A DNA stretch of 64,000 nt from a virus. The notes below the pieces were generated by a model, which was not told the DNA's origin, made no database searches, and worked only from the letters and a program-made list of their open reading frames with translations. The position numbers were made by a program, and so were the translations under genes. Positions 1-64,000 of the stretch are shown piece after piece; position 1 is the first letter of the stretch, and every line of letters begins with the position of its first letter. The stretch covers positions 32,001 to 96,000 of IMG/VR virus record IMGVR_UViG_3300048919_000048; one strand, written 5' to 3'.

Positions 1-192
1 AAGGGTGGGGATGTGTATTTCGCCATCCGGGAGGAGGGAGGCACCAAGCTCCCAACCTTGAACAAAAAGTTCCAGTTGTTCAAGGAACTTGAAAATGCAG
101 AAAGGTTCAGAAAAGAGTTGCAACGCGATAATCCTCATGTTACATTGGAGATCGTGGTTGCAAGAGCATTTTACTCATTCCCGGAGGTATAA
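1..192 (+). CDS. Hypothetical protein, 5'-truncated by window edge
   Basis: Open frame 1 (KGGDVYFAIR...FPEV*); stop overlaps next ATG (TAATG). Confidence 0.7.
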   Translation, partial: KGGDVYFAIREEGGTKLPTLNKKFQLFKELENAERFRKELQRDNPHVTLEIVVARAFYSFPEV

Positions 193-422
193 TGAAAATT
201 AACGAGCCAGAACGTATCAATCTGCGTCTGTCCAATGCGCCAAAAACCAACGAACCGGACAAGCGCCTTATCGGCTTTGTGATCGACAAGGATGAGTTGG
301 AATGCATGGGGCTGTTCTCCGACACACTGGAGAAATATTGTGTCTTGCTGCTGCAATCGCGTGGCTACAAGGTGAATAAGAAAAAGGTCAATGACCGTTT
401 AACTATTGAGGGGACAGAATGA
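192..422 (+). CDS. Hypothetical protein
   Basis: GGAGG RBS; coupled overlaps at both ends. Confidence 0.8.
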   Translation: MKINEPERINLRLSNAPKTNEPDKRLIGFVIDKDELECMGLFSDTLEKYCVLLLQSRGYKVNKKKVNDRLTIEGTE

Positions 423-691
423 AACGTACACGTTTGGTATTGATGGCGGCGCTGATGGGCTTTGCCTTGGCTGGCTGTGATGCCGTCACCAAAGAAAAAA
501 CTGAGAACTACATCATGCCAAAAGACTTGGCAGATAAGTCTTGCAAGGTCTACCGTATGGAAGGTGAAGGTGGCAACCAAACCCTGACGGTCGTATACTG
601 CCCCGGCGCACAGGTGACCACCAGTACGTACCAGAACAAGCAGAATTACGACACCACCGTGATCGATCGGAGCGTGGACTATGGTTACTGA
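419..691 (+). CDS. Phage lipoprotein
   Basis: Basic N-terminus, hydrophobic core, LAGC lipobox. Confidence 0.8.
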   Translation: MKRTRLVLMAALMGFALAGCDAVTKEKTENYIMPKDLADKSCKVYRMEGEGGNQTLTVVYCPGAQVTTSTYQNKQNYDTTVIDRSVDYGY

Positions 692-962
692 AGAGATCGA
701 ACTGGATCATCTGGGACTTTACTTCGGGAAAGAACTCTGTCAGCATGATCGCTGGGCGATAAAGAATTTCGGGATGCCGAAATACCGTTGCGGTACGCCA
801 GTGGCTATCTGCGGCGGAGACTCCTCTACAGAGGGTCATGAGTTTGTAGTGGAAGGGATGTTTTGGTCGGACTTACTTCACTCTTGGGTGTATTATGTCC
901 CGACGTACAATTTCTATCAATGTGAGTCTGATCTAAGGGAGACCTATGGAAGCTTTAATTAA
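681..962 (+). CDS. Hypothetical protein
   Basis: Tiles operon; GGAG upstream. Confidence 0.75.
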   Translation: MVTEEIELDHLGLYFGKELCQHDRWAIKNFGMPKYRCGTPVAICGGDSSTEGHEFVVEGMFWSDLLHSWVYYVPTYNFYQCESDLRETYGSFN

Positions 963-1209
963 TTTCTTCACCATCACCCCGCCTGAAGCACTGCTGTTTG
1001 TTCTGACGTTCGGCGTTATTGGCATCGCCATCGGTTGGGTAAATGAAGTGTTTGCGACAGCTCGTCGTATTCGCTACCTGTTCAGCCCGGCAACACGGGG
1101 TCTGTTCACCTGGCACACGGCGGTGTGGATGCCTGTGCGCCTGTTCGTGATTGTTATCCTCCCGCAAGTCCTCTTCCAATTATTCACCGAAGTATTAAAA
1201 TTCGGTTGA
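946..1209 (+). CDS. Small membrane protein
   Basis: GGGGAG RBS; two hydrophobic segments. Confidence 0.75.
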   Translation: MEALINFFTITPPEALLFVLTFGVIGIAIGWVNEVFATARRIRYLFSPATRGLFTWHTAVWMPVRLFVIVILPQVLFQLFTEVLKFG

Positions 1210-1240
1210 CAGTAAGAAACGGGGCCTGTAATATGGCCCC
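1206..1240 (+). promoter_or_regulatory. Sigma70-type promoter with -10 inside GGGGCC/GGCCCC inverted repeat
   Basis: TTGACA(1206-1211)-17 bp-TAATAT(1229-1234). Confidence 0.75.
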
Positions 1241-1266
1241 ATACCAACACAAATGAGGAAACACCA

Positions 1267-2424
1267 ATGAACAATTACAAATCCCAAGGTCAGACTTTCG
1301 AAGAAGCCCGTGCAAACATGGACGAAGGTATCTTTGTCGAAGACCCATTCTTCAAGAATCACTTGGAAAATATTCGCAAGCAGCGTGAGATGGGCTTGGG
1401 ATTTGATATGGACAAGGTGAAGGAGATTGTCGGATGGGCCTGTGATTTTGGTTGTGACAGCCCTCAGGCTGTACGCAGGGCTATTCTTGACATGGACCAA
1501 CTCCGGGCTGTACACGGTGCAAAAACTGAAGTCCAAGCCGATCAGTTAATGGACATGATCACCATGCTTCCACCACACACGGCAGCGGATGGCGAGTTTG
1601 TTTCCTTCGAGGTACTGAAAGGCCGCAGCCCAACCGGGCGTTTGGAGTACCAGTTCCTGCCGGATCTGCACCAGATGCCGCGCGTGAACAAGACGTATAT
1701 GCCACCAAAAGAGGGTGATGCCTTTATCTGTATGGAGAGTGAGATCGATTGGTCTCGTTTGGAGCAACTTTGCAAGGCGGATGTTCCACGCCCGGACCTG
1801 CATATTTCCGGAGACGACCCGGCTATTAAGGCACGTAAGCATCCGATGATCTTCAAGATCACCGACTTGGTGGAAGAAGAACAAGAGATGAAGCGCCTGC
1901 AAGAGACCTTAGAACGCAACAAGCAGACTGAAGAGATGATAGGCTGGCCTGCTCCGCCTATGTTCATCGAAGCAATCCCCGATGCCAACATTGTAGCCCG
2001 GGCGGCAGCAGATGTAATGTCTGAGTTGACAGCGCTCGCAAGAAAGTATAAAGTGCAGATCTACTTCGGCACCAAGCCCGCATTAAAGACAGCCTTGTAC
2101 TCTTTGATGTACGGTGCCAAGAAAGAAGACCTCGACATGTCGCAGCTTGACGAGATCTCTGTGGAGAAGGCCATAGAGATGTATGAAAGCAAGCTCCGCA
2201 AGGTTGCTATTGTAGGTGGCGGCGGACTTGGTTTTGGGAAGATGGCGAAGCTGTTAGCTGACCACTACAGTTCAGAAACAGTCTGTATTGATTCTATGGA
2301 TACGTGGAACCTGGAAGATTTCTTCGCTATCTCTAAGATAGATAAACCTGCCCGTGATTGGGAGCAAAGCAAGCTCCGTCGTGGAAAGGGTCACAACAAA
2401 TTTAAACGTAAGGGGAAGAAATAA
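1267..2424 (+). CDS. Hypothetical protein with degenerate family-A DNA polymerase-like motifs
   Basis: GAGGA RBS; TGRL...PDLHQMP, DWSRLE, KTALYSLMYGA, ISVEKA; basic C-terminal tail. Confidence 0.8.
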   Translation: MNNYKSQGQTFEEARANMDEGIFVEDPFFKNHLENIRKQREMGLGFDMDKVKEIVGWACDFGCDSPQAVRRAILDMDQLRAVHGAKTEVQADQLMDMITMLPPHTAADGEFVSFEVLKGRSPTGRLEYQFLPDLHQMPRVNKTYMPPKEGDAFICMESEIDWSRLEQLCKADVPRPDLHISGDDPAIKARKHPMIFKITDLVEEEQEMKRLQETLERNKQTEEMIGWPAPPMFIEAIPDANIVARAAADVMSELTALARKYKVQIYFGTKPALKTALYSLMYGAKKEDLDMSQLDEISVEKAIEMYESKLRKVAIVGGGGLGFGKMAKLLADHYSSETVCIDSMDTWNLEDFFAISKIDKPARDWEQSKLRRGKGHNKFKRKGKK

Positions 2425-2669
2425 TGGAAAAGTATCTCGAAGTTGAAGAGAACACCGAGTTCTACCATGGTCGTGCAGAAGTGATGGAATCCCTGTGCAA
2501 TCCCGGCATGGTCTTGATTCAACTGTGGATGAATGACAAGACAGACGGTTCCCGTGACAGTGCGGGTATCCGCCTGACCCGTGAGCAGGCCCGCCAGGTA
2601 GCCAACCACCTGAATGACCTGGCAGATAACCTGTTTTTTGAGGAGCAGAGATCCCATGGAAATGAATGA
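2424..2669 (+). CDS. Hypothetical protein
   Basis: TAATG coupling. Confidence 0.8.
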   Translation: MEKYLEVEENTEFYHGRAEVMESLCNPGMVLIQLWMNDKTDGSRDSAGIRLTREQARQVANHLNDLADNLFFEEQRSHGNE

Positions 2670-2862
2670 TTTTGTTGGTAAGCCACTTGCAATCGACGAC
2701 GAAGTGGTGTTTACTGAATACAACCGTCACGGGATGACCCGTGGCAAGATTGTCGGCTTCTCGAAGTCTTTGCACATGGCGATCATCGAGTACATCTCTG
2801 AAGGCGGTGCGGTTCGCAAGACAAAGAAAACTTCGGGCTACGTAGTGAGGGTGGTGAAATGA
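2656..2862 (+). CDS. Small SH3/KOW-like hypothetical protein
   Basis: GAGGAG RBS; NDFVGKPLAIDDEVVF pattern. Confidence 0.7.
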   Translation: MEMNDFVGKPLAIDDEVVFTEYNRHGMTRGKIVGFSKSLHMAIIEYISEGGAVRKTKKTSGYVVRVVK

Positions 2863-3065
2863 GTAAGGCTCAGATTTTGTTTTCTGTTAATGACCCGTGG
2901 GGTCATCTCTCAAACAACGACCTGAACTTTGAAAATCATGCCCGTCTTAAAAACGGGGATATTTACCCAAATAAATTTTTCCCACGAGGGAAAAGCTATT
3001 GGAATCTATACGCTGTCCAGTGCGACAGCAAGGTAGCCAAAGAGGAGGCTGCACGTTATGACTAA
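2859..3065 (+). CDS. Hypothetical protein
   Basis: ATGA overlap. Confidence 0.7.
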   Translation: MSKAQILFSVNDPWGHLSNNDLNFENHARLKNGDIYPNKFFPRGKSYWNLYAVQCDSKVAKEEAARYD

Positions 3066-3795
3066 AGAGCAAATCAAACCATATCCGAAAGAGCGCCCAA
3101 CGATCCGTTCCGAAATGACAGGTTCCGGCTGTGATCGTGTTATTCAGGAACATCCAGCATACGGTCGAATCACCCTGACGCATCCTTCAGGTGGTAATAC
3201 GGAGATGTTCGGTTCAGACATCGTCCATAACGAGCGCATAGCGCTCCGTATTGACCTCGCGTATGAAGAGACGGCGTATGGTATTCCTAACTACCGGAGC
3301 CAGCCACAGAGCCGTGGAGGCCGTGTGCTGGAACTGGAACTGACGGCGTACCAATGGGCGGGTCTGGTTGCATCCCACAGTGGTAATGGTGTACCATGCA
3401 CCTTGCGGTACATTACTCCGCACGGTAAGGGCAATCTTCCGCTTATTGATGGGCAGAACACCAGTACCGAGCAGGCCAATCGTGAGGTTGAGGCATCCCT
3501 CAAGGTCATGATGAAGCGACATGCGGAGGGCCTTGAAGTCCTTTCGGCACTGATTGCTAAGGGCAAGGCCAACAAGGGTGAGTTGCAGGCAGCGATGGAG
3601 AAGTTCCAGAACATCCATGCCAAGCTGCCAGAGGTTACTGCGTATGCACTCCACACCTTTACCGAGCACTCTGAGACGGTGATGGCCCGTGCCAATGCAG
3701 AGATCGAGGCGTCAATCAACAGCCTGATCCAGCGTACCGGGATGAAGGCCCTCGGCATGAAGCCGCTGGCACTGGAGGACAAATCTGATGAATAA
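3058..3795 (+). CDS. Phage hypothetical protein
   Basis: GAGGAGG RBS; 245 aa; HPAYG...FGSD..H motif and helical C-half. Confidence 0.85.
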   Translation: MTKEQIKPYPKERPTIRSEMTGSGCDRVIQEHPAYGRITLTHPSGGNTEMFGSDIVHNERIALRIDLAYEETAYGIPNYRSQPQSRGGRVLELELTAYQWAGLVASHSGNGVPCTLRYITPHGKGNLPLIDGQNTSTEQANREVEASLKVMMKRHAEGLEVLSALIAKGKANKGELQAAMEKFQNIHAKLPEVTAYALHTFTEHSETVMARANAEIEASINSLIQRTGMKALGMKPLALEDKSDE

Positions 3796-3991
3796 GTCAC
3801 AGATTGTCCAGAAAATGTTGCTGGAATTGCAGAGTTCCGGTATGAATATGGTGGTGGACACCGCCGCTGTTAAGGATTCGTTGGTAATCAGCGTGTCCGG
3901 CGACCAAGGGGCGTTGTTTTTCCGCACGGCGGAAGGCTCTGTCTTAGTATCGGCTGAGATTCAAGACGTTCGTTTTGAGGAGGTCGAATGA
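3788..3991 (+). CDS. Hypothetical protein
   Basis: GGAGG RBS; overlap. Confidence 0.75.
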   Translation: MNKSQIVQKMLLELQSSGMNMVVDTAAVKDSLVISVSGDQGALFFRTAEGSVLVSAEIQDVRFEEVE

Positions 3992-4332
3992 CAGATTGGG
4001 CTACAGTAGAGGATCTGCTGACCCGGATCGATGCCAAGATCCACGGTATCAGTAACGACGAAGAGGACGTGGAGTTCGAGCTTCGTGAGGTTATGGATCT
4101 CCGTGGGGCGTTTGAGGGAGTTCGACATGAGCTTTATAACGTCCGTGTCTGCGGTATGCCGGGATTCACCCGTGGGGACTTTGTCCGCGATAAGTTCAAC
4201 GGTAAGTCTTTCTACGTGACAGATGCGGAAGTGTCTGAAGGCACAGACGGGTACGAGTGGTTCTATCGTAGCGGGTTCTATTTCATCCCGCAATCGGATC
4301 TGGAATTGGTAAAACCAAGGGGCGTTGTATGA
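3988..4332 (+). CDS. Hypothetical protein
   Basis: GAGGAGG RBS; ATGA overlap. Confidence 0.8.
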   Translation: MTDWATVEDLLTRIDAKIHGISNDEEDVEFELREVMDLRGAFEGVRHELYNVRVCGMPGFTRGDFVRDKFNGKSFYVTDAEVSEGTDGYEWFYRSGFYFIPQSDLELVKPRGVV

Positions 4333-4448
4333 CGGTGAAGTCTGTAAAGCAACAAAATTGCCAGCATAAGTTCATCACCACCGGGAGTGTCCACGCTTTT
4401 GTTCGTGAATGCACAAAATGCGGCTGGTACGAAGTCTGCGTGGGGTGA
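4329..4448 (+). CDS. Small Cys/His-rich protein (39 aa, not in ORF track)
   Basis: ATGA overlap; CQH...CTKC; fills operon gap. Confidence 0.55.
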   Translation: MTVKSVKQQNCQHKFITTGSVHAFVRECTKCGWYEVCVG

Positions 4449-4451
4449 TCG

Positions 4452-4667
4452 ATGTACGTTTATGCACACGATATAAAGTGTGGAGACACTTTCCGGTACG
4501 CATGTGACTGGGATATACTCGGAAAAGCTATCATGAGCCATCCTATTTTGGCAAGTGATGACGCAATTGTGATCGGGACTCAGGTAATGATCCCGTTCGG
4601 CGGTGATGAGGGTCGTACTTTCATGGCCTGTTTTGGTGACAAAGTGGAGAAAATTGATGTTGAATAA
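4452..4667 (+). CDS. Hypothetical protein
   Basis: GGGG RBS; tiles operon. Confidence 0.7.
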   Translation: MYVYAHDIKCGDTFRYACDWDILGKAIMSHPILASDDAIVIGTQVMIPFGGDEGRTFMACFGDKVEKIDVE

Positions 4668-4971
4668 TAATGGCACCACCCTGATGTTTGCGATTGACGA
4701 TACTGCCGCCGGGCATAACGTTCCGTCAATGCCCCTGGGGACGACTGATGCGGGTGATACCATTCTGGCTAAGGCGGTGTTCGCCGACGAGCCAAGCGCC
4801 CAACTGATGGCTAATCACATGGACAAACAGCCGGGTGCTTTCCCGGGCCGCTTTGCGGTGGTTCCTGTAGAGATCTGGCGTCCAACCGACATCGAGATCT
4901 ATGTTCGTGAGCGCCTGCGTGAAGCGAAGAAAGAAGAAGGTCCTAAACTGGTTCTGCCGGGGAGCATCTAA
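4657..4971 (+). CDS. Hypothetical protein
   Basis: GGAG RBS before ATG 4657. Confidence 0.75.
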   Translation: MLNNNGTTLMFAIDDTAAGHNVPSMPLGTTDAGDTILAKAVFADEPSAQLMANHMDKQPGAFPGRFAVVPVEIWRPTDIEIYVRERLREAKKEEGPKLVLPGSI

Positions 4972-5156
4972 TGCACAACATCGAGGTTACGAAAGAAGAC
5001 TTCGCTGCCCTGGTGAAGCAATTCACAGGTGCATCTGGCTGGCGACGTTCCAACGGCAAAGGCTCTTTCAACGCTAACCATCCAAGCGATGACAAGCGCC
5101 GTAAGCTGAAGTATGGTGACATTACCTTCATCGAGAAGGTTGACACCGAAGAGTAA
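4971..5156 (+). CDS. Hypothetical protein
   Basis: GGGGAG RBS; TAATG coupling. Confidence 0.75.
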   Translation: MHNIEVTKEDFAALVKQFTGASGWRRSNGKGSFNANHPSDDKRRKLKYGDITFIEKVDTEE

Positions 5157-5199
5157 GTCATGTAATCTGCCCTCATTGGAAACAGAGAGGGCTTTTTAG

Positions 5200-5649
5200 A
5201 TGAAATTTACGATTGAAGATTTTGATGTGACAGTGCAATTTGGTCGTCCAGAGATTCAGTATCTCAAAGGTGAGGATGGTCAATATCGTGTGGTGCATTT
5301 CTATGCCCCGGAAGCACTGATCCATCCGGCGTTCAAGAAGGAGTTCGAGGAGTATGTAGTTAAGTGCATCAAGATGCACATGAACAAGGTAAACATGAGC
5401 AAGTATTTGCCTAATGGACAACCTGTTTCTCACTACATTCCGCCCAGAATCATCACTTCGGGGTATTCCGCTTATGAGTTCCGTAAGCAGATCGAGGCCC
5501 GTGTTGGTGATATCGAGGAGGCGAAGGAGGCCTGGGACTACAACAGAGCGCCAGCGGGAGCGGTGGCAACAGGGAGGTTTGGTGACCTGAAGGCATTCTT
5601 GGAGATGCGGACAGGTCGTGAACTGAACATGACTGGGGATGGGAAATGA
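5200..5649 (+). CDS. Hypothetical protein
   Basis: GAGAGG RBS; 149 aa. Confidence 0.8.
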   Translation: MKFTIEDFDVTVQFGRPEIQYLKGEDGQYRVVHFYAPEALIHPAFKKEFEEYVVKCIKMHMNKVNMSKYLPNGQPVSHYIPPRIITSGYSAYEFRKQIEARVGDIEEAKEAWDYNRAPAGAVATGRFGDLKAFLEMRTGRELNMTGDGK

Positions 5650-6023
5650 GCAGACGACCGGAGTACAAACCAACCGACTACCGATACCAAGAAGAGATCG
5701 ACAAAAGCTGGAACCCACAACTGAAATGGGGTGATGACTTCTGGGTCTTTAACCAAAAAACGGGGAATGTCTGGGGTCCGTACAAATTCAGCCACTACAC
5801 CTTCCTCGGGGCTGTGGGTTGGTGTGATGTTGGGTATAAGTCTTCCATCAAGGTACGCTACAGCAAAGGTGATATTGTGTGCGCCACCGAGGCTATTGCC
5901 ATTGGTCGCCAACTCATGGAGAAAGCCCGAGAGTGGTCCCGTACCACTTTGAGGGCAGAGGAATTGAAAAGGGAGGTTGAAGAACTGTCCCGTAAATTGA
6001 AGGAGGTTGAAGGTGGAGCATGA
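5646..6023 (+). CDS. Hypothetical protein with coiled-coil C-terminus
   Basis: ATGA overlap. Confidence 0.8.
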   Translation: MSRRPEYKPTDYRYQEEIDKSWNPQLKWGDDFWVFNQKTGNVWGPYKFSHYTFLGAVGWCDVGYKSSIKVRYSKGDIVCATEAIAIGRQLMEKAREWSRTTLRAEELKREVEELSRKLKEVEGGA

Positions 6024-6189
6024 TGAATTCGAAGTCATTCAGACACTTGTGACCTTGGCAAGGTCTGGTGCCTACCGCAAGAAAGAGCCACTCTTCGAGA
6101 GGATGTATGAACTCTTTCCCGAACTTACCGAAAAACAACTCCACAAGGCCGTAGGCCGGGCCTTTGGAAACACTTATCTGGAGGGTTAA
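6013..6189 (+). CDS. Hypothetical protein
   Basis: AGGAGG at 6001-6006 then GTG. Confidence 0.65.
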   Translation: MEHDEFEVIQTLVTLARSGAYRKKEPLFERMYELFPELTEKQLHKAVGRAFGNTYLEG

Positions 6190-6437
6190 TGGACGAATTA
6201 GAGAATTTCAATGAGGTGGCGGACCGGGTGGAAAAAGAACTCCACGGAGATGTCAAGATCATCATTGACAAGAATTGGGATGACACTTGGCATGTTGAGG
6301 TCCAAGAACGTTCTGATGAAGAGGACGAAGAAGACTGGGCGTGTAACTGCATAGACGGCTGGTTCACCATAAACGAGAAGCGAGACTGCAAGTCCCCTGA
6401 CGAGGCGGCGCAGTGGTTGGAGGGTCAATACTTATGA
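6189..6437 (+). CDS. Small highly acidic protein
   Basis: GGAGGG RBS; D/E-rich (SDEEDEED). Confidence 0.75.
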   Translation: MDELENFNEVADRVEKELHGDVKIIIDKNWDDTWHVEVQERSDEEDEEDWACNCIDGWFTINEKRDCKSPDEAAQWLEGQYL

Positions 6438-6655
6438 GCGTATCATTAGAAAAGTATGCAGAGAAGGAGCGTTTCGACCGCGGCGCTCGTGATTACCTCG
6501 CTGTCGGGTATGTTGAAGAGGATCGTGACGCAGACTTCCCGTGGAAGGCTGTCCGGACCGGGGGCCATGAAAGCTGGCACTCTTCCTATGCTGAAGCCTG
6601 GCAAGAGGTGGCGAAGGGCTTGGTTCCTCCGTCTACAGTCTACACTTTACCGTGA
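6434..6655 (+). CDS. Hypothetical protein
   Basis: ATGA overlap. Confidence 0.7.
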   Translation: MSVSLEKYAEKERFDRGARDYLAVGYVEEDRDADFPWKAVRTGGHESWHSSYAEAWQEVAKGLVPPSTVYTLP

Positions 6656-6662
6656 GGTGACC

Positions 6663-6878
6663 ATGTTTATTTACCTGAACCAACTGAACGGGGATGCCCC
6701 GATCTGTATTGATGTGAACAACGTGTCCCACTTCCACCCGGAGACCATTCAACTGGAATCTGGGCAGGAGATGCATGGGACACTTGTTAATCTATACCGT
6801 GGGGAGCCGTGGATCGTGAGGCAATCCTGCTACAACGTTCATGTGATGTGCCAAAAAGCGAAGCGGGGTGAACTTTAA
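6663..6878 (+). CDS. Hypothetical protein
   Basis: GAGGTG RBS. Confidence 0.7.
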   Translation: MFIYLNQLNGDAPICIDVNNVSHFHPETIQLESGQEMHGTLVNLYRGEPWIVRQSCYNVHVMCQKAKRGEL

Positions 6879-6879
6879 T

Positions 6880-7422
6880 ATGCCTTGTGGTAAAATACGG
6901 TACAAGGTTGGTGACCTGATCACTGCGGCACAGACCGGGGAGGTGAATGTCATCGCTCACGGCTGTAACTGCATGAACACCATGAAGTCGGGTATTGCCC
7001 CAAAAATTGCGTCGGCTTTCCCTGAAGCCTTTGCGGCGGACCAGATGACTACCCGTGGATCTCGGGACAAGTTGGGGACTTTATCCTCGGCCTTCTCTAA
7101 AAACGGCCTGTTGGTTTATAATCTGTACAGTCAGTACACCTTCACTGGTCGTAAAGAAGGCAAGATGGACCTTGATTATTGGGCGCTGCGTTCAGCTTTG
7201 ATGGGGATGGCTGTATCTCTCCATGCAAAATGCCGTATCTTGGACATATCTACTCACGACGTGAAGATCGGGCTACCAAAAATTGGGGCTGGACTTGCCG
7301 GGGGTGATTGGAATATTATCTACCGAATGATCGAAGGTTGCCTGCAAGACTTCGACGTGACCATCTACGTTCTAAAGGAGAGTGAAATTGTCAATCACCA
7401 AGATGGCGGAGTTTGCCCGTAA
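6880..7422 (+). CDS. Macrodomain (Appr-1''-p processing / ADP-ribose-binding) protein
   Basis: GDLI...IAHGCNC...M.SGIA..I...FP and PKIGAGLAGGDW motifs. Confidence 0.9.
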   Translation: MPCGKIRYKVGDLITAAQTGEVNVIAHGCNCMNTMKSGIAPKIASAFPEAFAADQMTTRGSRDKLGTLSSAFSKNGLLVYNLYSQYTFTGRKEGKMDLDYWALRSALMGMAVSLHAKCRILDISTHDVKIGLPKIGAGLAGGDWNIIYRMIEGCLQDFDVTIYVLKESEIVNHQDGGVCP

Positions 7423-7783
7423 GTACGGGAAGAAGTACGGCGGGAATCTGTGCCTGGAAGGATGTAAATCTGGGAATCAGGTTCTTAGCCACGAAAAACT
7501 CCCGGACCTTCAGGTCCCGGAGAAGATTGTCACATTGACAGGCTATATCGAGTTCAATGAGGCAAAGCGCCGGAAGACAGGTAAGGAAGGTGCTCAGGTC
7601 CGGACCGGGTACGTAACGGGCCTTGCTGTCCATTCCGGACAGTTGTACGCCATCACTGTGGATTCTGTGTACCGTATTTACGGGCCATGGTATCCCGATG
7701 TGATTAAGAACGATCCTTTCCTCAATTCCCTCTGGGAAGATGTTAAGAAAGGTGTCCTCGCTCAAGCTTCCAAAAAGGCTTGA
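7382..7783 (+). CDS. Hypothetical protein
   Basis: AAGGAG RBS; GTG start. Confidence 0.75.
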   Translation: MKLSITKMAEFARKYGKKYGGNLCLEGCKSGNQVLSHEKLPDLQVPEKIVTLTGYIEFNEAKRRKTGKEGAQVRTGYVTGLAVHSGQLYAITVDSVYRIYGPWYPDVIKNDPFLNSLWEDVKKGVLAQASKKA

Positions 7784-7815
7784 CTTCCAAAGGCTCAGTG
7801 TTAAACTGGGCCTTT
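7780..7815 (+). promoter_or_regulatory. Sigma70-type promoter with -10 inside inverted repeat
   Basis: TTGACT-16 bp-(TG)tTAAACT; AAAGGCTCAG/CTGGGCCTTT arms. Confidence 0.6.
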
Positions 7816-7832
7816 ATTATTTAGGAGTTTGC

Positions 7833-8363
7833 ATGAAGAAGAGCATCGCTGCACTATTCGCAGCCAGCGCTTTATCTTTCGCCCCTGCAACAGCTTTGGC
7901 AAAAGATAACGCACCGAAGAAAAAGCTCGCCCCGGTAGTTCACACTTGCAAGAAGAATGATTCTTCTGTGGATGCGTTGGCCTGTAATATTTATTTCGAG
8001 GCCCGTGGGGAAAATATTAATGGACAGATGGCAGTTGGTTTTGTTACTCTTAACAGGTTGAAGCACGACGGATACCCGGAGTCAGTTAGGAAAGTGGTGT
8101 ACCAATCATCACAGTTCTCTTGGACAATGATGCGTAGCGGGTACGCCGTCCGTGATAAAGATTCTTGGATGGTTGCACAGGATATTGCGAAATTCCTTTA
8201 CAAGATCCGGAACAATGATGTATTGTATAACAAGCTTGACCCAACTCATGGTGCGACCCACTTCCACACGAAGAAAGTCAAACCTTATTGGAGAAAGTTC
8301 TTTACGAGAACAGCCACTATCGGCTACCATGTATTTTACAAACCCAAGGAGATCACCACATGA
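7833..8363 (+). CDS. Cell wall hydrolase (SleB/Hydrolase_2) with signal peptide
   Basis: LACNIYFEARGE, AVGFVTLNR, VVYQSSQFSW, DPTHGATHFH, IGYHVFY; Sec signal ending ALA. Confidence 0.9.
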   Translation: MKKSIAALFAASALSFAPATALAKDNAPKKKLAPVVHTCKKNDSSVDALACNIYFEARGENINGQMAVGFVTLNRLKHDGYPESVRKVVYQSSQFSWTMMRSGYAVRDKDSWMVAQDIAKFLYKIRNNDVLYNKLDPTHGATHFHTKKVKPYWRKFFTRTATIGYHVFYKPKEITT

Positions 8364-8548
8364 GAAACTTATGTATCTGGGCCATCACACTTTTGGCTGT
8401 CTGGATGTACCCGGCACGTTGGGGTGCTAACTACTTCTTCCCTGAAGTTATTGCACAGTTTGGGAGTCAGGTCCCTTGGATAATGGCTTGGGGCGCGGTA
8501 ATGATGTTCTTGTCTCTGGTTATTATGGCATTCATCAGTCACGATTAA
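8360..8548 (+). CDS. Small membrane protein
   Basis: AAGGAG RBS; two hydrophobic segments. Confidence 0.7.
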   Translation: MRNLCIWAITLLAVWMYPARWGANYFFPEVIAQFGSQVPWIMAWGAVMMFLSLVIMAFISHD

Positions 8549-8557
8549 GGGGGTTTT

Positions 8558-8743
8558 ATGGAAGAGAAGACTGTTTTTCTGGTATCGTCCAACGCCGGAT
8601 ATGGCGTAAGCATTCGTGCTAAAGTTGAAGATCCGCAGGCGGCGACGTTGAAAGCGTCCCGTCTCCAAAAGAAAGGCCACACGAATATTGAAATTAGTGA
8701 GGCCCGTATTATCAGCACCACCAAATTTGAGGGTGAAGAGTGA
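8558..8743 (+). CDS. Hypothetical protein
   Basis: AAGGGGG RBS. Confidence 0.7.
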   Translation: MEEKTVFLVSSNAGYGVSIRAKVEDPQAATLKASRLQKKGHTNIEISEARIISTTKFEGEE

Positions 8744-8931
8744 AACAGGTATATCTGACATCTGATTTCAGCGACCGGGATGACCACCCTAAAAAGGGCG
8801 ACATTTTCAAGGTCCTTGATACGGAATATGATGATCACGGATTCGATTACTGTTATCATTGTGAAAGTTTAGGTGACGGGAAACAATACACCCTGTATCC
8901 CGACGAAGTTGAGGAGTTTATTTGTGGCTAA
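8740..8931 (+). CDS. Small acidic SH3-like hypothetical protein
   Basis: GTGA overlap; KKGDIFKV...LYPDEVE. Confidence 0.7.
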   Translation: MKQVYLTSDFSDRDDHPKKGDIFKVLDTEYDDHGFDYCYHCESLGDGKQYTLYPDEVEEFICG

Positions 8932-10285
8932 GACAGTAATTGGTAATGACGATGCGATGAAAGCTATCATGAATGGCGACAACGTGTTCGTCACTGGCCC
9001 GGGCGGCTCAGGAAAGAGTCTGATGATCGCCTCCCTGCGCGAGTTCTTCGCAGACAGCTTCCTGTTCGTTGCTCCGACGGGTATTGCTGCCCTGAACATC
9101 TCCGGGATCACTGCCCACAAGGCTTTCGGCCTGACCTTCGGCGTGACCACGGACGAAGACTACAAGGCAAAATCGAAGAAGCCTGCTATGCTGATGGCCT
9201 CTGATGCCTTGGATGCGATCGTCTTCGATGAGATCTCAATGATTCGTAGCGACAAGCTGCGAGAGATTGACATGAAGCTTCGCTATCACCGTAAGGTAAA
9301 CAAACCTTTTGGTGGTCTCCAAGTGATCGCCTTTGGCGATGGTTTCCAGATCAAGCCTGTACTGAAGCGAGATGAAACGGCACTGTTCCGTGATATGTAC
9401 GGAAGTGAAATCCCGTTCGGCTCCGAGGTATGGAAAGAACTGAACTTCACCAACGCATACCTGCCGAAGGTACACCGACAGGCGGACCCGGTATTTGCTG
9501 GTCACCTGAATAACATCCGTGTTGGCAACAATATCCCGGCGGCTGTTGATTATTTCAACCAACATTGTTTTGGTCCGGCGCTGCCGGGTGCGGTCACCCT
9601 GACCACCACAAACAAGCTGGCAGAAGAGATCAACCAGCGCGAGTTCGAAAAGATCAAGGCAGAGCCTCATGTGTTTGAAGCCAAGATCAGCGGTGAGTTC
9701 CCGGAGCGCCCGGTCAATGAGGTCCTGAACCTCAAAGAGGGTCTGAAAGTGATGATCGTTGTTAACGACAACGATAAGCAGAAGAAGACTCCGGACTACG
9801 TTAATGGAACGGTGGGGATCATCAAGCGTATTGCCAAGACCTTCGTGATTGTGGACATCGACGGCAAGCCGATCCATATCGGCAAGTACGAGTGGACGAA
9901 CGTGACCCAAGTCCCGGAGGAAAAGCTGGTTCAGGTAGAGAAAGAGATTGATCTTCCTGACGGGACCAAACAGGTTACCAAGGTGATGGAGAAGCAAACC
10001 GTTCTGGTTGATAAAGAGATCGGAAAGTATTTGCAGTTCCCATTCAAACTGGGTTATGCTATCACCGGACACAAAGCTCAGGGTCTTACCCTTGGCAAAG
10101 TGAACATCGACCTTGGCTTTGGCACCTTTACCGCCGGGCAGGCGTATGTGATGTTGTCCCGAGCAACCAGCACGGAAGGTCTTCGACTGATGAAGCGCCT
10201 GCGTGTGAAGGACATTATTGTTGATCAAGAGGTCCGCCGTTTCTACGACGAGACCTTCCCTGAAATTTTCGGAGGAGAAGCATGA
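8924..10285 (+). CDS. Pif1/RecD-like SF1B DNA helicase
   Basis: Walker A GPGGSGKS, APTGIAALNI, DEISM, PFGGLQVIAFGD..Q, HRQ, YAITGHKAQGLTL, GQAYVMLSR. Confidence 0.95.
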   Translation: MAKTVIGNDDAMKAIMNGDNVFVTGPGGSGKSLMIASLREFFADSFLFVAPTGIAALNISGITAHKAFGLTFGVTTDEDYKAKSKKPAMLMASDALDAIVFDEISMIRSDKLREIDMKLRYHRKVNKPFGGLQVIAFGDGFQIKPVLKRDETALFRDMYGSEIPFGSEVWKELNFTNAYLPKVHRQADPVFAGHLNNIRVGNNIPAAVDYFNQHCFGPALPGAVTLTTTNKLAEEINQREFEKIKAEPHVFEAKISGEFPERPVNEVLNLKEGLKVMIVVNDNDKQKKTPDYVNGTVGIIKRIAKTFVIVDIDGKPIHIGKYEWTNVTQVPEEKLVQVEKEIDLPDGTKQVTKVMEKQTVLVDKEIGKYLQFPFKLGYAITGHKAQGLTLGKVNIDLGFGTFTAGQAYVMLSRATSTEGLRLMKRLRVKDIIVDQEVRRFYDETFPEIFGGEA

Positions 10286-10506
10286 GAAAGAACCCATTCA
10301 AACTGAACCAGAACGTCCGATTCGCACCGAAGTCGGACACGTGGGAAGAAGATTACACCTCGGCAGGTGTCCGCCCCGGTGACATCGGGGTAGTTGTCGG
10401 CGTGGATTTCGACGACGATGTTGTCGTAAACTTCCTGCGTCAGGACGGGTCTATCTGCGAGCATTTCTTCGCATTTATTGAAGACGTGGAGGCAGTTGAT
10501 GAGTAA
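10282..10506 (+). CDS. Small SH3/KOW-like protein
   Basis: GGAGGAG RBS; FKLNQNVR...GDIGVVV. Confidence 0.75.
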   Translation: MRKNPFKLNQNVRFAPKSDTWEEDYTSAGVRPGDIGVVVGVDFDDDVVVNFLRQDGSICEHFFAFIEDVEAVDE

Positions 10507-10720
10507 ATACGAAACGGGTATGCGTGTTCGTATCGACGAGGGGTTGACAGGGGAGGACGATTTTCCATACACTGGTGTTGGTCGTCTTGTTTCCAAGGGC
10601 TATGAGACTTGGAAAGTTTCTCTCGAATGGCTTATTGATCCCACAGGGCAGAAAATTGGCGGGCCGGGGGATACCTACACCATCTATGAGAGCGAAATCG
10701 CAGAGGTGCTGAATGATTAA
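10499..10720 (+). CDS. Small SH3/KOW-like protein
   Basis: GGAGG RBS; KYETGMRVRI...YESEI. Confidence 0.75.
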   Translation: MSKYETGMRVRIDEGLTGEDDFPYTGVGRLVSKGYETWKVSLEWLIDPTGQKIGGPGDTYTIYESEIAEVLND

Positions 10721-11126
10721 GGACTGCTTCGGCGTCCAGGCGATTGTGGGGGACCACATCGCCTTTTCAAGGGGCAATGCAGGAGCCAAGCCCTTTGAAG
10801 AAGCCGTTATTACCAAAATCACTGCAAAGTCCATCTATTTCAGTGGGAAAACTGGCTCCATGTACCGCTCGGCGTCGGATGAACTCCGCAGGGGAGAGGG
10901 TTGTTTCGTAATAGACACGACTAAACGAGACCCCGGTAAAGAGGGCCGGGCCAACGCTTGGGCGTCGTTTGACAAGCACGTCCGGAAGATTGACGGCCCG
11001 GCGGCAGAACTCCGCAGGGAAGTCTCCGCAGAGCTTCATTTTAATGGGTGTGCATCTGCGTGGGTTCACCATGCCCACTTTGTTGATGCCTTGGTGGAAA
11101 AATATGAGGAGTCTCTCAATGACTAA
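10713..11126 (+). CDS. Hypothetical protein
   Basis: GAGG RBS; KDCFGVQAIVGDHIAF. Confidence 0.8.
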   Translation: MIKDCFGVQAIVGDHIAFSRGNAGAKPFEEAVITKITAKSIYFSGKTGSMYRSASDELRRGEGCFVIDTTKRDPGKEGRANAWASFDKHVRKIDGPAAELRREVSAELHFNGCASAWVHHAHFVDALVEKYEESLND

Positions 11127-11283
11127 AGACCTTGGCAACCTGTCCATGAGCCACTTGCTGGCCCTGCGCGATCTGGGCCGTGATGATCTTCGCCGTGTGG
11201 AGAAGAACAAGGCAGAACTGGAAGGAATGTTGGCGGCAATTAAGCTGGAGATCGAAGCCCGTGGAAACCGAGCAGCAGAGTAG
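11119..11283 (+). CDS. Small coiled-coil protein
   Basis: GAGGAG RBS. Confidence 0.7.
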   Translation: MTKDLGNLSMSHLLALRDLGRDDLRRVEKNKAELEGMLAAIKLEIEARGNRAAE

Positions 11284-11290
11284 GGTCAGA

Positions 11291-11557
11291 ATGACCGCAG
11301 AACGCCACTGGGAGCGTTTTGACGAGGCATGTCATGGAAACGCCCAGCAAATGGCAGAAATCGCTGAGAGCGCGATTGAGGAGCTTTTACAGCGGGAGCA
11401 TGAAACTCCTCGACTGAAGCCTCATTTGTTCAACCAAATGATCATCGACATCATGTTTGCGATGAATAAGTACGGAGCCACGCAACAGATGCGTACTCAC
11501 CTCGTGCAGATCATCTCCAAATATATTGCCCCTGATCATCCGCACACGAGGCCATGA
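11291..11557 (+). CDS. Hypothetical protein
   Basis: Tiles operon. Confidence 0.7.
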   Translation: MTAERHWERFDEACHGNAQQMAEIAESAIEELLQREHETPRLKPHLFNQMIIDIMFAMNKYGATQQMRTHLVQIISKYIAPDHPHTRP

Positions 11558-11928
11558 TGAAAAAGAAAACTGTTGATTTAAAGGCGCTGACCACAGAAGA
11601 GCTAAAGGCTATCCTGTTCAACAATGCCGGGGGTTGGTACAACACCCCCTACGACTTCTTCCAAGTGAAGGCAGAGTATGATAGTCGTTTCCCAAAGGTA
11701 GAGTTCGAAATAGTCGGACCTTGTCAGAAAGTAATCGACAAATATTTCAACCCCGGGTTGTACGAAGGTCCGGCACATCTGTTTAGGGTGGAAGGAAACC
11801 GGATAACCCATGTTGACGTTAACGAGTTCATGTGGGCCGTTGGGATGTCTGATTACTTCCAGAGCGAGGGTTATGTCCCTGTTACAGAGGGGTCGATGCT
11901 CTTGAGAGGGGTTTCAGATGGAACGTGA
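11554..11928 (+). CDS. Hypothetical protein
   Basis: GAGG RBS; ATGA overlap. Confidence 0.75.
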   Translation: MMKKKTVDLKALTTEELKAILFNNAGGWYNTPYDFFQVKAEYDSRFPKVEFEIVGPCQKVIDKYFNPGLYEGPAHLFRVEGNRITHVDVNEFMWAVGMSDYFQSEGYVPVTEGSMLLRGVSDGT

Positions 11929-12115
11929 TTCTTACTGCAAGGTGAAAAAGACCCAAGGGGACTTCGACAGGGCCTGCGACCTCGGGTATGGTATCAACCT
12001 GTACGATTGCACGAAGGATGAGATGAGGCTTATTCTGCCAGTCTCTCCGGCGTACATGAAGTTACTGGTTGAGCGTGATAATTTCACTATTTTGACGGAG
12101 CCTGAGTACAGATGA
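11918..12115 (+). CDS. Hypothetical protein
   Basis: GAGAGGGG RBS. Confidence 0.7.
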   Translation: MERDSYCKVKKTQGDFDRACDLGYGINLYDCTKDEMRLILPVSPAYMKLLVERDNFTILTEPEYR

Positions 12116-12291
12116 TTATGCTGATCCCCTTGGGAATTTTCTTGATGGCCTTGTTCATCTTGGCGGTTGGTTTGCCGTACCTCAAGATGATCACGGCTAA
12201 AAACATCGGCGGGTGCCGGGTATACTGTATCCGGGTTGGGTATTCACACATCGTCACTGGCGATGGTCGTTACTGGGAGCACATCTGGTGA
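12112..12291 (+). CDS. Small membrane protein (59 aa, not in ORF track)
   Basis: ATGA overlap; N-terminal TM MIMLIPLGIFLMALFILAVGL. Confidence 0.6.
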   Translation: MIMLIPLGIFLMALFILAVGLPYLKMITAKNIGGCRVYCIRVGYSHIVTGDGRYWEHIW

Positions 12292-12479
12292 AACCTGTCT
12301 TTGCTTATGAGATCAACGACGTTGTTCTCTTTGACCAGGGCAATCAGCGCTGGGATTATCGAGGGGAAGGAAAGATCCTTCTCCAGCAGGAGTATATCAC
12401 CTGCAATGCTTATCTGGTCGAAATGCCGGATGGAGTCAAAACACAGGTCAGAGAAGACCAAATTTCCGGCAAGAAGTAA
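12288..12479 (+). CDS. Small SH3-like protein
   Basis: GGGAG RBS; GTGA overlap; YEINDVV...VREDQI. Confidence 0.65.
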   Translation: MKPVFAYEINDVVLFDQGNQRWDYRGEGKILLQQEYITCNAYLVEMPDGVKTQVREDQISGKK

Positions 12480-12514
12480 CAGATCAGTTAAGAAATCATC
12501 AATAAGGAGTTATC

Positions 12515-12790
12515 ATGCGTAGCACAACTGTAGAGTTCCCATATTTTCACAAGGCGTTCGGTAAAGAAGTAGTAGTCGAGGCTGAAGTGATGCTGTATAA
12601 GGGCATTCCAAACGCCGAGAGCGACTGGGATGCAGAGGATTACCTCGAAATCATCTCCGTTGCTGTATATCACGAAGGTGATGTGCTCGACATTGACATT
12701 CCCCGCAAAGTGATCTACTCTGAGATCTCGGCTCAGATCCGTGATGCCGAAATGCAGCAAGCGTTCTTGGAAGAAGATGGGGGTTTTTGA
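12515..12790 (+). CDS. Acidic hypothetical protein
   Basis: AAGGAG RBS. Confidence 0.8.
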   Translation: MRSTTVEFPYFHKAFGKEVVVEAEVMLYKGIPNAESDWDAEDYLEIISVAVYHEGDVLDIDIPRKVIYSEISAQIRDAEMQQAFLEEDGGF

Positions 12791-12969
12791 TGGATGTTAA
12801 ACTGTTGGTGTATACTCACCCTGGCGAGTTAGAGCGTCAGATCCGAAAGTGGACCCGTGAGTATGGTTACACCTTACAAGGTTCTGTCTCTATCGGGACA
12901 AATCCTAATGGCAGTACGGTTTATGTTGCCACAATGGTCGAATCTCCTAAGAAAGGAGGTAAGAAGTGA
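12790..12969 (+). CDS. Hypothetical protein
   Basis: TGATG coupling. Confidence 0.7.
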   Translation: MDVKLLVYTHPGELERQIRKWTREYGYTLQGSVSIGTNPNGSTVYVATMVESPKKGGKK

Positions 12970-15050
12970 GCCAATTTGGTGAAGGATTGTTTGGTGGTTA
13001 CAAGACGGGGTACACCAACCCGAAGGCGTCTACCACACGTGGTTTTGGAGGCGGAGTGCAGCGAGTTGAAGAGACAGTTGAGGACGTAAAGACGTACCCC
13101 TTCAAGGCGATCCCGGAACGTGGGATTGATGAGAAGACTGCGGAACGCTTCGGTATTCGTACAAAGCTGTCTGCTAAGGACGGCATGACTCCGGAAGCGC
13201 ACTATTTTCCGTACACCCTGGAAGGGAAGATTGTAGGCTTCAAGAAGCGCGATCTGACCGTCCCTAAGCAGCAGAAGGGCCACTTCAGCACGATCGGCTT
13301 CCAGTCTGTAGCCTGTGATCTGTTTGGTCTGGAGGGTGCCAACAAGTCATCCAAGCGTATGATCTTCATCACTGAAGGTGAGTACGATGCGGCGATCCTG
13401 TGGCAAGTTCTCCGTGAGAAGTATAAAGCGAAGGATGGCAACGCACGTAAGCCAAACTTCACGGTGGTGTCCATCTCCAACGGCACCTCTAACGCAGTGC
13501 AGAACCTGTCTCAAAAGAACAACTATAAGTTGTTGAGCAAGTTCGAAGAGATCATTGTGGCATTCGACGCTGACCGTGCGAACGAAGCAGAGAAGGCCAA
13601 GGGTATCATGAAGGGTAAAGACGCTGTGGCAGCGGTGTATTCCGTTATCCCACAGATGAAGGTTGTCGATATCCCGGAAGACATGGACCCGTGCGACATG
13701 TACAACAAGGGCCTCGCTGACCAGCTTTTCTGGGCGGCGATGAAGCCAAAGGAATACGTGCCGGATGGTTTTGCGACTTACTCTCAGTTCCGTGAGAAAG
13801 CGCACGAGATCCCTAAGCTCGGTAAGAAATGGCCTTGGCCTACGATGACCCGCCTGACTCTGGGCCGTCGCCTCGGCGAGGGTATGTTCGTCGGGGCCGG
13901 GGTTAAGATGGGTAAGTCCGAGTGGCTTAACCAGCTTGTTGAGCATATCATCGGGACCGAAGGCCGTAAGGCTGCGGTGTTCAAGTTCGAGGAAGAGAAC
14001 GAGATCACCTGTAAGAAGGTTGCTGGTAAGATGTATCACAAGGACTTTGTGAACGCCGAGAAGGTCCTGATCCCACAGGAAGACGGTACTTTCCGTGACA
14101 TCTGGGGTGAGGAGGTCTTCGAGGGCCAACGTGGTTACTTCAAGCAGGAAGAACTGATTGAAGCCACGGACAAGGTTGGCGATAACATCATCTACTACAA
14201 CAACTATGGTCGTGCAGTTTGGGACGAGGTGAAAGGCGCTATCCGCCATGCGGTTATCGTTGAAGGCTGTGAAGATATCTTCATTGACCCAATCACCCGT
14301 CTGGTGCAGGGTATGTCGGCATCTGAGGCCAACGTGGAACTGGAGCGCTTCTCTGACGAGATCTCCAAGCTTGCGAAGGAACTCGGATTCTGGTACTGTT
14401 GCTTCTGTCACCTGAACAAACCAGAGGCGGGTAAGCCTCACGAGTTTGGTGGTCAGGTCCAGTCGGCACAGTTTGCAGGTTCCCGTGCGATGATGCGTAA
14501 CACCTACTACATGGTGGGTATTGAGCGTAACAAGGACCCAGAGCTTCCAATGAAGCAGAGAAACACGTCGTGGTTTGTGCTTCTGGATGACCGTAAACAC
14601 GGTCGTGCTGGTAAGTTCCCGGTGTTCTATGACATCGACACAGGTGATTATCTGGAGCCGCCAGAAGGCTTCTTGGATAGCCCGTATGAAACTCTTCGTG
14701 AGTGGTATGCTGTGCATCCGGAGCATGACCCTAACAACGAGTCGTATCAGGAGCCTCTCGGAAATGCGGCGCAGCCGTTGTCCGTGGAGAACCAGGATAA
14801 GACCGGGTCTGATCTGACTGAGGATGACATTCCTCCGGCAGATGCAGAGTTCTTGGCGGCTCAGGAAGAGGCCAAGCTGGCAGAAGAGCAACCTCAGGTT
14901 GTTGAGCAGCAAGATCTGAGTCTTGAAGAAGAGGTTACTGATCCGGTTGTGGAGGAGAACGTTGCCCAAGTTCATCACACCTGTAATCCAGAAATCCCTG
15001 AAGTCCCGGACATGCCGGAAGACGACTTCAACGATGAATGTCCGTTCTGA
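12966..15050 (+). CDS. DNA primase-helicase (T7 gp4-like) with long acidic C-terminal tail
   Basis: ERGI, TOPRIM ITEGEYDA and FDAD..G; Walker A GAGVKMGKSE; IFIDPI; HLNK; AGSRAM; RKHGRAG. Confidence 0.93.
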   Translation: MSQFGEGLFGGYKTGYTNPKASTTRGFGGGVQRVEETVEDVKTYPFKAIPERGIDEKTAERFGIRTKLSAKDGMTPEAHYFPYTLEGKIVGFKKRDLTVPKQQKGHFSTIGFQSVACDLFGLEGANKSSKRMIFITEGEYDAAILWQVLREKYKAKDGNARKPNFTVVSISNGTSNAVQNLSQKNNYKLLSKFEEIIVAFDADRANEAEKAKGIMKGKDAVAAVYSVIPQMKVVDIPEDMDPCDMYNKGLADQLFWAAMKPKEYVPDGFATYSQFREKAHEIPKLGKKWPWPTMTRLTLGRRLGEGMFVGAGVKMGKSEWLNQLVEHIIGTEGRKAAVFKFEEENEITCKKVAGKMYHKDFVNAEKVLIPQEDGTFRDIWGEEVFEGQRGYFKQEELIEATDKVGDNIIYYNNYGRAVWDEVKGAIRHAVIVEGCEDIFIDPITRLVQGMSASEANVELERFSDEISKLAKELGFWYCCFCHLNKPEAGKPHEFGGQVQSAQFAGSRAMMRNTYYMVGIERNKDPELPMKQRNTSWFVLLDDRKHGRAGKFPVFYDIDTGDYLEPPEGFLDSPYETLREWYAVHPEHDPNNESYQEPLGNAAQPLSVENQDKTGSDLTEDDIPPADAEFLAAQEEAKLAEEQPQVVEQQDLSLEEEVTDPVVEENVAQVHHTCNPEIPEVPDMPEDDFNDECPF

Positions 15051-15055
15051 TTAAC

Positions 15056-15076
15056 GGGGCTTCGGCCCCATTTTCT
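15056..15076 (+). terminator. Rho-independent terminator
   Basis: GGGGC-TTCG-GCCCC followed by ATTTTCTT. Confidence 0.7.
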
Positions 15077-15086
15077 TGAGGTGAGT

Positions 15087-15599
15087 ATGATTATTGAACG
15101 TAAACGTGGTGGTCAGCGCAACGATTTTGATATGCCTGCGTTAGAGGACCACTCAACCATCGAACTGACCGACATGGTCACGGCGGCATTCCAAAAAGGT
15201 ATGCAGGATGGCCTGAAGGATACAATTGACGTTTCCTATGGCAAGGTGGTGACGGAAGACTCCAAATTCTACCCGATTGACCGAAAAGTGCCGGAGTACC
15301 TGTACCCGGATCTGGCTGAGTTTGTCAGGACCAAGCAGGCATCTACGGACCTGCGTAATTTCATCGCTCAGATCATCTCGGTCCAAGTATCTAACTTTGT
15401 GACGGTTGTTTTACAATCCGGTAAGCGGTCTGTGGAGTTCCACCCTGCGGACACCGTGCAGCATTGTAACACCACGGCGCTTCCAGTGTACGCATTCCTC
15501 GTCCGCCTGGGGAACAGTTTTTATATCCAGACGGAAACTTCTTTCCGGGTATTCGACCCGGAACCAGAGGTTGAAGAGGCTGTGCCCTTCAAAGAATAA
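15087..15599 (+). CDS. Hypothetical protein
   Basis: GAGGTG RBS. Confidence 0.8.
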   Translation: MIIERKRGGQRNDFDMPALEDHSTIELTDMVTAAFQKGMQDGLKDTIDVSYGKVVTEDSKFYPIDRKVPEYLYPDLAEFVRTKQASTDLRNFIAQIISVQVSNFVTVVLQSGKRSVEFHPADTVQHCNTTALPVYAFLVRLGNSFYIQTETSFRVFDPEPEVEEAVPFKE

Positions 15600-15600
15600 T

Positions 15601-15626
15601 AAAAGGTCCCTTCGGGGACCTTTTTT
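15601..15626 (+). terminator. Rho-independent terminator
   Basis: AAAAGGTCCC-TTCG-GGGACCTTTTTT. Confidence 0.9.
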
Positions 15627-15629
15627 CGT

Positions 15630-15658
15630 TTGACGTGCAAGGAAAACTTGTGTAGACT
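15630..15658 (+). promoter_or_regulatory. Sigma70-type promoter
   Basis: TTGACG-17 bp-TAGACT directly after terminator. Confidence 0.65.
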
Positions 15659-15686
15659 CGAATTAATAGTTAATAGAGGGGGTATT

Positions 15687-15983
15687 ATGGTAAAGTTAAT
15701 GGTTCCTGTAGTTCGTGATATTATTTCAGAAAGAACTGGCATTCCAAGTGCCGTCGGCACATCAGTTGAGGTGGTTAAAAAGATCCCCAAATATTCCCGG
15801 ATCTTGGTGTCTGTGCCGGGCATAGGCAAGCCACGTAAATTCCCGGTGCGTGAAGACCTGTATCTGGTTAATGCACCGAAGACCCGTTGGATGAACGGAC
15901 CTGTGCAATGTGAAGAGGCTATGGTCATGTTCGAAGGCTATGTCGGTAACGATATGTATTCTGCGGAGGAACTCGGCTTATGA
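15687..15983 (+). CDS. Hypothetical protein
   Basis: AGAGGGGG RBS. Confidence 0.75.
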   Translation: MVKLMVPVVRDIISERTGIPSAVGTSVEVVKKIPKYSRILVSVPGIGKPRKFPVREDLYLVNAPKTRWMNGPVQCEEAMVMFEGYVGNDMYSAEELGL

Positions 15984-16120
15984 TCACTCTATTTATGACG
16001 TTGATGGCTCACTGTTTTGGTCGCCGTCCCGTGGAAGACTACATGTGGGTAATTGCCTTCATGATCGGTGCCATGGAAATTATGTTCGGCACGATATTGC
16101 TGGCGGAGTTGATCAAATGA
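15980..16120 (+). CDS. Small membrane protein (46 aa, not in ORF track)
   Basis: ATGA overlaps at both ends; hydrophobic. Confidence 0.6.
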   Translation: MITLFMTLMAHCFGRRPVEDYMWVIAFMIGAMEIMFGTILLAELIK

Positions 16121-16299
16121 GCATCATGGTAGAGGGCCGGGAGTGGAAGGAATACTCCATCGAGTGGTATGATGTGGAGGGCAGAAAGTTTTCCTTCAAC
16201 ATCCCGGCTATCAGTAAGGAACACGCCTCCTACATTCTGGAGGAAATCAAAAATACCGCCCGGTTGGGCGATGAGGTTGTGGGGAAATATCGTGCTTGA
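16117..16299 (+). CDS. Hypothetical protein
   Basis: GGAG RBS; ATGA overlap. Confidence 0.7.
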   Translation: MSIMVEGREWKEYSIEWYDVEGRKFSFNIPAISKEHASYILEEIKNTARLGDEVVGKYRA

Positions 16300-16501
16300 C
16301 AAGGATCTCGAAACCCATTACAGTGTGAAGTGTCGAATGTCCCTTGGGGATTCCTATCACGTCTGCGGCTATGCCCGGGACGAAGAGAATCTCAAGGAAC
16401 TCATGGAACACCTGAAAAAGACCTGGCGGTACGTTGAGTACACTGCGTACAAAGCCAAGGCTTATGTTGAACCACCATCGAAAAGGAAGGTTAAGAAATG
16501 A
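16292..16501 (+). CDS. Hypothetical protein
   Basis: GGGG RBS; GTG start. Confidence 0.6.
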   Translation: MLDKDLETHYSVKCRMSLGDSYHVCGYARDEENLKELMEHLKKTWRYVEYTAYKAKAYVEPPSKRKVKK

Positions 16502-16692
16502 AAATGTTACTCTGCCAGCGTGTAAGAAAAGGCTTCGAAGACGTATTCACTGCCGGGAAGAAGTATAAGATCGTAGCCACGGCACCTAACGGGAAGGCGT
16601 GGAATGTGGAGCGCTTCCCGGGGGATGTCACCTTTGTCGGGGCCGCTGGGTCCATCTTTGGGGACTTTATTGAGGTCGAGGCTGATGAGTGA
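16498..16692 (+). CDS. Hypothetical protein
   Basis: ATGA overlap; FTAGKKYKI. Confidence 0.7.
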   Translation: MKMLLCQRVRKGFEDVFTAGKKYKIVATAPNGKAWNVERFPGDVTFVGAAGSIFGDFIEVEADE

Positions 16693-16957
16693 TCTGGACC
16701 GCAGGGACCCCTGCAATCTGCACGAAGGTACGCTGTTCTCCGGTGGGTACGCTTTGGTGTACGGCGGGCCAAAAGAATTCCACGGGAAGATGGTCTTCCT
16801 GAGCCAAGCTGATGAGCACGGTTGGTGGGAGTCTTTTGACCGCAAAGGGGATATGTTGATCCTCAACACTGACTGGCTGATGCCAGTTTCGGAACCAAAT
16901 TGGGATAACAAAACCGATTTGGACACTTTCCTTTATGAAGCGAGGTACGGGTCATGA
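16685..16957 (+). CDS. Hypothetical protein
   Basis: GAGG RBS. Confidence 0.7.
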   Translation: MSDLDRRDPCNLHEGTLFSGGYALVYGGPKEFHGKMVFLSQADEHGWWESFDRKGDMLILNTDWLMPVSEPNWDNKTDLDTFLYEARYGS

Positions 16958-17295
16958 TTGAACGCATCGCAGATTTGGTGGAGGGCAGTATGGACCGGTG
17001 GATATCAGTCCTGTCACCATTCACATCACCAACCCTGCTCTTTTTCCTTTGGTTTGCTGCGTCATCTGTGGCGCTGTTCCTTATCCTTCGCCATCAGTAC
17101 AAGGTTTACCGTATTGTGTGGATATCTGAGGGGCTTGAGGCAATTATCGCAGGTATTTGCGGAGGGCTGGCGGTGTTGGCAATTTATTCTGTGCCTGTGA
17201 TTTTGTTTGGGATGTTGCTTTTACTGGTTGTATACGGCATCCTGATGGTCTTCCAGTTCTTGGCTGTAGCTTCAGTGGAGGGATTTAAACGATGA
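16954..17295 (+). CDS. Membrane protein
   Basis: About three TM segments. Confidence 0.75.
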   Translation: MIERIADLVEGSMDRWISVLSPFTSPTLLFFLWFAASSVALFLILRHQYKVYRIVWISEGLEAIIAGICGGLAVLAIYSVPVILFGMLLLLVVYGILMVFQFLAVASVEGFKR

Positions 17296-17474
17296 TGGGT
17301 GGCACAGTACGTGTGGTGAGCACAACTCGCCGGGTCCCGGCTCTGACTGTCAACGGGCGCTATCAGGTGTTTATTCGCCAAGGCAAGGAGTTCATCCTTG
17401 ACTGGTACGGCGGTTATGTCCCGGTGAAAGAGGCCAAAGAGGCGGGGATCGTCTTGGAGCGTATCCATGGCTAA
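17292..17474 (+). CDS. Hypothetical protein
   Basis: GGAGGG RBS; ATGA overlap. Confidence 0.65.
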   Translation: MMGGTVRVVSTTRRVPALTVNGRYQVFIRQGKEFILDWYGGYVPVKEAKEAGIVLERIHG

Positions 17475-17700
17475 GAAGATGACCCTGAAAGCCTGCCCGT
17501 TCTGCGCTTGTAAGGCGTACTGGACGAAGGGTGACAGGAATACGAAGATGAACGATCGTGTTCAGTGCCTTGAATGCTTTGCCGAGATAGAGGGTGATTA
17601 CACCACCATGTCTGCGCTTGAAGCTTGGAACACCCGGTGCTCAAGCTACGCGATTTCCCAAAACGATCGCCTGGTCAATATCGAAGGAGAAAATTTATGA
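17467..17700 (+). CDS. Lar-family (restriction alleviation-like) zinc-ribbon protein
   Basis: LKACPFC...VQCLEC.AE...A.EAWNTR signature. Confidence 0.8.
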   Translation: MAKKMTLKACPFCACKAYWTKGDRNTKMNDRVQCLECFAEIEGDYTTMSALEAWNTRCSSYAISQNDRLVNIEGENL

Positions 17701-17972
17701 AATATTGGGTACGTTTAGACAAAGAGCGGATCATGAAAGATTATGATGAGGAAAGCCTGCTGGAAGGTTCAGGTACTGACTCTATCTACCTAATCCGTCA
17801 ACTCCGCCTGCTGATCCTTCATGGGGAGGGAATGTTCGCTGTTGACGAAGAAAGTCTTCTTATGGCCCAAAGCTCGGTCTACCTGAAAGAAGATGTTGAT
17901 GGCGGGATGTACAGCGGCGTGTACGTACCGTGCTTCATCGTAGCCCCTGTGGATGAGGTGGTTAATGGATAA
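17697..17972 (+). CDS. Hypothetical protein
   Basis: AAGGAG RBS. Confidence 0.7.
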   Translation: MKYWVRLDKERIMKDYDEESLLEGSGTDSIYLIRQLRLLILHGEGMFAVDEESLLMAQSSVYLKEDVDGGMYSGVYVPCFIVAPVDEVVNG

Positions 17973-18636
17973 AGTGGTCTGGAGCCTCTTTGATGGCTCC
18001 GGCTTCATGGGGTATGAGTACGCCAAGAACGGTTGGAAGGTGTTCTGTTTCAACGCAGACACCGCCGACCATGGGCAGTACGAACTGCGCCGGGAGCATC
18101 CTAATATTCAGTACGTTAACTGCTGGATCGATGACAAGTTTGAGGCTTTCATTGCCAAATCAGGCATCCCTAAGCCCGACATCATTTTTGCATTCCCAAG
18201 CTGTACCAATCTATCCGGGGCCGGGGCGAAGCACTCCCGAACGAAGATTGAGTTGATGGAGTCGATCGACAATGCCGTGATGGTGGAGCGTATCGCTAAC
18301 ACCTTCAACTGCCCTTGGATGGTTGAGAACCCGGTTGGGAAGATGAGTACAATCTGGCGTAAGCCGGATCATTACTTCGACCCCTACGAGTATGGTGGTT
18401 ATCTGTCCCCGATTGAGGGAAGTTACCACCCGAAAATGCCGTACCGGAATGCATACACCAAAAAGACTTGCCTTTGGACCGGGAATGGGTTTATCATGCC
18501 GGATAAGAAGCCAGTTCCACACATTGGTTGTTTCTGGGGCTGGAAATACCTCGGCGGTAAGTCAGAGAGGACCAAGCAGTTACGGTCCTTGACTCCTGAG
18601 GGTTTCGCAAGGGCAGTCTATCAATTTAACAGGTGA
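17965..18636 (+). CDS. DNA (cytosine-5) methyltransferase, compact phage type
   Basis: SLFDGSG (motif I), AFPSCT (motif IV), MVENP (motif VI), YTKKTCLW, RSLTP.GFA.A. Confidence 0.85.
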   Translation: MDKVVWSLFDGSGFMGYEYAKNGWKVFCFNADTADHGQYELRREHPNIQYVNCWIDDKFEAFIAKSGIPKPDIIFAFPSCTNLSGAGAKHSRTKIELMESIDNAVMVERIANTFNCPWMVENPVGKMSTIWRKPDHYFDPYEYGGYLSPIEGSYHPKMPYRNAYTKKTCLWTGNGFIMPDKKPVPHIGCFWGWKYLGGKSERTKQLRSLTPEGFARAVYQFNR

Positions 18637-18640
18637 GAAT

Positions 18641-18913
18641 ATGGGCAAGAAAAAACGTATCATGAGTCCGGGACTTAGGAAACAACTCGACGGGTCTGTT
18701 CGCAAGGGTCGCCGTGAGACTCTCTGGAGAATGGCTATGAAGCACAATGGTGTGGTAAACTGCTACGTCTGTGGGAAGCCGATCACCAAGGAGAGTTACG
18801 CCACTCTCGAACACATCCTTCCGGTGTCCAAGGGTGGGACTGATGATATGAGCAATCTTGCCCTTTCTCATGAAAAATGCAACCAAGCACGAGGTAACAA
18901 TGAAACAAATTAA
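18641..18913 (+). CDS. HNH endonuclease
   Basis: CYVC...ATLEHILPVSKGG.DD..NL...HEKCN. Confidence 0.9.
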   Translation: MGKKKRIMSPGLRKQLDGSVRKGRRETLWRMAMKHNGVVNCYVCGKPITKESYATLEHILPVSKGGTDDMSNLALSHEKCNQARGNNETN

Positions 18914-20108
18914 ACTCAGCTTCACAGAAGACTACGTGGGCCACTGGTCCTGGTGGCAGGGTGCCCGTGAACTGATGCAAAACGCCATCGACACGAAGGA
19001 CTATGACATCCAGTTCGACTATGATGCCGGGACGATGAAAATCGTCTCCCGTGGCGGCGCTATCGCAACTAAGGCTCTGCTTTTGGGTGCCACTACCAAA
19101 CGTAACGACTCCAGCACCATCGGTAAGTTTGGTGAGGGTATGAAGCTGGGCTTTCTGGTTCTTCTTCGTGAAGGTGCCAAAGTTGCAATGGAGAATGGCA
19201 AGGACCTGTGGGTCCCTGAGATAGTCCATGATGAGGCTATGGATGCCAACGTCTTGGCTGTCAATATCTGCGAGGGAAATCTCTCCGATCGAGATCCAAA
19301 CACCGTGACGATCAAGATCCAAGGTATCCCTCGTGATGCTATGGACGAGATTATGGACAACTACGCCCCGACAACCGAGCGAGAGATCGTGATCGAGAAC
19401 TCCCGTGGCAAGGCGTACAAAAAGATTTGGCAGGAAGGTGCCAATCAGGAAGAGGATGAAGATGGCAACGCCATCGGCGGCGACTGCAACCTCTTCGTCA
19501 ACGGCCTGTTCGTCACCCGGGTCCGTGGCAATTTCAAGTTCGACTATGACTTTAAGCCGGAGGCTTTTGTCCTTGATCGTGACCGTGATTCTGCCAACCT
19601 GTACGAAGTGAAGTACGAGGCAAACCGCCTGCTGTCAGAAAGCGACGATATCGACCTTCTGGCGCGTTTAGCGCTTGAGGAGTACGATGACCTTGCCTTG
19701 TTCTCAGAACGCCGGGAAAAGGCCACTGGTGGCGTCTGGTGGGGTGGTTCTTCCCGTGGTCAGTCAGAGCAGGAAGTTTTGGCAGCAACGGCTGTCTCTA
19801 TGTTCACCAACAAGTATGGGTCGGATGCCTTCCCAATCGACGATACCTGGACGGATGGCAAGAAGCGTGTTGTCACTCAGATGGCGATCGGCAAGGGGTA
19901 TGTCCCGGTGACCGTCAAGCCTGCGGTTTACAAGATGGTCCAGAAGAAGTTTGAGGTTGACAAGGCTGTTGAGAACGTGTTGACGTTCAAACCTCTGGAG
20001 TTCCTTGAGGGCTTCTTAGAACGCCATAATCGCCGACTCGTAGCGAAACCACGCCGTGAGTTGGAGAAAACTATTCAAATGCTGCGTATTGCGGCAGGTA
20101 AGGAGTAG
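18900..20108 (+). CDS. GHKL (HATPase/Hsp90-like) ATPase-domain protein
   Basis: RELMQNAID (N-box), LLLGATTK, IGKFGEGMKLG (G2 box). Confidence 0.85.
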   Translation: MKQIKLSFTEDYVGHWSWWQGARELMQNAIDTKDYDIQFDYDAGTMKIVSRGGAIATKALLLGATTKRNDSSTIGKFGEGMKLGFLVLLREGAKVAMENGKDLWVPEIVHDEAMDANVLAVNICEGNLSDRDPNTVTIKIQGIPRDAMDEIMDNYAPTTEREIVIENSRGKAYKKIWQEGANQEEDEDGNAIGGDCNLFVNGLFVTRVRGNFKFDYDFKPEAFVLDRDRDSANLYEVKYEANRLLSESDDIDLLARLALEEYDDLALFSERREKATGGVWWGGSSRGQSEQEVLAATAVSMFTNKYGSDAFPIDDTWTDGKKRVVTQMAIGKGYVPVTVKPAVYKMVQKKFEVDKAVENVLTFKPLEFLEGFLERHNRRLVAKPRRELEKTIQMLRIAAGKE

Positions 20109-20110
20109 AA

Positions 20111-20389
20111 ATGATCGGTTATCGTATCAGCATAGGGCCTTGCGGCCCTTATGAGCATACCTTCAAGCCGAGTCACCCGCTGTTTGATCTCACTGACGAA
20201 TGGGATCTCGAAATTGCTGCGGAAGAAGCCTGTGCCGATTTCCGTGATAATCACGACGGCTGGGAGACTTGGAACCGGGGAGATGCTTCTCTTGAACTGT
20301 TCAACCCGGAGAACGGCGAGACGGTTTTAAAATGTAAAGTAGCCTTGTGCTTCGAGCCAAGCTACGAGGTATGGGGAGTCGAGAAATGA
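20111..20389 (+). CDS. Acidic hypothetical protein
   Basis: AAGGAG RBS; AEEACAD...HDGWE.W. Confidence 0.8.
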   Translation: MIGYRISIGPCGPYEHTFKPSHPLFDLTDEWDLEIAAEEACADFRDNHDGWETWNRGDASLELFNPENGETVLKCKVALCFEPSYEVWGVEK

Positions 20390-20760
20390 GCGGTATGCGT
20401 TTAACCGTTGGCATTATTGCCAAGCTGGAGAAGTCTTTTGGTGACTACAACCAGTCTGAGCACATCGATCTGAACGAGCACTTGGAGAACATCGGGTCCA
20501 AACTGCGTCTGACTTATGGCGGGGACATGATCGTCTTCATCGAGAAGGATAAGCGGACTGATTACGAAGGCTGCGGCTTGATGCTCCTCGATAATGACCT
20601 GATGGCAGACTTCTGGCAAGAACTGGCAACTGCCAATCTGTTTGTGGTAGAGGGTACGCCAAAGGTGTTCGTTGATTACTGGTATGACGGGGCCGACCCG
20701 GGCCATATCGACATCACCCTGGCGGAAGCAGGTTACGAAGAGGAGTGGAAGGATGAATGA
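20386..20760 (+). CDS. Hypothetical protein
   Basis: GGGGAG RBS; WYDGADP. Confidence 0.8.
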   Translation: MSGMRLTVGIIAKLEKSFGDYNQSEHIDLNEHLENIGSKLRLTYGGDMIVFIEKDKRTDYEGCGLMLLDNDLMADFWQELATANLFVVEGTPKVFVDYWYDGADPGHIDITLAEAGYEEEWKDE

Positions 20761-20965
20761 GTTTGTTGGACGTAAAGTTCGTGTCATTAAAGACACCAGT
20801 GAAGACTCACCTTTGGCTGACAACGGGTGGAAGATCGGTGATGTGGGCATCATCCAGATGGTCCTGACCGATCACCCTGAGTACAACATCATCGTACAGC
20901 GTGGTGAAGACTCTCACGACACCTTGGGCTTCTCTATTGAAGAACTGGAGTTGCTCGATGCCTGA
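20753..20965 (+). CDS. Small SH3/KOW-like protein
   Basis: FVGRKVRV...IGDVGII...EELELL. Confidence 0.75.
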   Translation: MNEFVGRKVRVIKDTSEDSPLADNGWKIGDVGIIQMVLTDHPEYNIIVQRGEDSHDTLGFSIEELELLDA

Positions 20966-21050
20966 TTGGTTTGGATTGGCATTCTTGGGGGCCGTCGGCC
21001 TCCTGTGCCTTGTCTTGTACGTCTTAGGGGTGAGGAAGCAAGATGAATGA
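20958..21050 (+). CDS. 30-aa single-TM peptide (not in ORF track)
   Basis: GGAG RBS; MPDWFGLAFLGAVGLLCLVLYVLGVRKQDE fills gap. Confidence 0.55.
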   Translation: MPDWFGLAFLGAVGLLCLVLYVLGVRKQDE

Positions 21051-21261
21051 TTATCGCGGAACGCCCTTGAAAGAGGGTGACAAGGTGGCTATCTATTGGG
21101 GATATAATTCTCTGGAGACTGCGATTATCCACAATATCCAAGGCAATGCAGCGAAGGTAAGGGTTCAAATCAAACACTGTCCTCGTGGGGCCGAACCTTA
21201 TATCGAGGAGGTCCTCAGCAAATGGAAGAGTGGTGACTGCATGGTCAAGCTGGAGTCGTGA
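21043..21261 (+). CDS. Small SH3-like protein
   Basis: GAGGA RBS; NDYRGTPLKEGDKVA. Confidence 0.75.
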   Translation: MNDYRGTPLKEGDKVAIYWGYNSLETAIIHNIQGNAAKVRVQIKHCPRGAEPYIEEVLSKWKSGDCMVKLES

Positions 21262-21458
21262 TGGGGAAATACGTCAAGGTGCTTTGCCTGCGGTCATCCC
21301 CCGGCTACCAAGAGGGTTCAACCTATGAAGCAGAACCCCATGATCCACCTGCGGGGGTAGGGTATTACGGAGTTATAAGCCATGATCGTAGCAGGTGTTC
21401 TTTTTACCTGCTTGGGAAAGACCCTGATTTTGTGATCGACCCAGAGCAAGATGGTTGA
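21261..21458 (+). CDS. Hypothetical protein
   Basis: GGAG RBS; TGATG coupling. Confidence 0.65.
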   Translation: MGKYVKVLCLRSSPGYQEGSTYEAEPHDPPAGVGYYGVISHDRSRCSFYLLGKDPDFVIDPEQDG

Positions 21459-21483
21459 TCTTTACGAGGCATTGGGATATCCT
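21455..21483 (+). promoter_or_regulatory. Possible sigma70 promoter for DNA polymerase
   Basis: TTGATC-17 bp-TATCCT. Confidence 0.45.
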
Positions 21484-21512
21484 GAGTGGAGGTATGCCAA
21501 AAAGGAGAGAGT

Positions 21513-24149
21513 ATGAAAGGGCTGTTTTTAGGAGATGCGGAAGCCAACGGTCTGCTTGATGAAGTGGACCAGCTTCACGTAATCTTGTTCAAGGAGTATA
21601 AGGTCGATAACTGGAATATCTTCCTTGACCCCAACCGGGAAGGGTACGATCAGGCATTGAAGTTCATTAATTCGAAGGGGTACAATTTCAAAATCCGTAC
21701 CTTTGACGAGTTGAACGACTGGTTTAAGACTGAGCCTCGCTCAATTGCGATCCACAACCTGTTCGGCTACGACCTGCGTCTGTTCAAAAAGATGCTGGGC
21801 ACTCAGTATGATATGTTCGGCGACCCCAAGTGCATGGGCACCCTGAACGGAAAACAGGTGAACCTGTTCGACACTCTGTCAATGTCTCGAACTCTTTACC
21901 CTGACCGCCCGCTGCCACGTGGGTGTCCAGAGATGGTGAAGAACCCGGTGACCGGGAAGATGAAACCTGTCGGCCCTCACGGCCTGGAAGCGTGGGGTAT
22001 GCGTGTTGCCAACCAAAAAGTGGCAATCGAAGACTGGCGTGGCCTGCCACTGTGGAAGTATTGCGATCGTATCATCGAAGACGTCATCATCAACGAAATG
22101 GTGTGGACGGCCCTCATGGAAGAGATCGCTTGTGACGGTAAGTTGGTCGATGATAAGCGCTTCATGTACAAGGATGAAGAGAAGGATAAGGATGCCAAGA
22201 AGTACAAGCTGATCAACTGGAAGAACGCCCTACGTCGTGGTATGCTCACTGACTACCTGATGATCGAGCAGGAGATCCAAGGCGTAACCTTTGATGAAGA
22301 GGCCGCTCTTAAACTCCGTGACCGCATTGATACGATGATGCGTGACATCGAGGGCGACGTTGAACCACACCTCCCGAAGAAGGAGATGGCTAAGTCGGCG
22401 CAGCCTACGTTCCCATCCAAACCTTTCAAGGGTGACGGGTCTCTGTCCGGGACCGGGTGGAAGTGGCTGGAGAAACTCGGCTACAATATCAACTGGGAGG
22501 CCCTCGACTTCAAGGGTCCCCCGGCGAAGGCGTTTAAGGCCGACGGTAGCCTGACCGCAGCAGCGATCAAATACTGTAACGAACACGGCATTGAAGATGA
22601 GTCAGTTATGGCCCAGTTCATCCGTGATCAGAACGATAAGCAAACAACCTTGATCCCACTGTCCCCAGAGGACATGGCCCGTGCAATGCTGGACCTGAAG
22701 AACCAGACAATGCCGGACATCATGATCCCGATGCGTATCGGTAACCAGGATGACGTTAAGAAATTCCTGATCCGTGATGCGGGGTGGAAGCCAACGCTCT
22801 GGCGTAGCAAGGATGTGACCAAGGATCAGTTCAAGAAGCAGCGCCCGGATAACGAAGTCGATGGCCTCGTCCGTGAGTACATCGAGCAGTTGGACCAGGT
22901 TGAGTACCGTGATCTTATTCTGGACTACCTCGGGATCACCCTGAAGGCATGGCAGGACAAGGAGAAGATGTACAAGCTCTTGCGTCGTAAGGCGCGTGGT
23001 TTGCCTACATCACCGCAGTTGAAAGATATGAGCGGCCTTTGCCCTAACCTGGAGAAGGTTGACGGTCACATGGCGAAGCAGATTGTGAAATGGCTGTCTC
23101 TGCGAAACCGACGTTCTGTACTTGATCCGCTCAAGGAAGATAAGGTTGACACTGGTTGGCTGAACCATCCACGACTGCGTATTGACGGGAAACTTCCGGC
23201 ACGGTATTCTGGTATCACCAACACCGGGCGTCGTAAGCACACGATTGTGGCTAACGTGCCAAAACCAGACGAGAAGGTTCTGCTGGGCAAGGAAATGCGA
23301 GCGCTGTTTAAGGCGTCTGAAGGGAAGTATCAGGTCGGTATTGACGGATCTAACCTTGAGGGCATGATTGCAGCCTGGGGCGCTTATGAGTTCGACGGTG
23401 GTGCGTATCTCCGGATCATGGAGATGGAGGATGCCCACAAACGAAACGCAGAGGCATACACCAAAGCGGCAGGTAAACCAGTTTCTCGTGGTGAAGGTAA
23501 GGGCGTTACATACGGCATCATGTACGGTGCCCAAGCGGCGAAGATCGCCTCTATGCTCGGCATCTCATTGGAGAAGGCCCAAGCGGTAATCGACGCATTC
23601 TGGGATAGCAACATCGGCTTGAAAGGCCGTAAAGAAGCTCTGGAGAAGTTCTGGGAACTGACGGGCAAGCGCTTTATCTATGGCTTAGATGGTCGCAAGA
23701 TCTATACCCGTTCCAAACACTCCTTGCTGAACGCATACCAGCAGAACGGCGGTGCCGCACTGTTCGACTTGGTTGGTATTCTGTTGCACTGGCAGTTGGT
23801 TAAACGTGGCTGGTATGATGAGGGTGTTCGCCGAATCATCTATTACCACGATGAATACCAGCTTGAGGTGCCGCACAAGTTCAAGAAGGTTTGGAGGTTC
23901 ACCGATGAAGCCAAGGCCAAAGCCTTTGTTGAACAATGCCTTGCAAAAGGTCTTGTTCTTGACGGTCACTGCGTGAAGGAAGGGAAGTTTAAATGTGATC
24001 CTGATGAGGACGGCGTGTACAACATCATCCACTGCCCAGTGGGCCAGATGGTGGTCAAGTGCGTAGAACAAGCCGCCAAGATGATGAAGTCTCCAGTCCA
24101 CATCACAGGTGAGTATTTGACTGGTACGAGTTGGGGTGACTGTCACTAA
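21513..24149 (+). CDS. DNA polymerase, family A, with 3'-5' exonuclease (uninterrupted)
   Basis: Exo DAEANG, HNLFGYD, HGLEAWG; Pol TNTGR, IDGSNLE, KGVTYGIMYGA, LLNAYQQ, YHDEYQ; AAGGAG RBS. Confidence 0.95.
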   Translation: MKGLFLGDAEANGLLDEVDQLHVILFKEYKVDNWNIFLDPNREGYDQALKFINSKGYNFKIRTFDELNDWFKTEPRSIAIHNLFGYDLRLFKKMLGTQYDMFGDPKCMGTLNGKQVNLFDTLSMSRTLYPDRPLPRGCPEMVKNPVTGKMKPVGPHGLEAWGMRVANQKVAIEDWRGLPLWKYCDRIIEDVIINEMVWTALMEEIACDGKLVDDKRFMYKDEEKDKDAKKYKLINWKNALRRGMLTDYLMIEQEIQGVTFDEEAALKLRDRIDTMMRDIEGDVEPHLPKKEMAKSAQPTFPSKPFKGDGSLSGTGWKWLEKLGYNINWEALDFKGPPAKAFKADGSLTAAAIKYCNEHGIEDESVMAQFIRDQNDKQTTLIPLSPEDMARAMLDLKNQTMPDIMIPMRIGNQDDVKKFLIRDAGWKPTLWRSKDVTKDQFKKQRPDNEVDGLVREYIEQLDQVEYRDLILDYLGITLKAWQDKEKMYKLLRRKARGLPTSPQLKDMSGLCPNLEKVDGHMAKQIVKWLSLRNRRSVLDPLKEDKVDTGWLNHPRLRIDGKLPARYSGITNTGRRKHTIVANVPKPDEKVLLGKEMRALFKASEGKYQVGIDGSNLEGMIAAWGAYEFDGGAYLRIMEMEDAHKRNAEAYTKAAGKPVSRGEGKGVTYGIMYGAQAAKIASMLGISLEKAQAVIDAFWDSNIGLKGRKEALEKFWELTGKRFIYGLDGRKIYTRSKHSLLNAYQQNGGAALFDLVGILLHWQLVKRGWYDEGVRRIIYYHDEYQLEVPHKFKKVWRFTDEAKAKAFVEQCLAKGLVLDGHCVKEGKFKCDPDEDGVYNIIHCPVGQMVVKCVEQAAKMMKSPVHITGEYLTGTSWGDCH

Positions 24150-24169
24150 TAGCTATTTAAGGCTATTCG

Positions 24170-24178
24170 TGATAAAAT
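24170..24178 (+). promoter_or_regulatory. Putative late-promoter motif TGATAAAAT
   Basis: Matches TGnTAAAAT(A) motif upstream of structural genes. Confidence 0.45.
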
Positions 24179-24189
24179 TCTTACATTCC

Positions 24190-24212
24190 GGGGACTTCGG
24201 TCCCCATTTTAC
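24190..24212 (+). terminator. Hairpin (polymerase terminator or 5' stem-loop of next gene)
   Basis: GGGGAC-TTCG-GTCCCC ATTTT. Confidence 0.65.
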
Positions 24213-24226
24213 TATTTGGGTGACTT

Positions 24227-24940
24227 ATGCTTGAAGATATGTTGATGATCTATAAATCGACAACGCCCCCTGTCGATGCCACAGTGAATCCCGGACCTCA
24301 TGCCGGGACACTTCTTTCCAGTTATGACTTTCAAACACTAACCACCCTCCCGACTTTCAGGACCTCTCAATCTGTTGTTGGTGTTGGGGCGGGTAACTCA
24401 TACACTACTCCAACGTCCGGTCTCTTGGCTGACAAATTGGAGAGGGGAGGTCTGACATTTGTCCGTCAAGATGCTTCCAGTACCGGGGCGGCGGGAGGGG
24501 TGTTTTATTTCCCGGGGGAGATCCCTAACCAGTGTGTTGTCACTCTCGCGGTGGCTCTTAATATTGACGGAGCGCCGGAGTCGGCTGTTGCAAACAACAA
24601 CGCACACTTGGGTATCCATTTCGGGTCAGCAACTCAGACGAACAGGATCGGCGGGCGTTGGATTGTCTCCAAGCGCCAGATCGCCCAGACTGTCCAGACC
24701 TTGGCTACCGATGGGACCAACACTTTCACCCCGGTAACTTCTTCAGGGATCATCAAGATTCGTATAGAGAAGACCAGTTCCAACGTGAAGGTGTATGTTA
24801 ACGATACTCTTATCGTCACCGGGCCAAGTGTGAACAGCATTTACACGGCCTTCGGCTTGTGGTTCGGTCAAAACTCAGAGACGGGCCTTGTGGTACAGAA
24901 AGGTCTTGTGTACAACACAAATGTTTACTCCTACGTATAA
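24227..24940 (+). CDS. Beta-sandwich (ConA/LamG-like) protein, probably virion-associated
   Basis: T/G/S/V-rich beta composition; IKIRIEKTSSNVKVYVNDTLI strand pattern; stand-alone cassette. Confidence 0.7.
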   Translation: MLEDMLMIYKSTTPPVDATVNPGPHAGTLLSSYDFQTLTTLPTFRTSQSVVGVGAGNSYTTPTSGLLADKLERGGLTFVRQDASSTGAAGGVFYFPGEIPNQCVVTLAVALNIDGAPESAVANNNAHLGIHFGSATQTNRIGGRWIVSKRQIAQTVQTLATDGTNTFTPVTSSGIIKIRIEKTSSNVKVYVNDTLIVTGPSVNSIYTAFGLWFGQNSETGLVVQKGLVYNTNVYSYV

Positions 24941-24964
24941 ACCGCCTTCGGGCGGTTTTTTATT
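24938..24964 (+). terminator. Rho-independent terminator
   Basis: AAACCGCC-TTCG-GGCGGTTTTTT. Confidence 0.9.
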
Positions 24965-24979
24965 ATCTGAAGAAAAGTG

Positions 24980-25007
24980 TTGACGTGCAGAATCAATCTG
25001 GTAGTAT
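24980..25007 (+). promoter_or_regulatory. Sigma70-type early promoter
   Basis: A-rich UP region; TTGACG-16 bp-(TG)gTAGTAT. Confidence 0.75.
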
Positions 25008-25034
25008 TCCTCCATCGAAACAAAGGAGGTCATC

Positions 25035-25229
25035 ATGACCGAGAAGAAGATTGTGAAGTTCACGGTTGAGATTGAGTGCTACGAGGAGACTATCAAATCT
25101 GCCGTGACTCAGTATCAACTGAGGCAGATGATGGGGGAAGGTTTCAACGAAGCCACCCCACAGGAGAGGCTGGGACTCCAAGTTGCCAGGTGCTACATGG
25201 CGGGGTTAACCACCCCGGCGGAGGGCTGA
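25035..25229 (+). CDS. Hypothetical protein
   Basis: AAGGAGGT RBS. Confidence 0.8.
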   Translation: MTEKKIVKFTVEIECYEETIKSAVTQYQLRQMMGEGFNEATPQERLGLQVARCYMAGLTTPAEG

Positions 25230-25432
25230 TGATAAAGTTCAAAGATCTTCCTGAGGGGGCTGTGTTTCGACTTCATGAAGAGTTCAGCAAAGGAATAAAC
25301 CGACAATACTACAAGTATTATTTCAACAAAGACTTTAATGCAGAAGTCTTCGGAATACACACCCGTGTTAAGATTGACCGTGAAGCATTGATATCTGATG
25401 ACGGATTTGCAGGAAGGAGAACGAGGTCATGA
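25229..25432 (+). CDS. Hypothetical protein
   Basis: GGAGGG RBS; IKFKDLPEGAVF. Confidence 0.7.
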   Translation: MIKFKDLPEGAVFRLHEEFSKGINRQYYKYYFNKDFNAEVFGIHTRVKIDREALISDDGFAGRRTRS

Positions 25433-25596
25433 AAACCCGTGACAACAAATCATTTGACACACTGGAAGAAATAATGCAATATCTTGGTGACCCGGAACGA
25501 GTCGGAAAAGACAACACTTGGGTAGCAAAGAACTATTCGCTGGCACAACTTATCAAAGACCTTCAGAAGGTAAAGGAGAAAGATAATGAATCCTGA
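25429..25596 (+). CDS. Hypothetical protein (55 aa, not in ORF track)
   Basis: GAGG RBS; ATGA overlap. Confidence 0.6.
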   Translation: MKTRDNKSFDTLEEIMQYLGDPERVGKDNTWVAKNYSLAQLIKDLQKVKEKDNES

Positions 25597-25870
25597 TGCA
25601 CTTAACCCAACGGTCGCGGCTATTGTTGGCTACGATATTTTCCCGTATTATGCCGTAACAAAAGGGGAGTTGACCAATACGGGAGGAATCCGGGCTGTTG
25701 GTGTCGGTATTTACTCTGCTGATTCGGTCATCCGTATTTTCCCGGAGGGGGAGTATGAGAGTCTTGAAAACCAGCGAGCAGCCATTAAAAATATTTACCG
25801 TGAAAAAGAACGTCAATTACGTATTGACATCCTTGAGCAAGTTGGTGTAGACTTCGTAACAGTTAAGTAA
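25586..25870 (+). CDS. Hypothetical protein
   Basis: AAGGAG RBS. Confidence 0.8.
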   Translation: MNPDALNPTVAAIVGYDIFPYYAVTKGELTNTGGIRAVGVGIYSADSVIRIFPEGEYESLENQRAAIKNIYREKERQLRIDILEQVGVDFVTVK

Positions 25871-25901
25871 GCAACCCATTTCATTCACTGAGGAGATTCA
25901 A

Positions 25902-27914
25902 ATGAGCAATAACTATCATGATTTCGTAGTGGCACTTCAGAAGCAACTGACCAAAATGGCTAAAACTGGCCTGTTCGAAGTCACCCTGGATAAAGACCAA
26001 GTTTGGAACCACTATCTGGATTCCTTCCCTGCGGGCACCAACAACCTGTTCCGTGAGCGTCGTGAGTACGACTGTAACTGCTGCAAACAGTTCATCCGTG
26101 ATGTAGGTCGTGTCGTGACCTTCGTCAACGGCAAGCGTGTGACCATCTGGGACATCAAGGTGCCGGGTTATTACCAGACCGTTGTTGACGCGCTGGCGGC
26201 GCTGATCAATACGGCCCCGGTTGGAGACCAGTTCCTGCACTTCCAAGCGAAGGTTGGCACTGCCCAAAGCAACGTGCTGGAAGACGGGAAAGTTGTGACC
26301 TATAACCACTTCCACGCCGTTCTGCCGCAGGAAGTTGTGAAGCCAAACGCTACCATCGCCTCCACCTTGAGCGAGAGCCGCAGCAACGTGCAGGTGTTTG
26401 AACGCAGCCTGAAAGAACTGTCTCTGGATGCAGCGGAGACCATTCTTGAACTGAACGCACAGGGTTCCCTGTACCGTGGCAACGAGCAGATCGGCTCTGT
26501 TACTCTCTTCATTGAAATGAAGAACAAGTACGACGCGATGCCGGATGACCAGAAAGAAGGCTTCGTGTGGACTCAAGGTCTGAAGCTGGGCCATCGTGGC
26601 AAGTTCCGTAACTCTGCGATCGGTACTCTGCTGGAAGACCTGTCCGGCGGTATGGACATCGAATCTGCGGTTAAGCGCTGGGAAAAAGTTATGGCTCCGG
26701 CAAACTACAAGCGCCCAACCGCGCTGGTTACCGAAGCGATGATCAAAAAGGCACAGGAAACCGTGCAGGAAATGGGCCTGATGGACTCCCTCCCGCGCCG
26801 CTATGCTGTGCTGGAAGATCTGACAGTGAACAACGTGCTGTTTGCTGACCGTAATACCAAAAAGGCCGCTGATGTGTTTGGTGACCTACTGAGGGGTGCG
26901 AAGAAGCCAGTGAAAGGCCCGGAGAAGGTCGAAGAGATCTCCATCGCCAAGTTCATCAAAGATGTTCTGCCGACGGCAACAAGCATCGAGGCGTTGGTAG
27001 AAAACCGCCACACTGGCAACCTGGTATCTCTGGTGGCCCCGGTATATCCTGACGCACCAAACATGCTGAAGTGGGACAACAACTTCTCTTGGTCTTACAA
27101 CGGGGAAGTGACCGACTCGATCAAAGAGCGTGTGAAAGCGGCGGGCGGTGCGGTTGAGGGCGCTCTGCGTGTATCTCTGGCATGGCATAACCCAGACGAC
27201 TTGGACCTGCACATGCGTACCCCAAGCGGTGCTCATATCCACTACGCTCGCTATGCCCGTCGTGCATCAGGTGGTGAGTTGGATCTGGACATGAACGGCA
27301 TGGATCGCTCAGATGAGCACAACCCGGTCGAAAACATCATCTTCCGAAATGAGCGTCAGATCGAAGAGGGCATCTATAAGGTGTGGGTAAACCAGTTCAA
27401 CCAGCGTTCTCATGACCGTGTGGGGTTCACTGTCCAACTGGACTACAAAGGCGAGCAGTACGACTTCAACCACCCTCGTGAGCTTCGTACCGACGCAGAT
27501 GTGGACGTGGTGACTTTCCGCTACACCCGTAAGGATGGCGTACAGATCATCGACTCCATGCCTCACACCAAGCAGTCTAAAGAGGTTTGGGGTATTGCCA
27601 CCGAGCAGTTCCAGAAGGTGTCTGTGGTGATGAACTCACCTAACCACTGGGACGGTCAGGAAAATGGCAATAAGCACTACTTCTTCATGCTGGAAGGTGC
27701 TAAACAGCCGGGCACTACTCGCGGTTTCTACAACGAGTATCTGCGTAACGAACTGAACGAGCACCGTAAAGTGTTCGAGCATCTGGCAGGTAAGATGAAG
27801 GTTCCAGCCTCTGACGACCAACTGTCAGGTCTGGGCTTCTCCGACACCCAGCGTAACGAACTGACGGTGAAAGTGACTGGTGCGTTCACCCGCACACTGA
27901 AAGTGATTTTCTGA
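25902..27914 (+). CDS. Large phage protein of unknown function (CxCC motif; YfaP-like domain)
   Basis: ACTGAGGAG RBS; 670 aa; YDCNCCKQFI; LRVSLAW...DLDLH...LDLDMN...VENI; high-expression codon usage. Confidence 0.85.
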   Translation: MSNNYHDFVVALQKQLTKMAKTGLFEVTLDKDQVWNHYLDSFPAGTNNLFRERREYDCNCCKQFIRDVGRVVTFVNGKRVTIWDIKVPGYYQTVVDALAALINTAPVGDQFLHFQAKVGTAQSNVLEDGKVVTYNHFHAVLPQEVVKPNATIASTLSESRSNVQVFERSLKELSLDAAETILELNAQGSLYRGNEQIGSVTLFIEMKNKYDAMPDDQKEGFVWTQGLKLGHRGKFRNSAIGTLLEDLSGGMDIESAVKRWEKVMAPANYKRPTALVTEAMIKKAQETVQEMGLMDSLPRRYAVLEDLTVNNVLFADRNTKKAADVFGDLLRGAKKPVKGPEKVEEISIAKFIKDVLPTATSIEALVENRHTGNLVSLVAPVYPDAPNMLKWDNNFSWSYNGEVTDSIKERVKAAGGAVEGALRVSLAWHNPDDLDLHMRTPSGAHIHYARYARRASGGELDLDMNGMDRSDEHNPVENIIFRNERQIEEGIYKVWVNQFNQRSHDRVGFTVQLDYKGEQYDFNHPRELRTDADVDVVTFRYTRKDGVQIIDSMPHTKQSKEVWGIATEQFQKVSVVMNSPNHWDGQENGNKHYFFMLEGAKQPGTTRGFYNEYLRNELNEHRKVFEHLAGKMKVPASDDQLSGLGFSDTQRNELTVKVTGAFTRTLKVIF

Positions 27915-27944
27915 TTGACAACCGGGGCCGAAAGGCCCCATAAT
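27915..27944 (+). promoter_or_regulatory. Promoter whose spacer is a GC hairpin
   Basis: TTGACA-18 bp containing GGGGCC-GAAA-GGCCCC-CATAAT. Confidence 0.55.
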
Positions 27945-27976
27945 GAACCCGAACTTAATTACTGAGGAGAAATACA

Positions 27977-28375
27977 ATGTCTACCAACATCTTTGAAATC
28001 GCAGCACGTTCAAAAATCCGTTTCGCTTCTCCACGCTTCGCATCACTGGCTACTGAAGACCTGTTCGATCTGTCTCTGACCCAACTGGACGAAGTGGCGA
28101 AAGGCATCAACCGCCAGATCAATGCGGAGAAGGAAGAGTCCTTCCTGTCTCAGAACAAAAACGCTGTGCGTAAAGATCTGGAACTGAAGCTGGACATCGT
28201 TAAGCACGTGATCGGCGTGAAAGAAACCGAAGCGGCAGAGCGCGTGGCGGCACAAACCAAAGCGGCACAGCGCCAGAAACTCATCAACGCCCTGGCGGAA
28301 GCCGAGCAGCGTGAGGTTCAGTCTAAGACCCCGGAAGAGCTTCGCGCTGAACTGGCGGCACTGGACGCTGAATAA
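27977..28375 (+). CDS. Coiled-coil phage protein, partner of preceding gene
   Basis: ACTGAGGAG RBS; NIFE.A.R.K.RF...EDLFDL.L..LD. Confidence 0.85.
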   Translation: MSTNIFEIAARSKIRFASPRFASLATEDLFDLSLTQLDEVAKGINRQINAEKEESFLSQNKNAVRKDLELKLDIVKHVIGVKETEAAERVAAQTKAAQRQKLINALAEAEQREVQSKTPEELRAELAALDAE

Positions 28376-28509
28376 TGAGCAGGGAAGAACTGGCGGAACA
28401 TCTCCAGTCTTTCATGTCCAAAGCAGAACTTGCGGAACTCTTGGCTTGGATTGCCACCCGGCAACACCTGACCTACGAGGATTTGCAGGAGTATCTGAAA
28501 CTAATTTGA
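28375..28509 (+). CDS. Small helical protein (44 aa, not in ORF track)
   Basis: TAATG coupling; ends just before terminator. Confidence 0.55.
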   Translation: MSREELAEHLQSFMSKAELAELLAWIATRQHLTYEDLQEYLKLI

Positions 28510-28510
28510 T

Positions 28511-28540
28511 AAAGGCCACCTTCGGGTGGCCTTTTTATTT
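28511..28540 (+). terminator. Rho-independent terminator
   Basis: AAAGGCCACC-TTCG-GGTGGCCTTTTT. Confidence 0.92.
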
Positions 28541-28551
28541 AAACAAAAGTG

Positions 28552-28580
28552 TTGACTTCCTTTCCGACTTCCCTCATAAT
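28552..28580 (+). promoter_or_regulatory. Sigma70-type early promoter
   Basis: UP element; TTGACT-17 bp-CATAAT. Confidence 0.8.
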
Positions 28581-28609
28581 CCTCTCATCGACAACAAAGA
28601 GGAAAAGAC

Positions 28610-28978
28610 ATGAACAACACGAAAATAACGCAGGTAAGTTCTGCAATCATCCACGAAAGTGATTTCATGAACAAGTCTTCACATCGTCGCTTCATGAAAG
28701 GTTTTGACCGGGCCTTCGAGATCCAGCAATTGAAGGACGAAGGATACATGATCCTCATCGACGGAGAGCCGATGAGCAAGGATGAAAACTTTATCTTCGG
28801 CGACCTGCGAGATAAACCCTGCTTCGGCATCGGCGATGGGCGCTGTATGTACGTCTGGCTGGGCAGCACGTTCTGTGCAGAAACAGAAAATGTATGCGTC
28901 ACCACAGAAGAGATGAAGATCTTCAACAACATCTCCTATGTGTCTCCTAAAAACATCAAGAAAATGAGGAAGCTGTAA
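28610..28978 (+). CDS. Hypothetical protein
   Basis: AGAGGA RBS. Confidence 0.8.
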   Translation: MNNTKITQVSSAIIHESDFMNKSSHRRFMKGFDRAFEIQQLKDEGYMILIDGEPMSKDENFIFGDLRDKPCFGIGDGRCMYVWLGSTFCAETENVCVTTEEMKIFNNISYVSPKNIKKMRKL

Positions 28979-28979
28979 T

Positions 28980-29207
28980 ATGGGTTGGTTTTCAAGAGCG
29001 ATGTGTGTACACAATTGGCGAGTAACAGAGGCTCTGCAAGTTACCCGCTGTCATGATACCCCAGCATATGTGGTCCCCGAAAGTCACGAGACCCAAGTGT
29101 CACGGGTATGTAAATCTTGCCTGAGGCAGGAAACTCATACGGTTAACGGGCATATCTCGAAGGAAGAGGCAATAGATATTTACGGGGGATTTTATCTTGC
29201 GAAATAA
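28980..29207 (+). CDS. Small Cys/His protein
   Basis: GAGGA RBS; CVH.W...CKSC. Confidence 0.7.
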   Translation: MGWFSRAMCVHNWRVTEALQVTRCHDTPAYVVPESHETQVSRVCKSCLRQETHTVNGHISKEEAIDIYGGFYLAK

Positions 29208-29442
29208 CGGAATCTGGTTCAAAATCTTCCTTACAGGCATCGTCATCTTCTGTATTATTGGTATTGTGAATTACGCGATGACTGAGTACCAAGACTTCAA
29301 GGACGGCTGTCAGCCGACCGGGGAGCAGCGAATGGTTAACTCGGTTATCAATGCACCAGACGGCGCGTTCAGCGGTCTGGTGGCAGAAGACAAGTTCGTC
29401 TGTAAAGACGGACGTATTACCTGGAAAGCCCAATACAAATGA
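29197..29442 (+). CDS. Single-TM periplasmic protein
   Basis: TTG start with GGGGG RBS; TM then C..TG...F.C.DG. Confidence 0.65.
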   Translation: MRNNGIWFKIFLTGIVIFCIIGIVNYAMTEYQDFKDGCQPTGEQRMVNSVINAPDGAFSGLVAEDKFVCKDGRITWKAQYK

Positions 29443-29451
29443 GGTATCAAG

Positions 29452-30126
29452 ATGAAATTCAACCGTGGCGAAGTACAGTTCGGAAATAAGATCGAGAAGC
29501 CGTCTCAGGACGACATCAAGAACACACAGGGCCTGTGGAACGCATCGTTCGATGATGCTTTCCGCTTCGGCGGGGACGTAACCCGTGCGGCCCTCCAGGC
29601 GATGAACCTGCGTGGCGATAAAAAGCATATCGTGGTTGATGTGAAGACCCACATGCTGATGCCGGGTATGATCCCTGCGATTCCCGGTTGGCACACTGAC
29701 GGCGTTCCTCGTGGTGGGAAGTCTCTATCCCCGGCGTCAGGTGCCCCGCACATCCACATGCAGATCGGTTCGGACTCTCCGCGCTACCACCTGCTGGTTG
29801 TCGGCGGTGACTGCCCGACGAAGTTCATTGCCTCACGAAACATCAACCTCGTGACGGAGAACCTCCCGAACTTGTATGCCGGGATCTCCAGCCAGGTTTG
29901 TGCGATGGATGACAAGGGCCTCTTGGATACCTATGACTCCCCGGATGGTCAGGTGGTTGAATGGGACTGGTGGGAACTTCACACCGCACAGCAGGCCCGT
30001 GCTCCCGGTTGGCGATACCTTATTCGTGTGACCGAGACTGATTATCTTGAGCCACAAAAGGATCTGCGTTTAGTGCTGCGTAACCAGCAGCAGGTTTATC
30101 TTCCCACGGAGAAATTCGGATGGTAA
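29452..30126 (+). CDS. Putative 2-oxoglutarate/Fe(II) dioxygenase-fold protein
   Basis: PGWHTDG (HxD), distal ELHTA, GWRYLIR. Confidence 0.7.
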   Translation: MKFNRGEVQFGNKIEKPSQDDIKNTQGLWNASFDDAFRFGGDVTRAALQAMNLRGDKKHIVVDVKTHMLMPGMIPAIPGWHTDGVPRGGKSLSPASGAPHIHMQIGSDSPRYHLLVVGGDCPTKFIASRNINLVTENLPNLYAGISSQVCAMDDKGLLDTYDSPDGQVVEWDWWELHTAQQARAPGWRYLIRVTETDYLEPQKDLRLVLRNQQQVYLPTEKFGW

Positions 30127-30398
30127 AGTACGATATTCAAATGTTTGACTGGGTGAAGGTTATTGATGTAGCTCCGGACGGCTACCTGCGGGATGTTTTG
30201 AAAACAGGCATCCCTTCAGACACCCCGCTTCAAGTGATCGAGATTTATCGTCATGAGCGTTGGGGTTGGCGGTACGTGGTGGCTGAAACTGAATACCCGT
30301 TCGGTGATTATGAGGTATCAGGTGACGATATCTACGAGGTGAATCATCCACCAGAAGTCTTCTATGAGCAAAGGAATCCTTATGGCGAAGAAGGTTGA
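30120..30398 (+). CDS. Hypothetical SH3-like protein
   Basis: GGAG RBS. Confidence 0.7.
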   Translation: MVKYDIQMFDWVKVIDVAPDGYLRDVLKTGIPSDTPLQVIEIYRHERWGWRYVVAETEYPFGDYEVSGDDIYEVNHPPEVFYEQRNPYGEEG

Positions 30399-30603
30399 CA
30401 AGAACCAGAAGGAAGAGTACCATTATGAGCGTCACCACTTCTACTTGGACAAACATGCCGGGAAACAAGTGTGTGCATGGTGCGGGCTGGTAGCCCTACG
30501 CAATAAGGCTTCAGAGTGGTGTGTTGAGAAAGGGTGTGACTACAGGCTGCACCCCTCTTATCATAGCACAATGAAAAAGTTGACTAAACAATTTGATTTC
30601 TAA
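30382..30603 (+). CDS. Small zinc-finger-like protein
   Basis: H.F...GKQVCAWCGLVALRN...WCV.KGC. Confidence 0.75.
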   Translation: MAKKVDKNQKEEYHYERHHFYLDKHAGKQVCAWCGLVALRNKASEWCVEKGCDYRLHPSYHSTMKKLTKQFDF

Positions 30604-30616
30604 GGAGAATTACATT

Positions 30617-30964
30617 ATGATGACTTTCTGGCAATACCTGTGCGACAATCCGGCAATCCTGATTTCTTGCGTTATCTTCGGGGCGGTTTTTGGGATCATC
30701 ACCTCTTTCTTCGAAGGTTATAATTTCAAAGAACGCATGGGACACATCGGGGTCTCGATCCTTATTTGGGTGGTCATCATGTTCCCAATGGTATCTTGGG
30801 CAGACTATCATGACTATAAGAAACATTACCAGACGTGTGAGAAACCTGTTGCTAAACGTGCCGGGTACATCTTCTCAGAGAACCGTTGCTGGAAACCTAC
30901 CAACACGTATGTGAAGGTAAATGAAACAACCAAAACCAAACAGGAGCTTCTGGATGTCAAATAA
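30617..30964 (+). CDS. Membrane protein
   Basis: AAGGAG RBS; two TM segments. Confidence 0.75.
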   Translation: MMTFWQYLCDNPAILISCVIFGAVFGIITSFFEGYNFKERMGHIGVSILIWVVIMFPMVSWADYHDYKKHYQTCEKPVAKRAGYIFSENRCWKPTNTYVKVNETTKTKQELLDVK

Positions 30965-31355
30965 GGCGGAACTCGTCGAGAAGAACCGGGAGGAGGTTAA
31001 CGTCTTCCTCTCCAATGTCTTCGGGTACAGCTTCCAGGCGGTTATTCGTAACCGCTTCCCGCTGGCGCAGTTGGACTTCAAACCTGTTGAAAAACTACCA
31101 TACGTCGGCGAAGGTAAAGCGTGGGTATGTGACTGTGGTTGTGGTGAACAAAACCCAATCCTGATCCCTTATGCCACAATGATGGTTGTCGGGGCTGACG
31201 GCCTGAAGGCGGCAGACATCGAAGGTATCTGGGTGTCACCATGCACCGTGAAAGGCTCAGAGCCAGAAGATGGTATGCGCCACTTCGGTATGGACCTCTG
31301 GGACTACGAAACTGACGACCTTGCAGATCCTAAGGTTCGTTTGGAGGGAAACTGA
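30954..31355 (+). CDS. Hypothetical protein
   Basis: AGGAG RBS; CDCGC. Confidence 0.75.
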   Translation: MSNKAELVEKNREEVNVFLSNVFGYSFQAVIRNRFPLAQLDFKPVEKLPYVGEGKAWVCDCGCGEQNPILIPYATMMVVGADGLKAADIEGIWVSPCTVKGSEPEDGMRHFGMDLWDYETDDLADPKVRLEGN

Positions 31356-31591
31356 TGAAGCTGGTACTTGACCCAAGTATTCGCCCGGAGTTTGAGACTT
31401 ACCATGCCAAAATTGATGGTGGGGATCTTGGTGGGGAAACCGAAGTGTGGGTGTGCAAATCCTCCGCTTCTTTCGGGCTGAATCAAGGCGGAGAGGATGA
31501 TGGTTGCGACATCATTCTTCTCGACAAAGAGGGCCTCCTCAAACTGCAATCGTTGGTAAATCAAGCTGTTGAACTGTTGGAGAAGGACTGA
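31355..31591 (+). CDS. Hypothetical protein
   Basis: TGATG coupling. Confidence 0.75.
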   Translation: MKLVLDPSIRPEFETYHAKIDGGDLGGETEVWVCKSSASFGLNQGGEDDGCDIILLDKEGLLKLQSLVNQAVELLEKD

Positions 31592-31836
31592 TGAAAAGGG
31601 CTTTTGGTATTCTGTTTGAACTTCTCGGGGTCGTTGCCCGTATGTGGTGGTTGGATCTGTCTTTCCACAAAGGCAAGCACAAGGATCGTGTTGAAGTCCT
31701 CCGGGCGCGTGGTAAAGATCTCGTTGAAGAGTTCCACACTCTGTCAGAAAAGCTCGACGAAGAGCACAAAGAGAGTGTTGATCGTTACCGCAAGGTTAAG
31801 GCAGAGATCGATAAACTTAATAAGAAGGGTAGTTAA
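31591..31836 (+). CDS. Coiled-coil hypothetical protein
   Basis: TGATG coupling. Confidence 0.7.
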   Translation: MKRAFGILFELLGVVARMWWLDLSFHKGKHKDRVEVLRARGKDLVEEFHTLSEKLDEEHKESVDRYRKVKAEIDKLNKKGS

Positions 31837-32124
31837 ATGTTGAAGGTATTGTCGAAGTTTGCTAGAGTCATTCTTCTGCTGACGGCACTGATTGTCCTTA
31901 ACCCGCACAGGATTATCCTGATCCCGTTCAGCCTGCTCGCTGCCTTCGGTAGCTGGCTGGCATGGAAACTGGAGGACGGTTGCCAGTGGGTTGCTGACAA
32001 AGTGGCTGTCGCAAAAGAGAAGTTCTGGTTGTTTGGGAAGCCGATCAACAAGAAGCTCGATGAAGAGATGGCTGAGTTAAACCGTCTTGTGGCGGAGGTG
32101 GATAAGAAGTTTAAGGCCGACTAA
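31837..32124 (+). CDS. Membrane protein
   Basis: Hydrophobic N-half. Confidence 0.7.
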   Translation: MLKVLSKFARVILLLTALIVLNPHRIILIPFSLLAAFGSWLAWKLEDGCQWVADKVAVAKEKFWLFGKPINKKLDEEMAELNRLVAEVDKKFKAD

Positions 32125-32459
32125 TGGCGGTCCTTAACTTCTACCACCTGAGTAAAGTAATCCCGGAGAATGCTGTATACATAGGCCGCAGGATGCCCCA
32201 CTTCGGGCTACAGCAGTCTAAGTTTGCAAACCCCTTCAAGCTGTCGAAAGAAGAGCCAAGAGGGGCCACAATTGAGCGCTATCGTGTTTGGCTGTGGGAA
32301 CAGATTCGTTCCGGGAAAATTACCATTGAAGATCTTCTTGCTTTGGAAGGTAAAGATCTGGTATGCTTCTGTCATCCCCAACCATGTCACGGAGACGTTA
32401 TCGAAGCGGCTGTGAAATGGGCGAGGGGAGTTTACGATAAGAGGAGAGGAAATGTTTGA
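32124..32459 (+). CDS. DUF4326-family protein
   Basis: VYIGR...S.FANPF...L.GKDLVCFC.PQPCHGDVI signature. Confidence 0.85.
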   Translation: MAVLNFYHLSKVIPENAVYIGRRMPHFGLQQSKFANPFKLSKEEPRGATIERYRVWLWEQIRSGKITIEDLLALEGKDLVCFCHPQPCHGDVIEAAVKWARGVYDKRRGNV

Positions 32460-32667
32460 AATTTTCTGTGAGTGGGACATCGGTCAAGAAGGCTTGCTGT
32501 TCACCTCTGAAAAAGCCGCCAACAACTGGATGCTGGAGAATGAAAACCTGGCAGACTGTTTTGAAGATGGTCTTACCGGACAGGTGGGTATTGATGACCT
32601 GACCGCCGCTGGCCTTCTGGGCACCAATTTACTGACCGTTCTCAACGAGGAAGGAGAGAAAGTATGA
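32452..32667 (+). CDS. Hypothetical protein
   Basis: GAGGAG RBS; CEWDIGQE. Confidence 0.75.
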   Translation: MFEIFCEWDIGQEGLLFTSEKAANNWMLENENLADCFEDGLTGQVGIDDLTAAGLLGTNLLTVLNEEGEKV

Positions 32668-33410
32668 TCAAGAAGTTTGTAGCGTGGGTAAAGGCCCTGT
32701 TCGCCCCAGCGAAGATCGATGATGTAAAGGTTGATGAATACATCGCCAAGCAGTCCCGTCGTACCCACGACGAGTCTGACGTGGTTCTGAAGGCGACGGT
32801 GAAAGGTGATGAGGTTACCTTCACGAAACCTCAGACCGTTAACCAGGTTCGCTTCACCAAGCCAGAAACTCGTCCTCTGGATGATCAACTGAATGATAAT
32901 CAAGTTGTGGTCGCTGTGGATCTGGCAGAACAAACCAAGCGTGTGGTGACGGTAGAGGCCCGCAGTACCGTTCGTGAGATCCCGGTGCATAAGACCCCAC
33001 CTAAACCTCTGAACGAACAGCTTAAAGGTGTGGAACTGCCAGCGTATGCGAAGGGTAAGACCCTGCCGCCGAAGGCGAAGCGTGAGTACATCAAGCGTGC
33101 TGGCTCTCCGGCCCCGGCCCGTCGCCTGGATGACACCCCGCACAGCACAGGTGGTCATGTTGCCTCCCACGGCATTGATCCAGTGAACGCCGCGCTGTAC
33201 GGTTATGCAGCAGCAACGATCCTAAGCGACGACACCCCGGCGGCGCAGCCTGCCCCGGTGGAAGAGTGCCGCAGTTCCGCTGCGACCTCTACGTACAGTT
33301 CGAGCTACTCGTCCTATGACGACAGTTCAAGCTACAGCAGCAGTTCGAGTAGCAGTTCCTACGACTCCAGTTCGTATGACAGTGGCTCCAGCTACTCATC
33401 CTGTGACTAA
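32664..33410 (+). CDS. Hypothetical protein with Ser/Tyr/Asp low-complexity tail
   Basis: AAGGAG RBS; C-terminal SSSYSSYDDSSSY...SSCD. Confidence 0.8.
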   Translation: MIKKFVAWVKALFAPAKIDDVKVDEYIAKQSRRTHDESDVVLKATVKGDEVTFTKPQTVNQVRFTKPETRPLDDQLNDNQVVVAVDLAEQTKRVVTVEARSTVREIPVHKTPPKPLNEQLKGVELPAYAKGKTLPPKAKREYIKRAGSPAPARRLDDTPHSTGGHVASHGIDPVNAALYGYAAATILSDDTPAAQPAPVEECRSSAATSTYSSSYSSYDDSSSYSSSSSSSSYDSSSYDSGSSYSSCD

Positions 33411-33418
33411 GTAATATC

Positions 33419-33440
33419 CGGGGGCTTCGGCCCCCGTTCA
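33419..33440 (+). terminator. GC hairpin (terminator-like, weak U tract)
   Basis: CGGGGGC-TTCG-GCCCCCG. Confidence 0.6.
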
Positions 33441-33473
33441 GTGGAATAACGTTTTACCTTGAGGAGTGATGAA

Positions 33474-33896
33474 ATGAGCAATACAAGAAAAGTTTACCCG
33501 GCAAAACCACCACGTGTTGATAAAAAGGCCCCTCGTTACGGGGACCCGGAGTTCCCAAAAGTGACACCAGAGGAGCTTGCAAAGGCCCGTGAGGTGTTCT
33601 GGGATATCTTCATGGTCAAGCATGACAGTGACTGCTTCAATGATTTCGCAATCGCCATCGGCGGGGACCGTAATCGAGCCAAACAACTCTATTACTTCAT
33701 CCTGTTCCAGAAGGGATTTATGCAGAACCAACAGGCCCGTGAGCGTAAGGTTCGCGGTAAGCTTGCTGTCCGGATCAAGAAGTACACCGAGTTTCTTGAA
33801 AACCCTGAGACGATCTATCAGATCTTGGCCCGTGCAGAGGACGAAGTTGACAAGGAAGAAGAACAGGGACGTCAGGTAGGAGAAACAAAATGTTGA
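33474..33896 (+). CDS. Hypothetical protein
   Basis: GAGGAG RBS. Confidence 0.8.
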   Translation: MSNTRKVYPAKPPRVDKKAPRYGDPEFPKVTPEELAKAREVFWDIFMVKHDSDCFNDFAIAIGGDRNRAKQLYYFILFQKGFMQNQQARERKVRGKLAVRIKKYTEFLENPETIYQILARAEDEVDKEEEQGRQVGETKC

Positions 33897-34042
33897 TAGC
33901 ACCGGAAACTTTTGTTATATTGTTCATATTGGTTGCCATGGCGGGTTCCCGGTTCTACTATTGGACGGTGGCATCATCTTTGGCGTATATCTTGGGGATC
34001 ATGATCTCCACAGAAATTTCTAAATTTGCGGGGTGGATGTGA
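33890..34042 (+). CDS. Small two-TM protein (50 aa, not in ORF track)
   Basis: AGGAG RBS; hydrophobic. Confidence 0.6.
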   Translation: MLIAPETFVILFILVAMAGSRFYYWTVASSLAYILGIMISTEISKFAGWM

Positions 34043-34323
34043 AGAAATTAATTCTACTGGCAGCGTTGGCACTCGCAGGTTGTGATAAGCCGGATCGTTA
34101 TGACACATTACCGACTCTCTTGCCGGAACAGGTTGTTGAACTCCACAAGGCTTGTCAGACCCAGCCCGATTTCAAGTCGAGCCGGGTTATTGTGAGAGAC
34201 TCGTCGGCGCGAGCCGTAATCTGCCGATATCAGGACAAGCAGCCCGGCAGCGGCGGTGGTCCTGCCACTTACGAGGTTGATGCAAAGATTCTTCAGCTTA
34301 AAATTCAGGAGGGTTTGAAATGA
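34033..34323 (+). CDS. Phage lipoprotein
   Basis: KKLILLAALALAGC lipobox. Confidence 0.8.
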   Translation: MDVKKLILLAALALAGCDKPDRYDTLPTLLPEQVVELHKACQTQPDFKSSRVIVRDSSARAVICRYQDKQPGSGGGPATYEVDAKILQLKIQEGLK

Positions 34324-34637
34324 TTGATTTTGTATGGACCGTCTTTATGGCAGGGGCTTGGCTGTCCGTCCTTATCTGGATGGTGCCAACAATCATCGCC
34401 TACAAACGTGATCACCGAAACAAAGTGGTGATCTTCGTAATGTCGGTGGTGATTTCAATGCTGCCGACATTGGTCTTCGTCGGCCTCGGCTGGGTGATGC
34501 TTCTGGCTTTCTCCCTGTACAAATCCCCGGAGGTCGTCGTTGTCCAAGGTCCTCGTGGGGAACCGGGTCCACCTGGTAAAGATGCTGATGAGATCCCTCT
34601 GTCGGCGGCAGGTGTTGTAAAACCTCGAAGGGAGTAA
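34320..34637 (+). CDS. Superinfection immunity protein (T4 Imm-like)
   Basis: PTIIAYKRDHRNK..IF...GWV..L.FSL signature; short G-X-Y tail. Confidence 0.8.
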   Translation: MIDFVWTVFMAGAWLSVLIWMVPTIIAYKRDHRNKVVIFVMSVVISMLPTLVFVGLGWVMLLAFSLYKSPEVVVVQGPRGEPGPPGKDADEIPLSAAGVVKPRRE

Positions 34638-34638
34638 C

Positions 34639-35280
34639 ATGAACGAGATCCTTATTATTGGGGGCCAGAAGAAACGGAATGTAATTTTGGAAGTGGATGC
34701 AACCAGGCAGTCCTTGGGTGCTACGACCCTGACAGACTGGACCGGGAACAATGTGTTCTCTCTGGTCGGCACAGGGGCCAAAATTGCAGACGTAACTGGA
34801 ATCGGTCGGGTAATGGACTTCACTGTTGGGTCGTCCTTCTTCCAGACAGGACTCCCCGTTGATCTTTCAACGGAACCAATGATTATCGACATCATCTTCC
34901 AAAGCATTAACTCCTCAGCTACCCAGATGGTCTGGTGTACCGGGGATTATTCAAGCCGTATTGTTGCTGGGCTTGGTCATTATGCAATGGTGGGTGTCGG
35001 CAGTCACCAGCTTTTCCCAACGGATGCAGCGGGTAACTTTGTCCGCTGTTCAATAAACGGTACGGTCAGTCAGGTATTTGACCTGACGATCCAAACTGAT
35101 CCGGTTGCTAAAACACTCCGGGTCAAGAATAACACGTCGGGTTTGATTCAGAACTTCAACGTTCCGTTCTGGTTTGGTGCCGGGGAAAGACTTTCAGTAG
35201 GCGGAAGCTACGTAAGCGGCGTGGGGTCTGGATTGCTGAGAGGCTACGTTAAGAAGCTGGTTGTTTCAAAAGTAAGTTGA
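34639..35280 (+). CDS. ConA/LamG-like lectin-fold protein, probably virion-associated
   Basis: D.TGNN, MDF..GS...L...L...PMIID, LSVGG...LRGYVKKL pattern; GGGAG RBS. Confidence 0.7.
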   Translation: MNEILIIGGQKKRNVILEVDATRQSLGATTLTDWTGNNVFSLVGTGAKIADVTGIGRVMDFTVGSSFFQTGLPVDLSTEPMIIDIIFQSINSSATQMVWCTGDYSSRIVAGLGHYAMVGVGSHQLFPTDAAGNFVRCSINGTVSQVFDLTIQTDPVAKTLRVKNNTSGLIQNFNVPFWFGAGERLSVGGSYVSGVGSGLLRGYVKKLVVSKVS

Positions 35281-35310
35281 TTTAAAACCGGGGCCATGTA
35301 TAATGGCCCC
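35277..35310 (+). promoter_or_regulatory. Sigma70 promoter with TATAAT inside an 8-bp perfect inverted repeat
   Basis: TTGATT-16 bp-TATAAT; GGGGCCAT-GTATA-ATGGCCCC. Confidence 0.75.
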
Positions 35311-35335
35311 ACATTAAACAGACGAGGAAGATAAG

Positions 35336-35710
35336 ATGAGCATTTTCGATAACACCTTTGTTGAGCCGGGCTGGGTTTGTGTTCAGGCACAGAAGAACAT
35401 TACTCGCTCCGAGGAATACAAATACGTTAACCTTAACCTAATCTACGAACTGGACCAGCGTCAGGTTGAAGTAGGGGCGTCATACGCCATCAACGTCGGC
35501 GGTCAGGTGTCTCGTGAGGTTCCGGTTAAGATGCTCATCAAGATGTACAGCCTGTCTGGTGATGTAACGGAAGAACCTGAAGTCCTCTTCAAACGTTCAC
35601 TGAGGGCATATCGCCCGGATCAGATGACGGAGGAGATGATCAAGGACATTAATGCTGCAAACTTGATGTTTGACAAAGCAGACAAAGAGGTGCAGCGAGT
35701 CTATCTGTAA
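35336..35710 (+). CDS. Hypothetical protein
   Basis: GAGGA RBS. Confidence 0.8.
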   Translation: MSIFDNTFVEPGWVCVQAQKNITRSEEYKYVNLNLIYELDQRQVEVGASYAINVGGQVSREVPVKMLIKMYSLSGDVTEEPEVLFKRSLRAYRPDQMTEEMIKDINAANLMFDKADKEVQRVYL

Positions 35711-35719
35711 GGAGAGAGA

Positions 35720-35905
35720 ATGAACAAATTACTGGCAGGTTTAGGTCTGGGATATTTGGCAGTTGTGATCGCGGCGTTTGCAGCTTGGGTCACCCACGTT
35801 GTGGTGTGTATCAAGACGGCATCTTGGCTGTTCCTGATCGCAGGCGCTATCCTGGCCCCGATCGGTGTTATCCACGGTATTGGCGTGTGGTTCGGCATCT
35901 TCTAA
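35720..35905 (+). CDS. Small membrane protein
   Basis: AAGGAG RBS; AWVTHV..CI...W.FLIAGA...PIG..HG.G.W. Confidence 0.8.
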   Translation: MNKLLAGLGLGYLAVVIAAFAAWVTHVVVCIKTASWLFLIAGAILAPIGVIHGIGVWFGIF

Positions 35906-35906
35906 G

Positions 35907-35934
35907 TTGCAAATCGCAGTAAATGTGGTAACCT
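35907..35934 (+). promoter_or_regulatory. Possible promoter
   Basis: TTGCAA-16 bp-(TG)gTAACCT. Confidence 0.45.
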
Positions 35935-35984
35935 GTTGTTCTGGCCTCGTTCTGGGGCCTTGTTTATCCTCGAAGGAGAAGTGA

Positions 35985-37253
35985 ATGTCTGAAGTCAAAG
36001 TAATTACTGCCGTCTATGATGCCATCAACGATGTTAACGTCCACATCGCAACTGGGTCCATTGAGCGTATCGCCATCAAACGTATCAATGCCGACGGCAG
36101 TCCTAAGGTGACCAACATCACCAAGGGTCCAAGCGCTGGTAAATCCATCGTGGCGACCCACCGCGCTTCCATTCTGCTGAAAAATGGTGAAGACCAAGAG
36201 TGGATCAGCTTCGGCACCCACGAAGTCAAAAACCTGAAGTACGAAAACCAGTACCAGATTAAGGTCGATGACAAATGGACCGATCTGAAAGAAGGTATGG
36301 TTATCCGTGTTCCGGTTCAGATCCGTAAGTGGACCGATGCAGAAGGTAAAGAACGTTCCGGTGCGGAAGGTAAAAAGGCGAAGATCAAAATCACCGATGC
36401 TTCTGGCGCTCGTGAACCTCGTCAGGCAAACAACGCAGGAAGCTCTCAGGCGTCCTCTACGGCGTCCAATAGCTCTGGTGGCAAAACCACTAAGGTTTAC
36501 GGAGAAATCCTCTCTCTGAGCGATACAGGTGCTGTGGTGAAGGATGAGAACGGTAATGAGGTCTCCGTTGTCCTGACCAAAGAGCAGATCGGTCAAGTTC
36601 AGGCAGGTGGTCGCTTGGCAGGCCAGCGTGGCGAAGACGGTTCCATCGTGTCCGGTTTCAAAGCATACGGCCCGAAAGGTTCGGCCCCGGCGGGTGGTAG
36701 CCGATCCGGCGGTAAGAAAGATAACTCCGGTATGGAAACAGGTCATGCACTTAACGGTGCCCTTAACCTGCGCCGTAGCGGCCTGACTATCCCTCCGGTT
36801 GTTGAGGTAGCCAAAGTTGTTCATGATGTTACCAAACATCTGAAACTGGATGCGGCGAACAATCCGGCAAACAAAGGTATGTCTGATTACGATCTGGGCG
36901 CGATGGTTGGTCACGCTGTTCTGAACGCAACCCGAGATATTCAGGTTGGTGAAAATGACAATCCGGAAGAGATCACTGGTAAACTGCTGGCATATGCCCG
37001 TGGCCTTATGAGTGAAGTTGTCCCGGGTGTGTCTGCCTACGTTAAAGGTGAACAGCCAAACAACTTGGAGCAGACTGCACAGTCTCAACCAGACCCTAAA
37101 CTGGAGCCAAAAACTGAACCCCAGCAGACGGCCCCAGCAGTAAACGACAACGGTCACCTCGATATGTCTCCTCCGGACATTGATTTCGATGATGACATTC
37201 CGTTTGCCCCGATTTGCCTGATGTATCCTAATCATGCAATCTATGCCTTGTAA
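35985..37253 (+). CDS. Probable single-stranded DNA-binding protein
   Basis: Beta-rich OB-like segments, G/S linker, near-terminal PPDIDFDDDIPF; AAGGAG RBS. Confidence 0.7.
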   Translation: MSEVKVITAVYDAINDVNVHIATGSIERIAIKRINADGSPKVTNITKGPSAGKSIVATHRASILLKNGEDQEWISFGTHEVKNLKYENQYQIKVDDKWTDLKEGMVIRVPVQIRKWTDAEGKERSGAEGKKAKIKITDASGAREPRQANNAGSSQASSTASNSSGGKTTKVYGEILSLSDTGAVVKDENGNEVSVVLTKEQIGQVQAGGRLAGQRGEDGSIVSGFKAYGPKGSAPAGGSRSGGKKDNSGMETGHALNGALNLRRSGLTIPPVVEVAKVVHDVTKHLKLDAANNPANKGMSDYDLGAMVGHAVLNATRDIQVGENDNPEEITGKLLAYARGLMSEVVPGVSAYVKGEQPNNLEQTAQSQPDPKLEPKTEPQQTAPAVNDNGHLDMSPPDIDFDDDIPFAPICLMYPNHAIYAL

Positions 37254-37719
37254 GATTTGTTTTAAGTGCGGGGCTGAAAAGCCCCTCACCGAATTCTATA
37301 AGCATAAAGGCATGGCTGACGGACATCTTAACAAGTGCAAGACCTGTACAAAGAAGGATGTCAGCGAGAACAGGGAAGATAAAGGAGAGTATTACAAGGA
37401 ATACGAAAAATCCCGTAATAAACTCCCGCATCGTGTTCAGGCCAGAAAGGATTATGCCCGAACTGAGGTCGGTGCTAAAAGTATCCAAAAGGCAAAGGAT
37501 TCCTATATCAAAAGGAACCCTAAAATCCGTGCGGCGCATATTGCTGTGGGGAATGCTGTCCGCGATGGTAAGTTGACAAGGGCGTCGTATTGCGATGTGT
37601 GCCGGGAGAATCTATTCACCGAGGCGCATCACTGCGATTACAACAAACCCCTTGAGGTGATGTGGTTGTGCGACAGATGCCATAAGGATTGGCACTTGAA
37701 CAATGACCCGATTTATTGA
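37243..37719 (+). CDS. HNH-like zinc-binding endonuclease
   Basis: CFKC..EKPL.EFYKH..MADGHLNKCK.C; AH.AV.NAVRDG.L...C..C...EAHH.DY.KPL.V.WLC..CH. Confidence 0.85.
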   Translation: MPCKICFKCGAEKPLTEFYKHKGMADGHLNKCKTCTKKDVSENREDKGEYYKEYEKSRNKLPHRVQARKDYARTEVGAKSIQKAKDSYIKRNPKIRAAHIAVGNAVRDGKLTRASYCDVCRENLFTEAHHCDYNKPLEVMWLCDRCHKDWHLNNDPIY

Positions 37720-37756
37720 AAAAGAAAAAGGCACCCAATCGGGTGCCTTTTTTATT
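37718..37756. terminator. Bidirectional terminator between convergent gene blocks
   Basis: AAAAAGGCACCC-AATC-GGGTGCCTTTTTT. Confidence 0.92.
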
Positions 37757-38921
37757 ATACGTTGAACTCAGAAATGTTCTTGAACTTAGGTGAGTCATAA
37801 TGACCTTGGTTGATATCCGCCGTCCCGGTAAAGAACAGGTTGTTATCATAGACCATGAAATGACCGCCGTTCGGGGAACCAAGAGCGCCACCGTCAGGAT
37901 GAATGGTGATCTGATTGATCTTGGTTACATCCCATTCCCCTTGGAACATGAATGTCGGCTCCATCGGGGTGGTGTTTACAAGACCATCCGGTGTACCCTG
38001 AGGTCCGGTCCCATAGCCATACAATTTACCATCAACAGAGAAGAAGTTCGCAAAGTAACCCGTCGGCACCATGTAGCTGGTGAACCCCGCTCCGAATTTG
38101 GTTGTCTCCTTCCCGTAAGCTGAGTTACTCAATACCCCGATAGAGTAGATCATCTTGGTGGTAGGATCAGACGACATATACCCAATGAAGATCGTCAGTT
38201 CACCAAAGCAGATCATGTCCTCGATGAAAAATCCGGCGGGGGTGTTGATGAGGCGGAAGTTCGGTGATACGTCGGTGCTGCCATTGCCCAATACGTTACC
38301 AGGGAGTCCAGCAGCGTATGCAAGGCCCGTTGCGGAGTTCAGGTATACAGTACGAGACTCGATCACAGAAACACGCTTGACGGTGTTCTGGATGATTGTC
38401 GGGGTGGCATAGGATGTTGTCAGGCTACCCTTCCCCATACAGCCGTTGGCATTGATACCAGAACCAAACATACGCCCATCATTAAGTAGCCACATGGTGG
38501 CCCCAGGACCTCCGTGAACATCCTTGATCGTCGTCATGTCCAAAGTGGAGGTGATGGTGGATGGCAAGGCTGTCCAGTTAGGGACGTCAGATCCGATCCC
38601 CGTCAGCCCCGGCTGATAACCTGCAAATTTCCAAGCTCCTCCGTTATCCTCCGTCACAAAGCATTGACTCGCCCCGAAAACACGTTTAATGTTGGTAGCT
38701 GTCTTGTACCAAGTGTTATTGTTTGGTGTCAGGGTTCCATCACCAAGCTCCCCGTGGAGATTGTCGCCTTGAGTGTAGAGATCGCCATTGGTCAGCAGTA
38801 CGGCTACCGATTTTTTGTATCCATTGGTGACGTACCAAGTCGAAGCCACAGATTTTACAATGCCCGGCGGAAGCGGCAACTTCTTACCACCAGTTAGTGT
38901 CAGTGCAGGAATAGGGAACAT
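37755..38921 (-). CDS. RCC1/BLIP-II-like beta-propeller, putative tail-fibre tip/receptor-binding protein
   Basis: VLLTNGDLYTQGDN.HGELGDG and LLNDGRMFGSG.N.NG.MG.G repeats; GGAGG RBS; follows fibre gene. Confidence 0.75.
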   Translation of the reverse strand: MFPIPALTLTGGKKLPLPPGIVKSVASTWYVTNGYKKSVAVLLTNGDLYTQGDNLHGELGDGTLTPNNNTWYKTATNIKRVFGASQCFVTEDNGGAWKFAGYQPGLTGIGSDVPNWTALPSTITSTLDMTTIKDVHGGPGATMWLLNDGRMFGSGINANGCMGKGSLTTSYATPTIIQNTVKRVSVIESRTVYLNSATGLAYAAGLPGNVLGNGSTDVSPNFRLINTPAGFFIEDMICFGELTIFIGYMSSDPTTKMIYSIGVLSNSAYGKETTKFGAGFTSYMVPTGYFANFFSVDGKLYGYGTGPQGTPDGLVNTTPMEPTFMFQGEWDVTKINQITIHPDGGALGSPNGGHFMVYDNNLFFTGTADINQGHYDSPKFKNISEFNV

Positions 38922-38930
38922 AAAACCTCC

Positions 38931-38959
38931 AAAAAGAAAGCCGCCCGGAGGCGGCTGTA
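38931..38959 (-). terminator. Rho-independent terminator; 29-bp near-duplicate of 57469-57497
   Basis: AGCCGCC-TCCG-GGCGGCT TTCTTTTT on minus strand. Confidence 0.85.
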
Positions 38960-40687
38960 TTATCTGCGGCTGGTAATGACGGTGTCAATGACCTGGTCTT
39001 TACCACGATACAGCAGTTGAACGATAGTGGTCCCGCTTGCAGATGTGTCGAAATCACCGTCGCCGATCTTGACGAATTCCGGGCTGAACGTAACAGTACG
39101 GCCCCCGGTTGTGTCCTGAGTGAAGTACATCAGGATTGTGCCGCCAACGCCCCCGGTAAACAACCCGACAGGAGGCTTGACAAGGACGTTGCGATCAACG
39201 AGAATATCATAAAGGCTTGACGTGCCATCTGGGGTAAACTCAGAGCTTGTCAGGGCGATCAGTTTTGGTGGGATGTTGAAGAGGTCTGAGGTGACCTTAT
39301 CAAATTCCGCCGTCGTCCCGGTTGTTGCTCCGGTCACTGTCATACTCGTCGTTGTCACAGAGTGAGGGAGAATGTCCTTCCCATCAACAGACAGGTCGAT
39401 ACCTGTAACCGTACCAGTGACCACAAGATCCTTGACGGTAGTGGTTCCACCAACGGAGATGTTGCGAGTTACTGTTGCGTCAACACCCACGGTCAGGTTT
39501 GTGCCGACGTTAACTTCATTGTTTGTCACAACAGAGTTAGGGCGGATATCTTTACCATCGACATTGACGTCAAGTCCAGTAACCGTTCCGGTAATAACAA
39601 GGTCTTTGACCGTCGTCGTCCCGGTTGCGGTGATGTTCTTGCTGTTGACGAATTCAGATGCCGTAACAGAACGAGGGCGGATATCCTGACCATCGACGTT
39701 GGCAACAAAACCTTCAAGGTTGTTAACACGAAGGGTTCCGATTTCAGCAATACCATCAACAATCAGTTGTGGCTTCGGATCGTTAACCGGATCGCTGGTT
39801 GTACCTGACAGGTGCAGGTAATCACCCGCCGCATTCCCTTTCAGGTCTACAGACACGCCCCCGTTGTTAATGTCCCCAGCCGTCAACGTAGTGAAGTTTG
39901 CCACATCGGTACGGATTGTCCCAGTGGAAATCTCAAACGGCGTCAGGCTTGTCTTACGGGTGATCCCAACAGGGAACGGGGCCGTGGTGGTGAAGTTAAC
40001 ATAAGATGCAGAAGATGGCAACTCAATTTGACGAACACGCAGCAGGGCGTTGAGTGCGTCGATAGCTGACCCTGTGCTGGTGATCTTGCCAGTGACATCA
40101 AGATCTTTCGTAGTCGTTTTGTTGCGGACGTTGATGTTCTCAAAATCACTGTCACTCCCGATCTCGCCGATCTGCTGGCGAAGGACATCCAGTTCCGTTT
40201 GCACCCACTGGGTGTTAGGGATGGTCTGGGAGTTATCGCCCGCCGCCGGGGTAGGTGTGCGGGGGTTACCCCGGAAGTTCGGAGACTGGATCGGGGCGTA
40301 GATGTCCGCCATATTGGTTCGGTCAAGGAAGACTTTGAACTTTTTGTTGTTGGCAGGGTCATCCGTCATCACCGCTGGGTTTGACGTTGTCGCCGAAGGT
40401 GCATACCACCAAGCGGTCAGGCCGTTACTGTCGGTGAAGGTATAAAGCTGGTTGTACTCGGTGACGGAGCCACCATTGCGCCATGGCAACGGCGGGGTCT
40501 TGAAGTACAGGTTGTCCAAAAGTGCTTTACGGACAGAGGGGATTAGGCTACCATCTTCAGTTGTGGCCTGAGCAGTGCCATCCCCGTTGACTACGATGTG
40601 GAGGCGCTTGGAGTCCTCGATGATCTGATCAACAGCCTGATCAGCCTCAGAACTCAGCAACGCGATGATGTCAGTATTTGATGACAC
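38960..40687 (-). CDS. Tail fibre protein
   Basis: SPNFRGNPRTPTP.AGDNS..I.NT.WV motif; three VDG.DI.P.SV repeats; C-terminal QDTTGGRTVTF domain. Confidence 0.85.
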   Translation of the reverse strand: MSSNTDIIALLSSEADQAVDQIIEDSKRLHIVVNGDGTAQATTEDGSLIPSVRKALLDNLYFKTPPLPWRNGGSVTEYNQLYTFTDSNGLTAWWYAPSATTSNPAVMTDDPANNKKFKVFLDRTNMADIYAPIQSPNFRGNPRTPTPAAGDNSQTIPNTQWVQTELDVLRQQIGEIGSDSDFENINVRNKTTTKDLDVTGKITSTGSAIDALNALLRVRQIELPSSASYVNFTTTAPFPVGITRKTSLTPFEISTGTIRTDVANFTTLTAGDINNGGVSVDLKGNAAGDYLHLSGTTSDPVNDPKPQLIVDGIAEIGTLRVNNLEGFVANVDGQDIRPRSVTASEFVNSKNITATGTTTVKDLVITGTVTGLDVNVDGKDIRPNSVVTNNEVNVGTNLTVGVDATVTRNISVGGTTTVKDLVVTGTVTGIDLSVDGKDILPHSVTTTSMTVTGATTGTTAEFDKVTSDLFNIPPKLIALTSSEFTPDGTSSLYDILVDRNVLVKPPVGLFTGGVGGTILMYFTQDTTGGRTVTFSPEFVKIGDGDFDTSASGTTIVQLLYRGKDQVIDTVITSRR

Positions 40688-40699
40688 GAGAATCTCCTC

Positions 40700-40963
40700 T
40701 TACTTTGAATCTTCGTTGTTGGAAACTTCAGCCTCTTTCTTGGCAATACCCCAGCGAAGATTGATGAGGTCACTCAGAAGGTGCGGTGCTACTACGGTAG
40801 GGGCATACACCCAAACGTACCACTCTGGGAGAGTGTTGCTGAAGCCGTACCAGAGGAAAACTGCCGTCATAGCCGCCATGCCGATGTTTGACCAAAACTT
40901 TGTGTGAGAAGCTTTGTCAGGTTCAATCGGGGAGGTTACGAGGTCTTTCAAGAATTTTAGCAT
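40700..40963 (-). CDS. Putative holin
   Basis: 87 aa; two TM segments; charged C-terminal tail; SHTKFWSNIG. Confidence 0.55.
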   Translation of the reverse strand: MLKFLKDLVTSPIEPDKASHTKFWSNIGMAAMTAVFLWYGFSNTLPEWYVWVYAPTVVAPHLLSDLINLRWGIAKKEAEVSNNEDSK

Positions 40964-40986
40964 AGAACACCTTCATTATCAATGCG

Positions 40987-41445
40987 TCACACCAGATGGG
41001 CAACAAGGACAAATGCCAGAACTGAACCCGTTCTGAGCCATTCGGATACGGTATTGTCCTTCCAGGAGTAAACGAAGATGAATACCTCAATGAAGTATCT
41101 ATGAGCATCCTGTACTGCGAAGGAGTAGATCCAATCTGGGAAAAAGATCGGGTATTGGATTGCGAATACTTGTACCAGCATCATAGGCACTGCCAAAGTC
41201 AAAATGGCGATTTGACGATACCCTCGGACAAAGAGTGCCACGGTAAATAAAAGTATTGAATCCAATGCCCAAGCTGTGGTAAAGTACAGCGTAATGTCGA
41301 AGAACTCGGCCCCGCTGAAAAACCAAAACATCAGGTTTTCAAGAACAAGGTAGGCGAGGCATAGCCCCGCCATTACCTTGGCCCCGGCATCCGGGCGGGT
41401 TGCCAGGATGACGAAGCAGAGTCCAAAGATAATGGACGTGATCAT
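40987..41445 (-). CDS. Multi-pass membrane protein
   Basis: Several hydrophobic segments; AT-richer. Confidence 0.75.
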   Translation of the reverse strand: MITSIIFGLCFVILATRPDAGAKVMAGLCLAYLVLENLMFWFFSGAEFFDITLYFTTAWALDSILLFTVALFVRGYRQIAILTLAVPMMLVQVFAIQYPIFFPDWIYSFAVQDAHRYFIEVFIFVYSWKDNTVSEWLRTGSVLAFVLVAHLV

Positions 41446-41780
41446 TTGTTTCGACGGCTCTCCAGCATTACGTTGAGTACGGAGCGGATGTCTTTCTGAA
41501 GAGCGTTGTTCTCTTCTTTCGCTTCCTTACGCATGTCGTTAATGTCGGAGCGGATGTCGGTGATAGTGTCGGTGAGATGCTTGATCTTACGATCGAGAAT
41601 ATCATCAATACTATCCTTACTGACCATGCTTTCACGCAGCCGGATGATGTCTTTTTCAAGAGCATCCTGCTTTTCCTGCATTTTCTTAAAGTCTGAGTAA
41701 AAGATTTTGAGTACCCCCAACAATAGGAAAGTCACCAAACCCCAAAGAGACTTCAGAATCAACATAATATCAAGAGCCAT
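41442..41780 (-). CDS. Single-TM coiled-coil protein (lysis-associated?)
   Basis: AGGAG RBS; TM followed by heptad repeats. Confidence 0.7.
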   Translation of the reverse strand: MALDIMLILKSLWGLVTFLLLGVLKIFYSDFKKMQEKQDALEKDIIRLRESMVSKDSIDDILDRKIKHLTDTITDIRSDINDMRKEAKEENNALQKDIRSVLNVMLESRRNK

Positions 41781-41821
41781 GTGTCTTCTCCTGGGGCCGA
41801 GCAAGTGCCCGGCCTAAAAGG

Positions 41822-42337
41822 TTATGCAGTGGTGAATTCGGACCAGTCAACATCCCCTGCCGGGGTGTCGTCAGAAATCCGGTTTAGTTTAATACGAAGC
41901 TTGCGGAGAGCGTTGTATTTCTCAACCTCCTCGTCCGTAGCATCGCCCAAATCGACTGCATCCTGGAGAGGAACAATCAGATAGTTCAGCTTCTTGTAAG
42001 CCTCCTCCTTTCTGACAGATGTTGGGACCGATGGGTCAACATCCACCTGGTAGAGTTTCTTACCGTCGTAGATCCAAGTCTTGTCGAAAAGATTGAAACC
42101 TTCCGGCAGGACGTTAATATCCACAATGGAGAGTCCATGGGGCTGAGTAAAGACAAGATTCTTAGACTCAGTTGCACAACGAACGACCCCGAAGCTGTCA
42201 AACAAAACAACGTACTTCTTCGTGAATTTTGAACGTGTCTGGTAAAAGTCACGGCCCTTATCGTCACAAAGATACTGGATGCCCTCCCCGAAGGATTTCT
42301 CCTCCGGGTCATATGGGCGAATGTTATTCATTCGCAT
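41822..42337 (-). CDS. Tail fibre assembly chaperone (Tfa-like)
   Basis: YL.D..GRDFY, IVPLQDAVDLG.AT.EE...LNRI...DW. Confidence 0.9.
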   Translation of the reverse strand: MRMNNIRPYDPEEKSFGEGIQYLCDDKGRDFYQTRSKFTKKYVVLFDSFGVVRCATESKNLVFTQPHGLSIVDINVLPEGFNLFDKTWIYDGKKLYQVDVDPSVPTSVRKEEAYKKLNYLIVPLQDAVDLGDATDEEVEKYNALRKLRIKLNRISDDTPAGDVDWSEFTTA

Positions 42338-42340
42338 TTA

Positions 42341-43963
42341 TTAGCCCTCGACAATTACCCATTCACCATTCACCTGCTTCAGAAGCGCCTTAAACTCGAT
42401 GTACTCGGCAGACTCTTTCTGGCGGACGTAAGTTACAACACAACCCGGAGGTGCCTGCAATGGGTCACCACGCTGCTGTACGCCGAGCTTGATGTCTTCC
42501 AGTGTCGGGGTAACAACCTCAGGGACAATCGTCACGGCACGAGTGGTAGAAACACCAGACAGTGTTCCTCGGACGGTGATTGTCGCTGTGCCCGGAGACA
42601 CACCAGTAACATACCCGGCGCTGTTCACAACAGCCACCCCGGCATTACTGGTCAGGTATTGCAAAGGTTCAGTCGCGCTGCTTGGGGTTCTGTTTACCGT
42701 CAACATCTTAGACTCATCGACCTGGATGTTACCCGGGTCTGCTACAGACAGACCTGTCAGGACTGAGTAGCTCGTAACTTGGATAACGGAGTTCATCCCG
42801 GTGGAGATGGATGCGATGATGTTCGTCGTGCCAGCACCAACCAGAGTGATCAGGCCGGAAGAGTTTACTGTCGCCACCGCAGGGTTCTGGCTGGTCCAAG
42901 TGACCGGGTACTGACCTGCAATTGAGGACGGCAGGACGTTGGCTGTGGCCTGCACGGAGTAACCAACACGGTTGCTGATGGTGTCTGGAGAAACCACGAT
43001 AGCCGTTGGTGACTGACCACCAGAGCTTTGCGCCTGATCCGTCTTGATGATATACATCACGGCGGCGTTCTTAGGACGGGTTTCCACCCCACCTTCGCTC
43101 ATGGCTTTAGTTGTGGACAGCGGCAAGCGGATAATGTAGTTATCGCTCTTGTTAGCACCACTAAGTTCATACCCAACAGTCCCCGCCGGGTACGGACCAG
43201 AAATGATGGAAGCACCTGCCGGAATACTGGCATTCTGGTACACCATCTGGAGGTAGTGCTCGTGAGCTTTCAGGGAGTCATCCTGAATAGATCCGAGACC
43301 ACGGTTAGGTTGCTCGTCGTATGCCGGGGAACCATGTGCCCAACCACGCAGGAACAGGCCACGGTAATCTGGGACAGTGTTGCGTCCGAGAACACCATAA
43401 AGCTTAGGGTTCTGTCCGGTGTTAAACACCTGACCGTTACACTCCAGCCACCCGTTTGGCGGGGTTGCACCAGGCCAAGGGATGATAGCGCCGATCGGAA
43501 CAAGACGAGGCTCAAGCTCGTCAATACGCCCGTTTACCTGTGCAATGGCAGAATCAAAGTCTTGACGCAGTTGAGTCAGATCGTTTCGAACACCTTGGAT
43601 CTCGTTCTTCAGTTCAAGAACTTTCTGGTCCACATAACGCTTCAGATCAGCAACACTCTGTTGGAGGTTGGTGATATCTTGACGAATAACGTTCAACTGC
43701 TGGTTAATGCGGGCTTCAAGTTCTTGCAGCAAGCGGGCAATTTCAGCCTCAAGCTCAGGGAACTTCTCATTAACAATCCAGTCGATCCACCCGGAGGACT
43801 GGTTGAGGATGTAGTTGAATTCCTCAGTGGCTGGCTTCTGTCCTTTATCATAGCCTTTGTCGAGCAAGTCGTCAATAGGCTTAGATTTGTTTGGTTTGCC
43901 AGTTCCCGGAAGGTTTACGTCCTCACGTGCCCAGACGTAAATTGGGTCCGTTGGTCTAGCCAT
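42341..43963 (-). CDS. Tail fibre protein with collar domain and two Ig-like (Big_2) domains
   Basis: VPIGAIIPWPG..PP.GWL.CNGQ...PDYRG.FLRGW...ETRPKN.A.MYIIK; VTWTS.NP.VATV...G. Confidence 0.9.
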   Translation of the reverse strand: MARPTDPIYVWAREDVNLPGTGKPNKSKPIDDLLDKGYDKGQKPATEEFNYILNQSSGWIDWIVNEKFPELEAEIARLLQELEARINQQLNVIRQDITNLQQSVADLKRYVDQKVLELKNEIQGVRNDLTQLRQDFDSAIAQVNGRIDELEPRLVPIGAIIPWPGATPPNGWLECNGQVFNTGQNPKLYGVLGRNTVPDYRGLFLRGWAHGSPAYDEQPNRGLGSIQDDSLKAHEHYLQMVYQNASIPAGASIISGPYPAGTVGYELSGANKSDNYIIRLPLSTTKAMSEGGVETRPKNAAVMYIIKTDQAQSSGGQSPTAIVVSPDTISNRVGYSVQATANVLPSSIAGQYPVTWTSQNPAVATVNSSGLITLVGAGTTNIIASISTGMNSVIQVTSYSVLTGLSVADPGNIQVDESKMLTVNRTPSSATEPLQYLTSNAGVAVVNSAGYVTGVSPGTATITVRGTLSGVSTTRAVTIVPEVVTPTLEDIKLGVQQRGDPLQAPPGCVVTYVRQKESAEYIEFKALLKQVNGEWVIVEG

Positions 43964-43973
43964 TAAAATCTCC

Positions 43974-44618
43974 TCAGTTGAAGGCCCAGTCTTCTTCGTC
44001 GTCAGAAACGTACACGAGGGTGGACATACCACCCGCACCAGTGCGTTCTTCGTCGTAGACCGATGCGAATCCGAATGCCTGAGCATCCCCGCTGAACCCG
44101 AATGGATAACCTTGGTTCTCAACCACACGGAGGTGAGTCACCAGAGGTAGCATGTCAATGATTTCCGGGAGGATATCCGTGACTTCCATACAGGTATTGA
44201 AAATGTTAATATCGAGACGGTAGTTGTAGCCTTTGTAGGTTGTAACTCCGTCTTCCCCAAAGAGTTGCTTCAGGGTGGCGATGATGTCTGCACGGGTCCC
44301 GCTTTTGGAGTTGTTCCCGGTCAAGATCATGATCACAGCGCGATATTCTGGGTCATTCAAACCGTTACGGTAAATGCCCAATTGTCTGCCGATTTCATCA
44401 AGGATGGCGTCTTCAGCGTTCAGCGTGGTACGCAGTTCTGCAAGCTCGACCATCTTCTTGTCGATATATTCAAGGCGTTCCAGCAAGATCCGTAGAGTCT
44501 TCTCGAAGTTTTCTTTGCCGTCGAAGATACCGGAAGGGAGGTAATCAATACCCCCCTGCACGAAATCCGGCAGAGGGTGGATGTGGTTAACATCCTTCAG
44601 TACAACTTCCTCTGCCAT
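43974..44618 (-). CDS. Baseplate wedge subunit
   Basis: A....LDEIG..LG..R.G..D..YR; follows baseplate J. Confidence 0.8.
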   Translation of the reverse strand: MAEEVVLKDVNHIHPLPDFVQGGIDYLPSGIFDGKENFEKTLRILLERLEYIDKKMVELAELRTTLNAEDAILDEIGRQLGIYRNGLNDPEYRAVIMILTGNNSKSGTRADIIATLKQLFGEDGVTTYKGYNYRLDINIFNTCMEVTDILPEIIDMLPLVTHLRVVENQGYPFGFSGDAQAFGFASVYDEERTGAGGMSTLVYVSDDEEDWAFN

Positions 44619-44627
44619 TTTTACTCC

Positions 44628-46112
44628 TTACACGATCTGACTGAAGATCACGTCCTCAGGTTCCAAAGAGAAGACCTCCGTCGTCCCCGCCGTAACGTCT
44701 GTGTTGACGTAGGAGGAATCAGGGGCACCTTTGTTCTTGATGTCCACAAAGACCTGTGTGAATCGATCCGGGGAGGTTGAACTCATGACAGTTCCCACTA
44801 GACGAACGTTATAAAGCGTCCCGGCGATCATTGTACCGTTCACCGCTGTCGCCAGGCCGTTTGCGATGCTCGTCTCTTCCGTAACAGACAGTGGGCGTCC
44901 ACGGTAACGAACACGGATCTGAAGCTCACGGGCAGTTGCCTTCGTGTGCCAGATTCGTTCAATCTGGTCATCTTCAGTGGTGATGTCGTAGAACGTGTCA
45001 CCATACGTGTTATTCGATGCAGCGATCGTGTCATAAAGCACTTGACTAATCTCTGCCGTTCCTCCACCATAACACACAGTCATGAAGCGATAAGGTGGGA
45101 TTCCCAAACTGTTGGTCTTGTCCGTATTGTTGTTGAAGATACGAACCTTCTCAATGCCTTCCACCTTGTTCAGGAGCGCCGCCAGAATTGCCGGGCGGGT
45201 AGCCTTCCCTTCGTTGATGGACTGAGTGGCACGGATTCGGTATTCGTTGTCAGATTCAACATCTGATCCGTCGATGAAGGCCGTCAGGTTATCCATCGCC
45301 ACAAATCCACCCGGTGTTGGGTTGATGGTGGTAACGGAGTGGATATCACGAGAGATGTAGCCCGGCTCGATAGAGCGGACATCCATTGAGATGGTCTTTG
45401 TGCCAACCATCGGGTTTGTACGGAAGTCAACTCGACTTGACAGGCCGATCATGTTCTTGTTAGAATCATAACCGATGTACAACGCCCCTTCGGCTGAATC
45501 AATGATGATCCTGTCTTGGTTGGAAAGGATCGTGTTATTTACGATGAAGTCCTTGATTTGCCCGAAGAATGTCATCAGGGGCTGTCCGGATGTCGCCGTA
45601 AGATTCAGGGTGAGGGTTTTTACAGTCTGGTCGGTTGTGTTCTGGATTTGGAATCGGTAAGATCCGACTGTCAAATCCGTACCCCGGATTAGCTGGGCCA
45701 CAATATTACCTGCCACCTGAACATCAGATGATAGCTCGTAATCAGTATCAATGGTGTAGGTAGAGGCAGAATAAATCATATTGTACGGGACTGAGGAATC
45801 GATCGTCATGACGACTGTCCCGGTACTGCGGGTCTTTCCGAGGCGGTAGATACCGCGCTTGCCCAACAGGTCGTCCAAGTAGATGCCCTCGGCACCTTGC
45901 ATGGTCTGGGCGTAGTATACGGACCCCATCAAGAGCCAGAGTTGGTACTCTCGCTCGTTAAAAATCTGAATCAGCTTGTCCGCAACGGAGTTGCTCTCGG
46001 TGTTGAAATCTTCACCAAAGGCGGACTTGAAAGTCTTCTTCGTTTCTTGAACAAGGTCATCCATCGGCGGGAGGTTAAATCCACTGCCTGTCAAACCATA
46101 ATTCTCCGCCAT
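44628..46112 (-). CDS. Baseplate J-like wedge protein
   Basis: YGLT..GF, AEG..LD, GSD.ESD.EYR.R, N.T...NS.GIPP. Confidence 0.9.
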   Translation of the reverse strand: MAENYGLTGSGFNLPPMDDLVQETKKTFKSAFGEDFNTESNSVADKLIQIFNEREYQLWLLMGSVYYAQTMQGAEGIYLDDLLGKRGIYRLGKTRSTGTVVMTIDSSVPYNMIYSASTYTIDTDYELSSDVQVAGNIVAQLIRGTDLTVGSYRFQIQNTTDQTVKTLTLNLTATSGQPLMTFFGQIKDFIVNNTILSNQDRIIIDSAEGALYIGYDSNKNMIGLSSRVDFRTNPMVGTKTISMDVRSIEPGYISRDIHSVTTINPTPGGFVAMDNLTAFIDGSDVESDNEYRIRATQSINEGKATRPAILAALLNKVEGIEKVRIFNNNTDKTNSLGIPPYRFMTVCYGGGTAEISQVLYDTIAASNNTYGDTFYDITTEDDQIERIWHTKATARELQIRVRYRGRPLSVTEETSIANGLATAVNGTMIAGTLYNVRLVGTVMSSTSPDRFTQVFVDIKNKGAPDSSYVNTDVTAGTTEVFSLEPEDVIFSQIV

Positions 46113-46145
46113 TACTCCTCCTGCGCTTAAATTAGGCGATAAGCG

Positions 46146-46155
46146 TATTTTATCA
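46146..46155 (-). promoter_or_regulatory. Putative late promoter TGATAAAATA
   Basis: Recurrent motif after a terminator. Confidence 0.6.
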
Positions 46156-46171
46156 TATTACACTGAGAATT

Positions 46172-46201
46172 AAAAGAAAAGGGAGCCAGAGGCTCCCTTT
46201 G
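46172..46201 (-). terminator. Rho-independent terminator
   Basis: AAAGGGAGCC..GGCTCCCTTTTCTTTT. Confidence 0.8.
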
Positions 46202-46735
46202 TCATTTCCAAGTATTAACCCACGTACTGTCGCCATATTTCGGCAGTTGGAAGTTAATAAGGTAGTACAGTTTGTTCTTGAAGTTGATGATGACACCTTC
46301 ATCACCACACAGTTGCACGTTGCCCTCTGGTGGTGTAGGATACTGGTACTGGTCCTCACCGATAAACGCAAGGTTAATCTCCTCGCCTTCGGCAGTGACT
46401 ACGGTAAAGTAGCATTTATAGGAACGGCCCACGACATCCATAGTGGAGTCAAAATCAACGATCTGAAGAACGTCCGGCTCCTGACGGACCTCTGACTTGA
46501 TCCTTCCGTCAAGAACGGCTTTTACCGTTTTCTTCCCAACGAAGGTCCGGTAAGGGAAGCCAAACGTCTCGTCGAAGTACCAGTCCCCAGACCAAATGGC
46601 GAAGCGAAGATACAGACGTTGACGAAGAGAAAGCTGGTTCGTTAGGGCCAGCTTCATGCCCCGGTTACCCGGGACACCGAAGTCCAGATCCCCGGTCAAG
46701 GGATCGAGGAGCAGGTCTTTATATTGAGTAGCCAT
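46202..46735 (-). CDS. Baseplate sheath initiator (gp25-like)
   Basis: DLLLDP..GDL, QRL..R...W.G.W..D..FG.PY; position. Confidence 0.75.
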   Translation of the reverse strand: MATQYKDLLLDPLTGDLDFGVPGNRGMKLALTNQLSLRQRLYLRFAIWSGDWYFDETFGFPYRTFVGKKTVKAVLDGRIKSEVRQEPDVLQIVDFDSTMDVVGRSYKCYFTVVTAEGEEINLAFIGEDQYQYPTPPEGNVQLCGDEGVIINFKNKLYYLINFQLPKYGDSTWVNTWK

Positions 46736-46743
46736 AATTCCCC

Positions 46744-47448
46744 TTAGGCATTTGGAGGTTGGGTGTTGTTAGAACCAGAACCGTCTGTCCAAGTGTAGAA
46801 GTGACTATGACGCTTGAAGTATTCGAAGAAGTCATCCACATCGACACCATTTGCCGTAATGATTCTCCCGGCTGGTGTAATCCGGGCACCGTTAACGGTC
46901 ACCATCCCGGAAGGGTCCATGACAAGTGACCCCGGGCCATTATTAATCTTTACGTTGCCGTCAGCCAATGCTTCCACGGACACCTTCGGGTTAGCCAAGG
47001 AGGCGTCACCATTGGGCTTCAGAGTCAGAACCGCCTTGTCATTCTCCAACACGACGTTGTCCGGGTGAATAGCCTTCGAGTTATCATCCGTAAAGATCTG
47101 GGTCACAGCCCAACCTGCAAAAAGCTGATGGGTGTTCTGATCGTTGTTATCCCCCTCGTTTCGTTCAGAGAAGGACAGGCCGACGATATCCCCCGGCTTG
47201 ATCGGCATCGTGAGACGGGCCTTGCCGTTCGCTCCCGATGGAAGAAGGACGGGAACATCATAAATGACCGGGTATCGGTCAGTGGTGCCGGAGGGGAACT
47301 CTGTGTAGGCCATCGGCTGAACATCAACGGACGGCCCTTTGTAATTCACCCCGACCACTTTGCCACGGATATTCGTGTGGACGTTGTTACGCAGGAAACG
47401 GGAGATGTAAATCCCGAATGCTGCATCATAGCGGTCAGTATATGCCAC
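46744..47448 (-). CDS. Baseplate central spike (gpV/phi92 gp138-like)
   Basis: VDVQP...DVPV..P...PIKPGD...FSER; C-terminal HSH metal motif. Confidence 0.85.
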   Translation of the reverse strand: MAYTDRYDAAFGIYISRFLRNNVHTNIRGKVVGVNYKGPSVDVQPMAYTEFPSGTTDRYPVIYDVPVLLPSGANGKARLTMPIKPGDIVGLSFSERNEGDNNDQNTHQLFAGWAVTQIFTDDNSKAIHPDNVVLENDKAVLTLKPNGDASLANPKVSVEALADGNVKINNGPGSLVMDPSGMVTVNGARITPAGRIITANGVDVDDFFEYFKRHSHFYTWTDGSGSNNTQPPNA

Positions 47449-47457
47449 GTCAACTCC

Positions 47458-48438
47458 TTATTGCATAAGTTCGCCACGGGTCTCTACCAACCCGAGTTCG
47501 GTCACCCAGTCCCCAGTTTCATATCCACCACGGTGGGTAAGCTCTGCCACCTTGTAGAAGCCTTTGTGGTAGCGGGTGTTGAGATATACAGTTGATTCCG
47601 GTAGGATAGCGCCGTTCAGAAGTGTGGTTACAGTCATACCCACGTCCTCCTTGATGTCGTGCTCCTTGGCCTTCTTAGAAGGCTTCTTGGGCTTCGCCCC
47701 GGCCTTCTCTTTGGCTTTGGCTGCAAGCAACTTCTTGGAAGATGCAGGCTGCTTCGGGGTCGGTGTCCCTACCATGCCGCCTTCTTCGGAGATCTCGAAC
47801 ATGACATTATTGAAGCGAGAACCCTCTCTTGTCCAGTACACGGCACCATCTTGCACCGAGAACGTAGATCCTGTATTCTTTGCCAGGTTAGCAAGGTTTT
47901 GGGATGCATTCCCGGTGAACGCCATGGACGTCTGAAGGGTTTGGTTACCAAAGTCGATCACACGGCCCTTTGGCAGCTTCAAATCGTTGATCAGGTCGTT
48001 AAGGACACTGTTCAATGGTGTCCCTTTACGATATGACCGGGCAGTTGTGGCAGTCGTAAGGTTCAGCGTTCCATCACCCAAGATGAACTTGGTTTCTCGG
48101 GTCTCTGCTTCGAAGTTATCCTCCACATACTCAACCGTGCCGGAGAAGATCAGCTTCTCATCGCCATTGTATCCTGCATGGAGCATCACCGCAAGGGACT
48201 CTCGCTGGTTTACTGACAAGTAGTTGACAACCTCATCAGATAGGTTGTACACTGTGACATAACCCTTGTTAGGCTCCTTCGAGTTATCTTTCTTCACGTT
48301 GAATTCCATGTGAAGCTCTTTGATCTCGTAGGCATTGCCTTTGCTGGTGTTGGTATACTTCTCGATGTTAACTGGCTTTTCGCCAATCGACACCGGGCGA
48401 CCAATCACCAAGGTATATGTCCTCTCCATCGCTCTCAT
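47458..48438 (-). CDS. Baseplate hub protein
   Basis: PN...V.VYNLS, L.AGY......IF.G, SVQDG, GMVGTP. Confidence 0.85.
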   Translation of the reverse strand: MRAMERTYTLVIGRPVSIGEKPVNIEKYTNTSKGNAYEIKELHMEFNVKKDNSKEPNKGYVTVYNLSDEVVNYLSVNQRESLAVMLHAGYNGDEKLIFSGTVEYVEDNFEAETRETKFILGDGTLNLTTATTARSYRKGTPLNSVLNDLINDLKLPKGRVIDFGNQTLQTSMAFTGNASQNLANLAKNTGSTFSVQDGAVYWTREGSRFNNVMFEISEEGGMVGTPTPKQPASSKKLLAAKAKEKAGAKPKKPSKKAKEHDIKEDVGMTVTTLLNGAILPESTVYLNTRYHKGFYKVAELTHRGGYETGDWVTELGLVETRGELMQ

Positions 48439-48803
48439 TATTCTTCCTCCACATCCTCAAGCAAGGATGAATAAGTCATCTGAACCCCAGACAAAGGGCC
48501 GATATTGAAACGCCCGGCTCGGGTCCGGATATCTCCCAAGGGCCACAGTACCAAGTTACCATCTGGGATGTTGTCAAGGTAACGATAAGGGGCCAAGATA
48601 TCTGAGTAACAGGTCAGTTTAGACGTGATGGTTGGCACCGGGGCACCAACATCCCCAAAGGACATAAACCACGACTCATCTCGCTCGTTCCACATGAAAC
48701 GAAGTTCGTAAGTCACGGAGTCCAGAACCACACGGAATGTTTCATCCGGGTATCCGCTCAGTGAAAAGTCAAATGTGCGGACAACTGTTTTTGTTTCAGC
48801 CAT
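48438..48803 (-). CDS. Baseplate protein (plug-like)
   Basis: F.V.L...Y.LRF.WN.R..SW; position. Confidence 0.7.
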   Translation of the reverse strand: MAETKTVVRTFDFSLSGYPDETFRVVLDSVTYELRFMWNERDESWFMSFGDVGAPVPTITSKLTCYSDILAPYRYLDNIPDGNLVLWPLGDIRTRAGRFNIGPLSGVQMTYSSLLEDVEEE

Positions 48804-48805
48804 GA

Positions 48806-49675
48806 TTACGGTCTCTTCAGTGAGTTAGGGTCAAATGGAAGCTTGGCACCCGGCTTGCCGGAGAAGTCCGTCGTTCCAACCATCTGGTTCTCCCAGCGCT
48901 CCTTTGTAGCCGCATTCTTCCCGATATAGGGAGTCTGACGCTTCTGCTTGTCACTATCATCCACAGCGCCACCTTCTGCCGTCTGCTTGTTCCCTGAGTT
49001 GGCATTCTTCGCCTTCTTCGGGTCCGCAACTTTGGCCTGGGCGAGCACCGTCAGGTTAGCATTCTTGAATCGAAACTCCTCAAGACTAACCTGTACAGTA
49101 ATGGAAGATCCTGTCTCTGAACTACGGTCAACTTGGAAGTTAGTGATCACATAGTTGGTCAGGATGTTATCTTCAGTCACCAACGTTACCAACTGGTGCG
49201 AGTCGGCAATCAGTTCCAGGATCTCGATGGCCTTCGCCGGACGGCGGGCCTCCATCGGGTTTTCCTTGTTGGTGTCTCGGTCAATCATGTTGCGGGGGTC
49301 AATCAGGTAAGGAGAGTCAGTAACAACCCCAGTGAAAGAAAATTTACCATCTTGCGTGGTTACGTGGTCAGAGGCTTTTGCCTTTGACTCCACGGCATAG
49401 CTTGACTTGTTGTAGTCCTTTGTGTAAGAATGGTTTGTAACGGAGTCGAAGAGGATTGCCAGATCATCCGTCTGGTTTTTGCTCTCGAACTCGTTGAGTC
49501 GCCCACGGCGGAGGCCGGAAACGAACATGGTGTACTGAATGTCCTCTCGGGCCTTGGCATTAGCAACTGCCGTTTCTTTCCGATCGACTCCAGCCCGCCA
49601 GTCGTCAACGGCTTGCTTCATTTTCTTTTCTTGTTCCGTTGACGGAACGTAAACACCGTTTTCGTAACTTGCCAT
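48806..49675 (-). CDS. Tail tube initiator / Dit-like protein
   Basis: FD.V...S.....Y.VE....SDH; follows tape measure. Confidence 0.7.
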   Translation of the reverse strand: MASYENGVYVPSTEQEKKMKQAVDDWRAGVDRKETAVANAKAREDIQYTMFVSGLRRGRLNEFESKNQTDDLAILFDSVTNHSYTKDYNKSSYAVESKAKASDHVTTQDGKFSFTGVVTDSPYLIDPRNMIDRDTNKENPMEARRPAKAIEILELIADSHQLVTLVTEDNILTNYVITNFQVDRSSETGSSITVQVSLEEFRFKNANLTVLAQAKVADPKKAKNANSGNKQTAEGGAVDDSDKQKRQTPYIGKNAATKERWENQMVGTTDFSGKPGAKLPFDPNSLKRP

Positions 49676-49694
49676 AAAAGTCCTCCTGTGCTAG

Positions 49695-49704
49695 TATTTT
49701 AGCA
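49695..49704 (-). promoter_or_regulatory. Putative late promoter TGCTAAAATA
   Basis: Recurrent motif after a terminator. Confidence 0.6.
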
Positions 49705-49716
49705 TGAATACAGGCA

Positions 49717-49740
49717 ATAAAAAAGGGGCCGAAGCCCCTT
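49717..49740 (-). terminator. Rho-independent terminator
   Basis: AAGGGGC-TTCG-GCCCCTTTTTT. Confidence 0.88.
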
Positions 49741-49742
49741 GA

Positions 49743-52178
49743 TTAGTTAGGTCCACCCTGAATCAACATGTTGAAGTTGAACTGGTTGTTCTCGTCAACA
49801 ACGGCACGGATCATGTTCTTCAGTTCGCCAGCCTTGATCTCGATGGTCACGTTACCTTCGACCTTCTGAGGCTGCGCTGGGAATGGAATTCCTGTTGGTC
49901 CGGTGATCCCGGCACCCGGGCCTGGGGTCCCGATAGTCGGTGCATTGAGATTACGAGGTTTGTTGAACCATTCGTCAAGGACATCCATCAGGCCAACGGG
50001 ATGAAGTGACATACCGTACTTCTCTTGCATTGCCTGTTGGTCAATCCCTGCTTCAGCAAGACGTTCGTCACCACGTTTAACGAAGCGGTCATTCAACATG
50101 CTTCCGCCTGCGTAAACCTCACCGAGGATACCCAGTTTGGCAAACTTACCGAGGGCCTTCCAACGTTCCAAGAAGGACAGGGGCTTAGGAGGACCCGCAG
50201 GGCCACCTGGGGTTCCGGCAGCAGGACCCGCAGGTCCAGCCCCTGGTCCACCCGTGGAAGCAGGGCCACCCATTGATTCACGGATAGCAACAAGGGCACC
50301 ACGCAGGCCAGCGATTTTTGTCAGGATCTTGAAGATTCTGTTCAACCCGCCGACGAAGATCCCGATTCCGAGAGCATATCCGGCCCAATCGAAGACTTGC
50401 TTCAGCATGTCCCCCTGATAACCGAGCTTCTCTGCGTAGTAGCTGACGATACGATCCAAGAGCACGAAGTCATCGTGGATCTCTGTCACCATGTCCCAGA
50501 ACCCTTCGATTACGTTCCCGAAGAAACGACCGAGGTTTTTGGCAAGGTCACCGTTACTATCGAGGATCTTGGCAAGGTCACGGAACACACGAGTCATCTG
50601 CTCACCGAAGCCACCTTCGAAGACGGCGTTCTGGAAGTTAACCCACGTCTGCTGCATCTGCTGCATAGCCACTCGGTTGCTGTTCAGCGCCTTATCCAGC
50701 GCACCACCCTTACGGGCAGCTTCAGAGAAGTATTTGGCAACATACGGCAGAACTTTGGCAGATTTCAATTCACCCTTCTGCATCATATCCATCAGTTTTT
50801 CAACGTCGATGGTTGTATCGCCAAAGGCTTCTTGTGCTGCCTTAACGAACACTTGCAGGGAGCCGGGAATACCTTCCGCCAACTGACCTTTCAATTCTTC
50901 AGCCATGATCTGGCCTTTACCCATCATCTGCCCGATCGCGGTGATACCACGCTGGAACTTGACCGGATCCACCTGAAGGGCTGTGGCGTACTCAGAGAAG
51001 CCTTTGAACAGTTCATCGTTCTGAGCCTTGTTCAAGATACCGTCGGAGTTGACGGACATCTGTACGTAACCCTGAGAAGCAATCTTCAGATCCAAGCCCA
51101 AACGGTATGCCTGATCTTTCAGGAACTTGATTCGTTTAGCCGCCTCATCTGATGAATCAGAAACCATCGTCATAGTCGCATCCATACCCTGGAAGAACTG
51201 ACCCTGACGGAGAACTGAAGCGCCGGATGCAAATACCCCATAGGCTGCTCCCGCATTCAGCAGTTGGGAACGAATATCACCAAGGGCCGCTCCAAACCCG
51301 CCCGCATTCGCTTGAGCGGAACGGAACTGTCGTTCCAGCGCCTGGATGCTCTGACGGTACTGACCTGCTGAGAGTGTGCCAGCCTTGAACTGTTTGTTCA
51401 ACTCTTGGATGCCATTACCTGCACCGTCTCTTCCGAGGGAGCTTTGATAATTGCGTCCGTATTTTGAAGAAAGGCGGATTCGCTGCTGGGACATCACATC
51501 GTCGATGCGGGCTGCACGGGCAGCTTCAGAAGCACGTTGACGAGCCTCTGCTTTTGTCTTACGATCCTGTGCCTGAGACTGAGTACGGATACGACCAGCC
51601 ATTGCCCGGTTTTGACGAGCAATCAATTCTGGGTTGTACGGTTTGTTCGGATCTCCCACCATCCCGGTGCCGAAGCCACTACGAGGGGGAAGAGGAACAG
51701 AGTTGATGCGGGTAACGTTGAGGGGACGAGATGCAGCATTCATACCAGTCGTTGCTTTACGGTTGGCTTTTTTGGCCTCACGCTCTTGCTGCTGGTAGAA
51801 CTTCCTCATCTCTGACATCCCCTCACGGGGTGCGGTCATCTGCTTGACCTTCTGGCGAATGCGGGCTGAAGAAGCTTTAGCGATTGCCTCTTTGGCACGA
51901 GCCTCTTTTTTGGCAATGGCGATGCTGTAGTCGGATGCACGTTTTTCTTCACGCATACGGGTTTCAGCCAGGCGCTTGTTCACCAAACGCATCTGGGCGG
52001 CAGACTTGTCATAAGCTTTCGCCGGGTCTTTCTTAGGCTTGGTGATGGCATCGGATGCCTTCTCCCATTCCTTGCCCACCTGGCGAATCTGTTTTACCGC
52101 ACGGTTATAGGAAGCCTTATCGACCTCAAATGTTGTACGGTTGACCGTTTTGGTTACGATCACGTTTCCACTTGCCAT
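49743..52178 (-). CDS. Tape measure protein
   Basis: AIGQMMGKGQIMAEELKGQLAEGIPG tape-measure motif; helical, Ala-rich; position. Confidence 0.92.
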   Translation of the reverse strand: MASGNVIVTKTVNRTTFEVDKASYNRAVKQIRQVGKEWEKASDAITKPKKDPAKAYDKSAAQMRLVNKRLAETRMREEKRASDYSIAIAKKEARAKEAIAKASSARIRQKVKQMTAPREGMSEMRKFYQQQEREAKKANRKATTGMNAASRPLNVTRINSVPLPPRSGFGTGMVGDPNKPYNPELIARQNRAMAGRIRTQSQAQDRKTKAEARQRASEAARAARIDDVMSQQRIRLSSKYGRNYQSSLGRDGAGNGIQELNKQFKAGTLSAGQYRQSIQALERQFRSAQANAGGFGAALGDIRSQLLNAGAAYGVFASGASVLRQGQFFQGMDATMTMVSDSSDEAAKRIKFLKDQAYRLGLDLKIASQGYVQMSVNSDGILNKAQNDELFKGFSEYATALQVDPVKFQRGITAIGQMMGKGQIMAEELKGQLAEGIPGSLQVFVKAAQEAFGDTTIDVEKLMDMMQKGELKSAKVLPYVAKYFSEAARKGGALDKALNSNRVAMQQMQQTWVNFQNAVFEGGFGEQMTRVFRDLAKILDSNGDLAKNLGRFFGNVIEGFWDMVTEIHDDFVLLDRIVSYYAEKLGYQGDMLKQVFDWAGYALGIGIFVGGLNRIFKILTKIAGLRGALVAIRESMGGPASTGGPGAGPAGPAAGTPGGPAGPPKPLSFLERWKALGKFAKLGILGEVYAGGSMLNDRFVKRGDERLAEAGIDQQAMQEKYGMSLHPVGLMDVLDEWFNKPRNLNAPTIGTPGPGAGITGPTGIPFPAQPQKVEGNVTIEIKAGELKNMIRAVVDENNQFNFNMLIQGGPN

Positions 52179-52208
52179 TGCGCCTCCTCTGGCGGTAGCC
52201 GTGGAGGT

Positions 52209-52325
52209 TTACTGTCTCCACGGATCGAAGCCTTCCGGATGTTCCGGAACAACCATAGGCCCGTGTTTGCGTTCAGCTTGAACACAGGCAATAAAAATAA
52301 GGGTCATCAGTGTCAGTACGATCAT
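52209..52325 (-). CDS. 38-aa membrane peptide (not in ORF track)
   Basis: AGAGGAGAG RBS; MIVLTLMTLIFIACVQAERKHGP...WRQ. Confidence 0.65.
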   Translation of the reverse strand: MIVLTLMTLIFIACVQAERKHGPMVVPEHPEGFDPWRQ

Positions 52326-52355
52326 GGTATCTCTCCTCTTTGGTATGTTTTAGAC

Positions 52356-52364
52356 ATATTATCA
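52356..52364 (-). promoter_or_regulatory. Putative late promoter variant TGATAATAT
   Basis: After terminator, before RBS. Confidence 0.45.
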
Positions 52365-52368
52365 CACC

Positions 52369-52404
52369 AAAAAAGAAAAGGCCAGAGTCTTTCGACTCCG
52401 GCCC
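52369..52404 (-). terminator. Rho-independent terminator
   Basis: GGCCGGAGTC-GAAA-GACTCTGGCC TTTTCTTTTTT. Confidence 0.88.
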
Positions 52405-52779
52405 TTAACCTCCCTTAAACTTCTTGTTTCGGGCAGCGATCTCTTGATTCCTGCGAGCCTGGTCGATATCCTTCTGCTGGGCTTCCTGAACGAAGTCCTG
52501 AATATCAAGATACTCATTCTTCTTCAGAAGGTCTTCCATATCCCCGGCCTCAATGGTGAGTTCATTCACACCTTTGAATCGCTCCATCACCCGGTAAGTG
52601 AGGTAGTCGTACCATTTAAGAGATGAGTGCTTCCGTGCATACTCGATTGCCTTCTCTACTGTACTCAGCGGGATCAGATTTCCGTCTGGTTCGTCTCGTC
52701 CAGTTGATCCACCGCTCGTGCCAGCCCCAGTTTTTTGAGGAATGTGTCGATGGTCCCGAAACCGCTCTTTCCGAAAAAA
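52405..52779 (-). CDS. Tail assembly chaperone, -1 frameshift extension (GT-like)
   Basis: -1 frame overlap with TAC; T_TTT_TTC heptamer at 52773-52779; no obvious own RBS. Confidence 0.65.
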   Translation of the reverse strand, partial: FFRKERFRDHRHIPQKTGAGTSGGSTGRDEPDGNLIPLSTVEKAIEYARKHSSLKWYDYLTYRVMERFKGVNELTIEAGDMEDLLKKNEYLDIQDFVQEAQQKDIDQARRNQEIAARNKKFKGG

Positions 52780-53147
52780 CAACCGTAGTTGACTTCAACC
52801 ACCTTACTCAGCAGAGTGATCAGGTCTTCAACGTGGTCCTCGAAAACGATGTCGATGTCGATTGGGCCACCCATGCTGTCTACTTCGATCCCTTCCAAGA
52901 GCAGGTCCAGAATCTCTTGACCGCCATCCTCAATTTGGTCGAGGATATAAAGGATCGCTGTTGGTACTGCGTCTTGCAGACCTTGACCGCCGGAGAAGGC
53001 AGAACCAGCCATTGTGCCCATCGGTACTGCCACCAGGCGACCAATCTTAGGCATATTACGAATCACTTGGCTTGGTGACCAGTGATAAATTGTAAAGCGC
53101 TTTCCGCCGCACAGAATAATGTCTGTGGACTTCTTAACCTTAAACAT
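52674..53147 (-). CDS. Tail assembly chaperone (G-like)
   Basis: AGGAG RBS; between tube and tape measure; VEVNYG.FF. Confidence 0.8.
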   Translation of the reverse strand: MFKVKKSTDIILCGGKRFTIYHWSPSQVIRNMPKIGRLVAVPMGTMAGSAFSGGQGLQDAVPTAILYILDQIEDGGQEILDLLLEGIEVDSMGGPIDIDIVFEDHVEDLITLLSKVVEVNYGCFFGKSGFGTIDTFLKKLGLARAVDQLDETNQTEI

Positions 53148-53218
53148 GATACACTCCTGTGTCTTCTGTTGAAAAATCCATGCCGTGAGAAAAGGCCACA
53201 TCCCTGTGGCTCACGTTG

Positions 53219-53701
53219 TTATTGGTCCAGACCAACCAGACCAGTAATGCCTGCGACAGCACCTTGGATCTGATCAGGAGACAGCCACGCATCCAGTACG
53301 CCGATTTCCCAGTCCATCTGACCAACTTCGGAACCGTAGGTCAGGTCAGGCTGTTTCTGAATCCAACCGATGGTGTTCAGGGACAGACCCTGAGAACCTT
53401 CGACTTGGACTGGCAGGTAAATCAGGCCAGTTACGTTGGCTTGGCGCTGCCACTGGGCCAGATAGCCGTTCCAAGGAGCGGTGTTCTGGAGTGACAGGGT
53501 CATTACCCCGGTGTTGTCACGGGACAGGGCGTTACTGATCTCGCCATCTACGCCCGCATGGACGGAGATGTTGTCGTTGTTACGAGAGATAACGATCTTC
53601 GTATCCGCTGCGAAGCCAGCAACACGCTGTCCACCAATGAAGACCAAGACTTTTGCCGGGTCATACGCCTGAAGCGTCAGGATTTTGGATTGGTTCAGCA
53701 T
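53219..53701 (-). CDS. Tail tube protein
   Basis: YDP.KV...GG..V.GFA.D.KI...GVDGE; follows sheath. Confidence 0.85.
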   Translation of the reverse strand: MLNQSKILTLQAYDPAKVLVFIGGQRVAGFAADTKIVISRNNDNISVHAGVDGEISNALSRDNTGVMTLSLQNTAPWNGYLAQWQRQANVTGLIYLPVQVEGSQGLSLNTIGWIQKQPDLTYGSEVGQMDWEIGVLDAWLSPDQIQGAVAGITGLVGLDQ

Positions 53702-53704
53702 CTA

Positions 53705-55126
53705 TTACACTCCTACAGCAGAAGAGGTCATCGGGGTCTGAGCGTTAGTGCTCTGGCCCGCCGGACGATCCAGTACAACGGCGGCGCGGATCTTGACGTA
53801 GTGCAGGGAGTTGTTGTACACAAGCTCTACCTTCACGTCACGCAGGATACGTGCAGCGAGGTCATTCGTCGGGATCTCAGCGCGTTTCGGAATGGTGATC
53901 GTCGGGTCATAAGACACTTTGTTTGTAGTGTCATAACCAGTCAGGATAGCACCGTTACGAATACCGATGTTGATCGGGTTGTTCATCAGTACAGACTTCA
54001 GAACTGGAAGGTCTTCGTCGCTCATCTTCATGGACAGGCCCATGTCAGAACGGCGTTTCATGTACGCAAACACGGATTCTTCCATACGGAACTTAACCCA
54101 GTGGGAGAAGCGAATCACGTCAACGTACTGACCGGATGAAGTTTTACCTTCGATGTAGCTACCAGTGCCGTACAGGCTGCGGTAGATGTTGGCGTTACGA
54201 GACCAAGCGTTTGAGCGCTGGGTGTCTGATCCAACAAACGGGGTCATTCCCGGCATCGTTTTCAGGTGCAGAGAGTCGCCGTATGATGGGTCGTTCGCAG
54301 CCATCGCGCCGATAACGGAACCTTCAGTGAAGCTTACGTCAGCGCCAGCATCGGAAGTTCCCAGAGAGTCGTAGCTCAGAGCCTTCAGCGTGTCAAACAC
54401 AGAAGAGGATGAGTTCTCAGGGGCGTATGCATCAGCATCCGTGGAGTTGTAGATGTGCAACTTGTAGTTCGCCTTAGCAAACTCAGCAGCAGCAACGATG
54501 TCTGCATCAGCACGGGCTTCTGTCGCCAGGAAGTACCAGTTATGGTTCTCAGCGATGACGGAAGGCAGAACAGTCGCCACGGTCTCAGCAGAGTCGTTAA
54601 CGATCTTGTAGGTGCCCGCGCCTTTACCAACGCTAACGATGTTGTCGTCAACTGCGGTCACTGTCACATAAGTGCCAGTTGCAACACCAGTAACTTTCCC
54701 GGTCAGGTCAGCATCGTTGGTGATTGCGTCTGCCAGCGCCGTAGCGATCTGGGCAGGTGTGTTGCCAGGCAGTACGTTAATTTTAACAGCCTTGACCATC
54801 TTATTCAAGGTGATATTAACGACAACCTGTTCGGTGTTTGTGGTCCCGGTGAAATCCACCTTGGTAGAGCTATTAGACATACGTCCGATACCAACACGGC
54901 GAGGGGCAAAGTTCCCTGAAAATGCGTTGGTGGCGAACTGGTACGCCGGGGAGCCTACAGCGAACCCATCAGCAACCATCCCTTCAGTGGACACGTAGTA
55001 ACGAACACGCTCTGGGAAGTTGTTGTGGATTGCCAGGAACATCGGGGTTTCAAAGCCAACGGTGTCGATTGGTTGAGTGCCAAGGCTAACCTCAACGTCA
55101 ACAACCTTGTCTTGATATTCAGCCAT
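53705..55126 (-). CDS. Tail sheath protein
   Basis: ERVRYY.S...M..DGF...SP.Y; EG.T.SGQYVDV; R.L.DV...Y...LH.V.I. Confidence 0.9.
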   Translation of the reverse strand: MAEYQDKVVDVEVSLGTQPIDTVGFETPMFLAIHNNFPERVRYYVSTEGMVADGFAVGSPAYQFATNAFSGNFAPRRVGIGRMSNSSTKVDFTGTTNTEQVVVNITLNKMVKAVKINVLPGNTPAQIATALADAITNDADLTGKVTGVATGTYVTVTAVDDNIVSVGKGAGTYKIVNDSAETVATVLPSVIAENHNWYFLATEARADADIVAAAEFAKANYKLHIYNSTDADAYAPENSSSSVFDTLKALSYDSLGTSDAGADVSFTEGSVIGAMAANDPSYGDSLHLKTMPGMTPFVGSDTQRSNAWSRNANIYRSLYGTGSYIEGKTSSGQYVDVIRFSHWVKFRMEESVFAYMKRRSDMGLSMKMSDEDLPVLKSVLMNNPINIGIRNGAILTGYDTTNKVSYDPTITIPKRAEIPTNDLAARILRDVKVELVYNNSLHYVKIRAAVVLDRPAGQSTNAQTPMTSSAVGV

Positions 55127-55186
55127 TTTGTGTCCTCTGCTTCTGAACGATTATTGACCAGCACGAATGTGCCAATTTGTGGGGGA

Positions 55187-55894
55187 TTACTCCCCCGTCT
55201 TGTCACTGATAAGCGCTGGCTTATCAATAACCGGAGTTTCCAAACAAACCGACACGATCTTGTCGTTGTAGACGATCGGAGGATTTGGCTTTGGTGGTAG
55301 ACCAGGATCATCACCGCCGGGCTTGACACCCACGTCATAGTCTGCTTCAATACCAACAGGTGGGCCAGACGTGTTCCCGGTTTCGATCCCGATGACAATG
55401 TGCTCGATATCCTCGAACGTACCGATATCTTTCTCCACGAACGTCGTGTTGAAGGTGATAATGGTCCGCGCCCGATTCTCGAACAATTGCTGGTTCAGCG
55501 GGACACGCATTCGAGCAATATTCGATGTGGATGAGTACGCATAGGGAGAACCCGTCGGGAAGTATTTCTCACGAAGGAACGGCAGGCCGAATGCCTGATG
55601 CACCCGGGACAGTGCCCAGTGAGGTTTCCCACGGTAAGCGGTGAGGGTATAGCTGGCGGTGTAGTTGTGGGCCGTATGCACGACTCCGTCTTCATCCACC
55701 ACTTCAGCAGTTGCCCAGTCGAGAGGGGTAAGCAATGACAGGTCCACGAGGATGTAAGGCCCTTCCGGTTTTGGAATGGTCTCATCAGCTTCAACGACAT
55801 CATAGCCCGTTACGTCCAAACAGAGACGACCGATTGCCTTGGTCAGTGCTCCCATCACGACATCTGAATTTGTAAAGTCCAGAAGGTCTGCCAT
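55187..55894 (-). CDS. Tail terminator / neck protein with C-terminal extension
   Basis: P.P.GPYI, LTAYRG, FE.RA; immediately upstream of sheath. Confidence 0.75.
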   Translation of the reverse strand: MADLLDFTNSDVVMGALTKAIGRLCLDVTGYDVVEADETIPKPEGPYILVDLSLLTPLDWATAEVVDEDGVVHTAHNYTASYTLTAYRGKPHWALSRVHQAFGLPFLREKYFPTGSPYAYSSTSNIARMRVPLNQQLFENRARTIITFNTTFVEKDIGTFEDIEHIVIGIETGNTSGPPVGIEADYDVGVKPGGDDPGLPPKPNPPIVYNDKIVSVCLETPVIDKPALISDKTGE

Positions 55895-56340
55895 TACAGA
55901 CCTCCCTCAGTTCCAACTGGAACTGCGATCAGGTAGTATCGGTAGCGAGGCACACCGGAAGACGGATACATATCTGCCTTCATCACGGTAAACCACGTCT
56001 GCCCGCCTCCGGAGTCCGGCAGCAACATCTGATCAGAAAGATGCTCTGTGCCCTCTCGTGCTCGGAACAAAAGAGTCTCAGAGTAAACGGTGTAGGAGTC
56101 ATAGTCCTCTTCACCGCCGATCATCAACTGGTTGTTCTGGTCACGGATGGCTTTGCCCCGCATCGGTTGGATAGTGCATTCAACGGCAGTGAAGGGGGTG
56201 TAAACCACCTCTCGCCCGCCGTTCAGGAACGGACTGTCAGGGTCTGTCTTGACCCACTCACGTTTCCTGCATTGCACCTCGATTCGAGGAATGAGTTTGT
56301 TACGGCTTGAGAGCAACGAATAAGCTCTTGGCATCGCCAT
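55894..56340 (-). CDS. Head closure / head-tail joining protein
   Basis: C.IQP...Y.VYS.T pattern; position. Confidence 0.7.
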   Translation of the reverse strand: MAMPRAYSLLSSRNKLIPRIEVQCRKREWVKTDPDSPFLNGGREVVYTPFTAVECTIQPMRGKAIRDQNNQLMIGGEEDYDSYTVYSETLLFRAREGTEHLSDQMLLPDSGGGQTWFTVMKADMYPSSGVPRYRYYLIAVPVGTEGGL

Positions 56341-56350
56341 CAGTCACTCC

Positions 56351-56812
56351 TTATTTGCCTTGGTACTTGACAACCTTGTACGTTGCCGCACTTGACAAGT
56401 CACCATAATGAATCATTGCGTCGTCAAACCCCTTGTAGCTCGCCCAGTCTTTTGATACCTTAGGGTTACTGAATGTCCCAGTGGAGATCGTGAAGCGAAT
56501 ACTATCTGCTGCGTCCTTTCCGATTTTCTCCAAGTAGCTACTGAAGTGGCGACCTTGGATGATCCCGTTGTGCATTCGTTTGATATGCTTCAGGAGACCT
56601 TCTTGGAAGTGCAGGGAGGTTGAGAACATGAAGTTACGCTCAGGAAGGTTATTCCAGCCTTCTTCATGGATGGCGGCAAGAGTCGCCATGTTCAGCCCAG
56701 AATAGTGTTTCTCGTCGTAAAAACCAGATTCCACTTCTTTCTCAGCTAAATCAGAGAGTTGGCTGAAATACCGCTTCAGTTCAGAGATGTCGGTGAACGA
56801 CTTCTTTGCCAC
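56351..56812 (-). CDS. Neck / tail completion protein
   Basis: A.LAAIHE.G...PER.FM, KG.D..M...G.L. Confidence 0.75.
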   Translation of the reverse strand: MAKKSFTDISELKRYFSQLSDLAEKEVESGFYDEKHYSGLNMATLAAIHEEGWNNLPERNFMFSTSLHFQEGLLKHIKRMHNGIIQGRHFSSYLEKIGKDAADSIRFTISTGTFSNPKVSKDWASYKGFDDAMIHYGDLSSAATYKVVKYQGK

Positions 56813-56831
56813 GGTATTTCCCCATGAAAGT

Positions 56832-56841
56832 TATTTTACCA
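56832..56841 (-). promoter_or_regulatory. Putative late promoter TGGTAAAATA
   Basis: Recurrent motif in intergenic gap. Confidence 0.6.
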
Positions 56842-56874
56842 CATTAGGTTAGCAAAAGCAACAAAGTCAACGCT

Positions 56875-57402
56875 TTAGCGAACCATCCAAGGACTGCGTC
56901 TCGCTTGGCTGCAAGGCCATGCTGACTGCTTAGGGATCGCCGGGGTTGGATACACACCCTGTTCCATAAAGCCGTTCACAGAGTTAGGGTTGTTCTTCAC
57001 ACGGAAGAATTCATCTTTACGTACACCACCAATGATCACGAGGGCATTGTTGAATCCAAGGGATGGGTCAACATAATCCGGGTTCAGTTCGAGCCAGTCA
57101 AGGAAGTCTTTCCATGATTCCCAGCTTGATCCGCCTTTGATGGAAATAGTCTCGTCACCGATTTTCTCGAATCGCTCACGAATAGATGAAGCACCGCTGG
57201 AAACTTCCTGAACAATCAACCAACGGACGCAGTCAACGACGGTGTTGTACAGGGCCAGTGGGGTTTTATCCGGGTTGTTGTCCAAGTCATACGTCAACTT
57301 CCACTTGGTCCAGAAGAAGAGGATCGTCGCATCCGAAATCTCCTCGGTGGTGATACCACCCAAGAGCATACGGACGATCTCAATTACTTGTTCGTCGGTC
57401 AT
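56875..57402 (-). CDS. Head-tail adaptor protein
   Basis: GGAGG RBS; ISD.TI, RER.EKIG..TIS; position. Confidence 0.7.
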   Translation of the reverse strand: MTDEQVIEIVRMLLGGITTEEISDATILFFWTKWKLTYDLDNNPDKTPLALYNTVVDCVRWLIVQEVSSGASSIRERFEKIGDETISIKGGSSWESWKDFLDWLELNPDYVDPSLGFNNALVIIGGVRKDEFFRVKNNPNSVNGFMEQGVYPTPAIPKQSAWPCSQARRSPWMVR

Positions 57403-57468
57403 AAAAGGGGCCTCCAGTAAGGGTAGACTTCATGTTACCATATTTTGCACAAAAAGTCATTGACAGAC

Positions 57469-57497
57469 AAAAAGAAAGCCGCCCGAAGGCGGCTGTA
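57469..57497 (-). terminator. Rho-independent terminator; near-duplicate of 38931-38959
   Basis: AGCCGCC-TTCG-GGCGGCT TTCTTTTT. Confidence 0.88.
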
Positions 57498-57498
57498 C

Positions 57499-58308
57499 TT
57501 AGTTGGTGTACAACTTGATTTGAACTTCAAGGAATGTTAAGTTCATATCAACCCCGGTGGTATTGACAAGCCACAGGGTACAACCATCCACAGTAAAGGG
57601 GTCGGTTACGGTGTGGGTCCAAGAGTCCAAGGAGATTGCACCCCTGTCCAGTGATGTACCGGAAACCTTTACCCTCGTGGCTGCTGCCAGTTGAGTTGTA
57701 CCGTCGGCACGACGCAAGTCAACACGCCATTCACGGGCTTGGTTAGCACCGCCTGACAGTTCGCCTTGAAGTCGAACAACAAATCGGACATCTCGCCAGC
57801 CGTCCACTGCTGGGAACTTGGCTACCCCAGTCGAGGAATTGAAATCAATCTGTGCGTTACTGTCCGCCAACAGTGCCCAACCAGGCGCGGTCCCGATGTT
57901 AAGGGACTGTCCATTTGTGATGGTGATTGCGTTAGTTGTTCTTCGAACATCAATGCTGAAGACGGCACCATCATCTCCCGCCGGGCCTTGTGTTCCTTGA
58001 GTCCCTTGCGGACCTTGGATTCCCTGAATACCTTGGTCGCCTTTATCTCCTTTCGGCCCAGTAGCACCAGTCAGTCCAGTGTCTCCCTTCAGACCTTGTT
58101 CACCCGCCGGGCCTGTAGGGCCTGCCGGGCCAATTGGTCCTTGGGGTCCTGGGTCGCCAGGGTCTCCCTTATCCCCTTTTGGTCCCACAGTTCCTCCCCC
58201 GGAACCGATCGAGGCAAAAGGAATCATCGTCTCTGACTGGAGGTCATACAATGCATACCCAAAGTATACACCGTTTTGCTCTCCCGTAATACCTCTTAGT
58301 GTTGCCAT
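57499..58308 (-). CDS. Collagen-like fibre with C-terminal beta domain (head fibre?)
   Basis: About 24 G-X-Y triplets; AAGGAG RBS. Confidence 0.8.
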
Positions 58309-58325
58309 ACTGACTCCTTATACAG

Positions 58326-58350
58326 AAAAACCGCCCCGAAGGGCGGCTTT
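58326..58350 (-). terminator. Rho-independent terminator
   Basis: GCCGCCC-TTCG-GGGCGGTTTTT. Confidence 0.8.
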
Positions 58351-58351
58351 A

Positions 58352-58747
58352 TTATGCTCCCGGAGCAAACAATCCTGTAGCCCTGATAGCAGCTAGCAGA
58401 TTGTTGAAATCCGCCATTGTCGGATCAGCGGTGATATTTGGGAAATCTCCTTGGAGAACCCCACCACGCTGTGTTGTAGTTGGAACCTTATTCCCAGCCA
58501 TTGCTGTGGTTCCAGTTGTACCGATAACAAGGTCGGATGTTCCAGCGCCGATCGCTGAACGGGCAGTAGCTTGGTCTGCCCCAGCCGCGATAACAGCAGG
58601 TTTGTCAGTCACGTCAGCCCATGCTACAGAGCCGCCGCCACCGCTGCCTTCAAAAAGTTCAGTCAGGGTTTTAGTTTCCCCGGTTGCCTGATCCATGATC
58701 TGGTAACCAGTCAGTGTGCCGAGTGATGCACCGCCAATTGCTGCCAT
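58352..58747 (-). CDS. Head fibre / decoration protein
   Basis: V.W.DVTDKP, ARSAIGAGTS.L.IG...TTA.AG, DFN.LLA.IR..G. Confidence 0.75.
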   Translation of the reverse strand: MAAIGGASLGTLTGYQIMDQATGETKTLTELFEGSGGGGSVAWADVTDKPAVIAAGADQATARSAIGAGTSDLVIGTTGTTAMAGNKVPTTTQRGGVLQGDFPNITADPTMADFNNLLAAIRATGLFAPGA

Positions 58748-58748
58748 G

Positions 58749-59399
58749 TTATTCTCCTACAAAAGTAGTTGGGACTTCAGGGATGTCTGTGATGACAGAG
58801 GTGTCGTACACAGATTTTACGTAGGCCAGGAGGTTTTGGTGGACCTTCCCGGTTGCGACCATAATCGCATCAATCTTCGCCACTGCGTCTGCGGAAGGCA
58901 AAGTAAGGGTTGAAAAATCCGTTTTACGGATTAGAATGTCTTTGTCAGGATGGGCTTGAGCATACGCCTTGATGGTGTCGAGGTTGATAAGCTCACGAGG
59001 CTCAACCGAGAAAGTATCCCCGTCAACAGTTACCCCGGCAGACAGGTCTGCGGTATACTGCTGGTAGGCACGGCTACGATGATCTTCTTTGGCCCGGACC
59101 AAGTTCTCTGCGATCTCTTCAGGATAGAAATCACGAGCTACCCAAGTCTTGTACCAGAGGTCATCGTCAGGATTTAGTTTGGGAGTTCCCTCTGTGACAA
59201 CATCACCGACAGGGATCTCTGAGTCATGAACCATGCAATAACCCCACAGGTCACGCATGTCAGCTTCCCATACATAAGAGCCGATACTGACGTTGGTATG
59301 CTCTTTCAGGAAGTCACTGAGGTAAACGGGGTATTTCATGTCGGACATGCGAATCATCGGTGTCCAAGCATAAACCTTGCTGGTAGGATCTACAGCCAT
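58749..59399 (-). CDS. Fibre-associated protein (assembly chaperone-like)
   Basis: AAGGAG RBS; YPV....F...H.N.S, V.EG.P....W.K.W; follows collagen fibre. Confidence 0.65.
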   Translation of the reverse strand: MAVDPTSKVYAWTPMIRMSDMKYPVYLSDFLKEHTNVSIGSYVWEADMRDLWGYCMVHDSEIPVGDVVTEGTPKLNPDDDLWYKTWVARDFYPEEIAENLVRAKEDHRSRAYQQYTADLSAGVTVDGDTFSVEPRELINLDTIKAYAQAHPDKDILIRKTDFSTLTLPSADAVAKIDAIMVATGKVHQNLLAYVKSVYDTSVITDIPEVPTTFVGE

Positions 59400-59412
59400 T
59401 TGGATCTCCTTT

Positions 59413-59433
59413 AAAGGGGCCGAAGCCCCTTTT
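59413..59433 (-). terminator. Terminator-like hairpin
   Basis: AAAGGGGC-TTCG-GCCCCTTT. Confidence 0.65.
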
Positions 59434-59437
59434 GGTA

Positions 59438-62400
59438 TTAGTCTACAGTCATCGCCTGAACACCCGTCAGGTCCGTGCCGTCCCAGAAGAACGTCAGGAT
59501 GGTACGGGTTGTACCAAGCGCAGGCTGGGTTCCGTTTGACCAAGCCATCGGGGTAGGCCACGTCATAGAGCCGCCTTTACCGATGAACTTAACAACTACC
59601 GTCATCGCACGGCCTGCTGGCAGGTTGGAGATGGTAATTGTCTTGGACGTGGTTCCGTCAACGGTGAACACGTTAGACACAGCAGCATCCAGCGCACCAG
59701 TGGCAGACATCACACGGAGGTCGTAACGGTCAAGCTTCTTCCACGCACCGTTTGAACGGACGTAGTAGCCGGAATCCTGAGGCGCTTCAAGAACGCTGAT
59801 CAGTGTCCAGTCACCGTCGATACGGGAATACTGCTTACCATCCTTAGGTGCATCGTAGACGTTACCACCACCCATGTGGCCCAGAGAACCCCAAGTGGTT
59901 GCGTTTGTCTTCAGGAAGAACTCAAGGGTAGAGGAGTTCAGGAAGTAATCCCCGACACGTCCATCAGCAGGGGTAGGGTTACGGGCAAACACGATCCACA
60001 AGGAACCTTGGTCACCTTTATCACCTTTAACACCCTGAGGTCCGGTAGGACCTGTGTTACCTTGAGGACCAGTAGGTCCGATTGGACCTTGGATAGGACC
60101 CAAGTTTTCGTAGGCAGAACCCGTCCAACCCCAGAAATCGCCATCGATCAGGTAACCCTGTCCCAGCGTCCCGGTTGGCGGCAGTTCAGAACTGCTGTTC
60201 AGCTTACCGATGATTTCTACACCCGGACCCATGTCACCTTGAGGACCCTGAGGACCGATATCCCCCTTGTCACCCTTAGGACCTTGTGCCCCAGTGGCAC
60301 CAGTTTCACCTGTGGCACCTGTAGGACCAACTGGACCACGAACAACGCCCATGTTAACCCAAGTGCTGCCGTTCCAAGAGAAGCCTGTTCCGGTGTCCTC
60401 GGTCACGTAGTAATCACCGACGGTGTTACCAGATGACGGCAGGGAGCCTTGGTTAGGGACAGTCCCTTTAGGGATTACTCCTGCACCATTATCGCCAGTG
60501 TCGCCCTTCGGACCAGCAGGTCCGGTATCACCAGTGTCGCCTTTAGGTCCGGTGTTACCACGTGCCATCCCGGTATTAACCCACTGGAGGCCGTCCCAAG
60601 CAAATCCTTCACCTGTGTCAACAGTTGTCCAGAAGTCACCCTTCACGTTGTCGGTGGTAGGGAGGGAAGCTTCGTTAGGAACAGTGCCTTTCGGATTCAG
60701 GCCAGTACCTTGTGGACCAACGTCACCTTGGTCACCTTTTGGACCTTGTTCGCCCGCCGGGCCAGCAGGTCCGGTAGCGCCAGTGTCACCTTTAGGCCCG
60801 GCTGGACCCTGCGCTCCAGTATCACCCTTCGGACCACGAACTGGTCCAACGTTCTGCCATGCAGTACCGTTAAAGATGTACAGGTCGTCACCGATCAGCC
60901 ATGCATCACCCGTCACCGGATTTGCAGGAAGATCTGCTTCGCTCGCTTTCTCACCAAGGATAGCTACACCTTCACCAACAGGACCTTGAGGACCTGTCAG
61001 GCCAGTGTTACCACGTGGACCCTGAGGGCCAGTGTCACCTTTTGCACCTTTCAGGCTGGCAAGATATTCGTTCAGCGAACCTGTGAATCCAGCTTCAACC
61101 GCAAGAGCATAGTTGTCCTTACCAGTTGCGCCCGGGTCGCCTTTCACGCCCTGAGGGCCTTGAGGGCCAGTATCGCCCGTATCACCTTTAGGGCCTTGGA
61201 ATGCCCCGAGGTTCTCCCAGTTTCCGTTACCAGTTGATACCCAAACATCCGTGCCGATCAGGTATGCATCACCTGCATCTGCTCCGGCAGGGAGACTACC
61301 TTCGTCTGCTACCTTACCGAGAATGTTGATGGCGTTGGCGTTTGTACCGTCTACACCGGGATCACCCTTATCGCCCTTCGGCCCGGTTGGTCCGGTTGGT
61401 CCGATGAGAGAGTTCAGGAAGTCAACCTGAGAACCAGTGTGACCGTTATCCAGCCAAACCTGATACGCAGACTTACCTTCCGGCCCGACTTGGCCTACAG
61501 TTTGCCATTTATCGGTGTCACCTGTCCAGACATACATCTTGTCTTGGATGATGTAGCAATCGCCGTTGCTGTTGCCTTCCATTGGGAGGAAGGATGGATC
61601 AGGGAAAGATCCGAGGATCTGGAGACCGATGCCGTCAGCCCCTTTCAGGGAACTCAGCCATTCGTCCTCTGTCCCAACGAAGCCTGCGTTAACTGCGACT
61701 TCATACGCAGACAGACCCTGAGGACCAGCAAAGCTGCCGAGGTTTTTCCACTGCTTAACGCCACCCTCTTCTACCACCGTCCAGAAGTTCTGGTTGATGA
61801 CGTAAGTGTCGCCGAGTTCCATATCCGCAACTGGTGGCAACTGGGTAACATCACTCAGTTGGTCGATGACGTTGATGCCGATCCCTGCTGGGCCTTTAGG
61901 ACCTTCCGGACCACGGGCACCCTGTGCCCCGGCTGGGCCAGCGGGACCTGTTGCACCTTGAGGGCCAGTTTCGCCCTGAGGACCTTGTGGTCCTGTCAAA
62001 CCTTCTGGGCCTTCCGGACCCTGTGGTCCTGTTGGACCAATCGGACCTTGCGGCCCGGTAGCACCAGTGTCGCCCTTATCACCCTTGACAGTCTCGACGA
62101 AAATACCGTCAGACTTCATCTCGATCTTGTTCGCCGGGTCAGCAGAGATTTTGGTCTCTTGCGGGCGAACATACATAGCGCCTTGGCGGATTTCGAGCAT
62201 GTTGTCCTGTGCAGTGGACACAGGGACATTCAGGCCAGCAGAACCAGCCTTCAGGGCGTTCTGAGCACTTGGATCAACAATCACATCAATCTGAGTCTTG
62301 GCCTTCCCGGTAGGGTCAGCTTTGATATCCAGAGTCTTGTTTGGTGACGTGGTTGATACGTTGACAGGATCGGAGTATACTCCTTCCAGCGCTGGGTTAC

Positions 62401-62719
62401 CAGCGTTAGCTGCATCCTGTGCAGAAATGTACGTTACCGTGTTCCCTTCTTTTGAGGAAATCTTGGTGTCGGAACTTCCAACAAAGAGGCCCTGTTCGTC
62501 TGAGGAGCTTACCACCTGGAGGCGGTTACCTGCACGACGGGATACGTTGACATTTGCCAGAAGAGGAGAGGATTGAGTACCATCACCGATCAGTGTGGTA
62601 GATACGGTGTCTTGTGTCTCGATCCCCGTGAAAGGGGCACCAGACCCACCTGAGGTGCTCGTAGAAGGATCTGGTACGGTAACCAGTACCTCTACGACCT
62701 TATCTTCGTATTGTGCCAT
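59438..62719 (-). CDS. Large collagen-like fibre (whisker/collar fibre candidate)
   Basis: Multiple G-X-Y blocks interrupted by G..I.G......LP...GD.Y...W.W....W.N.G domains; SAY..A...GF.G repeats; two foldon-like motifs. Confidence 0.85.
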   Translation of the reverse strand: MAQYEDKVVEVLVTVPDPSTSTSGGSGAPFTGIETQDTVSTTLIGDGTQSSPLLANVNVSRRAGNRLQVVSSSDEQGLFVGSSDTKISSKEGNTVTYISAQDAANAGNPALEGVYSDPVNVSTTSPNKTLDIKADPTGKAKTQIDVIVDPSAQNALKAGSAGLNVPVSTAQDNMLEIRQGAMYVRPQETKISADPANKIEMKSDGIFVETVKGDKGDTGATGPQGPIGPTGPQGPEGPEGLTGPQGPQGETGPQGATGPAGPAGAQGARGPEGPKGPAGIGINVIDQLSDVTQLPPVADMELGDTYVINQNFWTVVEEGGVKQWKNLGSFAGPQGLSAYEVAVNAGFVGTEDEWLSSLKGADGIGLQILGSFPDPSFLPMEGNSNGDCYIIQDKMYVWTGDTDKWQTVGQVGPEGKSAYQVWLDNGHTGSQVDFLNSLIGPTGPTGPKGDKGDPGVDGTNANAINILGKVADEGSLPAGADAGDAYLIGTDVWVSTGNGNWENLGAFQGPKGDTGDTGPQGPQGVKGDPGATGKDNYALAVEAGFTGSLNEYLASLKGAKGDTGPQGPRGNTGLTGPQGPVGEGVAILGEKASEADLPANPVTGDAWLIGDDLYIFNGTAWQNVGPVRGPKGDTGAQGPAGPKGDTGATGPAGPAGEQGPKGDQGDVGPQGTGLNPKGTVPNEASLPTTDNVKGDFWTTVDTGEGFAWDGLQWVNTGMARGNTGPKGDTGDTGPAGPKGDTGDNGAGVIPKGTVPNQGSLPSSGNTVGDYYVTEDTGTGFSWNGSTWVNMGVVRGPVGPTGATGETGATGAQGPKGDKGDIGPQGPQGDMGPGVEIIGKLNSSSELPPTGTLGQGYLIDGDFWGWTGSAYENLGPIQGPIGPTGPQGNTGPTGPQGVKGDKGDQGSLWIVFARNPTPADGRVGDYFLNSSTLEFFLKTNATTWGSLGHMGGGNVYDAPKDGKQYSRIDGDWTLISVLEAPQDSGYYVRSNGAWKKLDRYDLRVMSATGALDAAVSNVFTVDGTTSKTITISNLPAGRAMTVVVKFIGKGGSMTWPTPMAWSNGTQPALGTTRTILTFFWDGTDLTGVQAMTVD

Positions 62720-62777
62720 TACTTACTTCTCCGGGGAAGGGATGGGAGAGATGGCCCCGTGAAGGGGCCGGAGGGAA

Positions 62778-63380
62778 TTACAGTGCAGCTTTCAGATCTT
62801 CCAACATTGCATCGAAAGTCTTAGCCTTGCTCAGGGAGATTCCCAGAGTCAGGGCGTAGGATTCCAGAGCGGCCTTTGCAGCAGCTTTCTTGGTATCGTC
62901 ACGCAGAGTTTCTGCATGGGCGAGGATCTCTGCCTTTTCTTCATCAGTGCGAGAAGAAACAGCTTTTTCCTCAACTTCTTCCTTGACTTCTGACGTTGGT
63001 TCGATTACAGTTGTCTGTACCAAACCAGCGAGAGGAGAAACTTCCTCAACGTCAGGAGGGATAACGTTGGCGCGGGCCACACGGATCTCTTCGACATTCG
63101 CCAAGAATTTCTCTGGGGTCTTAGGTGTCTCATGGAAGAAAATGAGGAACGCCGCACCCTTACGGACAGAGGCGACAGTGTTGATTCCCAACGCCGTCAT
63201 TTCCTCGATCTGAGTCAGGAATTCATACAGGTTACGGCCCATGACGAGTTCATTGTCATAGGAATAAAGGAAAGGTGCCAGGCGGGCTGATGCATCTACA
63301 TCCAGTTTCGGCAGGTATTGACCGAAGAACTTCAGCATGTGATATTCGCTCTGGAACACTTCCATATGCGGTTGTGCCAT
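62778..63380 (-). CDS. Hypothetical protein downstream of capsid gene
   Basis: AAGGAG RBS; C-terminal K..LE.YA...GI.L.K.K.FD.M. Confidence 0.8.
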   Translation of the reverse strand: MAQPHMEVFQSEYHMLKFFGQYLPKLDVDASARLAPFLYSYDNELVMGRNLYEFLTQIEEMTALGINTVASVRKGAAFLIFFHETPKTPEKFLANVEEIRVARANVIPPDVEEVSPLAGLVQTTVIEPTSEVKEEVEEKAVSSRTDEEKAEILAHAETLRDDTKKAAAKAALESYALTLGISLSKAKTFDAMLEDLKAAL

Positions 63381-63466
63381 TATAGGATACTCCTTCGTTG
63401 TGAATCAAAAGCCTATCTTACAATGGTACACTATTTTGGTTAAAATGTACAGTTATACCGGAACCA

Positions 63467-63498
63467 ATAAAAAAGGCCACCCGAAGGTGACCTTTTTC
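63467..63498 (-). terminator. Rho-independent terminator after capsid gene
   Basis: AAAAAGGTCACC-TTCG-GGTGGCCTTTTTT. Confidence 0.88.
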
Positions 63499-63500
63499 AA

Positions 63501-64000
63501 TTATGCAGTGAACTTACCTGTTGACTTAACAACCAGTTCAGGACGGTTGTTTACGGTCAGGAAGGAAGTCTCAGATTCGATCTTCGCTTCACGCAGGTAG
63601 TTGGACTCTTTGAAGAACACGTACAGTTCCTGAGCCACCTGGTTTGCATCACGCAGGGTGTCGCTCGGAGCGTAGTAGATCTCGAACATACGAGAGATAC
63701 CACGTGGGAAGATATACGCTTCACCTGCCGGGATGTTACCGGAGATATCTTCGATGAACAGGATGTTCTTGTGTTCGAAGATACGGTTGTTAGCGTTACC
63801 GCCCAGACGACGACGCAGCATTTCCTGAGTGGATGGGTACTGAGAGTACGCACCAGTCACCTGTGGGTGAGCGATCAGAGCGGAGAACCACTGACGGGAC
63901 GCCAGAACGACGATCTCGTAGTTGTCACCGTTGTCACCAGCCCAGTCGATGATGTGAGCACGAGCTTCAGCTTCCAGAACCTCGATTGGGTCAACACCCA
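63501..64000 (-). CDS. Major capsid protein, 3' part (5' end outside window)
   Basis: WF.ALI.HP.V, F..YYAPSD....AN, ESETS.L.VN.RP (lambda gpE-like family); strong terminator downstream. Confidence 0.85.
   Translation of the reverse strand, partial: GVDPIEVLEAEARAHIIDWAGDNGDNYEIVVLASRQWFSALIAHPQVTGAYSQYPSTQEMLRRRLGGNANNRIFEHKNILFIEDISGNIPAGEAYIFPRGISRMFEIYYAPSDTLRDANQVAQELYVFFKESNYLREAKIESETSFLTVNNRPELVVKSTGKFTA

Follow-up and report, generated by a model that had tools for sequence, protein, structure and literature searches.

We found that the long collagen-like fibre of a contractile-tailed phage begins with a copy of the N-terminal arm of the same phage's tail sheath, the strand known as S4 in the hinge ("handshake") sheet that links sheath subunits. 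The most likely explanation, which we give about even odds, is that this arm is a strand-donating anchor, which would add to or substitute in an S4-type socket of the tail and so tie the fibre to the virion. The core of the same strand recurs in the tail terminator. The fibre half of this finding appears to be new; strand mimicry itself is known.

The window, meaning the whole stretch of DNA analysed (64,000 nucleotides, positions 32,001 to 96,000 of the IMG/VR record IMGVR_UViG_3300048919_000048), comes from a myophage of Certrevirus type (phiTE/CR3-like). Its nucleotide identity to Certrevirus phages, among them phiTE, CR3, CR8 and Enterobacter phage F1M1E, was 83-84%. The region of interest is a myophage head-neck-tail block, encoded on the minus strand, and its genes are given below in the order in which they are read.

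63380-62778, minus strand: conserved 200-aa product, function unknown
62719-59438, minus strand: collagen-like virion fibre, 1093 aa (open reading frame and translation; PHROG 3904; Pfam Collagen)
59399-58749, minus strand: 216-aa protein of PHROG 4998, adjoining the fibre gene (context, not proven to be part of the feature)
58747-58352, minus strand: small head-fibre-like protein, 131 aa
58308-57499, minus strand: 269-aa protein with a head-fibre-like N-terminus and collagen repeats
57402-56875, minus strand: adaptor homologue, 175 aa
56812-56351, minus strand: Neck1-type protein, 153 aa
56340-55894, minus strand: head completion protein, 148 aa
55894-55187, minus strand: tail terminator, 235 aa (PF23961; PDB 9cc7_F)
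55126-53705, minus strand: tail sheath, 473 aa, DUF3383 family, type-2 sheath fold (PHROG 205; PDB 9cb9_A)
53701-53219, minus strand: tube, 160 aa

The fibre gene sits in the head/neck part of the block, with the major capsid protein to one side and the adaptor to the other, and it adjoins capsid-decoration genes.

The fibre reading frame starts with MAQYEDKVVEVLVTVP and continues into a P/S/T/G-rich stretch, and the sheath reading frame starts with MAEYQDKVVDVEVSL. A reading made from the sequence alone (the sequence-only reading) had placed related peptides in the fibre, the sheath and the terminator, and all three were found where it had put them, on the minus strand.

62672..62719, minus strand: N-terminal arm of the fibre, residues 1-16, a copy of sheath S4 that ends in an invariant Pro
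55082..55120, minus strand: N-arm of the sheath, residues 3-15, strand S4 of the hinge/handshake sheet (range transferred from phiTE)
55247..55270, minus strand: terminator residues 209-216, a copy of the S4 core reading YNDKIVSV

When all six frames of the 151,943-bp genome were searched, the pattern Y-x-[DE]-K-[VI]-V-x-[VI] occurred at three sites only, namely the sheath N-terminus, the C-terminal tail of the terminator and the fibre N-terminus, and the six-residue core DK[VI]VxV was likewise limited to these three sites. The fibre N-terminus, aligned without gaps to sheath residues 2-15, reached a BLOSUM62 score of 43, compared with 25 for the runner-up 14-mer genome-wide. Sheath and fibre were also the top pair among 55,945 pairs of open reading frame N-termini (41, compared with 26 for the next pair). 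The terminator copy was weak when scored over the full arm (22), and the score of its eight-residue core was reached by none of 1000 shuffles of the C-terminal extension.

The sequence-only reading had further stated that sheath and fibre use different codons at most positions, and this holds: 12 of the first 15 codons differ, with 31 of 45 bases identical. The 60 bases upstream of the two genes are unrelated (8/60 identical). Because the synonymous sites have diverged and the upstream DNA is unrelated, conservation acts on the protein, and the likeness does not stem from a recent DNA copy.

We identified the sheath through its match, over residues 1-473, to the phiTE sheath (PDB 9cb9_A, E 1.2e-288); it also matched phi92 gp130 (E 1.2e-53) and PHROG 205 (E 1.6e-113). 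A Pfam scan gave no match for the sheath itself; many of its homologues carry PF11863 in precomputed annotation. Cryo-EM of phiTE has shown that a four-stranded hinge sheet links the sheath lattice (Hodgkinson-Bean et al. 2025, PMC11972413). Three subunits contribute to that sheet: the first provides the socket with S1 (407-413) and S2 (427-436), the second its C-arm as S3 (443-451) and the third its N-arm as S4 (E3-L15) (PMC11972413). The socket strands and the C-arm correspond to the following stretch of the window.

53774..53908, minus strand: sheath residues 407-451, socket strands S1 and S2 and C-arm S3 (ranges from PMC11972413)

Because the sheath is near-identical to that of phiTE and its residues 3-15 match E3-L15, the sheath motif is strand S4; the earlier identification of the motif with the sheath handshake arm was therefore right. 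The structure of S4 was taken over from the phiTE paper (PMC11972413). The arm is conserved across 116 sheath homologues, with the family consensus MA(E)YxDKVVDVxVxLGTQP.

The terminator was assigned with PF23961, Phage_tail_terminator_9 (76.3 bits, cut-off 27), and its residues 2-235 matched the 'PhiTE tail terminator protein' (PDB 9cc7_F, E 3.7e-147), to which it is near-identical. The S4-core copy lies within a Pro-rich extension.

55190..55387, minus strand: C-terminal extension of the terminator, approximately residues 170-235, Pro-rich

In phiTE, three strands of this extension enter the two hinge sheets nearest the head, where two take the places of S3 and S4 in the top sheet and one that of S4 in the sheet joining rings 1 and 2; the ring-1 N-arm is held at another place, and the sheets are complete along the whole tail (PMC11972413). 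The proposal that the terminator caps the sheath with look-alike strands is thus borne out, but it had already been published for phiTE itself, so the terminator half of the finding is correct but was known before. The new element from the sequence is that a copy of S4 can be recognised at residues 209-216 of the extension; the likeness of the extension to S3 was not significant. The extension is present in Certrevirus and W70-like terminators, in the latter reduced to a single strand, and in CR3 it reads Y-H-D-A-I-A-Q-V at the motif. The terminators of SSBI34 and Kashira have a short, different extension, and those of Seunavirus, rV5-like and Mydovirus phages have none.

Residues 18-1092 of the fibre matched PHROG 3904 'tail fiber protein' with 1232.8 bits, and the fibre matched Pfam Collagen with 111 bits (E 1.8e-32). 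The collagen-like proteins of Vequintavirinae gathered in PHROG 3904 include phiTE_215, CB7_10 and CR3_008, and the fibre gene is syntenic with CR3_008 and phiTE_215. In the virions of CB7, the orthologue CB7_10 was detected by mass spectrometry with 39 unique peptides (PMC7344957). Through this orthologue, the fibre is a virion protein.

The fibre is laid out as an N-terminal arm, a linker, an N-domain of ~180 aa, eight Gly-X-Y runs and a C-terminal domain of 186 aa. The segments between the collagen runs (linker or knot) range from 22 to 158 aa, five of them being ~45 aa long. Together the eight runs comprise 285 residues, which would span ~82 nm if triple-helical (0.286 nm per residue); by this rough estimate, which is not a measurement, the fibre is about as long as the tail, ~102 nm in phiTE. 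An AF2 model of the whole fibre as a monomer had a mean pLDDT of 46, with the arm at ~31 and unstructured, and four of the ~45-aa segments were predicted to be small beta domains (pLDDT about 75-83). The arm did not pack on the fibre's own domains in this low-confidence monomer, which is weak evidence. Comparison with whiskers of the T4 fibritin type showed neither a coiled-coil shaft nor a foldon above the cut-off: the match to Fibritin_C reached 20.4 bits, under the Pfam cut-off of 21, and no stretch passed alone.

We compared the arm among fibre orthologues together with the stretch that follows it.

62633..62671, minus strand: variable P/S/T/G-rich linker, fibre residues 17-29

The arm was found in every fibre orthologue examined, that is, in CR3, W70/UPEC06, SSBI34, Kashira/ABPH49, metagenomic and Seunavirus fibres; Kashira and ABPH49 are phages of Serratia and Acinetobacter, respectively. 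It is present in 15 metagenomic clusters in which N-domain identity falls to as low as 51%, and also on the Seunavirus fibres of NINP13076 and EspYZU15, despite different neighbouring sequence. A tblastn search with fibre residues 1-210 did not retrieve NINP13076 and matched EspYZU15 by a short internal repeat only. In the fibre alignment, M1, Y4, D6, V8, V9, E10, V13 and P16 do not vary, and K7 and L12 hardly do. Mean conservation was 0.86 for the arm compared with 0.63 for the linker, whose 13 residues keep a P/S/T/G/A composition while sequence and length vary among 15 orthologues. The motif of the fibre is thus conserved at the protein level, as the sequence-only reading had supposed.

The fibre arm shares with the sheath consensus Y4, D6, K7 and the buried-face pattern V9, V11, V13 and V/L15. 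Position 10 is Glu in fibres and mostly Asp in sheaths, and Leu12 is near-invariant in fibres and variable in sheaths. The fibre-specific conservation of Leu12 hints that the binding environment of the fibre arm may not be identical to that of the sheath arm. Co-variation of the three motifs among orthologues had been suggested as a check, and the result was negative: there was little variation, and the changes were uncorrelated. The sheaths of Kashira and P0062 have Pro at position 8 where their fibres keep Val, and the P0018 fibre has Ile at position 7 where its sheath keeps Lys. Taken as a whole, the earlier reading is supported in part: it stands in its identification of S4, in strand donation by the terminator and in the conservation of the fibre arm, and its neck-proximal docking site for the fibre is a proposal.

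A search with fibre residues 1-40 for the arm on other long proteins returned 22 candidates, all of them close orthologues. In relatives without the fibre (nomo, KB57, phi92 and pEa_SNUABM_55), the motif occurs in the sheath only. The long protein that pEa_SNUABM_55 encodes in the corresponding position bears instead the N-terminus of the small head-fibre-like protein family. By synteny, the member of this family in phiTE is phiTE_217, identified by the phiTE authors as the 'Pagoda' protein of the capsid (PMC11972413). Because the pEa_SNUABM_55 protein carries a different N-terminus, the N-terminal anchor peptides of this gene block look modular. Aeromonas phage 2L372X has one extra match to the motif. 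A third match in phage W70 (record position 133033) was put down to chance, as it lies inside a 128-aa non-structural open reading frame. The N-terminal extension of the rV5-like adaptor (MAWYEDEEII followed by a Pro-rich tether) bears no more than a loose likeness to the arm, and this is out of register.

If the fibre arm is an anchor, it would donate its strand to an S4-type socket on the tail, and the invariant Pro and the variable linker after it would act as a flexible tether between arm and fibre. We base this proposal on the S4 residues that the fibre arm retains. In phages of the Seunavirus type, the sockets of the top ring should be free because the terminator has no extension, and they would be the obvious site for the fibre arm. 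In the phage studied here, the top sockets should be filled by the terminator, so that the arm would have to compete for a share of them, join the sheet as an edge strand or bind to a different S4-binding surface.

Docking at the neck-proximal ring, which the sequence-only reading had thought probable, conflicts with the description of occupied slots in phiTE. The C6 maps show no empty socket, with terminator strands in the S3 and S4 positions of the top sheet and in the S4 position of the following one (PMC11972413). Several arrangements would reconcile the two. The arm might occupy sockets only in part and be averaged away by the C6 symmetry, or it might join the hinge sheet as a fifth, edge strand. 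It could instead use a different S4-binding surface, given that the ring-1 N-arm is itself held outside its socket, or it could act in assembly only. A collagen protein, neck fibre, collar or whisker is not mentioned in the phiTE paper, where a 'third putative fiber', probably phiTE_215, is treated together with the fibre network of the baseplate (PMC11972413). The RefSeq record of phiTE used in that work lists three 'tail fiber protein' genes, phiTE_215 (the collagen fibre), phiTE_236 and phiTE_241. No entry in the PDB contains the fibre.

These occupied sockets give weight to an alternative that we nevertheless judge unlikely, namely that the arm anchors the fibre to a virion acceptor other than the sheath (a connector protein, the PHROG 4998 protein or the capsid) and that its likeness to S4 comes from shared ancestry and from what any edge beta-strand requires. 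Such an acceptor would agree with the report that all sheath sockets are filled in phiTE (PMC11972413), with the fibre-specific Leu12 and with the location of the fibre gene in the head/neck block beside capsid-decoration genes. The flagellotropic phage 7-7-1 offers a parallel, as it has capsid-vertex fibres that are held by N-terminal tails. The S4 residues (Y4, D6, K7 and the V9/V11/V13 face) have, however, been kept over a long divergence, which is hard to explain unless the socket is the same, and the capsid in the phiTE icosahedral map bears only Pagoda and a trimeric decoration protein (PMC11972413).

The case of the PHROG 4998 protein is similarly mixed. This 216-aa protein, whose true ATG start lies inside a 270-aa GTG open reading frame, is encoded along with the fibre in the genomes of Certrevirus, W70-like phages, SSBI34 and Seunavirus, and its counterpart CB7_11 was found in virions (PMC7344957). 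Its co-occurrence with the fibre in most lineages and its presence in virions favour it as the acceptor, but it is not beside the fibre in Kashira/ABPH49 and in the P0018 contig. Examined as a possible arm socket, its AF2 model (pLDDT 96) had no Foldseek match at E <= 0.001. VIA-align returned generic helical-hairpin matches only (prefoldin, Z 7.5, residues 92-204), and neither a sheath nor a gp25-type fold was matched, although the comparison hardly covered the N-terminal beta domain. When sheath residues 380-455 were compared with the genome by tblastn, no further S1-S2-like sequence turned up. These results count against a non-sheath acceptor, although the model of the PHROG 4998 protein neither supports nor excludes it as the socket.

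It is less probable still that the arm acts transiently in assembly, on the growing sheath end or on free subunits, with the final attachment lying elsewhere or at low occupancy; the arm could then time fibre attachment or compete with the addition of sheath or terminator. Insertion of S4 and S3 docks each new sheath subunit on the ring before it, so we infer that a copy of S4 could in principle bind any uncapped end, and a role of this kind would explain why the arm is conserved although the sockets of the mature phiTE tail are full. Direct evidence for it is lacking, and the 39 peptides found in CB7 virions imply an abundant fibre that needs some stable attachment; moreover, the tails of the fibre-less relatives assemble without it. 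By far the least probable reading, close to refuted, is that the likeness has no present function and is either a chance match or was left behind by an old recombination in which the beginning of the sheath gene was copied. Short Met-Ala N-terminal peptides are common, and the terminator copy taken alone is weak over the full arm (22), which would suit this reading. It is contradicted by the sheath-fibre pair, which ranks first among 55,945 pairs of N-termini and is unique in the genome, and by the retention of the arm, beside a drifting linker, in 15 metagenomic clusters and at least six phage lineages. The diverged synonymous sites and unrelated upstream DNA likewise leave no room for a recent DNA copy.

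Returning to a strand-donating anchor on the tail, a broader proposal, which we put forward tentatively and hold to be somewhat doubtful, is that the S4 arm may be a portable address tag with which appendages of contractile-tailed phages plug into head-end sheath sockets. The Seunavirus-type fibre, and not the terminator, would then complete the top handshake sheet, and the Certrevirus fibre would share or contest the top sockets with the terminator. The sequence-only reading had known of no description of a fibre attached by mimicking the sheath arm. We found none in the searchable literature, which was covered in part, whether of a strand anchor between fibre and sheath, of a sheath-arm copy on a fibre or of neck fibres in Vequintavirinae. 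Mimicry of the sheath handshake strands is known for the initiator and the terminator; its use by a fibre, if true, would be a new way of attaching an appendage to a contractile tail. It would also tell where in the virion a large protein sits that is widespread in the Vequintavirinae, is present in virions by mass spectrometry and is missing from the phiTE atomic model. Because Certrevirus phages are flagellotropic, a flexible fibre of ~100 nm could be important for capturing the host. Phage engineering would profit from a 16-residue tag with which cargo is loaded onto a tail.

The closest known system is the terminator extension of phiTE (pTE221), in which a non-sheath protein likewise carries look-alikes of the hinge strands on a Pro-rich tether. 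The insertion of strands into sheath sockets has been seen for that extension, whereas for the fibre arm it is proposed from sequence. The S4 copy is N-terminal on the fibre and C-terminal on the phiTE-type terminator, and its carrier is a trimeric collagen-like fibre of 1093 aa in one case and a hexameric terminator cap in the other. In sequence, the fibre copy is closer to S4 than the terminator copy is. Terminator C-terminal arms also contact or augment the top sheath ring in other systems (the hairpin of phi92 gp129, Milano gp18, R-type pyocin, XM1, 7-7-1, phage 812 and T4 gp15), mostly by beta-sheet augmentation that resembles sheath-sheath contacts. All of these terminators close the tail as caps. 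No fibre is among them, and a near-identical sequence copy of the N-arm has not been reported for any.

At the opposite end of the sheath, the sheath initiator (T4 gp25/TssE type; phi92 gp139 and the phiTE SI) takes part in the same handshake sheet, but it supplies the socket, with S1-S2-like strands, and accepts arms, whereas the fibre would supply the arm. Among appendages of the head-tail junction, T4 fibritin (on domain III of gp13), the collar-whisker complex of Bas63/Sf14 and XM1 gp40 are anchored N-terminally and, like the fibre, are trimeric or oligomeric and encoded near neck genes. They bind neck proteins by folded domains or by a collar 'rope', not by a copy of a sheath strand, and they are coiled-coil or Ig-like, whereas the shaft of the fibre is collagen-like.

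The collagen-like fibre protein (1093 aa; 59438-62719, minus strand), whose N-terminal arm copies a strand of the tail sheath, contains 285 collagen residues, corresponding to about 82 nm. Taken together, the collagen, the knots and the end domains come to roughly the length of the tail, which is about 102 nm in phiTE, a near-identical phage; a neck-anchored fibre could therefore extend as far as the baseplate. An unmodelled third fibre has been shown at the phiTE baseplate (PMC11972413).

Four further genes lie close to the fibre gene, as follows.

62778-63380, minus strand: 200-aa protein, its gene flanked by those of the capsid and the fibre
58749-59399, minus strand: 216-aa PHROG 4998 protein, start supported by PHROG match and orthologues
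58352-58747, minus strand: 131-aa protein, PHROG 21621 match at residues 1-83
57499-58308, minus strand: 269-aa protein, PHROG 21621 match at residues 7-69

For the 216-aa protein, 191 relatives were found at E <= 0.001 among representatives; its usual neighbour is the arm-bearing fibre. The orthologue of the 216-aa protein in the related phage CB7, CB7_11, was detected in virions (PMC7344957). In the AF2 model, which is very confident (pLDDT 96), three long helices come after a beta-rich N-domain, and a comparison of this model with solved structures gave no convincing match. In the mechanical ORF list the gene appears as a 270-aa ORF with a GTG start (58749-59561, minus strand), which runs into the 3' end of the fibre gene; this start was rejected, and the orthologues and the PHROG match showed that the ATG at 59399 is the real start, yielding a product of 216 aa.

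For the 200-aa protein, the C-terminal 44 residues weakly match a PHROG annotated as "minor head protein inhibitor of protease". Precomputed Pfam data place PF26097 (Phage_Inh_N) on its homologue in a related contig (L016, 7990-8643), and no Pfam family was hit at E <= 0.01 when the window protein itself was scanned.

Escherichia phage nomo (rV5-like) has neither the fibre nor the Pro-rich C-terminal extension of the tail terminator. Its adaptor homologue (L004, 7795-8415) carries an extra N-terminal peptide, starting MAWYEDEEII and followed by a Pro-rich tether, whose likeness to the sheath arm is only loose and out of register. Aeromonas phage 2L372X matches the relaxed arm pattern a second time, at F-S-D-K-V-I-K-I outside its sheath gene (MK813938.1, 97457-97479).

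PHROG 21621 is common to the N-terminal parts of the adjoining 131-aa and 269-aa genes. The 131-aa protein additionally matches head-fibre families, and in the 269-aa protein the PHROG 21621 part is followed by collagen repeats and a C-terminal domain. Synteny points to phiTE_217 as the phiTE counterpart, and the phiTE authors assigned phiTE_217 as the "Pagoda" capsid protein at hexamer centres (PMC11972413); thus, the two genes may provide two alternative hexamer decorations in this phage.
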